A stretch of DNA of 32,000 bases from assembly GCA_027460535.1 (NCBI GenBank), contig JAPZAR010000027.1, positions 180,001 to 212,000 on the forward strand. Reading direction: 5' to 3'. The position numbers and the translations under genes are program-made. The notes under the pieces were generated by a model, which saw only the letters and a list, made by a program, of their open reading frames with translations, was not told the DNA's origin and did no database searches. The stretch comes from Candidatus Methanoperedens sp. GTDB lineage: Archaea; Halobacteriota; Methanosarcinia; Methanosarcinales; Methanoperedenaceae. Positions 1-32,000 of this stretch are shown piece after piece; position 1 is the first letter of the stretch, and each line of letters opens with the position of its first letter.

Positions 1-84
1 ATGGCTTTTTACCAGCTTAATTCAGACTTGGATCCCGGAAAGATTGAAAAGGATTGTACAACAACATATAGCGGCATTTCGAGT

Positions 85-1443
85 TCAAGAAAAGGAACTC
101 AATATCTTCCCGTTCTTGAATAGTGTTATTCTTCCCCCACTCTCGGACACTACTATTCCAATCGCTTTTGTTGCCATTGTCATGGCTGCCACTGAAAAAT
201 GCTTGGTTCCTAAACCTTTGGGGATATCGACCATACTCGCATCTGCCGTTAGGAACCGGCATGCCGCTTCCACTAAACCATCACCACCTATCACGAAGAC
301 ACCATCCAATTGAGCCAGTTCCTTGATGGTATTACTGAATTCAGGATCGGTAATCATTCGCTCTTTTTTAGGGATTCCTTCAACCGGATTATGGATCAAC
401 TGCTTTGATCTGGCCAGTACGTCCTTTGAGTTTCCAATTATGAAGGCAGTGCCAACAGGTTTTCCTTCTCTTCCTTCTCTGGATATCTCAACAGCAATAT
501 TGAAAACAGACTCTAAAACAGGAGATTTAATATCAGCGCCCGATATTATCTTCTCCACTTGGCTCGATATATTCATATTTTCTTTCCTTTGGATGAAATA
601 TTCAAGACCCGGTGCATTGAGCATCTCTTTTTTGTCTTTTTTTTCTGTTTCCAGGATCCCGGCAAATTCAGATTTCACCTGTTGCCCTATACCTAATAAA
701 AGTCCACCCAAATCCGGTGTTGTTTTATTATCCTCCGGTCCTATCACATCTTCCCTGACTTTGGGCACCTCTTCCTTTATTTTCAATTTATCCATCGCAG
801 ATGCAGCTTTAATACGTAATTCATGGGATGGATGGTTGCTCTGAAGGTATGATAAAATATCGTACGCATCTTCAACGATTGTTGGATCTTTATCTGCGAT
901 ATTTTTTATTATCTTGCATGCATAGATTCTTTCGTCCAGATTGAGACCATTTAAAGCCAGATTCAATTCTCTTGTATGGCCTTTAAAGAATTCAGGGTGA
1001 AGTATGGCAATAGATCCGAGGAGATAATAAGCATTTTCTCTAACAGTTACGTTCATATTTCGAAGACTTAAAAGCAATCCAGGAACTGCAATGTTCATCT
1101 TTTCCGGATGTTTTTGATAGATCTTGTGCATGATTTCAAGGGTCTTCAGGATTTCACCTGTATGGAGGTCTTTTTGCAGGCAGCTCGCAATTAGATTTAC
1201 GGAGTCTGATATTATTCCTGTGTCTTTATCAGCGACAACATTTAAGGCCGAGATGGCAGATTTGAAAGATATTGTATCAAATTTCTTTAAAATAGATATG
1301 AGTGACCCCGCTGTTTCCGGCACCAGAGATGGTTCTTTATTGAGTATTTCACTGAGATTGATTATATCGGTTCCACTTGCCGTGCCTCTTTCGATCTTTC
1401 TGATTATGCTTTGGGCTTTTTTTTTCGGGTTATTAAGCAACAA
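85..1443 (-). CDS. HEAT/ARM-like repeat protein with a C-terminal DisA_N / diadenylate cyclase (DAC)-like domain
   Basis: 452-aa ORF. The C-terminal ~130 aa match the DAC pattern (PVGTAFIIG...LDGVFVIGGDG...GLGTKHFSVAAMTMATKAIGIVVSESGGRITLFKNGKI). The N-terminal ~230 aa are helical repeats. Start is TTG at 1443, preceded by GAGGT 5 nt upstream. Confidence 0.65.
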   Translation of the reverse strand: MLLNNPKKKAQSIIRKIERGTASGTDIINLSEILNKEPSLVPETAGSLISILKKFDTISFKSAISALNVVADKDTGIISDSVNLIASCLQKDLHTGEILKTLEIMHKIYQKHPEKMNIAVPGLLLSLRNMNVTVRENAYYLLGSIAILHPEFFKGHTRELNLALNGLNLDERIYACKIIKNIADKDPTIVEDAYDILSYLQSNHPSHELRIKAASAMDKLKIKEEVPKVREDVIGPEDNKTTPDLGGLLLGIGQQVKSEFAGILETEKKDKKEMLNAPGLEYFIQRKENMNISSQVEKIISGADIKSPVLESVFNIAVEISREGREGKPVGTAFIIGNSKDVLARSKQLIHNPVEGIPKKERMITDPEFSNTIKELAQLDGVFVIGGDGLVEAACRFLTADASMVDIPKGLGTKHFSVAAMTMATKAIGIVVSESGGRITLFKNGKILSSFS

Positions 1444-1671
1444 TATTTACCTCTCAGCAAATTATGCTACTCCTCGTTAGAGTATAAAAGTTTTGACATA
1501 GCTGCTGTCTTTTCCGGTCCGGTTATACCGATTATTTTTTGAATGGTTCCCTTGGGATGCGATGGGCATGTGGGGATTCAGTCCCGCCACGCAGGTCTAT
1601 ACTTCCCTTGAAACGATCGCGGCGAATGGTACCGCCTCTTGTGGGGATGTTAAAGGAAAGAGGAAAATAAT

Positions 1672-1797
1672 TCAAGGCCACACCGCTTTTATGATATCGA
1701 ATTCTGGAATTACATAATAATAGAATACTGCCAGAACTGCTGCAGCTGCGATTATTTCTGCAATTATCACGAGAATTCCTGCCTTACCTCCGGACAT
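1672..1797 (-). CDS. Putative 41-aa single-pass membrane micro-protein (MSGGKAGILVIIAEIIAAAAVLAVFYYYVIPEFDIIKAVWP)
   Basis: Hand-translated; it falls below the ORF-track length cutoff. ATG is preceded by GAGGT about 6 nt upstream and the core is hydrophobic. No homology support. Confidence 0.3.
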   Translation of the reverse strand: MSGGKAGILVIIAEIIAAAAVLAVFYYYVIPEFDIIKAVWP

Positions 1798-1907
1798 ATT
1801 AGACCTCTTTACCAAGTTGGAATGTTATTTCTTATAACTATATATTTATGTGAATATTTATAACTTTCTAATCCAACGATTGTAATTCATCCCGGTCCTA
1901 CATTAAC

Positions 1908-2330
1908 TTATATTGTAAACATAAACTGCGTCGTTGTAGAGAGCTCCTTCCGTATCTTCAACAAATGTGGATAATAAATCGTCATGGAATCCCTCTCCTC
2001 TGTACTTTTTTTCCCCTGTTCCAGAAGTCCCGCAATTATCATGCACTCAATCCTTCCAGAAACCCTGATAGACCCTCTCTCCATCGCAGAACTCATCTCA
2101 AGATAGATTGGAAGCCGAAGCCTGTCATGCTCCCATTCCGGCACAATAGAGGCAAGTTTCGCAAGCTCTTTTTTATCGAAAAAATGTACGGTACCGTCAA
2201 GGTTCCTTACTTCCGGCTTATTTTCAGCGAGCAGCACTTTCAGGGTCTTTCTCTTAACGGGAAGATGCCTGTTCAGGGTCTGCAGGAACTTTATGGATAT
2301 TTTTTTATCGAAATCATCTTCTTTAAACAT
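1908..2330 (-). CDS. Archaeal UPF0216/DUF61-like protein
   Basis: 140-aa ORF. The pattern LNRHLPVKRKTLKVLLAENKPEVRNLDGTVHFFDKKELAKLA...LRLPIYLE resembles the conserved archaeal DUF61 family. Assigned from memory. Confidence 0.55.
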   Translation of the reverse strand: MFKEDDFDKKISIKFLQTLNRHLPVKRKTLKVLLAENKPEVRNLDGTVHFFDKKELAKLASIVPEWEHDRLRLPIYLEMSSAMERGSIRVSGRIECMIIAGLLEQGKKSTEERDSMTIYYPHLLKIRKELSTTTQFMFTI

Positions 2331-2523
2331 TCTTCATATCAATTACCGGATGATGTGTATTAATACCCCCTATCTTTTGATCTTTATAACTCATTATTGT
2401 ATTCAATAGCGCTTCTTTTGGACGGAAAAATTAATATTCCAAAAAAATAAAGAAGATTCTTAAGATCCAGGATGCGTGCCTGGCGTGGCAGCGCACATTG
2501 GAAATAATATGGTGGGATACAAA

Positions 2524-3627
2524 ATGAAAACTAAAATAAGTAAGATCATGTTGGCAATATTTGCAATGAGCATATTGCTTTCCGTACCCGCATCTGCTGA
2601 TGTGGAAAAAGTGGACTTTACAGAGGGCGGGCATCTGGAAACAGATTTCGGGGTAAATTTTATGGCCGAATGGTGGTACCTGAACGGGAAGGCTACGTTA
2701 GTTTCATCAGACGGGGAAATAAAGGATGCGGGGTTCTTTGCAGTACTCGCACACCAGGAGTCTCCACTATTCAGGGGGTACTCTCAACTTCTGACTTTTC
2801 ATGGGCTTTATTTCAACAAATCCGAACCCGTCTTCAATTATGTTGAGACATTCGTTCCGCGGGATAACGTCAGCCAGTTCATCTCACTTCATACGCCTTA
2901 TGTGTATTACAGGTACCCTGACGGTTTAAAGCAAATAAAGGGTTCGCCACTTGGTGGGTACAATCTGGAATATGCATCTGTTCAAACAAATGTGGATATG
3001 GATCTTTTATTTCAGACAAATGTAAAGAAGACAGTGTACCATGCAAACAGTCCTCTTAACTTCACTACATACGAACATTCATACGGCACCCTTCATGGTT
3101 CAATAACCATAAACGGGAAAAGGTACACGGTAACCCGCGCCGAAGGATATATGGATCACATGATACCCGTGAGCAGGGGGCCATGGGCAATGGACATGCA
3201 TGGGTGGAACTGGTTCGAAGTGACAACGAAAAATTATCAGGTGGTCGGGTATGCCATGAGAGGTCTTGATGATGGCTACGAGAATTATTCGTATAAGCAC
3301 CTCACGTTGCTTGACAAGCAGAATGGAAAAGTGCTTGCGAAGTACTCGACGAAGGATATAACCATATCAGAAACTGGCTGGGTCAATGAGTCTGCGTTTA
3401 ACAGAAAAAGGCCTGAAACAGTCGTATTCTCAACTCCAAATTTGAAGGTCGCACTGAATGCGGAAAGTGTAATAGATTTTAATAAATCAAGTCCCTCTAA
3501 TCTGGCCGGGTTTGTTGATTTCATGGCTTTCCAGCCGAAAAAAGCATCGATCAAATACAAGGGAGATACAGAGCAAGGAAGTGCTTTCTTTGAGTATCTG
3601 GTCAGCGATATTGGCGTCGTACACTGA
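2524..3627 (+). CDS. Secreted AttH/CrtC-like (lipocalin-like) domain protein
   Basis: An internal Met at 2524 gives a signal peptide, MKTKISKIMLAIFAMSILLSVPASA. The EWWYLNGKA motif is typical of the AttH / hydroxyneurosporene-synthase-like N-terminal domain. The ORF track starts at 2476, but that extension is not signal-like. Confidence 0.5.
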   Translation: MKTKISKIMLAIFAMSILLSVPASADVEKVDFTEGGHLETDFGVNFMAEWWYLNGKATLVSSDGEIKDAGFFAVLAHQESPLFRGYSQLLTFHGLYFNKSEPVFNYVETFVPRDNVSQFISLHTPYVYYRYPDGLKQIKGSPLGGYNLEYASVQTNVDMDLLFQTNVKKTVYHANSPLNFTTYEHSYGTLHGSITINGKRYTVTRAEGYMDHMIPVSRGPWAMDMHGWNWFEVTTKNYQVVGYAMRGLDDGYENYSYKHLTLLDKQNGKVLAKYSTKDITISETGWVNESAFNRKRPETVVFSTPNLKVALNAESVIDFNKSSPSNLAGFVDFMAFQPKKASIKYKGDTEQGSAFFEYLVSDIGVVH

Positions 3628-3679
3628 AAATGTAGAGCGAAATGAGAAAATAACCTCGAATGAAAAAAAAATCAAAACC

Positions 3680-3685
3680 TTTATA
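3680..3685 (+). promoter_or_regulatory. TATA-like box (TTTATA) upstream of the 3722 gene
   Basis: TTTATA lies about 39 nt upstream of the ATG, and GGTGA Shine-Dalgarno-like sequence sits at 3711-3715. The spacing fits an archaeal promoter with a short leader. Confidence 0.3.
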
Positions 3686-3721
3686 CCAAAAGCATACTAA
3701 AATGAAAAAAGGTGATAAATT

Positions 3722-4120
3722 ATGGTGAAAATGCCTCCTGAAATAAAGGAAGTTGTCGGAAAGCAAAAACCGCTGCCCATAGCCACAGCGGATAAGAGTG
3801 GGAAACCGAATGTTGTGTTCGTTACCATGTGGAAGATCCTGGATGACGAGACCATACTGTTCGTGGATAATTTCTTCAACAAAACACGAAAGAACATAGA
3901 AGCCAATCCCAATATGGCCATTGTAGCATATGATGGCGATGCCAAGAAATCCTACCAGATAAAAGGGACCGTGGATATCGAGAACAAAGGCGCAAAGTTC
4001 ACATCTGCAAAAGAGATGGCTGACTCCAAGAAGCTGCCCGGAAAAGCGGCCTTCATATTCCACGTGAAAGAGATCTACGATGCTACCTATGGGCCCCGCG
4101 CGGGTGAGCGGTTAGCGTAA
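3722..4120 (+). CDS. Pyridoxamine 5'-phosphate oxidase family (FMN-binding split-barrel) protein
   Basis: 132 aa. The pattern PLPIATADKSGKPNVVFV...ILFVDNFFNKTRKNIEANPNMAI...SYQIKG is typical of the small PNPOx-like family. Confidence 0.8.
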   Translation: MVKMPPEIKEVVGKQKPLPIATADKSGKPNVVFVTMWKILDDETILFVDNFFNKTRKNIEANPNMAIVAYDGDAKKSYQIKGTVDIENKGAKFTSAKEMADSKKLPGKAAFIFHVKEIYDATYGPRAGERLA

Positions 4121-4296
4121 TTATCTTTTTGGCGTTCCTGGTGCGAATTATGGCGTTGATACCTGAACAATTACGATAAAACAGGGATCGCATAGATGAC
4201 ATGGATTAAAATTATCCGTGGAAATCCATCTCATCCGTGTTCAATGCATCAGGCGTTTACCAGAACGCAAAGATTTTTTACTGTTTTTAATTAATT

Positions 4297-5319
4297 ATGG
4301 ACCGCACCGGGATAATCTACCATCCGGATTACCTGAACCACGATACAGGGACGCACCCCGAGAGAAAAGAGAGGCTTCTTTCAATACTTTCCCACCTGGA
4401 AAGAACAGGGATGATAGAACAACTCTCCCTGATAGAGCCACGGAGTGCAACACCTTCTGAAATCCAGTATATTCACTCTCCCGACTATATAGAAAAAGCC
4501 AGAAAGTATTCTGAACTTGAGATCCCGCTTGACCCGGATACCGTCCTGTGCAAAGCCTCATACAATGTCGCATTGCTGGCCGCAGGCGGCGCCGTCACGG
4601 CAGTGGATGCCGTTCTTGATAAGTTAGATAGCTCATTCGCGCTCGTGCGTCCTCCCGGCCACCACGCCACACCCGGCAGGGGAATGGGATTCTGCATTTT
4701 CAACAATATTGCCATTGCAGCGCGCCATGCTCAGAAAAGAGGGAAAAAACGCGTGCTCATCGTGGACTGGGACGTGCATCACGGCAATGGTACGCAGGAG
4801 TCTTTCTACGACGACCCCACGGTGCTTTATTTCTCGACGCATCAGTACCCCCACTACCCTGGAACAGGATGGCTGGATGAGGTCGGGATAGGGGAAGGAA
4901 AAGGGTACAACATCAACGTGCCTCTGCCCGCTGGCACGGATGATTCCGGATTCATTGCCGCATTTGAGGAAATACTTCTTCCTGCGGCGCTCGAGTTCAA
5001 ACCCGATATGGTGCTTATTTCAGCCGGACAGGATGCCTGTTCCAATGACGGTCTGGCCCAGATGAGGATGAGTGTGAATGGTTTTGCGGTTCTTGCTTCT
5101 ATCGTAAAATCCATAGCCGAAAAAACATGCGATGGGAAGCTTGCTGCGGTGCTGGAAGGAGGATACGATCTCGACCTGCTGGCACGCTCAGTTGCATCTG
5201 TGCTCGAAGTGTTCCTGGGAAAGGAACCCGAAAGGAAAGAAGCAATGCCGGGCGCCAGGGTAAGAGAAAGGATAGATGAAGTAAAAAAAGTCCAGTCGGA
5301 ATTCTGGCATTTCCGATAG
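4297..5319 (+). CDS. Histone deacetylase / acetoin-utilisation (AcuC-like) family deacetylase
   Basis: 340 aa with the RPPGHHA, DWDVHHGNGTQ and EGGY catalytic and zinc-site motifs. Confidence 0.9.
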   Translation: MDRTGIIYHPDYLNHDTGTHPERKERLLSILSHLERTGMIEQLSLIEPRSATPSEIQYIHSPDYIEKARKYSELEIPLDPDTVLCKASYNVALLAAGGAVTAVDAVLDKLDSSFALVRPPGHHATPGRGMGFCIFNNIAIAARHAQKRGKKRVLIVDWDVHHGNGTQESFYDDPTVLYFSTHQYPHYPGTGWLDEVGIGEGKGYNINVPLPAGTDDSGFIAAFEEILLPAALEFKPDMVLISAGQDACSNDGLAQMRMSVNGFAVLASIVKSIAEKTCDGKLAAVLEGGYDLDLLARSVASVLEVFLGKEPERKEAMPGARVRERIDEVKKVQSEFWHFR

Positions 5320-5353
5320 ATTAATACGTAAAAAGCTATTATTTACGCCCCGA

Positions 5354-5426
5354 AGCCCGGTAGTGTAGCGGTCAATCATGCGAGGCTCTGGACCTTGCGA
5401 CGTAGGTTCGAATCCTGCCCGGGCTA
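5354..5426 (+). tRNA. tRNA-Gln (anticodon CTG)
   Basis: Hand fold: acceptor AGCCCGG/CCGGGCT (archaeal A1-U72), anticodon arm CGAGG-CTCTGGA-CCTTG, T arm GTAGG-TTCGAAT-CCTGC, discriminator A. Total 73 nt. Confidence 0.85.
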
Positions 5427-5515
5427 CTTTTATCCTGAGCAAATGAATTGATAACATGAGTATCAGGGGAACTGACGAATTGTCAATGATTGGCACAAAG
5501 ATCGAATTCATGCAA

Positions 5516-5551
5516 GGCCTTCGCGGCAATGGTTCGAATCCTGCCGGATTA
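5516..5551 (+). repeat. Degenerate copy of the 3' half of tRNA-Gln (anticodon-stem 3' strand through T arm)
   Basis: GGCCTTCGCGGCAATGGTTCGAATCCTGCCGGATTA aligns to tRNA positions 5390-5426. It includes an exact 15-mer GGTTCGAATCCTGCC (5405-5419 = 5531-5545). The T stem no longer pairs, so it is not a functional tRNA. Confidence 0.55.
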
Positions 5552-5581
5552 AAAGAGACTATAAAAAAGTTTGGTTTTGGG

Positions 5582-5648
5582 GCTATCATGAAATATATGA
5601 AAATAAAAAACCGCAGATAAACGCAGATGAACGCAGATTCATGATAGC
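5582..5648. repeat. 11-bp perfect inverted repeat enclosing three 10-bp-spaced CGCAGAT direct repeats
   Basis: GCTATCATGAA (5582-5592) and TTCATGATAGC (5638-5648) form the inverted repeat. CGCAGAT occurs at 5612, 5622 and 5632. The element sits about 100 bp upstream of moaA. Confidence 0.6.
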
Positions 5649-5743
5649 TTATTTGCGATCTATTATATTGTAACACCAAGGATTTTACAATCACGATTAA
5701 AAGAAAAGATTATTACTCCAATGAACATTGGAAATGAACATTC

Positions 5744-6697
5744 ATGAATGCCACGCTCACAGACCATTTCGGCAGGACCATATCAAGCCTTCGTATTTCA
5801 ATAACCCGGAGATGCAACCTGGGGTGCATTTACTGCCACGAAGAAGGGGATAAAGAGAGCTCTCTCCGGGAAATATCCCCTGATACTACGGCAAAAATCG
5901 TGAGAGCCGCAACTGAATTCGGCGTGGGAAAAGTAAAATTCTCGGGAGGTGAGCCTTTAATGAGAAACGATTTTGAAGATATTATTGCGGGATTGCCTCC
6001 TTTGAAGGACATATCCGCCACAACAAACGGAGTATTGCTCTCAGTGAGAGCAGCTTCGTTAGCGGATAAAGGCCTTGACCGGGTGAACATCAGTCTTCCC
6101 TCGTTGAATGAGGAACATTACAGGGCAATAACGGGGTCATCGCGGCTTCCCGCGGTAATTGAAGGGATCAATGCGGCTGTAGATACCGGATTGACCCCGA
6201 TCAAGCTCAACATGGTTCTATTGAAAGGCATCAATGAGAATGAGATAGAAAATGCTATTGAGTTTGCGGCGGGTTATGATGGAAATGTTATCCTGCAGCT
6301 CATCGAGCTGATGAATTTTAAAAATCTGGCTCAATTCATGGTTGATATTGATAGTGTGGAGAGAATGCTGGAATCAAGGGCATCTGCCGTCAGGGAGCGT
6401 GAATTGCACCGCAGGAAAAAATATTTTGTGGACGGGATCGAGGTCGAGCTTGTAAGGCCTATAGACAATTCGAAATTCTGCGCCAACTGCAACAGACTGA
6501 GGGTAACATCAAGCGGGAAGTTGAAGACATGCCTGATGCGGAATGATAACCTTATCGAAATAGATGAGGGAGCGACAGTATTTGAAATAAAAGAACTCCT
6601 CAGGAAAGCTGTCGAAGTAAGGGAACCTTACTGTAAAAATAATGGGCCCGCGGAGATTCGAACTCCGGACCTCCGCCATGTCAAGGCGACGTCATAA
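5744..6697 (+). CDS. moaA: GTP 3',8-cyclase MoaA (molybdenum cofactor biosynthesis, radical SAM)
   Basis: Has the CNLGCIYC radical-SAM cluster motif, GGEPLMR, and the C-terminal auxiliary cluster CANCNRLRVTSSGKLKTC. The last ~18 codons are antisense to tRNA-Val. Confidence 0.9.
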   Translation: MNATLTDHFGRTISSLRISITRRCNLGCIYCHEEGDKESSLREISPDTTAKIVRAATEFGVGKVKFSGGEPLMRNDFEDIIAGLPPLKDISATTNGVLLSVRAASLADKGLDRVNISLPSLNEEHYRAITGSSRLPAVIEGINAAVDTGLTPIKLNMVLLKGINENEIENAIEFAAGYDGNVILQLIELMNFKNLAQFMVDIDSVERMLESRASAVRERELHRRKKYFVDGIEVELVRPIDNSKFCANCNRLRVTSSGKLKTCLMRNDNLIEIDEGATVFEIKELLRKAVEVREPYCKNNGPAEIRTPDLRHVKATS

Positions 6698-6716
6698 CCG
6701 ACTAGACCACGAGCCC
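6643..6716 (-). tRNA. tRNA-Val (anticodon GAC)
   Basis: Hand fold of the reverse complement: acceptor GGGCTCG/CGGGCCC, anticodon arm TCGCC-TTGACAT-GGCGG, T arm CGGAG-TTCGAAT-CTCCG, discriminator A. Total 74 nt. Confidence 0.9.
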
Positions 6717-6894
6717 GGTTCTTTCCACTAGTGGATAATCGTTATTACTGCAGGCAATTCTAGTGAGAATTATCCTTTTTTTTAGAAATTATCCACTTTT
6801 TTGGAATTGGCGGGTAATAAGAATCCTAAGCAAATATACTTATCGAAATTTGGTGGCCGTTTCAATTTAATTCAAAACTTTTCTTTTTGTTACT

Positions 6895-7689
6895 TCATTT
6901 CTCCAAGTTTTTTGAATCCTTTGTTACTTGATTTCTAACAATAAAAAGCATAACAATAAGAACGAGACCAACGAAAACGACCGAAAATGCAGCAGCCCAT
7001 ACAGCTCTAGCTTGTCGTTCCTTATCAAAATAATCCATAAAAAATGGGTATACTGCAAAGTACGAAACAAGAAGCACAAGTCCTAAATTCAAATAATAAT
7101 CAAATTCCTTTTTTCCTAATTCACTCAATTTTCGCATTTTGCTTCTAAACCATAAGAATGGTTGCTGTTTAACAACAAAAAAATAGAACCCAAAACAAGC
7201 TATTACAACAACTAATACCATTATTTCCGTCTTCTTCCAAATGGAGAAAGAGGTATCTGGTGTTAAAAGTATCAGAACAATGGTAAAAACTATAAGAATC
7301 ACAGTTAGAAAGCTAATACCTTTTGAGAAATTATCACTCGATTCATTAAATTTTTTAATCGAATCGTTTAAGTTACTTATTGCAGTCTCTATGTTTTTAG
7401 AAGAATTATTACTGGACATTTCAAAATTTCGAACAGATTTATTTAATTCTTCTAATGTCTCTTTAATCAATATTTGATTAAGAAACTCAAATCCCTTGAT
7501 GCTTATTGTAATTTTATCTTGATTATTGAAAACAGATTTATAGTTAGGATATACTATCAAATCTCTTCTTTTCGCTTCATGAATTGTGCTATCAATATCG
7601 TTGTTTGATTTGCGAAGAACACCTACAGTAACATATTCTGGAAATTCTCCATTTAATTGTTTTAATAATTCGCCAATAAATAATTGCAC
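6895..7689 (-). CDS. Orphan membrane protein: soluble N-terminal domain, Asn/Ser-rich coiled segment and about 4 TM helices
   Basis: A 264-codon ORF in ~30% GC DNA, where stop codons are frequent, so it is unlikely to be open by chance. GTG start. I recognise no family. Confidence 0.6.
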   Translation of the reverse strand: MQLFIGELLKQLNGEFPEYVTVGVLRKSNNDIDSTIHEAKRRDLIVYPNYKSVFNNQDKITISIKGFEFLNQILIKETLEELNKSVRNFEMSSNNSSKNIETAISNLNDSIKKFNESSDNFSKGISFLTVILIVFTIVLILLTPDTSFSIWKKTEIMVLVVVIACFGFYFFVVKQQPFLWFRSKMRKLSELGKKEFDYYLNLGLVLLVSYFAVYPFFMDYFDKERQARAVWAAAFSVVFVGLVLIVMLFIVRNQVTKDSKNLEK

Positions 7690-7750
7690 AGAATCTCTTT
7701 AATAATTCATACATAGATATAGTTTTTCTAAGAAGGAATCATAGAAGTTA

Positions 7751-7880
7751 GACGTGCGCCGCCATAAGCACGCCGCCCTCCAGGTTGCGGGACAATCTCG
7801 CACACCACCTAAGGGCAGACGGCGTACTTAGTGCGTGAGGTTGGGCGACAGTCCCTACGCTCCTCAATGCGCGCATGGCC
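7751..7880. ncRNA. Candidate structured RNA: a GC-rich island forming two long hairpins; strand and identity unknown
   Basis: By hand count it is 84/130 = 65% GC, against 23% in the 60 nt upstream. Nested helices are 7754-7763/7818-7827, 7776-7779/7812-7815, 7782-7785/7807-7810 and hairpin 7786-7802. A second stem-loop spans 7831-7840/7862-7872. It has no coding potential of its own. Confidence 0.3.
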
Positions 7881-7903
7881 ATACAATAATCTGCGGTTTC
7901 CTG

Positions 7904-8119
7904 TTAAATTTTTGCCCCTTCCTTCCGCCAGGATATCTTATGCGAACCCATAATCCCTGTCCGGAATCTCGGGCATGTATTGATGCCGCAGTTTTTTGTG
8001 AGTTTCTGCCTGCACTCGGTCACCAGGCTTATAGGCAATATGTCGGTCTCTTCATAACCGGCAAATGAAGCAAACATGCCTTTGCCTATCGCACAACCCG
8101 ATACTGGTCTTATCTGCAT
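7904..8119 (-). CDS. Hypothetical 71-aa Cys-containing protein (MQIRPVSGCAIGKGMF...)
   Basis: ATG at 8119 is preceded by GGAGGT with a 4-nt spacer, with an AT-rich TATA-like stretch further upstream. I recognise no family. Confidence 0.3.
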   Translation of the reverse strand: MQIRPVSGCAIGKGMFASFAGYEETDILPISLVTECRQKLTKNCGINTCPRFRTGIMGSHKISWRKEGAKI

Positions 8120-8467
8120 ACCAACCTCCACTTGTTTTTCCCCTCTAATTTAATTATTAAATCATTATAATATATAACAGTTGCGCTCGAACTATGGATA
8201 AGATTTTTGATCAATATTCCCAACTATTTTGAACGATAACTTATTGCACCGCTTTCATGAAAGATAAGCTGGAAAAACGCAGGGTATTAAACACCATCTT
8301 CGGAGAAAACTGGTGACACTTTTCGGACTTCCGGGTACCCTTTCTTCAATAATTCGTTTACCTTTGTCTCAATGAGTGCATTGATAATTAAAAAAATCGT
8401 CAAAAAACACTATTTTACATCTAATTATGGTTAAGAACCTAATTTTCGATACTTATTTTATGAAACA

Positions 8468-8534
8468 CTTTGCGTTCTTGGCGTGCTTTGCGGTTCTGAT
8501 TTTATTCACCGCAGAGAGCGCAAAGGTCGCAAAG
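8468..8534. repeat. Imperfect 27-nt-arm inverted repeat built from 9-nt CGCA(A/G)AG units
   Basis: Left arm is CTTTGCGTTCTTGGCGTGCTTTGCGGT (8468-8494) and right arm is ACCGCAGAGAGCGCAAAGGTCGCAAAG (8508-8534). 21 of 27 positions are complementary, with a 13-nt loop. Confidence 0.55.
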
Positions 8535-8601
8535 ATAAGTATAAAATGTTTAGTTTTTAACTATAATCTTCATTAAAACCATCGATAAAGCCGGGATAAA
8601 T

Positions 8602-8766
8602 TCACAATACCTTTTTTATAAATAAATAAACTATGTAAGCAACTATCAATATCACCACTATCTTTATGACAAAAAATGTTAGGGTCAATAAAACCCATAA
8701 AATTTGTATTATAAAATAAGCAAGAACCAGGGCGATGATCGCAATAAGAATATCCGTGAGTTTCAT
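8602..8766 (-). CDS. Putative 54-aa two-TM micro-protein (MKLTDILIAIIALVLAYFIIQILWVLLTLTFFVIKIVVILIVAYIVYLFIKKVL)
   Basis: This is the C-terminal part of the 193-aa track ORF. The rest of that ORF overlaps the better-supported plus-strand gene, so only the segment from the internal ATG at 8766 is plausible. Confidence 0.35.
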   Translation of the reverse strand: MKLTDILIAIIALVLAYFIIQILWVLLTLTFFVIKIVVILIVAYIVYLFIKKVL

Positions 8767-8826
8767 GATCAATAATTCTTTTTTGATGCTTAAATCTTTA
8801 TCCTGCAAAATCAAATCAATAATAAT

Positions 8827-9930
8827 ATGCGCATAGGTATAGTCCTGCACGGCCCTGAGATCGTTGATGTAGGTTCGGCAAAGAAGATAATAGACATATT
8901 CAAGAGAGATCATAATGTGATAGCGAAGCTCGGCGGCACCATGGGGCGAACGGCTGTGCTTGATGCAGAGCTTGAAGATGTTATCGACATCTCCCAGGGA
9001 CTCACGCCGAGTGAGACAATAAACGACCTGGCGCACTGCATCGATCTTGCGATCCTGCTCAACCACGGTAAAACATTGGAGACCGGGAGGCATTTCGGCC
9101 GGCTGGTGGCGTCGAAACTGAAACCGTCGATTCCTTTCATTCATATTGAGCGCCCCGACAGCAGCGGGAGGGTATTCTATCATGATTCACGGGCCAGATA
9201 TTGCGCCGAATACGCCAGAAAAATCCTCCACGATGGAAATTACGACCTCACGGTCGAGAAGGAAAGCATCACACCGCTGTATGTCAGAGCCGAAGGCAAT
9301 ACAATAGTCAGGCGAATCTGCGGGGCATTTCCAGGGGAGAACATCCGCCTCGATGGGATAGTGATAGGCGAGGTAACCGGACAAGACCCGGAAATAGTAT
9401 GCAGGGATGGCCAGGTCGTTGAGCTTCGCGCCGGTAAAATAAAGCCTCACGGTATTGAAAAGCTAAAGAACAGGAGTACAGACCTGTTCACTGCGCGTGT
9501 GAAGACAGGATACATAAGGAGAACCCGGCATAGTCCGAGGATCAAAGAAGTCCCGCGTAGAATATCAGAAAGTGTGGCAGTCATTATCGACCATTGTGCT
9601 GAATCTACATTCGAGCTGATAAGGGATGCAAATCTTGTCATAACCATTGGAGATGACACCACATCGATAGCTTCCGACATTCTGACCCGCTTTGGGATAC
9701 CGGTCATCGGGATCACGGATGGGGACCTGGACTGCATACTTGAAGACGCGGCAGTACCTGCAGGTTCTGTTATCATCCGCGTCAGAGAAGGGTTCGACGA
9801 CATCGTGGGGAAGAAGTTATCTGAGAATTTGATGGAAGGTAGACAGAAAATCAGTATGCAAGGTGATGAATTGACCGCAAGGATACTTGCGCTGGCAGAA
9901 AAATATATCGTTGAAGTTAAATATTATTGA
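8827..9930 (+). CDS. Conserved archaeal protein of unknown function (possibly DUF2117-like; from memory, unverified)
   Basis: 367-aa ORF with coherent, GC-normal coding composition. C-terminal segment is VITIGDDTTSIASDILTRFGIPVIGITDGDLD. Confidence 0.65.
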   Translation: MRIGIVLHGPEIVDVGSAKKIIDIFKRDHNVIAKLGGTMGRTAVLDAELEDVIDISQGLTPSETINDLAHCIDLAILLNHGKTLETGRHFGRLVASKLKPSIPFIHIERPDSSGRVFYHDSRARYCAEYARKILHDGNYDLTVEKESITPLYVRAEGNTIVRRICGAFPGENIRLDGIVIGEVTGQDPEIVCRDGQVVELRAGKIKPHGIEKLKNRSTDLFTARVKTGYIRRTRHSPRIKEVPRRISESVAVIIDHCAESTFELIRDANLVITIGDDTTSIASDILTRFGIPVIGITDGDLDCILEDAAVPAGSVIIRVREGFDDIVGKKLSENLMEGRQKISMQGDELTARILALAEKYIVEVKYY

Positions 9931-9956
9931 ATAAAAAAAAGAAAAAAAGGTATAAC

Positions 9957-10457
9957 TTAGATCAACGCTGCCGTTATACCCAGTACTCCCGACTGAATGA
10001 TAATCGCAACTGTGATTATTACACCAGCCATTTCAAGCGCAACTGCGACATTGCCCTTCTTGAGTTCCTCGAATTCCTCGATTTCCTTGGTCAATTTGTC
10101 CAGGATATTCAATGCAAGATATATTGCAACTATTGCAAGCACTATTCCCAGTATCAACTGGACAATGCTAACAATAATTATCGCTATGCCCGCGCCCGAC
10201 ATTATACCTGCTTTCAGGGCCTGGGATATCCCTATCGAGATACCTGAAACACCTGACTGCACCACGATACCGATGGCGATAAAGACTGATGCGACAAGAA
10301 TGCCTACCGCGACATTGCCCTTAGCTATCTCTTTTTCTTCATCTATTCCTTTAGTTATTTTTCCCAGCACTGAAAACCCAATATACAATGCAACGACTGC
10401 AAGTATAATGGCAATAACTAATTGTATGATCCCTACAACTGCATTTATTATTTCCAT
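9957..10457 (-). CDS. DUF350-type membrane protein, internally duplicated
   Basis: Two repeats each contain a TM helix, an acidic linker, KGNVAV and another TM (EEKEIAKGNVAVGILVA / EFEELKKGNVAVALEMA). Confidence 0.75.
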   Translation of the reverse strand: MEIINAVVGIIQLVIAIILAVVALYIGFSVLGKITKGIDEEKEIAKGNVAVGILVASVFIAIGIVVQSGVSGISIGISQALKAGIMSGAGIAIIIVSIVQLILGIVLAIVAIYLALNILDKLTKEIEEFEELKKGNVAVALEMAGVIITVAIIIQSGVLGITAALI

Positions 10458-10528
10458 ATTCTCACCTCACGCTTAAAGCGCAAGTCTGTATAATGGTAAC
10501 AGGGTGTTATAAAATTATTGTGATGCCT

Positions 10529-10711
10529 TCAATCAAGAAATCGCAGGGCTTTGTTCGGGCACATTACAACACAACGCATGCATAGATTGCATTTATCTTG
10601 GGTTATCCTGGCAATGCCATCGATCCGGTCCAAAGCTTCTGCATCGCACACGCTGTCGCATTTGCCGCATTTCATACAACCCATTACTGTTATAAAACCG
10701 TCAACTGGCAT
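10529..10711 (-). CDS. 2x[4Fe-4S] ferredoxin
   Basis: 60 aa with two CxxCxxCxxxC motifs (CMKCGKCDSVC and CNLCMRCVVMCP). Confidence 0.85.
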   Translation of the reverse strand: MPVDGFITVMGCMKCGKCDSVCDAEALDRIDGIARITQDKCNLCMRCVVMCPNKALRFLD

Positions 10712-10778
10712 TCACAATCTATTTATGCTTACAGGTATAGATAGGTTTTGGACTAAATGTACAAAACACGTGATCATT

Positions 10779-11153
10779 ATGCCACGGTCAATCCCTGAAA
10801 TGATCCGGGGGGATTTCAAATGCGACGACATCGCAAAGTGTATCCTCGGACTCAAGAACATCGATATAGAAGCATACAAGGCGCTCGTTACGAAGGGCCC
10901 AATGACGGCAGAGCATCTTGGAGAAATTTTAAAAAGAGAGCGAAGCACAGCTTATCGTTCGCTGCAGAACTTAATAGGATGCGGCCTCGTCCATCGTGAA
11001 ACCAAAACCATCCACACAGGTGGATATTTTTATGAGTATATAGCACTTGAGCCGGCCAGGATGAAAGAGCAGATCCTCGGGAATATCGACGAATGGTGCA
11101 AAAAAATGAAGAAACTGGTTTCCGAGATCGATAGGGAAATCATGAAACCGTAA
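10779..11153 (+). CDS. TrmB/MarR-like winged-helix transcriptional regulator
   Basis: IEAYKALVTKGPMTAEHLGEILKRERSTAYRSLQNLIGCGLVHRE matches a TrmB-type HTH. The start is moved to ATG 10779 because the track ORF's first 76 codons are antisense to the ferredoxin gene. Confidence 0.7.
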   Translation: MPRSIPEMIRGDFKCDDIAKCILGLKNIDIEAYKALVTKGPMTAEHLGEILKRERSTAYRSLQNLIGCGLVHRETKTIHTGGYFYEYIALEPARMKEQILGNIDEWCKKMKKLVSEIDREIMKP

Positions 11154-12168
11154 AAATACTGTCCCACACCTCTTCAACTTTTTCTCTGAATTCTTTCTGG
11201 GTAAATCCCATCATTCCAGCCGCGAACATGGCGCCACCTGCGCCTACTCCCTCTTTTACATCACCGTTCTCGTACATCCGAAGTCCGGCAATTCTCGAAC
11301 TCCCAAAGCCAGGATCGGCTGCAAATGCCTGGTAACCCAAAAGTTCAGTCATTTCCCTGAAATTTGCGGTTGGGTCTCGCGCAACGTAACATGTGGTGGC
11401 TATGGAGACATCGCTTTTCAAGCCAAGTGATTTAATGATGCTCAACACCGAGACCATCTGTGTTCCACCAGCGAGGACTGCTTTTACCCCGAGGCCTTTC
11501 ACGAGTCCGGCAGCAGCAGGCATCATCGGGTCACCAAGACACTCTGCGGCTCGAAGCGGATTATTTCTTAAATCACCAAATGATATGCCTGCCTTTTTCA
11601 TACCTTCGTTCACTGCCATTTCTTTAATGCCGAGAGGATTATCCGGGAAACTTGATGATACCCTGCCGTCATAGCCCAGGGCATTCATTACCCCCATGGC
11701 GGTCGTTGTTCCACCCGGCACGCTCTCTCCTATTATCACAAAATCCGAGAGTTTTCCGAATTTTTTACCCAGAGCCTCTGCTTTCTTATAGATGTCAAAG
11801 GCATCGGCCACAGCGTGTCCTTTCCGGATATCTCCGCCTGGCAGTGCATTAAGGTCAATCGTTGGTACTTTCGGCCTGATGCGCAGTCCTGAATTTATAA
11901 AAATAGAAGGGATTCCGGTTAGCAGCATCGATGCCCTGGTCAATACAGCCGGCGTGGGCGCGCCCGAGGGCGTCATAGCAGGTTCAGTGATACTGATAGC
12001 GTTACCCGTTTCCACGAGTTCAGCATCCGCTGCAGGCGTATAATCCGTGAGTTCGGGGGATCTGCCTGCCGCGGAGATATTCGGTATTTTAGCCGTCTCC
12101 GTATTTGCCAGTATGCACACAAACAGGGGTTTTTCAGGGGTAAAATCTGGATAGGGTTCTACCCACAT
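11140..12168 (-). CDS. cobT: Archaeal CobT-like nicotinate-nucleotide:dimethylbenzimidazole phosphoribosyltransferase (UPF0284 family)
   Basis: 342 aa with the GESVPGGTTTA motif and NTETAKIPNISAAG. The overall pattern is that of the archaeal UPF0284/TIGR00303 family. Confidence 0.75.
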   Translation of the reverse strand: MWVEPYPDFTPEKPLFVCILANTETAKIPNISAAGRSPELTDYTPAADAELVETGNAISITEPAMTPSGAPTPAVLTRASMLLTGIPSIFINSGLRIRPKVPTIDLNALPGGDIRKGHAVADAFDIYKKAEALGKKFGKLSDFVIIGESVPGGTTTAMGVMNALGYDGRVSSSFPDNPLGIKEMAVNEGMKKAGISFGDLRNNPLRAAECLGDPMMPAAAGLVKGLGVKAVLAGGTQMVSVLSIIKSLGLKSDVSIATTCYVARDPTANFREMTELLGYQAFAADPGFGSSRIAGLRMYENGDVKEGVGAGGAMFAAGMMGFTQKEFREKVEEVWDSIFTVS

Positions 12169-12176
12169 CTAAATCC

Positions 12177-13469
12177 CTACAGGTCACTTGAGGTTTCAAT
12201 ATGCAATGATGCCGGGGTTTTTACGACATTTCCAAGCTTCGCACCTACAAGATTCGTGATACCCTTTTCCGAGGCGATATCCACTATACGCTGGGTTATC
12301 ACGCCATCAAATACAACGCTTCTGATATTGCCGTTGAATTCTTTCAGCGCGCTTGCAAGATCACGAACGGGCACTTCGCTTATAATATTGTTGCTTTCAT
12401 CGAGCAACCTGGCGCTCAGAGTTCCACTTAATTGAACTATATGTTCCTGGAAAGCTCCTTTGCTCTCTTTTTCCCTAACTTCAGGTTCTTCGGCTATCTT
12501 TGGCCTTTCAGGCTCAGGCGCCTGTTCAACCGGTTCTTCCCTTGAAGGCTGCATTTCTAATTCCTCGGAAACCGAGGGTTCGCCCTTCCCTGAAGTCTTT
12601 TTCCTGGTTGCCTCCATGATAGCAACTCTTCTCTTCTTGCTGACCTGATAATAATCAAACGCCTGCTCGACAGGTATTTTCTGCCTTAGCGATTTCATGA
12701 TCTCCTTCTGCACAAGCTCTTCGACACCTTTGCCATCGGGAGCGCGGGCAATGAAATCAACATCCGCAACCTGGAGAAGTTCTTTGATTATGAGCTCTCC
12801 ACCCCTGTCCCCATCGGTGAAAGCCGTGACCGTCTTTTTCTTGCAGAGCTCTGCTACTGATTGGGGGACATTCGTGCCTCCTACGGCGATAGAGTTCTTA
12901 ATACCGTATCGCAGCAGGTTTAACACATCTGCACGTCCCTCGACCACGATTATCGCATCGGAATTAAGAACATTCGGCCCCATCGGGATATTTTCCTTTC
13001 CGAATGTCGTGATCTCTTCTATCCTGAGGGATTGCCTGACCTCGTCAGTGATTTCCTGGCTCTCCGGCAGCATTTCGTCGAACATTTCAGAAAGGATCTG
13101 TTTCGCACGGTCTATGACTTTTTTCCTTTTTGATGTCCTCACATCTTCGATTTTAGCGATGTTAATGTTAGCGATACAGGGTCCTATCCTGTCGATAGTC
13201 TCAAGGCTCGCTGCGAGCACTGCAGTCTCGACCTTATCAAGGCTCGATGGTATTTCTATCGTTCCCAATGATTTACCCATGTTCGATTTGATATTGACTT
13301 CAAGCCTTCCGATCCGTCCGCTCCTCTGAAGTTCCCTGAGGTCAAGATCTGCCCCTATTAAACCTTCGGTCTGTCCGAATATTGCCCCGATAACGTCAGG
13401 TCGCTCTATTACTCCGTCTGCCTTTATTTTAGCATGAATGATATATTTTGTCGTGTCTGAATTTTGCAT
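12177..13469 (-). CDS. dnaG: Archaeal DNA primase DnaG (Toprim; exosome-associated)
   Basis: N-terminus is [30 protein letters not shown]. Toprim motifs are [13 protein letters not shown] and [11 protein letters not shown]. Confidence 0.9.
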
Positions 13470-13767
13470 ATATAGTACCCTCCCTGTGAATAGCAGTTAG
13501 AAAAGAATTTCATTCGTCGGGATCTGGTTTTTATGTAGAACTAACCAAAGCTGTCAATATCAGCATTTATTATTTTTAGTCCCATGACGGTAATGAAAGT
13601 CAACATTGTTATTAGGGTCACTGTCTGATTCGTGAGTCCTTATGATTATGAGTATCTAACTACTTTTCTATGGATGATTATTTGCATGGATGGATATCTT
13701 ATTGCATCTATGCAAGTCAATACTAAATTGTATGAATACCTTTAAAAACATTGTGGTCTTAATTTTT

Positions 13768-14187
13768 TTAAAATGTACCATGAAGTTCGTCTCTCAACCT
13801 GTTGACATAATTGCTGAGGCTTTCGATATCCTTGATCCTTTTTTTCACCAGAGCCCTTATCCTCCCGCGAATTTCCGTGTTCGGCATGATGCCATAGTTG
13901 AGAAGGTACTTGATTATCTTACGCGCTATCATGCCCCCTTTTTTATCCCAGTCGGTCAGCAAAATGATCTCTTTATCTTTCCTGGATAACTTCTCTGTCA
14001 ACTCAAGCAGGGGCTGCTGTGAAGCGAATATTATGTCCCCTTTTAACCCGAGGCGCGAGAGCGATTCCGCATCTTTCCTGCCCTCCACTATGATAACGGC
14101 CCCGTTGTCAGCACGCTCCCTGAGGTCTGATAAGATCTTATCGAGCTGTTCAAGACGCTCTATGTCTTCAAGTATCCTGATATTCAT
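13768..14187 (-). CDS. Small Toprim-domain protein (RNase M5-like/UPF0292-like)
   Basis: 139 aa with VIIVEGRKDAESL and ILLTDWDKKGG. It has a 4-nt ATGA overlap with the upstream DUF167 gene. Confidence 0.8.
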   Translation of the reverse strand: MNIRILEDIERLEQLDKILSDLRERADNGAVIIVEGRKDAESLSRLGLKGDIIFASQQPLLELTEKLSRKDKEIILLTDWDKKGGMIARKIIKYLLNYGIMPNTEIRGRIRALVKKRIKDIESLSNYVNRLRDELHGTF

Positions 14188-14558
14188 TTTTGAATCAGAA
14201 TCTCCAGAATTTCAGGAGCCTCTGCCCCGATGATCTTCACGGATTTTTTACTGCTCGCTAAGCCTTTGATTATTTGGATGTTGCCTGTATTAACCTTGAA
14301 CAACCTTGAGAAAAACGAAATTAGCTCGGCATTGGCCTTTCCTTTCTGCGCCTTTTCTGAAATACGAACCTCAATGCGGCGCCTCCATGGATTATACCCA
14401 TGCACCGAAGTCTCCTTGGCGCCCGGAGATATTTCAAGGTCCAGAATGACGCCATCACTGGTCTTCCTTAAAGCATCTTTCATTTGTTCCCAGAAGGAGA
14501 GAGATAATATTAATGGTTGTTGCAGGAACTTGACAAATCGTGTCTTTTTTGTAGCCAT
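14184..14558 (-). CDS. DUF167 / YggU-like (UPF0235) protein
   Basis: DGVILDLEISPGAK...IEVRISEKAQKGKANAELISFFSRLF...IQIIKGLASSKKSVKI matches the family. The true start may be the internal Met at 14483. Confidence 0.7.
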   Translation of the reverse strand: MATKKTRFVKFLQQPLILSLSFWEQMKDALRKTSDGVILDLEISPGAKETSVHGYNPWRRRIEVRISEKAQKGKANAELISFFSRLFKVNTGNIQIIKGLASSKKSVKIIGAEAPEILEILIQK

Positions 14559-14567
14559 TCCTGAATA

Positions 14568-15755
14568 ATGAGTAACCTTTTAGATAAATACGACCAACAA
14601 GGGAATATTCAAATGAATCTGACAATACCAATTGTGCTGTTTATCTTAATCGCGATACCCTATTTAATATACATAGGATTTATTCTCAAATACGGACGCT
14701 GTGGTTCACCGGCCAAACGCAAAGACAATAGACCGACAATATCCATCGTTATTCCGACATACAACGAAGAAGTGCTCATAGCCAAAAAATTGGATAATAT
14801 TTTCAAAATGGATTATCCTCAGGAATTACTTGAGGTCGTAATAATCGATTCATCCACAGATGGAACACGTGAAATAATAGAAGAATATCGAAAAAGGTCC
14901 AGCGGCATAAGATTGATAACTCAGGAAAGACAAGGCCTGGCAACGGCACTGAACACTGCTTATGCTGCAGCACTGAATCAAATAGTGATCAAAACAGATT
15001 GCGACAGTATGCTTGAAAAAAATGCACTCCTAAAAGTTGCGGCCGATTTTGCAGATCCAACAATAGGCGGTGTCACAGGTAAGCAGGAAGTGATCAATGA
15101 ATCCAAGGTCGAGGTGGGTTACAGGTCGCTCCAATCCAGGGTGCAGATCGCGGAATCCTGGATCGACTCCACAATAATCTTCCACGGCCCTTTCTCGGCA
15201 TACAGGAAGGAACTCATAAAATCCGTAGATGCGGATTCAGTGGCAGATGACAGCGAACTCGCAATTAAGGTGCGAAAGCAGGGGTACAGGACTATCATCG
15301 ACCCTGAAATCATATTTTATGAGGCCAGCCAGAGTGCGTTTTTCAAAAGAAGGATGCAAAAGGACAGGCGCGGGAAAGGGCTTATCAGGCTGCTGCTGCG
15401 CCACAGAGACGTGCTTTTCAATCCAAGATTTGGAAATTACGGAAAACTCGTGTTCCCGATGAATTATTTCATGATGATATTTTCCCCATATTTGATATCG
15501 CTGCTTTTCTTGATCACGATATATATGCTCTACCTTTTTGACCCGATATTCTCAGCAACAGCATTGATCTTATTTCTAATTTTTATTTATCTTGGTCAGG
15601 CCAACAGACTTTCAATTCTCGAACCCATCTATTCTTTTCTTGATACACAGATATCGCTTCTTGTGGGCGGATTGAGCCTGATATTCGGAAAGGATTCCAA
15701 TGGAACCTGGGAGATAGACCAGGAACTCAGGGGTGCATACCTGAAACATGATTAG
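14568..15755 (+). CDS. Family 2 glycosyltransferase with N- and C-terminal TM helices (processive synthase-like)
   Basis: ISIVIPTYNEE...VVIIDSSTDGT and the TDCDS and DDSEL motifs, with a hydrophobic C-terminal third. Confidence 0.85.
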   Translation: MSNLLDKYDQQGNIQMNLTIPIVLFILIAIPYLIYIGFILKYGRCGSPAKRKDNRPTISIVIPTYNEEVLIAKKLDNIFKMDYPQELLEVVIIDSSTDGTREIIEEYRKRSSGIRLITQERQGLATALNTAYAAALNQIVIKTDCDSMLEKNALLKVAADFADPTIGGVTGKQEVINESKVEVGYRSLQSRVQIAESWIDSTIIFHGPFSAYRKELIKSVDADSVADDSELAIKVRKQGYRTIIDPEIIFYEASQSAFFKRRMQKDRRGKGLIRLLLRHRDVLFNPRFGNYGKLVFPMNYFMMIFSPYLISLLFLITIYMLYLFDPIFSATALILFLIFIYLGQANRLSILEPIYSFLDTQISLLVGGLSLIFGKDSNGTWEIDQELRGAYLKHD

Positions 15756-16794
15756 AATCGCTATGGTATGCCACAGGTACTATCCTGATATCGGCGGGGT
15801 GGAAACACATGTCAGCGAAATCAGTGAACGTCTTGCGAAGCGTGGTTTTGACGTTGAGGTCATATGTACCGATCCAGCATGGAAATATCCAACGCATGAA
15901 AATCATAACGGGATAAAAATTACGCGTTTCAAGTCGTTTGCACCAAGGAATGCTTTCTATTTTGCGCCTCAAGTGTACTGGTACCTGAAGAACCGGCACT
16001 ATGACATAGTGCATGCCCATAATTATCATGCATTTCCGGCCCTCTTTGCATCCGCCGCCTCAAGGGGAAAATTCATTTTTACACCTCATTACCACGGTGG
16101 CAGCTATTCCTATCTTAGAAACCTGCTCCTCAAACCCTACCTTTGGGTTGGACGATCTATATTTGAAAAGGCGGATAAAGTAATATGCGTGTCAAAATTC
16201 GAATTGAAACTTATTGAGAATGATTTTAAAGTTTCACCTTCAAAGCTCGTTCATATCCCCAATGGATTAAACCGGGAAGAGTTTAAAATTATAGGAGAAT
16301 TAAAAAAACAATCAAAGATTATTCTCTATGTGGGACGAATGGAATCCTACAAGGGTGTACAATATCTAATAGAAGTGCTGCCCCTATTGAAAGATTATCG
16401 TCTCAAGTTGATAGGGAAGGGGATATATGAGAAAAAGTTGCGCGAATTAGCCCTGAGATTTGACGTAAATAACAGGATTGATTGGCTAAAGGACATCAAA
16501 AGAGATGAACTGCTATCGCACTTTGTATCGGCTGATGTTTTTGTTAATCTTTCTATATTTGAGGCTTACGGGATAACGGTTGCTGAGGCACTCGCATGCG
16601 GTACCCCCTGTATCGTGGCGATTGGAGGAGCACTGGAAGAATTTGTTGATGGGAAAGGTTGCGTGGGACTAAGCTATCCAATCGACATGAAAGCCCTGGC
16701 AGAGGCTATCGAGAGCAGCAAAAAAATAACTCCGAGAGAAATGCCGGATTGGGATGATGTTACAGACAAACTCATAAAAATATATTCAGCCTGA
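15748..16794 (+). CDS. Family 4 (GT-B, group 1) glycosyltransferase
   Basis: N-terminus is IAMVCHRYYPDIGGVETHV and the C-terminal region reads FEAYGITVAEALACGTPCIV. It overlaps the GT2 gene by 8 nt. Confidence 0.85.
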   Translation: MIRIAMVCHRYYPDIGGVETHVSEISERLAKRGFDVEVICTDPAWKYPTHENHNGIKITRFKSFAPRNAFYFAPQVYWYLKNRHYDIVHAHNYHAFPALFASAASRGKFIFTPHYHGGSYSYLRNLLLKPYLWVGRSIFEKADKVICVSKFELKLIENDFKVSPSKLVHIPNGLNREEFKIIGELKKQSKIILYVGRMESYKGVQYLIEVLPLLKDYRLKLIGKGIYEKKLRELALRFDVNNRIDWLKDIKRDELLSHFVSADVFVNLSIFEAYGITVAEALACGTPCIVAIGGALEEFVDGKGCVGLSYPIDMKALAEAIESSKKITPREMPDWDDVTDKLIKIYSA

Positions 16795-16812
16795 AAATCG
16801 ATCTGCGGGATG

Positions 16813-18315
16813 TTAGCAAGTGCCCCGGAATAGTATTTTGATATTTCTTAGTATGGTAAAAGGTTGTCTTTTCAGCCTTAAGAATGTTTCCGATGCGAAA
16901 AGGGAAGACGGGTTGTGTATTACCAATTCCAGTGCAGCAGCCATCATTGCTTCTTTTCTCCATGCCAGTAGTTTTGCCGGGTCGTAATCTTTTGTATGGA
17001 GTAAGGGCTTCTGCATTGCCATCAGGTAATCTGCAGGTTCAATTTTCTCTTTCACCAAATATCCTTTAGCCATTGCATCCAAATACATCTCTGTCCCCAT
17101 CAGGGGAACAGCGATATTGAAATACGGACGGACACCATTCCTTGCCAGTTTCCGCGAAAAATTTATTGTCTTCCTAACAGTAGTTTCCGTTTCCCCCGGA
17201 ATTCCTATTATGAAAAATGCGCACAGATCAATTTTTTTATCTTTTATGATTTTTGCGGCGGTTTCCAGTTTTTTAAGATCGAGATTCTTCCTTATGGTAT
17301 TATATAGAAAATCCTGGTCTCCGGATTCCACTGCTATTGTCAGTCCTGTGCATCCAGATCTTTTCATAACGTCAACGAGATTGGGGGTAAGCCTATCGGC
17401 TCTGACGCCATTAGGGGTTTCCCAGGTTATGTCAATCTTTCTATCAATTAATCCTTTAAATAAGGTTTCTGCTCTCGATGTGTCAAACGTAAGATTGTCA
17501 TCCTCGAAGAAAATATGTTTAACACCATATTTTCCTGTGACATGTTCAATTTCATCAAGAACGTTATCCGGTGATCTTGAGCGCCACTTCCTTCCTGTTA
17601 CCTGATGGACTGAACAAAAGTTGCACCTGTAGGGACATCCCCGGCTGGTAATTACAGAAATCCATCTTTTATTGGTGACTGACCTGGGTGCAAGTCCCAT
17701 TTCTCCTGATTTGAAATATTCATTCATCGGGAGGAGTTCATAAGCTGGCAGCGGGAGTGAATCCAGGTCCAGAATCGGCGGCCGTGGCCCCGTGAAAATC
17801 ATCCTGTTTTCTTTTTTCAAATGAACCCCTTTAACTTCCATGATATCAGCGCTTCCCTCCAGATGGCGCATGAGCTCAAGCATCGTATATTCGCCTTCCC
17901 CCTGGACCACGAAATCTATATTGGGGTCCCCCAGAACATCTTGTGGAACTGCGCAAGCATGTGCACCCCCTGCTATTATTGGCACATCCGGCATTTCATT
18001 TTTAATCGCACCGGCCAATTCATGAAGATTGTTGGATTGGGACGTGAACATGCACGAAATACCCACTGCATCAGGCGCAAACCCTGAAACCATTTCAACG
18101 ACCTGATTATGCGTAAGGCCTACCCTTATGATATTATTTGGCTCATAATTCCTGGAACGCCAACCATCTGCCAGAGCATCGATAATCTTTACCTCAATCC
18201 CTTGACTCTGCAGAAAAGAAGCGATATATGCCAATCCGAGTGGAAAAGGTACTCGAATACTGTCTTCATAACCTTTCACGGTAGTCCATGAGGGATTAAT
18301 AAGACAAAGTTTCAT
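16813..18315 (-). CDS. Cobalamin-binding (class B) radical SAM enzyme
   Basis: The N-terminal B12-binding-like Rossmann segment (GLAYIASFLQSQGIEVKIID...ISCMFTS) is followed by SRGCPYRCNFCS (CxxxCxxC). Confidence 0.85.
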   Translation of the reverse strand: MKLCLINPSWTTVKGYEDSIRVPFPLGLAYIASFLQSQGIEVKIIDALADGWRSRNYEPNNIIRVGLTHNQVVEMVSGFAPDAVGISCMFTSQSNNLHELAGAIKNEMPDVPIIAGGAHACAVPQDVLGDPNIDFVVQGEGEYTMLELMRHLEGSADIMEVKGVHLKKENRMIFTGPRPPILDLDSLPLPAYELLPMNEYFKSGEMGLAPRSVTNKRWISVITSRGCPYRCNFCSVHQVTGRKWRSRSPDNVLDEIEHVTGKYGVKHIFFEDDNLTFDTSRAETLFKGLIDRKIDITWETPNGVRADRLTPNLVDVMKRSGCTGLTIAVESGDQDFLYNTIRKNLDLKKLETAAKIIKDKKIDLCAFFIIGIPGETETTVRKTINFSRKLARNGVRPYFNIAVPLMGTEMYLDAMAKGYLVKEKIEPADYLMAMQKPLLHTKDYDPAKLLAWRKEAMMAAALELVIHNPSSLFASETFLRLKRQPFTILRNIKILFRGTC

Positions 18316-18625
18316 TTCTCCTCATTTGATTTCCAAATATATTAGGTCTTTCCTGAGTATGGCTCCGGGGCCGAAATAACGGGCACAAGTTCAACAGATT
18401 CTGCCAGACGACAGAGCGATTGCTACACTTCATGATTTTAATGATATTATAGAATTTTTTGGCTTATGGAACCTCATTCACCGCCAATATCATGGAATTG
18501 ATCCCCTAAAATACAGCAAGAGTATTCTATTCCGTATTGATAATTGCCATGGCTATTGAAAATGCAAATACAGCCATACAAAGCAGAAACTATTATAGGA
18601 AAAGGACTCTTTTTACATCAGTATT

Positions 18626-19798
18626 ATGAAAGTTGCCTTTTTTGCATTTGATATTTTTTCACCCTCGGCTACAGCTGGTTTTGTCCATACGATCGAAATG
18701 GCAAAAAATTTGAAATCGCTGGTGGATTTAAAATTGTTTGTTGCACCATCTATCAAGAGAGCTTTGAATCCTTTTCTCTGGAACGAACGAGTTGAGGGTT
18801 TGGAGTTAGATTATGCGAGATTCACCCTGTGGTTCAAACCTTACCTAATTCCTTTTGTTCCCTTTAATTTTTTAAGTTACTATTCCGTATATAATAAAAC
18901 AAAGGAGTTTCATCCGGATATTATCCATGAACGTTTCCATTCGCCTAACCCGTTTGGATATCATATTTCGGAAAAGATAGGTGCGCCAAGGATTTTGGAA
19001 GTGAACAGCCCATACATAGAGGATGAGGCCTATAAAAGCAAGACATTAATAAAGATAGCAGAAAAGGACAGGAAAAGACAGTTTGAGCATGCTGATGCAA
19101 TCATAACTCAAACAGAGACATTGAAAAAAGTAATCTCAAATGTTACTGACGTCCCCGTATATGTAGTTCCAAATGGCGTAAATACCACAAAATTCAGACC
19201 AATTGATTCGCACTCACTCCGAAAAAGGCTCGGTATACCCGAAAATGCAATAGTGATCGCCTTCAGCGGTTCTTTCAGGAAGTGGCATGGTGTGCATCTT
19301 ATCCCGAAAATGGCCAGAATACTCATGGAAAAATACAGCGATGTATATTTTTTAATGATCGGTTCAGGGTATCTATATGAAAACATCAGAAATTCAGGGA
19401 TGAAGAATACGATCTTTTTGGGATCGGTTAATTATAATTCATTACCGGCCTATTTGAGCATGTCTGATATCTGTGTGGCACCTTTTGATGCCTCCGAATT
19501 CGAATACTTTGATAAACTCGGGTTCTGGTGGAATCCTTTGAAACTTTTTGAATATCTAAGCATGGGAAAACCGGTTATTTCTTTCGATTTTGATGAAGTG
19601 AAAAAGATCATCGGAAATGGCGGTCTCCTTGCCCGGGCAGGAGATTTAGATGATTTCATAAAAAAATTGGAATACCTGATAAATAATAAAAATGAGAGAC
19701 AGAAGCTCGGAGATAATGCCCGGATTTTGGCATTTCGAGAATATGACTGGAAAAAGCGTGCGCAAGAAACTGTGAATATCTATCAAAAGGTATTATGA
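18626..19798 (+). CDS. Family 4 (GT-B) glycosyltransferase
   Basis: 390 aa with the GT1/GT4 C-terminal pattern (VIAFSGSFRKWHG...NPLKLFEYLSMGKPVI). Confidence 0.8.
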   Translation: MKVAFFAFDIFSPSATAGFVHTIEMAKNLKSLVDLKLFVAPSIKRALNPFLWNERVEGLELDYARFTLWFKPYLIPFVPFNFLSYYSVYNKTKEFHPDIIHERFHSPNPFGYHISEKIGAPRILEVNSPYIEDEAYKSKTLIKIAEKDRKRQFEHADAIITQTETLKKVISNVTDVPVYVVPNGVNTTKFRPIDSHSLRKRLGIPENAIVIAFSGSFRKWHGVHLIPKMARILMEKYSDVYFLMIGSGYLYENIRNSGMKNTIFLGSVNYNSLPAYLSMSDICVAPFDASEFEYFDKLGFWWNPLKLFEYLSMGKPVISFDFDEVKKIIGNGGLLARAGDLDDFIKKLEYLINNKNERQKLGDNARILAFREYDWKKRAQETVNIYQKVL

Positions 19799-19976
19799 TC
19801 GCGGATGGTGATGCATGCAAAGGCTTGAGCTATTCTGTGAATGTTAAAGCCTGGGCTATAGAGAGTAGAAAAAGGCTCCTCCCATGTAAACGCCTGACAG
19901 GGTAAATATATCAACTGGTCTGATCCAATATTCTTCCCCAGAGAATTAAATCAGATCCAGTCCCATGCTTAGATAT

Positions 19977-20123
19977 TCAGCTAAGTATCCTGCTGTCTGG
20001 TTTTTCCCCATTATAATTATCCATGCAATCAAGGGTACAGAACATCTTTTCTCTTATATAGCTCTCTTGCACGTAAATTTCTTTTTTACAGTTCGCACAT
20101 CTAATTGCAAGCAGTTCCATCAT
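19977..20123 (-). CDS. Putative 48-aa zinc-ribbon-like micro-protein (MMELLAIRCANCKKEIYVQESYIREKMFCTLDCMDNYNGEKPDSRILS)
   Basis: Hand-translated. It has GGAGGT 4 nt upstream of the ATG and a CxxC...CxxxC arrangement. It is antisense to a 62-aa track ORF that looks non-coding. Confidence 0.35.
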   Translation of the reverse strand: MMELLAIRCANCKKEIYVQESYIREKMFCTLDCMDNYNGEKPDSRILS

Positions 20124-20470
20124 TCGTACCTCCTATCCTCTTTCCATTTGTAAACGATTCAACAATTGAAGGAATAATGGCAATGTTATTCATAGATTCC
20201 ACATTATCGCCGTCCACACGGATGCCACTAACAACATCCTTCAATCAATAATTGAACCACATACTATATAGATTTATCTCTGTTAAAAAATAATAATGGT
20301 TATTATTATAATGATGAAGAAAAACACTATCAGCATGCTTCCCAAACCGAATTGAAGTAGTCATGCATATTCAGGCTGTTATCTCTTTTAATTTATGATA
20401 AATGAGAAATATTTATTTGCCTGAAAGTACTTGAACTAATCAGCACTTACTATATAATAAGGGATCTTAA

Positions 20471-21697
20471 ATGAACAGCGAAAGCAAAATCATGAAGGCA
20501 GTAATTCTGGCAGCCGGGGAAGGTCTGCGCTGCCGCCCGCTTACTTCGAGCCGGTCCAAGGTCATGTTACCTGTTGCAAATAAACCTCTGCTAGAGCATA
20601 TCATTCAAGCGCTTCTTGAAAATGATATAAAGGAAATTATCCTGGTGGTGGGATACAAGAAGGAGAGGATAATGGATTATTTTGGAGATGGCCTTGAATT
20701 TGGCGTGAAGATCAATTACGTGGCCCAGGATGCCCAACTCGGCACCGCTCATGCTATAAAACAGGTGCGGAAATCTATAGACGGCGATTTTCTGGTTCTG
20801 AACGGAGATAACCTCATTAATGCCGATACCATTTCAGATCTTTTGTCAGGAAAGAAAGGCGAATTCGCGCTGCTTGCCGTCGAACGAGAACAGACATACG
20901 GCTACGGAGTTATAATTTCCAAGAATGGGAAGGTTTCCAAAATAATGGAAAAACCAAAAGAAGTTGTAAGCCATCTTGTGAATGCTGGTGCATACTTATT
21001 CACTCCCTGGATTTTCGAGGAGATAGACAAAACACCGCTATCTGAAATGGGGGAATATGCAATTACAGATACGATACAGCAAATGATAATTGATGGAAAG
21101 GAAGTCAGCATGGTAGTCTCAAAATCCATGTGGATAGATGCGGTTCATTCATGGGACTTCCTTAAAGCCAATTCTATAGTTCTGGAAGAATGCAAGAGGG
21201 ACTTAAAAGGAACCGTTGAAAATAATGTTTCTATAAAGGGAAATGTGATATTGGGGGTGAACAGTATCATACGGGGGGGTTGTTACATCATTGGACCTGT
21301 GATCATCGGGAGAAACTGCGATATAGGTCCCAACACCGTCCTTTTGCCGTCAACGGCCATAGGTGATAATACCACAATCGGTTCATCAACCGAAATTCAG
21401 AATAGCATAATAATGAATGATGTACGTGTTGGGAGCAACTCATACATATCCAACTCCATTATAGGGGCTAACAACAATATTAGCCCGCATTTCTCAACCG
21501 AAGTAGGCCATGACCTTTTGATCGAGTTGAAAGGGACGTTACACAAGGCAGATTTGCTGGGGACCGTGATTGGAGACGACAATATCATAGCAAATCGGGT
21601 CTCAATAAAAGCAGGGAAGACTATAGCAAATAACTGTTGTGTCGAAACCGGGACAACGATCCATAAAGATATTCCACCTGGTTCTATCGTGGTCTGA
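20471..21697 (+). CDS. Bifunctional sugar-1-phosphate nucleotidylyltransferase / acetyltransferase (archaeal GlmU-like), paralog 1
   Basis: KAVILAAGEGLRCRPLT...KVMLPVANKPLLEH forms the NTP-transferase domain, with C-terminal left-handed beta-helix hexapeptide repeats. The start may be Met8 (20492). Confidence 0.85.
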   Translation: MNSESKIMKAVILAAGEGLRCRPLTSSRSKVMLPVANKPLLEHIIQALLENDIKEIILVVGYKKERIMDYFGDGLEFGVKINYVAQDAQLGTAHAIKQVRKSIDGDFLVLNGDNLINADTISDLLSGKKGEFALLAVEREQTYGYGVIISKNGKVSKIMEKPKEVVSHLVNAGAYLFTPWIFEEIDKTPLSEMGEYAITDTIQQMIIDGKEVSMVVSKSMWIDAVHSWDFLKANSIVLEECKRDLKGTVENNVSIKGNVILGVNSIIRGGCYIIGPVIIGRNCDIGPNTVLLPSTAIGDNTTIGSSTEIQNSIIMNDVRVGSNSYISNSIIGANNNISPHFSTEVGHDLLIELKGTLHKADLLGTVIGDDNIIANRVSIKAGKTIANNCCVETGTTIHKDIPPGSIVV

Positions 21698-21698
21698 T

Positions 21699-23501
21699 AT
21701 GTGCGGAATCGTAGGATACAGCGGCAGGAGGGAAGCTGCTCCCATACTTATTGACTCTTTGAAACGATTAGAATACAGGGGTTATGACTCTGCAGGAATT
21801 GCCATTCTTAACAAAGGTGGCATTGAGGTGTACAAGGACAAAGGGAAAATCTCTGAACTTGAAAAGAGCCTACCAGATTTACATGGGACCGTTGGAATAG
21901 GGCACACCAGATGGGCAACGCATGGCAAGCCTGATAAAGTAAATGCACATCCTCACAGTTCTGGAAATATTTCTGTCGTCCATAATGGAATTGTTGAAAA
22001 CTACCAGCAATTGAAGGAAAAACTCCAACAATCCGGATATTTGTTTGTATCCGAGACAGACACCGAGGCTCTGGCGCATCTCATTAACCATAATTATAAG
22101 AATAATCTTGCGGATGCAGTGATCTCAGCACTCAAAGAAGTTAAGGGATCCTATGCTATAGCTGCCATTTCCGGCTCTGAACTGGTCGCTGCAAGAAAGG
22201 ACAGCCCTCTTGTAATAGGGGTGGGTGAAAATGAGAATTTTGTTGCTTCCGATGTACCTGCCATTTTGAAGTACACACGTAAGATGATATATCTAAATGA
22301 CATGGAGGTTGCCTCCATCACCCCAGAAAGCGTATCTATTATCGATAGCAGTGGAAATCCTGTTCAGAAAATGGAGCATATCATACATTGGGATCTGGAG
22401 GCGGCTGAAAAATCGGGTTATGAGCATTTTATGCTGAAGGAGATCCATGAACAGCCCAGGGCACTTCATGAGACTTTCGCGGGCAGGATATCGGAAATGG
22501 AGGGGGCCATCTCTCTGGAAGGTATGAATTTGACAGAGACTCAGATCATGGAAATATCAAGAATCAGCATTATTGCCTGCGGGACATCTTTCAATGCAGG
22601 ATTGCTCGGAAAGAACCTGTTCGAACAATTTGCTCAGGTTCATGTAGATGTTGAAATAGCCTCCGAGTTCAGGTATTCCCATTCTTCACCCGGATCACTG
22701 GTCATTGTCATATCCCAGTCAGGAGAGACTGCGGATACACTTGCTGCTCTTCGTGAAGCCAAGAGTTCAGGATGTAAGACCCTGGCAATTACGAATGTTA
22801 TGGGAAGTACGATCACAAGGGAAGTGGACAGCGTTATATATACAAGGTCAGGGCCTGAAATAGGTGTCGCCGCGACAAAAACTTTTATCTCCCAGCTTGG
22901 GGTGCTATATCTTCTGGCGTTTTATTTCGGGAAGATAAAAGGCAATATCAGCAGAGACAGGATGAAACAATTGCTTGGCTCCATGAAACAGATTCCAGGA
23001 CAGATAACGCGAATCCTCAATAATAAGGAGAACATAATAAAATATTCTGAGCATTTTTCATCATCTTTGGATTTCTTTTTTATAGGGCGCACACTGAATT
23101 ATCCGATAGCACTTGAAGGGGCTTTGAAGCTCAAAGAAATCTCCTACATCCATGCAGAAGGTTATCCTGCCGGGGAGCTCAAGCACGGTCCACTTGCCTT
23201 GATAACGAAAAACACACCGGTCGTGGCGATAGCCACCAGAGGGTTGACTTACGATAAAATGGTGAATAACATCAAGGAAGTAAAAGCAAGGGAAGCTTCA
23301 GTGCTTGCAATTGCAGATGAGAAAGATAGCGAAATTGAGAAATTCGTGGATTGGATTATAAGAGTCCCAACAACTGAGGAGGTTTTTTATCCCATGCTTT
23401 CAACAGTAGTGGTCCAACTGATTTCTTACTATATTGCAAAAGCACGCAATTGTTCTATAGATCAGCCCAGAAATCTTGCGAAAAGCGTAACAGTGGAATG
23501 A
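21699..23501 (+). CDS. glmS: Glutamine--fructose-6-phosphate aminotransferase
   Basis: It has the MCGIVGY N-terminal nucleophile, two SIS domains and the C-terminal KSVTVE. The start is moved to 21699, which is 1 nt after the upstream stop. Confidence 0.95.
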   Translation: MCGIVGYSGRREAAPILIDSLKRLEYRGYDSAGIAILNKGGIEVYKDKGKISELEKSLPDLHGTVGIGHTRWATHGKPDKVNAHPHSSGNISVVHNGIVENYQQLKEKLQQSGYLFVSETDTEALAHLINHNYKNNLADAVISALKEVKGSYAIAAISGSELVAARKDSPLVIGVGENENFVASDVPAILKYTRKMIYLNDMEVASITPESVSIIDSSGNPVQKMEHIIHWDLEAAEKSGYEHFMLKEIHEQPRALHETFAGRISEMEGAISLEGMNLTETQIMEISRISIIACGTSFNAGLLGKNLFEQFAQVHVDVEIASEFRYSHSSPGSLVIVISQSGETADTLAALREAKSSGCKTLAITNVMGSTITREVDSVIYTRSGPEIGVAATKTFISQLGVLYLLAFYFGKIKGNISRDRMKQLLGSMKQIPGQITRILNNKENIIKYSEHFSSSLDFFFIGRTLNYPIALEGALKLKEISYIHAEGYPAGELKHGPLALITKNTPVVAIATRGLTYDKMVNNIKEVKAREASVLAIADEKDSEIEKFVDWIIRVPTTEEVFYPMLSTVVVQLISYYIAKARNCSIDQPRNLAKSVTVE

Positions 23502-23502
23502 A

Positions 23503-24789
23503 ATGATGTTCGGATCTTCAGGAATACGAGGGATTGCAAATAGGGAAATAACCCCACAACTGGCTCTCAATTTCGGGCTTGCGGTGGGTAGCATCTGCCC
23601 TGATGTGGTGATAGGACATGACCCAAGAATAGCGGGCGAGATGATAGAAAATGCAATTGTATCTGGCTTGCTTTCGGCGGGAAGCGAGGTGACCAGGATA
23701 GGTATGGTCCCCACACCCACACTTGCTATTGCTTCAAGGGATCATGATTGCGGCATAATGGTCACAGCTTCGCATAACCCCGCACGGTATATCGGGATGA
23801 AGATCTTCAAGAAAGGGATGTCGTTTGGGACAAAAGAGCAGGCTGAAATCGAAGACATACTGAAGAAAGAAAGATTCAAGTATGCAAGCTGGGAGAAAAC
23901 GGGCGATCTGCGAGAAATCGGAACTGCTTTGAGAGACCACAGCAAGATTATACTAAAAAATATTAAGAGTTCGAGTTTGAAAGTCGTGGTTGATTGTGGA
24001 AGTGGCGCAGCTTCAGTCATCACTCCGTATGTGTTGAGGGAGATTGGATGTGAGGTAATTACCCTTAATTCCCAGCCAGACGGGCATTTTCCGGGAAGGG
24101 AGCCCGAACCCGTGGACGAGACGCTTGGCACGCTGAAATCCACAGTCAAATCTGCCGGGGCAGACCTGGGCATCGCCCATGATGGAGATGCGGACAGAAT
24201 GATGGCCGTTGACAATAAAGGGCTTTTTGTCAGCGGGGATAAGATGCTTGCCTTCTTTGCAGTGCGTGAAGCCAAAAAGTCCATTGCAGTGCCGGTCGAT
24301 ACATCACGGGTCCTTGACGACCTCCTCACAGGGATAAGGATTTCGCGCACTAAGGTCGGGGATGTATATGTCGCGGAAGAACTCAATCGGATAAAGGGGG
24401 AATTCGGCGGTGAACCCTCGGGGGCATGGATTTTTCCAAAGATATCCTTATGTCCTGACGGTATCTATGCAGCCGCAAGGCTTGTTGATATCGTGGAGAG
24501 CGAAGGGGATTTCGGCGAACTTCTGGCCTCTATACCCGAGTATCCTGTAAAAAGGGGCGCTCTACTGTGCAAGGATAAAAAAGAGGCCATGGCAAGAATA
24601 GCTGAAGGATTGGGAGGGCTTGGCAATATTAGTTCTCTTGACGGCGTAAGAGTGGACCTTCCTGACGGGTGGATCCTTGTGCGTCCCAGCGGTACCGAGC
24701 CAAAAATAAGAATGATGGTTGAATCTGAGACACGGTGCGATGAATTGTATGCCATTGCAGAGAAAATCGTAAAGGAGGCAATAGATTGA
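23503..24789 (+). CDS. glmM: Phosphoglucosamine mutase (alpha-D-phosphohexomutase family)
   Basis: It has the TASHNP active-site serine loop, the GIAHDGDADR metal loop and GEPSG. Confidence 0.9.
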   Translation: MMFGSSGIRGIANREITPQLALNFGLAVGSICPDVVIGHDPRIAGEMIENAIVSGLLSAGSEVTRIGMVPTPTLAIASRDHDCGIMVTASHNPARYIGMKIFKKGMSFGTKEQAEIEDILKKERFKYASWEKTGDLREIGTALRDHSKIILKNIKSSSLKVVVDCGSGAASVITPYVLREIGCEVITLNSQPDGHFPGREPEPVDETLGTLKSTVKSAGADLGIAHDGDADRMMAVDNKGLFVSGDKMLAFFAVREAKKSIAVPVDTSRVLDDLLTGIRISRTKVGDVYVAEELNRIKGEFGGEPSGAWIFPKISLCPDGIYAAARLVDIVESEGDFGELLASIPEYPVKRGALLCKDKKEAMARIAEGLGGLGNISSLDGVRVDLPDGWILVRPSGTEPKIRMMVESETRCDELYAIAEKIVKEAID

Positions 24790-25994
24790 AGGCAGTTATC
24801 CTTGCTGCGGGGAAAGGAACGAGGATGGGCCCTCTCACGGAGAACATGCCCAAAGTCATGCTGCCCATTGCGAATAAACCCATTCTGGAACATATAATCC
24901 TGAACCTGGAAGCTGCTGGCATAATTGATTTCTTAATAGTTGTTGGATATCATAAGGAAAAAATAATCGAGTATTTTGATAACGGCAGAAGTCTGGGTGT
25001 GAATATAGAATACATCGAACAGCAGAGTCAAAATGGGACTGCCGATGCCATAAAAACAGCAAGAGAGCACATTAATGGGAGGTTTCTCGTAAGCAATGGT
25101 GATGTGATCGCAGGAATATCTGATATCAAAAAAATCATTAACGCTGAGGGGGAAGCTATTCTGGCTGCGAAGAAAGTGGCAAATCCTGAAGCTTACGGAA
25201 TACTGTACATTAAAGGGAAAAAAGTGGAAAAAATAATCGAAAAACCGAAAAACCCTGGCTCTGACCTTGCAAATGCGGGTATCTACGTTTTTGAGCCGTC
25301 CATCTTTGATGCTATTGATTCTACGGTTCCTTCCCCCCGCGGGGAATATGAGATCACGGATTCCATCCAGTTCATTATCGATTCAGGAAAAGAAGTATGC
25401 TATACGCCTCTTGAACACTGGCAGGATATAGGGTTTCCCTGGCACCTGCTCGAAGCCAATGAAAAGATCCTGATGGATGGAGAGGAAGTACAATGGGAGA
25501 TAAGGGGCGAGGTCGAACGTTACGTGACACTGAATGGTAAAGTAGCCATAGGCAAGGATACCATCGTAAGGAACGGCGCATATATAGAGGGCCCCGTGGT
25601 CATCGGAGATAACTGCGATATAGGTCCCAACTGCTACATCAGGGCGGCTACCAGCATTGGAGATTACGCAAGGATCGGCAACGCCGCAGAGGTGAAGAAC
25701 AGCATAGTGATGAAAAGAACCCATATAGGGCATTTGAGCTACGTGGGGGACAGCATCATCGGAGAGGGCTGCAATTTTGGTGCAGGGACAAAGGTGGCGA
25801 ATCTGCGGCACGATGGAAGGACTGTACTTGTGGAACTGGGAGGAAAGAGATTCGATTCAGGGAGGAGAAAATTGGGCGCGATTATGGGAGACAATGTTCA
25901 CACCGGCATAAACAGCATGATAAATGTGGGTGCAACGATAGCATGCGGTTCATACATCGATCCCGGTCAATTTATTAAAGGCTCTATGAAATAA
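24786..25994 (+). CDS. Bifunctional sugar-1-phosphate nucleotidylyltransferase / acetyltransferase (archaeal GlmU-like), paralog 2
   Basis: KAVILAAGKGTRMGPLT...KVMLPIANKPILEH plus hexapeptide repeats. The TTG start overlaps the glmM stop (TTGA). The conserved N-terminal G-loop requires this start. Confidence 0.85.
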   Translation: MKAVILAAGKGTRMGPLTENMPKVMLPIANKPILEHIILNLEAAGIIDFLIVVGYHKEKIIEYFDNGRSLGVNIEYIEQQSQNGTADAIKTAREHINGRFLVSNGDVIAGISDIKKIINAEGEAILAAKKVANPEAYGILYIKGKKVEKIIEKPKNPGSDLANAGIYVFEPSIFDAIDSTVPSPRGEYEITDSIQFIIDSGKEVCYTPLEHWQDIGFPWHLLEANEKILMDGEEVQWEIRGEVERYVTLNGKVAIGKDTIVRNGAYIEGPVVIGDNCDIGPNCYIRAATSIGDYARIGNAAEVKNSIVMKRTHIGHLSYVGDSIIGEGCNFGAGTKVANLRHDGRTVLVELGGKRFDSGRRKLGAIMGDNVHTGINSMINVGATIACGSYIDPGQFIKGSMK

Positions 25995-26051
25995 TGCGAT
26001 TTTGATTCGGCTAATTCCTGTTCGACCGCATTTTAATATAGTTCTCCATCA

Positions 26052-27530
26052 TTGATGAGCCCAGATATGCCCCCAATATTCGAAATTATAAACAAGGACA
26101 TCTGCGGTCGCATCGGGCGCCTTGAAACGCCGCATGGCACGGTGGAAACACCTGTTATTATGCCGGTTGTCAATCCCAATATCCAGACTATCAGGCCCGA
26201 TGAACTCCGGGACATAGGTGCTGAAATCATAATAACGAATTCCTATATCATTTATCGAAAACCGGAGCTCAGGGAGCGCGCCCTGAGAGAGGGATTGCAC
26301 TCTCTTCTGGGTTTTGACGGCCCGATAATGACAGATTCTGGGTCCTACCAGTTATCTGTTTATGGTGAAGTGGAAGTGAATAATAAGGAAATAGTCCAAT
26401 TCCAGCAGGAGATAGGCTCTGATATCGGCGTTCCGCTGGATATTCCCACGCCTCCGGATGTATCCAGAGAGCGGGCCGAATCGGAACTTGAAATAACCCA
26501 AAAGAGAGCAAAAGAAGCCCTGGGTTTAAAAAAGGATATGCTTCTGGCCGGACCTGTGCAGGGATCTACATTCCCTGATTTGCGTGAGCGCGCTGCGCGG
26601 GAGTTGAGCCAGCTTGATTTCGACATTTATCCGCTTGGGGCAGTTGTTCCCTTGATGGAAAATTACCGCTATTCAGACCTCGTGGACGTTATCGTGGCAT
26701 CGAAAAAAGGACTCTCACCTTCAGCTCCGGTCCACCTTTTTGGTGCTGGACACCCTGCGATGTTCTCCCTGGCGGTCGCGCTTGGCTGTGATCTATTCGA
26801 TTCTGCCTCATATGCCCTCTATGCCAAAGAGGGGCGGTACATGACAGTAAGGGGCACGTATCATCTGGATAAGCTCCAGTACCTGCCATGCTCATGCCCT
26901 GTATGTATTTCCCATGACGCGGGGAAGCTGATGAAAAGCGAAAAGCGGGAAGAACTGCTCGCGCGCCATAATCTCTACGCGACCTTCGAAGAGATGCGCG
27001 AAGTCAAGCAGGCAATAAAAGAAGGGAGCCTCTGGGAACTTGTGGAGCAGCGGTGCAGGTCACATCCCCAGCTCCTCAACGGGCTTAAGCGCGCGCTCCA
27101 TTACTCGGACTGGATAGAACAGTTCCAGCCAGTATCGAGATCCACCTTCTTTTACGGGGGGCCGGAATCGGCGCAGAGACCTGAGATATCAAGGTGCAGG
27201 AAAAAGCTCAGGAATCTCGATCTCAGGGGGAAAGTCCTGATCAGGGAACACAGGCTTGAAAAAGAGGAAGATTTCGACTGGGTACTTGAATTCAAAGCAC
27301 CCTTTGGCGCATATCCGCTTGAACTCAAGGAAACGTATCCCTTCAATGCCGAGGTGATCGATGAACCGGACTATGAGGCGCTGACGGTCGCGCTTCAAAA
27401 TACTCTTGAACTGATTGAGGCGAATCATGAGGCTGAGTTCACGTTCGTGTATGAGAGGGAGCATCCACTGATGGAAGAAATCGCGCAAAGAGCTATGTTG
27501 ATAACAAAAAGAGAAGATGGGCGCATTTGA
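26052..27530 (+). CDS. tgtA: Archaeosine tRNA-guanine(15) transglycosylase (ArcTGT)
   Basis: FEIINKDICGRIGRLETPHGTVETPVIMPVVNP, the TDSGSYQ motif, and the zinc site CSCPVC...H. At 492 aa it has no obvious C-terminal PUA domain. Confidence 0.9.
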   Translation: MMSPDMPPIFEIINKDICGRIGRLETPHGTVETPVIMPVVNPNIQTIRPDELRDIGAEIIITNSYIIYRKPELRERALREGLHSLLGFDGPIMTDSGSYQLSVYGEVEVNNKEIVQFQQEIGSDIGVPLDIPTPPDVSRERAESELEITQKRAKEALGLKKDMLLAGPVQGSTFPDLRERAARELSQLDFDIYPLGAVVPLMENYRYSDLVDVIVASKKGLSPSAPVHLFGAGHPAMFSLAVALGCDLFDSASYALYAKEGRYMTVRGTYHLDKLQYLPCSCPVCISHDAGKLMKSEKREELLARHNLYATFEEMREVKQAIKEGSLWELVEQRCRSHPQLLNGLKRALHYSDWIEQFQPVSRSTFFYGGPESAQRPEISRCRKKLRNLDLRGKVLIREHRLEKEEDFDWVLEFKAPFGAYPLELKETYPFNAEVIDEPDYEALTVALQNTLELIEANHEAEFTFVYEREHPLMEEIAQRAMLITKREDGRI

Positions 27531-27588
27531 GGGCTATATATAATATAGTGCGAAAGATTTAAGAATTATCAATACTATATTGTTGATA

Positions 27589-28905
27589 ATGACCTATGAA
27601 GAGATAATTATCAGGCAGAACCGGCACTGGAGGGGCGAAAAATTTCCCACAGGCATAGAGAGGGATATCAAGTTCGAGGTTCTGAAATTTCTTGAAACAA
27701 AATACGTTCTTGTAATAACAGGGGTCAGAAGGTCAGGTAAATCCTATCTACTTTTTCAACTTGTGGACGTTTTCTTAAAAAAATTACCGCCCGAAAACGT
27801 GCTCTATGTGAATTTCGATGATCCCGTTTTCCTGAGATTAATAACCGATCCTAATGGCATCGAAACCCTCTACAGGGATTACTTAAAGCTTAAAAACCCA
27901 AAAGGGATAAAGTATTTGCTGTTTGATGAAATCCAGAACGTTCCAAACTGGGAGAAGTGGATAAAAGCATCCTACGATATGGAGGAAGGTATAAGGTTCA
28001 TAATAACAGGCTCGAATGCTACGCTGTTATCCTCTGAACTCTCAACGCTCCTGACTGGAAGAAACCTTCAGTTTGAGGTATTTCCCTTTAATTTCAGGGA
28101 AATACTGAAAGCAAAGGGTGAAGATATAATCGTATCGCCTGACCCCAGAGAGATTTATGTGAGGAATTACGGGATAAAGGACACACTGAGGCATCATCTT
28201 GACGAGGTGCTTAAATGGGGTAGTTTCCCCGAGGTTGTTTTTCTTGATGAATCGCAGAGGGAGGCTGTTTTAAAAGAATATTATAAGGATATCCTATACA
28301 GGGACATCGTTCCCCGCTTTGAGGTGAGGCACGCTAATAAACTTGAAGAGATAGCCTATTTTGTAATGGGGAATATTTCAAACGCTGTGAGCTACCATAA
28401 TATCGGGGAACTTGCAGGAACCCATGAGAATACAGTCAGGGAATATCTTACTTATTTTGAAAAAGCCTATCTTTCGTTTCAGGTTGCTAAATTTTCATAC
28501 TCACTGAAAGAGCAAATAAAAAATCCAAAGAAGGTTTATTTCATCGATACGGGGATGAGAAATACCGTGTCTTTCAGGTTTTCACAGGATATCGGGAGGC
28601 TCTGCGAGAACCTTGTTTTTATTGACCTCAGGAGAAGGGGGAAGAAGGTTTATTACTGGAAGGGAAAGGGCGAAGTTGATTTTGTTGTAATGGAAGGCAT
28701 GAAGGTGGAGCAGTTGATCCAGGTATGCTGGGATATCAATGATGCTAAGACGAAGGAGAGGGAGGTGGCGGGGCTTGTGGAGGCTATGAGGAGTGTTGAG
28801 GTTGAGGAGGGGATTGTTGTGACGGATGATTATTTTGGGGAGGAGGAGAGGGAGGGGAAGAGGGTGAGGTTTGTGCCGCTGTGGTGCTGGCTGGTGAGGG
28901 AGTGA
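27589..28905 (+). CDS. AAA-type ATPase of the archaeal COG1373 / DUF4143 family
   Basis: Walker A is GVRRSGKS and Walker B is YLLFDEIQNVPNWEKW, with a DUF4143-like middle and a C-terminal nuclease-fold-like tail (GEVDFVV). ATG 27589 is preferred over TTG 27580. Confidence 0.85.
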   Translation: MTYEEIIIRQNRHWRGEKFPTGIERDIKFEVLKFLETKYVLVITGVRRSGKSYLLFQLVDVFLKKLPPENVLYVNFDDPVFLRLITDPNGIETLYRDYLKLKNPKGIKYLLFDEIQNVPNWEKWIKASYDMEEGIRFIITGSNATLLSSELSTLLTGRNLQFEVFPFNFREILKAKGEDIIVSPDPREIYVRNYGIKDTLRHHLDEVLKWGSFPEVVFLDESQREAVLKEYYKDILYRDIVPRFEVRHANKLEEIAYFVMGNISNAVSYHNIGELAGTHENTVREYLTYFEKAYLSFQVAKFSYSLKEQIKNPKKVYFIDTGMRNTVSFRFSQDIGRLCENLVFIDLRRRGKKVYYWKGKGEVDFVVMEGMKVEQLIQVCWDINDAKTKEREVAGLVEAMRSVEVEEGIVVTDDYFGEEEREGKRVRFVPLWCWLVRE

Positions 28906-29006
28906 GGGGTATTAGGGCTGATGCAAAGAGGTTGTAACACGGTGATGGTTATTTTAATTTCTGTTTTATTTGTTCAAGAGTTTCGCTTATTTTCTTAATG
29001 TAGTCT

Positions 29007-29219
29007 TCAATCTTTCCCGACATTTTCAATTCTCAGCACTAAAAAAGTAGGGGCAAGGAATTCTAATTTTCCAAATACTTTTGGAATTACCGTTGCTTTT
29101 CTAGCAACTCTCTGTTCTTCAAGAATTTCATTTGTAGAATAGGCATACCATATTGTAACGCCGGCTAGTACCGCCGTGGCAATAGCAAGAACGATGGTAC
29201 TTATTTCTATACTGTCCAT
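29007..29219 (-). CDS. Hypothetical 70-aa protein with an N-terminal TM helix
   Basis: The ORF has a hydrophobic N-terminus (ISTIVLAIATAVLAGVTIWYAY). I recognise no family, and it may be truncated. Confidence 0.35.
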   Translation of the reverse strand: MDSIEISTIVLAIATAVLAGVTIWYAYSTNEILEEQRVARKATVIPKVFGKLEFLAPTFLVLRIENVGKD

Positions 29220-29352
29220 AGTTACTCCTATTCAACCATACAATTATTTTTCGACTATAAGATAATTGTGTAAATTAGCATATTAAACCTTGTCAATTAA
29301 AATTGCGCATATTTTTGTTATGTTATCTGATATTCTAATAAGATGATCACTG

Positions 29353-29440
29353 CGCCGAGGACGGGATTCGAACCCGCGATGACCTGACGTGATCTATCAG
29401 ATTATCAGTCTGACGCCTTACCTGGCTAGACTACCTCGGC
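29353..29440 (-). tRNA. Class II tRNA with Ser-type architecture (long variable arm, G73) but anticodon GAT (Ile)
   Basis: Hand fold: GCCGAGG-TA-GTCT-AGCCAGGTA-AGGC-G-TCAGA-CTGATAA-TCTGA-TAGATCACGTCAGGTCATC-GCGGG-TTCGAATCCCGT-CCTCGGC-G. The acceptor has 7/7 Watson-Crick pairs, and U33, A37 and the T loop are canonical. Total 88 nt. Confidence 0.7.
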
Positions 29441-29463
29441 ACGATTTCTACCATGCTTTCAGT

Positions 29464-29473
29464 ATTTCTAAAG
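29464..29473 (-). promoter_or_regulatory. TATA-like box (TTTAGAAATA) for the class II tRNA
   Basis: It lies at -24 to -33 relative to the tRNA 5' end at 29440, the expected archaeal TATA position. Confidence 0.35.
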
Positions 29474-29547
29474 AATCTCCTAGCGGTGTGAAAGTATTAT
29501 CGGATTTCCAAGCAAATACTTAAATAATAGGGAAGATAGAAGATATT

Positions 29548-29585
29548 CTGACGTGATCAATCAGACATCAGTCTACAACTAGACT
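29548..29585 (-). repeat. Degenerate partial copy of the class II tRNA (D stem to variable arm, with the D loop deleted)
   Basis: On the plus strand, CTGACGTGATCaATCAGAcATCAGTCTacaacTAGACT aligns to 29384-29432 of the tRNA gene. There is no T arm or acceptor 3' strand. Confidence 0.5.
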
Positions 29586-29640
29586 GCCGGGGCGCATGCA
29601 TGATGCCTGCGCCCTTCTGTTTCTCTATTCTTTAAGGCGC

Positions 29641-30795
29641 TCAACCGAAAGTAAAAGTGAATGCCTGAAGACCGGGGTTCTCTATAACGATCTCAAGCGT
29701 ATGTTCGCCATAACCTGTGGGGTCTTCAATGAGTTTATAGAGACGGGATTCGGTCACATTAACGATGCTTGAACCATTTTTGTTCATAACATCTGCTCCG
29801 GCTTCATTTCCAAGCTGCTTGCCATCACGAAAAATTTGGATTATCGCACCGTCTTTTGCGCTTGCCACAAAATAAACGCTCTTTGCGTTATAGTGGAAAA
29901 TGACCTTTGCCTGTGGATTTTCATTTTCAGCATATTCTTCCTGAAAATTCCAGCTTCCCACGAGATAGAGGGTGTTGATATTGATTTCTGCGGGTTCGGA
30001 AAGGTTTTGAATCCCAACCATATTAGGCATTCCATTGCCAAGATATGTATTCCTGGCCGCACCAAAATAAACCTCTGGGCTTCCCACTTTTGTAAAATCA
30101 ACATCCACTGCGCTTGCAGGCTTTGAAATTTGAGTGGTAACCTTTTCATTTATATTCAAAACCGCCATCCTCTCCTGCAAAAGTTCCTGGATCTTCTGCT
30201 CCGCTTCATCGTATGCCCCTTCGCCAATATGGTCATAGACTATGAACCCATCTATATCGATGAGATATTTATGAGGCCAGTAGAGGTTGCCGTAAGCGGT
30301 CCATGTTGAATAATTGTTGTCCATAACCACAGGATATTTAACGCCGAATTTGTTCACCGCAGCAAGCACGTTTTCATATTTTTGTTCAAAGAGGAACTCA
30401 GGGGTGTGCACTCCAATGATCTCAAGCCCTTTATCCCCGTACTTTTCATACCAGCTGTTGAGATAGGGTATGGTCCGCTGGCAGTTGATACAACTGTATG
30501 TCCAGAAATCGATAAGAATGACCTTCTTGCCAATAAGCTCAGACACCGTGATCTTATCCGTGTTGATATAGCCGGAAGGATTAACAATTTCCTTGGCGAA
30601 TGGATATTTTGCCAGCTTATCTCTATTGAGAATTCTTTCTTCCTGTGCGGCGTTCGATAAGTTTCCTGCTGCGACGTTAGGCCGGATCACAGCTTCCTGT
30701 GGTGATATCCTCACAGGTTTCAGCGACTCTAAATATGTGATCGCCGAGGCAATCGCAATAAGAACCAGGATGAGAGTGATTGTTTTTGTTTTCAT
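29641..30795 (-). CDS. Membrane-anchored thioredoxin-like (redoxin) protein with a C-terminal beta-rich domain (DipZ C-terminal-like)
   Basis: N-terminal anchor is MKTKTITLILVLIAIASA. The redoxin motif is VILIDFWTYSCINCQRTIPYL (CxxC). It has a 4-nt overlap with ccdA upstream. Confidence 0.85.
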   Translation of the reverse strand: MKTKTITLILVLIAIASAITYLESLKPVRISPQEAVIRPNVAAGNLSNAAQEERILNRDKLAKYPFAKEIVNPSGYINTDKITVSELIGKKVILIDFWTYSCINCQRTIPYLNSWYEKYGDKGLEIIGVHTPEFLFEQKYENVLAAVNKFGVKYPVVMDNNYSTWTAYGNLYWPHKYLIDIDGFIVYDHIGEGAYDEAEQKIQELLQERMAVLNINEKVTTQISKPASAVDVDFTKVGSPEVYFGAARNTYLGNGMPNMVGIQNLSEPAEININTLYLVGSWNFQEEYAENENPQAKVIFHYNAKSVYFVASAKDGAIIQIFRDGKQLGNEAGADVMNKNGSSIVNVTESRLYKLIEDPTGYGEHTLEIVIENPGLQAFTFTFG

Positions 30796-31511
30796 TGTCG
30801 TAAGATGTAGCGATTGAGAGGCTCAAAATTAGCAATAAGATTCAGGTTCTGGGTAAAGGCAAGGATGCCAAGAATGATAAGTATGATCCCGAAAACCACG
30901 TTGATATATTTGAACAATGTTGCATGGCGAATTGTTACGCTGGCGATGAAACTGGATGCCTGCGATGTGAATAACCCCACAATAAGGAAAGGAACACCAA
31001 GCCCCAGCGAATACGAAAGCAGAAGATAGAATGCAAGTCCCGGCTCTATAGCAACAAGGCCCAGGATGCTGCCGAATGCGACACCTACACAGGGTGTCCA
31101 TCCGGCTGCAAGGGCAGATCCAAATAAGAAAGATGTGAGATATTTTGATTTGAATTTCCCGACTTTGAATTTATACTCTCTCTCAAGAAATGGTATCTCA
31201 ATGAGCCCGACAAGGTAAAGTCCGAAGATGATTATGATACTGCCGCCGATCCGTGCAAGCCATATCTGGACATCGTATGCAGCTCTCGCCAGGATAGAAT
31301 TTAGCAGAACACCAAGGGCTGCGAATATCACTGAAAATCCCAGAACAAAAAATACGCTGTTGAGAAAAATATCTCTGCGTTTCGATTTCGATTCGCCAAT
31401 CGACACCCCGGCCAGATATGCCAGGAATCCTGGGATGACCGGCAGCATGCAGGGGGATAGGAAGGATATCAATCCCCCGATGAACGCAACAACAATTGAA
31501 ATCTCGACCAT
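30792..31511 (-). CDS. ccdA: Cytochrome c biogenesis / thiol-disulfide transporter CcdA (DsbD core family)
   Basis: FLSPCMLPVIPGFLAYLAG and GWTPCVG motifs, about 6 TM helices, 239 aa. Confidence 0.9.
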   Translation of the reverse strand: MVEISIVVAFIGGLISFLSPCMLPVIPGFLAYLAGVSIGESKSKRRDIFLNSVFFVLGFSVIFAALGVLLNSILARAAYDVQIWLARIGGSIIIIFGLYLVGLIEIPFLEREYKFKVGKFKSKYLTSFLFGSALAAGWTPCVGVAFGSILGLVAIEPGLAFYLLLSYSLGLGVPFLIVGLFTSQASSFIASVTIRHATLFKYINVVFGIILIILGILAFTQNLNLIANFEPLNRYILRQ

Positions 31512-31639
31512 ACACTAACAATAATTTATTGACTGCATTGCTACTTAAAACTTTGTGGCGAATGCTGGTAATTAAGAATTTATGGGTAGATGACGAAAGC
31601 TTTATTCATGATTAAAAACGATGTCATTTGGGTGAGAAT

Positions 31640-32000
31640 ATGGTTAGTAATGAAAGATATATAGAAAAGCTGGAATTATCTAACATCCAAATTTCTAAGC
31701 ATTGTATACCTGGAAATAAGACTCGAGCCAATTGGGGTAAGAGTGCATGGTCAATATCTCAGGCAGTAGCGTTGGCATTTTTGGCGTTGCTGGCTCTCGG
31801 AACGATTGCGTTTCTTTCTCCGGTTGCTGCCGCGGCAGACGACGGAAATGGAGCTGTGTATACCATGACTAATGCGGCAGCAGGCAACGAGGTGATACGT
31901 TATGACCGGGCGGCCGATGGTACATTAATCTTCTCCGGTACCTTCTCAACTAATGGTATGGGGACGGGAAGCAGCCTTGGTAGCCAAGGCGGACTGGTAC
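31640..32000 (+). CDS. Secreted beta-propeller (lactonase-like) protein, 5' partial; runs off the window end
   Basis: Hand-translated open frame: MVSNERYIEK...AVALAFLALLALGTIAFLSPVAAAADDGNGAVYTMTNAAAGNEVIRYDRAADGTLIFSGTFSTNGMGTG. It has a signal/anchor segment, and GGTGAG lies upstream of the ATG. Confidence 0.55.
   Translation, partial: MVSNERYIEKLELSNIQISKHCIPGNKTRANWGKSAWSISQAVALAFLALLALGTIAFLSPVAAAADDGNGAVYTMTNAAAGNEVIRYDRAADGTLIFSGTFSTNGMGTGSSLGSQGGLV

Follow-up and report, generated by a model that had tools for sequence, protein, structure and literature searches.

On its minus strand, at positions 29353–29440, the window (the whole 32,000-nucleotide stretch of Candidatus Methanoperedens sp. 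DNA that we analysed) carries a full 88-nt class II tRNA gene that joins a Ser-type body to the isoleucine anticodon GAU. Body and anticodon thus speak for different amino acids, a mismatch conserved in three lineages at 0–1 substitutions per 88 nt, and this conservation argues that the gene is kept under strong purifying selection. The explanation we lean toward, with slightly less than even confidence, is a maintained dual-identity tRNA that would be serylated by SerRS and be able to read AUC/AUU codons, with a low effective activity. As far as the searchable literature shows, it would be the first archaeal dual-identity tRNA: we found no other in that literature, including that on Methanoperedens tRNAs, and no archaeal case appears in a review on encoded mistranslation from 2024 or in a survey of tRNA gene diversity from 2014, the latter giving no bacterial example of the nev type known from nematodes either.

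A Ser-type body with an isoleucine anticodon

The gene was read from the sequence with each pair checked by script. ARAGORN called it tRNA-Ile(gat) at 29352–29440(-), and the Rfam family RF00005 matched 29353–29440(-) with 61.0 bits (E = 4.8e-11), well above the gathering score of 29 bits and over the full length of the model (positions 1–71 of 71), with a 15-nt insertion in the variable region; the three approaches agree on the complete 88-nt cloverleaf that a previous, sequence-only reading had folded by hand. The acceptor stem (GCCGAGG/CCTCGGC) is Watson-Crick in 7/7 pairs, the D stem (GUCU/AGGC) has 4 bp including one U.G pair (U11.G24), the anticodon stem (UCAGA/UCUGA) closes the loop CUGAUAA, giving U33, G34 A35 U36 and A37, and the T arm reads GCGGG-UUCGAAU-CCCGU, with a G49.U65 pair. 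The geometry is the canonical 7/5 (7-bp acceptor stem, 5-bp T stem), no stem is disrupted, and the universal tRNA nucleotides (U8, A14, G18 G19, G53-C61, U54 U55 C56 and A58) are all intact. CCA is not encoded in the gene, and the same is true of the window's two other tRNA genes, tRNA-Gln and tRNA-Val. The anticodon lies at 29404–29406(-), with A35 at plus-strand T29405, a placement already given by the sequence-only reading and on which the cmscan alignment, ARAGORN and an index check agree. A search of 28900–29700 for other RNA families found nothing credible at permissive Rfam thresholds.

The variable region (UAGAUCACGUCAGGUCAUC, 29378–29396(-), delimited by the Rfam alignment and folding) is 19 nt long, beyond the 10 nt that mark the long arm of archaeal tRNA-Ser, and has a weak stem of 4–6 bp that can be drawn in two ways. 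The 6-bp GAUCAC/GUCAUC stem proposed earlier is possible with its C.C mismatch, but a 4-bp GAUC/GGUC stem with a 6-nt loop is marginally more stable (-29.4 vs -28.4 kcal/mol), and the one A-to-G change seen in this arm, in the metagenomic variant described below, fits both foldings. Compared with the variable arms of canonical tRNA-Ser(GCU), which have a 5-bp stem and a 3-nt loop, this arm is atypical, and on sequence grounds it might impair recognition by SerRS.

The Ser-type assignment of the body holds up against the known identity elements. In Methanosarcina barkeri the determinants for both SerRS types are G73, G30-C40, G1-C72 and unpaired nucleotides at the foot of the extra arm, and G73 is in addition an antideterminant for archaeal LeuRS (PMC9976931). 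All of the reported M. barkeri SerRS determinants are present in the GAU tRNA: the discriminator is G73 (the G at 29353), the scripted pair check found both G1-C72 and G30-C40, and the long arm has unpaired foot bases. tRNA-Leu, which carries A73, is ruled out by G73; tRNA-Sec is rejected, with its 9/4 archaeal geometry, D stem of 6–7 bp and anticodon UCA set against 7/5, a 4-bp D stem and GAU here, and so is an allo-tRNA, which would have 8/4 or 9/3 geometry. An intron in the variable region, the removal of which would leave a class I tRNA-Ile, was rejected as well, there being no bulge-helix-bulge geometry, while the D loop, G73 and the acceptor stem are Ser-like. Nor does the RNA have a Ser anticodon (NGA or GCU): every copy has GAU, the covariance-model alignment of Rfam places GAU at positions 34–36, and no other loop register gives Ser, a shifted register with U33 G34 A35 as UGA requiring a G30-A38 closing pair.

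Over its length the GAU tRNA is 72–78% identical to canonical archaeal tRNA-Ser(GCU), a set chosen through the shared anticodon arm, as against 57–58% to the tRNA-Val and tRNA-Gln of the window, and its D and anticodon arms are identical to those of canonical archaeal tRNA-Ser(GCU) except at position 35. The anticodon arm is a weak guide to ancestry, since Ser(GCU) of Methanomassiliicoccales, Met(CAU) of Methanocellales and Tyr(GUA) of bacteria all share it.

Reassignment of AUY codons, or a loss of AGY decoding, was ruled out by comparing the codons of a neighbouring gene (384 codons) with the alignment columns of 91 distant homologues. Its 29 AUU/AUC codons fall at Ile (62%), Val or Leu columns, including the invariant-Ile columns at positions 103 and 202, and its AGY codons include the invariant-Ser columns at positions 101 and 239, so the code is standard and a working AGY-reading tRNA-Ser, as well as normal Ile decoding, must exist elsewhere in the genome.

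Distribution and conservation of the gene

The identical 88-nt tRNA is found in three assemblies of the source (GCA_027460495.1, Logan SRR20964297 and ENA ERZ27248265, our loci L001, L002 and L003), and all three also encode the neighbouring thioredoxin-like protein, GCA_027460495.1 on its contig JAPZAT010000002.1. A scan of 185,579 species-representative genomes with the D/anticodon-arm pattern AAGGCGTCAGACT-NNN-AATCTGA returned 118 loci, 87 with GTA (bacterial tRNA-Tyr), 27 with GCT (canonical tRNA-Ser(GCU) of Methanomassiliicoccales), three with CAT (tRNA-Met type, including Methanocellales) and a single one with GAT. This sole GAT locus, L053, belongs to Ca. Methanoperedens sp. SMAG_U7350, and its tRNA differs from that of the window by a single additional U in the D loop; the tRNA is near-identical in the extended versions of the L053 contig (L133/L134). 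Scanning JGI metagenomes with the GAT version of the pattern yielded one more variant, L122, with the D-loop U and an A-to-G change in the variable arm. The anticodon is GAT in every copy found, in three lineages, and this, together with the three identical assemblies, rules out an assembly error at T29405, in agreement with what had been argued from the sequence alone. The other tRNAs at the retrieved loci are Gln, Val, Lys, Ala and Met only.

In the arm-pattern scan no Methanoperedens representative genome had the same D/anticodon arm with GCT. The GAU tRNA is thus not a fresh point mutant of a resident tRNA-Ser(GCU), and its sequence marks it as an old, diverged paralogue; the statement of the sequence-only reading that it lies one substitution from Ser-GCU is formally correct, but no GCU form of this arm occurs in these genomes.

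How strongly the gene has been held constant is apparent from the three-lineage alignment, in which the tRNA differs from that of the window by 0/88 substitutions in L053 and 1/88 in L122, compared with 37/170 and 40/179 (~22%) in the upstream flank (Fisher p = 7e-8 and 4e-7). At the four-fold sites of the adjacent thioredoxin-like gene, which were compared between the window and two loci that carry the upstream module (L130 and L132), 41–51% are different, and under neutrality at that divergence the probability of at most one difference in 88 sites is below 1e-18; for L053 and L122 the direct evidence is the flank comparison. With conservation so far above that of its flanks a pseudogene reading is very unlikely, and the marks of a pseudogene, neutral substitutions and stem disruption, are both absent from the GAU tRNA. 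As the conservation extends to all positions, the anticodon is not singled out as the selected feature.

Some of the flanking sequence is also kept. A TATA-like A/T-rich box (TTTAGAAATA, 29464–29473(-)) lies at -33 to -24 from the mature 5′ end, where it had been noticed before, with similar A/T-rich boxes at about -40 to -25 in L053 and L122, and its position resembles that of the boxes 5′ of tRNA-Gln and tRNA-Val in the window. Farther upstream, at 29482–29527(-), the blocks TTATTTAAG(G/T)ATTTGCTTG... and ACTTTCAC(A/C)CCGCT are kept in the window, L053/L133, L122, L130 and L132, and may represent an alternative promoter or a leader. On the 3′ side a 10-nt trailer (CAGTGATCAT, 29343–29352(-)) is invariant in the three lineages and the sequence beyond it is unrelated; this trailer is predicted, on weak evidence, to pair with a leader AUGRU. 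No oligo-T terminator follows the trailer, whereas an oligo-T run does follow both tRNA-Gln and tRNA-Val of the window.

A variable locus, a repeated element and a predicted alternative fold

The window encodes MoaA-like, DnaG-type Toprim, GlmS, GlmU-like, phosphoglucomutase and TgtA proteins, all chromosomal housekeeping functions, and the homologues of the neighbouring thioredoxin-like protein are named Candidatus Methanoperedens, which places the locus on the chromosome of an ANME-2d archaeon and not on an extrachromosomal element. Searches with the anticodon arm, the repeated element described below and the 3′ half of the tRNA found no match in IMG/VR, and there was none in PLSDB; given the absence of matches in these databases and the housekeeping neighbours, a viral or plasmid origin was rejected, and a Borg-like one is unlikely.

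We compared ten loci around homologues of the thioredoxin gene or of a HEAT-repeat gene, a comparison of orthologous loci that the sequence-only reading had proposed. Most related loci lack the tRNA, the carriers (L053/L133/L134 and L122) all have GAT, and at none of the ten is there a tRNA-Ser(GCU) at the equivalent place, most being without the module altogether. The GAU tRNA is absent at L123/L124 (in which the protein is 84% identical), L125, L126/L127, L128, L129, L131, L135 and L136. The upstream module is present in L130, the contig of which ends before the tRNA position, and in L132, where unrelated sequence replaces the tRNA from about -30. In L133/L134 the module directly adjoins a gene for an ArcS-like TGT/DUF5591/PUA protein, followed by the HEAT-repeat gene, while in the source, relative to L133, a ~4-kb block of four genes (PMSR, lactonase, DsbD and thioredoxin-like) is inserted between the ArcS-like gene and the module. 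The genes 3′ of the trailer differ in every lineage; the one just 3′ of the tRNA in the window encodes an ATPase (AAA_14/DUF4143) with a match to PDC-S01, a PADLOC defence candidate (E = 1.8e-122), and defence genes are typical of variable islands. From its sequence context the GAU tRNA is a patchy accessory gene that has a variable gene block to either side and lies at a rearrangement hot spot, and its absence from relatives indicates that it is dispensable. No integrase or recombinase was found among the window's Pfam-annotated ORFs, and no synthetase gene is located next to the tRNA.

Upstream of the tRNA, at 29546–29622(-), there is a ~78-nt repeated element (nhmmer E = 6e-24) related to the 5′ two-thirds of the tRNA, including GAT. 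The sequence-only reading had seen part of it, at 29548–29585, as a degenerate tRNA copy with GAT at the matching position; the partial copy is real and does carry GAT, but it belongs to this conserved element. An 18-nt stretch of it (29548–29565) repeats tRNA positions 29384–29401 directly, with 17/18 identical, and element positions 31–75 align to approximately the first 56 nt of the tRNA (nhmmer E = 0.003). By nhmmer, L133, L122 and L132 have further copies and the 3.7-kb contig L130 has three, so that every lineage with the module keeps the element, the consensus of which reads AAAACAAAAGGGCGCAGGCATC.AGCGAGCGCCCCGGCAGTCT....AGACTGATATCTGATTGATCACGTCAC. Two hairpins are predicted in it, H1 at 29590–29614 (GGGCGCA/TGCGCCC) and H2 at 29569–29586 (CAGTCTA/TAGACTG). 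The outer six pairs of H2 are invariant, and the seventh, A-T in the window, G-C in L133, L122 and the first copy of L130 and mismatched in the other copies, amounts to only weak covariation. The element copies are 80–90% identical to one another, having diverged far more than the tRNA, and in L130 they separate successive gene blocks, in the order copy a, peptidase S8, copy b, DsbD-Trx and copy c.

When the GAU tRNA was folded by RNAfold, the minimum free energy structure was not the cloverleaf (-38.0 kcal/mol, vs -33.6 kcal/mol with the cloverleaf stems enforced), and the non-cloverleaf was favoured by 4.4–4.8 kcal/mol in all three variants of the tRNA. In this predicted structure AGUCU (positions 9–13) pairs with AGACU (29–33) and AUCUGAU with GUCAGGU, which would bury the anticodon; the upstream element, in its own predicted fold, keeps counterparts of both of these hairpins. 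The energy gap was zero or less in 9/9 canonical Ser(GCU) controls with the same anticodon arm, for which the minimum free energy was compared with that of a fold keeping the acceptor, anticodon and T stems. Real tRNAs often fail to have the cloverleaf as their minimum free energy structure when folded from unmodified sequence, and we accordingly take the alternative fold as a lead and a caution, and not as excluding the RNA from the tRNAs. Given this predicted misfold the RNA may perhaps not work as a tRNA; its activity may be attenuated further by G49.U65 and U11.G24, by the weak stem of the variable arm and by the missing oligo-T run.

These observations bear on an alternative that we consider unlikely but weigh seriously, namely that the tRNA is excluded from translation and the selected role of the gene is not decoding, the RNA or its gene being a tRNA-like RNA or DNA landmark (an att-like recombination or insertion hot spot together with the element), or a regulatory or structural RNA that uses the alternative fold. 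The genes to either side of the module vary from lineage to lineage, one gene block after another is bracketed by element copies in L130, the ~4-kb block of the source sits between the ArcS-like gene and the element, the 3′ neighbour is a candidate defence ATPase, and the non-cloverleaf is favoured by ~4.5 kcal/mol and has its two hairpins preserved in the element, all of which would suit such a role; so would the precedent of the nematode nev-tRNAs, in which mismatched tRNAs are conserved and mistranslation need not follow (PMC4300185). Against this stand the missing integrase or recombinase among the Pfam-annotated ORFs of the window, the lack of viral or plasmid matches in IMG/VR and PLSDB, and the intact universal tRNA nucleotides. 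On direct repeats of a tRNA segment around inserted DNA, as expected of an att site, the picture is mixed: element copies do border gene blocks in L130, and the module has variable genes to its left and right, but the part repeated is the 5′ part of the tRNA and not the usual 3′ part, and the copies are old. The contrast in conservation weighs against the alternative, the element copies being 80–90% identical and the tRNA 99–100% from end to end, with the T arm and the 3′ acceptor strand, neither of which the element contains, a pattern that fits constraint on a folded tRNA and not on a short att core.

Charging, decoding and known parallels

For the dual-identity tRNA that we prefer, transcription, serylation, ribosomal use and attenuation are steps that we infer from the sequence. 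The gene would be transcribed from its own TATA-like promoter, the transcript would be processed as for other tRNAs and would acquire the t6A37 modification, and SerRS would charge it with Ser. Charging with serine is probable because SerRS ignores the anticodon and all reported Methanosarcinales determinants are present. The Ser-tRNA would compete with the normal tRNA-Ile(GAU) for AUC/AUU codons and deliver serine there, and its impact would be kept small by the weak variable-arm stem, G49.U65, the U.G pair in the D stem, the lack of oligo-T and the misfold that buries the anticodon; its activity, as far as these predictions go, is probably kept low. In yeast the tS-I(GAU) construct, a tRNASer body with the anticodon GAU and the exact functional analogue of the GAU tRNA as we read it, accepted serine, inserted it at AUC/AUU and ranked among the most toxic of the 64 tRNASer anticodon variants (PMC6125640). 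Such toxicity makes the long retention of an active Ile-to-Ser tRNA hard to explain. A more specific version, in which the gene is a conditional or attenuated Ile-to-Ser mistranslation device under purifying selection, perhaps switched by the alternative fold or by modification, in a plastic defence-gene locus where the tRNA-derived ~78-nt element marks cassette insertion points, is conceivable, and we regard it as doubtful.

The toxicity problem would disappear if the RNA were charged by IleRS through its anticodon loop (G34 A35 U36, t6A37 and A38), which would make it an extra, odd-shaped tRNA-Ile(GAU) with no mistranslation. A normal tRNA-Ile(GAU) has the same loop, CUGAUAA, and the strong Ile determinants are the anticodon, t6A37 and A73 (PMC9976931); with GAU and A37 matching the strongest IleRS determinants, some or all of the charging could be with Ile. 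We nevertheless consider this improbable as the main explanation: the RNA has G73 in place of A73 and a 19-nt variable region in place of the short class I loop, the E. coli Ile stem determinants C4-G69, 12-23 and C29-G41 are absent, and the SerRS determinants are complete. The yeast tS-I(GAU) continued to accept and insert Ser despite its anticodon (PMC6125640). An extra tRNA-Ile gives no obvious reason to keep a Ser-type body unchanged. We know of no class II tRNA-Ile, which likewise counts against charging by IleRS.

That the gene is a non-functional relic, the decaying C35A duplicate of a tRNA-Ser(GCU) that the sequence-only reading had offered as an alternative, or a sequencing or assembly artefact, is very improbable and largely refuted, for although it is formally one substitution from GCU, absent from most related genomes, lost in L132 and hence dispensable, and without an oligo-T terminator, it is identical in three assemblies with GAT in three lineages, has 0–1 substitutions in 88 nt against 41–51% at the neighbouring four-fold sites (P < 1e-18) and no disrupted stem, and has no Methanoperedens counterpart with the same arm and GCT of which it could be a recent copy.

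Several known systems resemble the GAU tRNA in part. The nematode nev-tRNAs likewise carry, on a class II body, the anticodon of a class I amino acid such as Ile or Gly, are conserved across species, and have their charging predicted by the body and not the anticodon (PMC3333845, PMC4300185, PMC4033280); they differ in being eukaryotic and multi-copy, with a Leu-type body (Leu-charged in vitro) and rare codons, whereas the GAU tRNA is archaeal and single copy, with a Ser-type body (G73) and the codons AUC/AUU. The nev-tRNAs are conserved and misacylated in vitro, and their mistranslation in vivo was not detectable (PMC4300185); as the closest precedent they weigh against our preferred reading. 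Bacterial allo-tRNAs (Mukai et al., NAR 2017; PMC5389517) are also Ser-like, with a long variable arm and in some cases G73, have mostly non-Ser anticodons, of which UAU (Ile) is the most abundant, and are rare and patchy, located beside mobile, toxin-antitoxin or variable genes; in contrast to the archaeal GAU tRNA with its canonical 7/5 geometry, they are bacterial and have 8/4 or 9/3 geometry. The tRNASer(CAG) of Candida and the CTG clade similarly has a tRNA-Ser body and a non-Ser anticodon, and, SerRS ignoring the anticodon, places Ser at the wrong codon; it drove a codon reassignment and has G33 and m1G37 as tuning, whereas here there are U33 and a standard code. The human tRNASer-AGA G35A (PMC11415595) is another Ser body with a non-Ser anticodon, but the yeast and human variants are engineered or recent polymorphisms and the GAU tRNA is old and conserved. 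The Streptomyces tRNAProX (ProA, ProN and ProT), with ProRSx, are natural, conserved dual-identity tRNAs that mistranslate when expressed, and differ in their class I Pro body, A33 and the dedicated synthetase paralogue alongside, the GAU tRNA having no adjacent synthetase.

Natural tRNAs in which body and anticodon are mismatched are rare test cases of how much ambiguity the code tolerates, and the known natural cases come from yeasts, nematodes, a few bacteria and human polymorphisms. The GAU tRNA is an awkward one, as Ser-for-Ile at AUC/AUU is among the most toxic substitutions in yeast and yet the gene has stayed unchanged while neutral sites diverged by 40–50%. Annotation pipelines will call it tRNA-Ile, and apparent Ile decoding capacity will be inflated as a result. 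Outside translation, it would be a conserved tRNA-like RNA at a recombination hot spot. Charged with Ser, it would represent deliberate or tolerated mistranslation in an archaeon, with a natural pair of carrier and non-carrier lineages, and the carriers, some of the methane-oxidising Methanoperedens archaea, could place serine at isoleucine codons.

Folding and ancestry of the tRNA

The minimum-energy fold predicted for the class II tRNA with a Ser-type body and a GAU anticodon (window 29353–29440 (-)) was not a cloverleaf; this alternative structure, in which the anticodon stem is lost, was favoured by 4.4–4.8 kcal/mol, and no comparable energy gap was seen in the controls, nine canonical tRNA-Ser(GCU) sequences whose anticodon arm is identical. 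Our genome scan (L013–L121) found the 23-nt arm AAGGCGTCAGACU-NNN-AAUCUGA to be common to archaeal tRNA-Ser(GCU), Methanocellales tRNA-Met(CAU), and Caulobacterales/Hyphomicrobiales tRNA-Tyr(GUA); as the sequence is thus shared by Ser, Met, and Tyr tRNAs, identity of the D/anticodon arm by itself is poor evidence of ancestry.

The 10-nt 3' trailer CAGTGATCAT (window 29343–29352 (-)) was unchanged across three lineages, and RNAalifold (alignment A2, n = 3 sequences) predicted pairing of trailer AUCAU with leader AUGRU (window 29452–29456 (-)). A few compensatory changes lie farther out; on the weak evidence of three sequences, the pairing may represent a leader-trailer processing helix. A perfect 15-nt inverted repeat, GAAATACTGAAAGCA, places one arm (window 28099–28113 (+)) inside the PDC-S01 ATPase gene and the other (window 29454–29468 (-)) within the promoter/leader region of the tRNA. 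Such 15-nt inverted matches are expected by chance at ~0.03 per 6 kb, and the tRNA leader differs at this site in other lineages.

Neighbouring genes

Directly 3' of the tRNA is this AAA_14/DUF4143 ATPase (window 27580–28905 (+)), matched by PADLOC to the candidate defence family PDC-S01 (E-value 1.8e-122); no PDC-S01-type ATPase occupies the equivalent position in the other lineages compared. Two tRNA-guanine transglycosylase family genes are found within a few kb of the tRNA, one of which (window 26052–27530 (+)) encodes the archaeosine tRNA-ribosyltransferase TgtA (TIGR00432, 643 bits). The other (5260–7062 of L001, a source-organism assembly locus with an identical tRNA) specifies a TGT/DUF5591/PUA protein resembling ArcS and, in the Ca. 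Methanoperedens contig L133, immediately adjoins the module that contains the tRNA. The closeness of these two genes to the tRNA is probably coincidental, though it does constitute a tRNA-modification neighbourhood.

For the thioredoxin-like protein (Thioredoxin_10/Redoxin; window 29641–30795 (-)), the best matches outside Methanoperedens were to Patescibacteria/CPR proteins (57–62% identity), and because of these matches sequence similarity suggests an inter-domain transfer of the DsbD-redoxin pair, whose genomic context varies among Methanoperedens genomes. Elsewhere in the window, the end of a predicted ORF for a MoaA-like radical SAM protein (5744–6697 (+)) overlaps an opposite-strand tRNA-Val(GAC) gene (6643–6716 (-)) by 55 nt; the Pfam match to this 317-residue protein stops at residue 296.

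A repeated element and a tRNA-less allele

The 5' two-thirds of the odd tRNA is related to a ~78-nt repeat with two hairpins (window 29546–29622 (-)), which adjoins the tRNA in all lineages. Copies were identified in L133 (9607–9685), in the metagenomic tRNA variant L122 (1–75), and in two related loci that carry the upstream module, L132 (1918–1993) and L130, where three copies (97–174, 1618–1689, and 3642–3719) set gene blocks apart. L132 has kept the element despite loss of the tRNA: at 1918–2295 (GCA_036704725.1) the upstream element and conserved promoter-like blocks are retained, and from about position -30 unrelated CT-rich sequence stands in place of the tRNA, making this a natural deletion/replacement allele. 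Possible identities for the ~78-nt element are an att-like site, a junction sequence between cassettes, or a small mobile element that arose from a tRNA.
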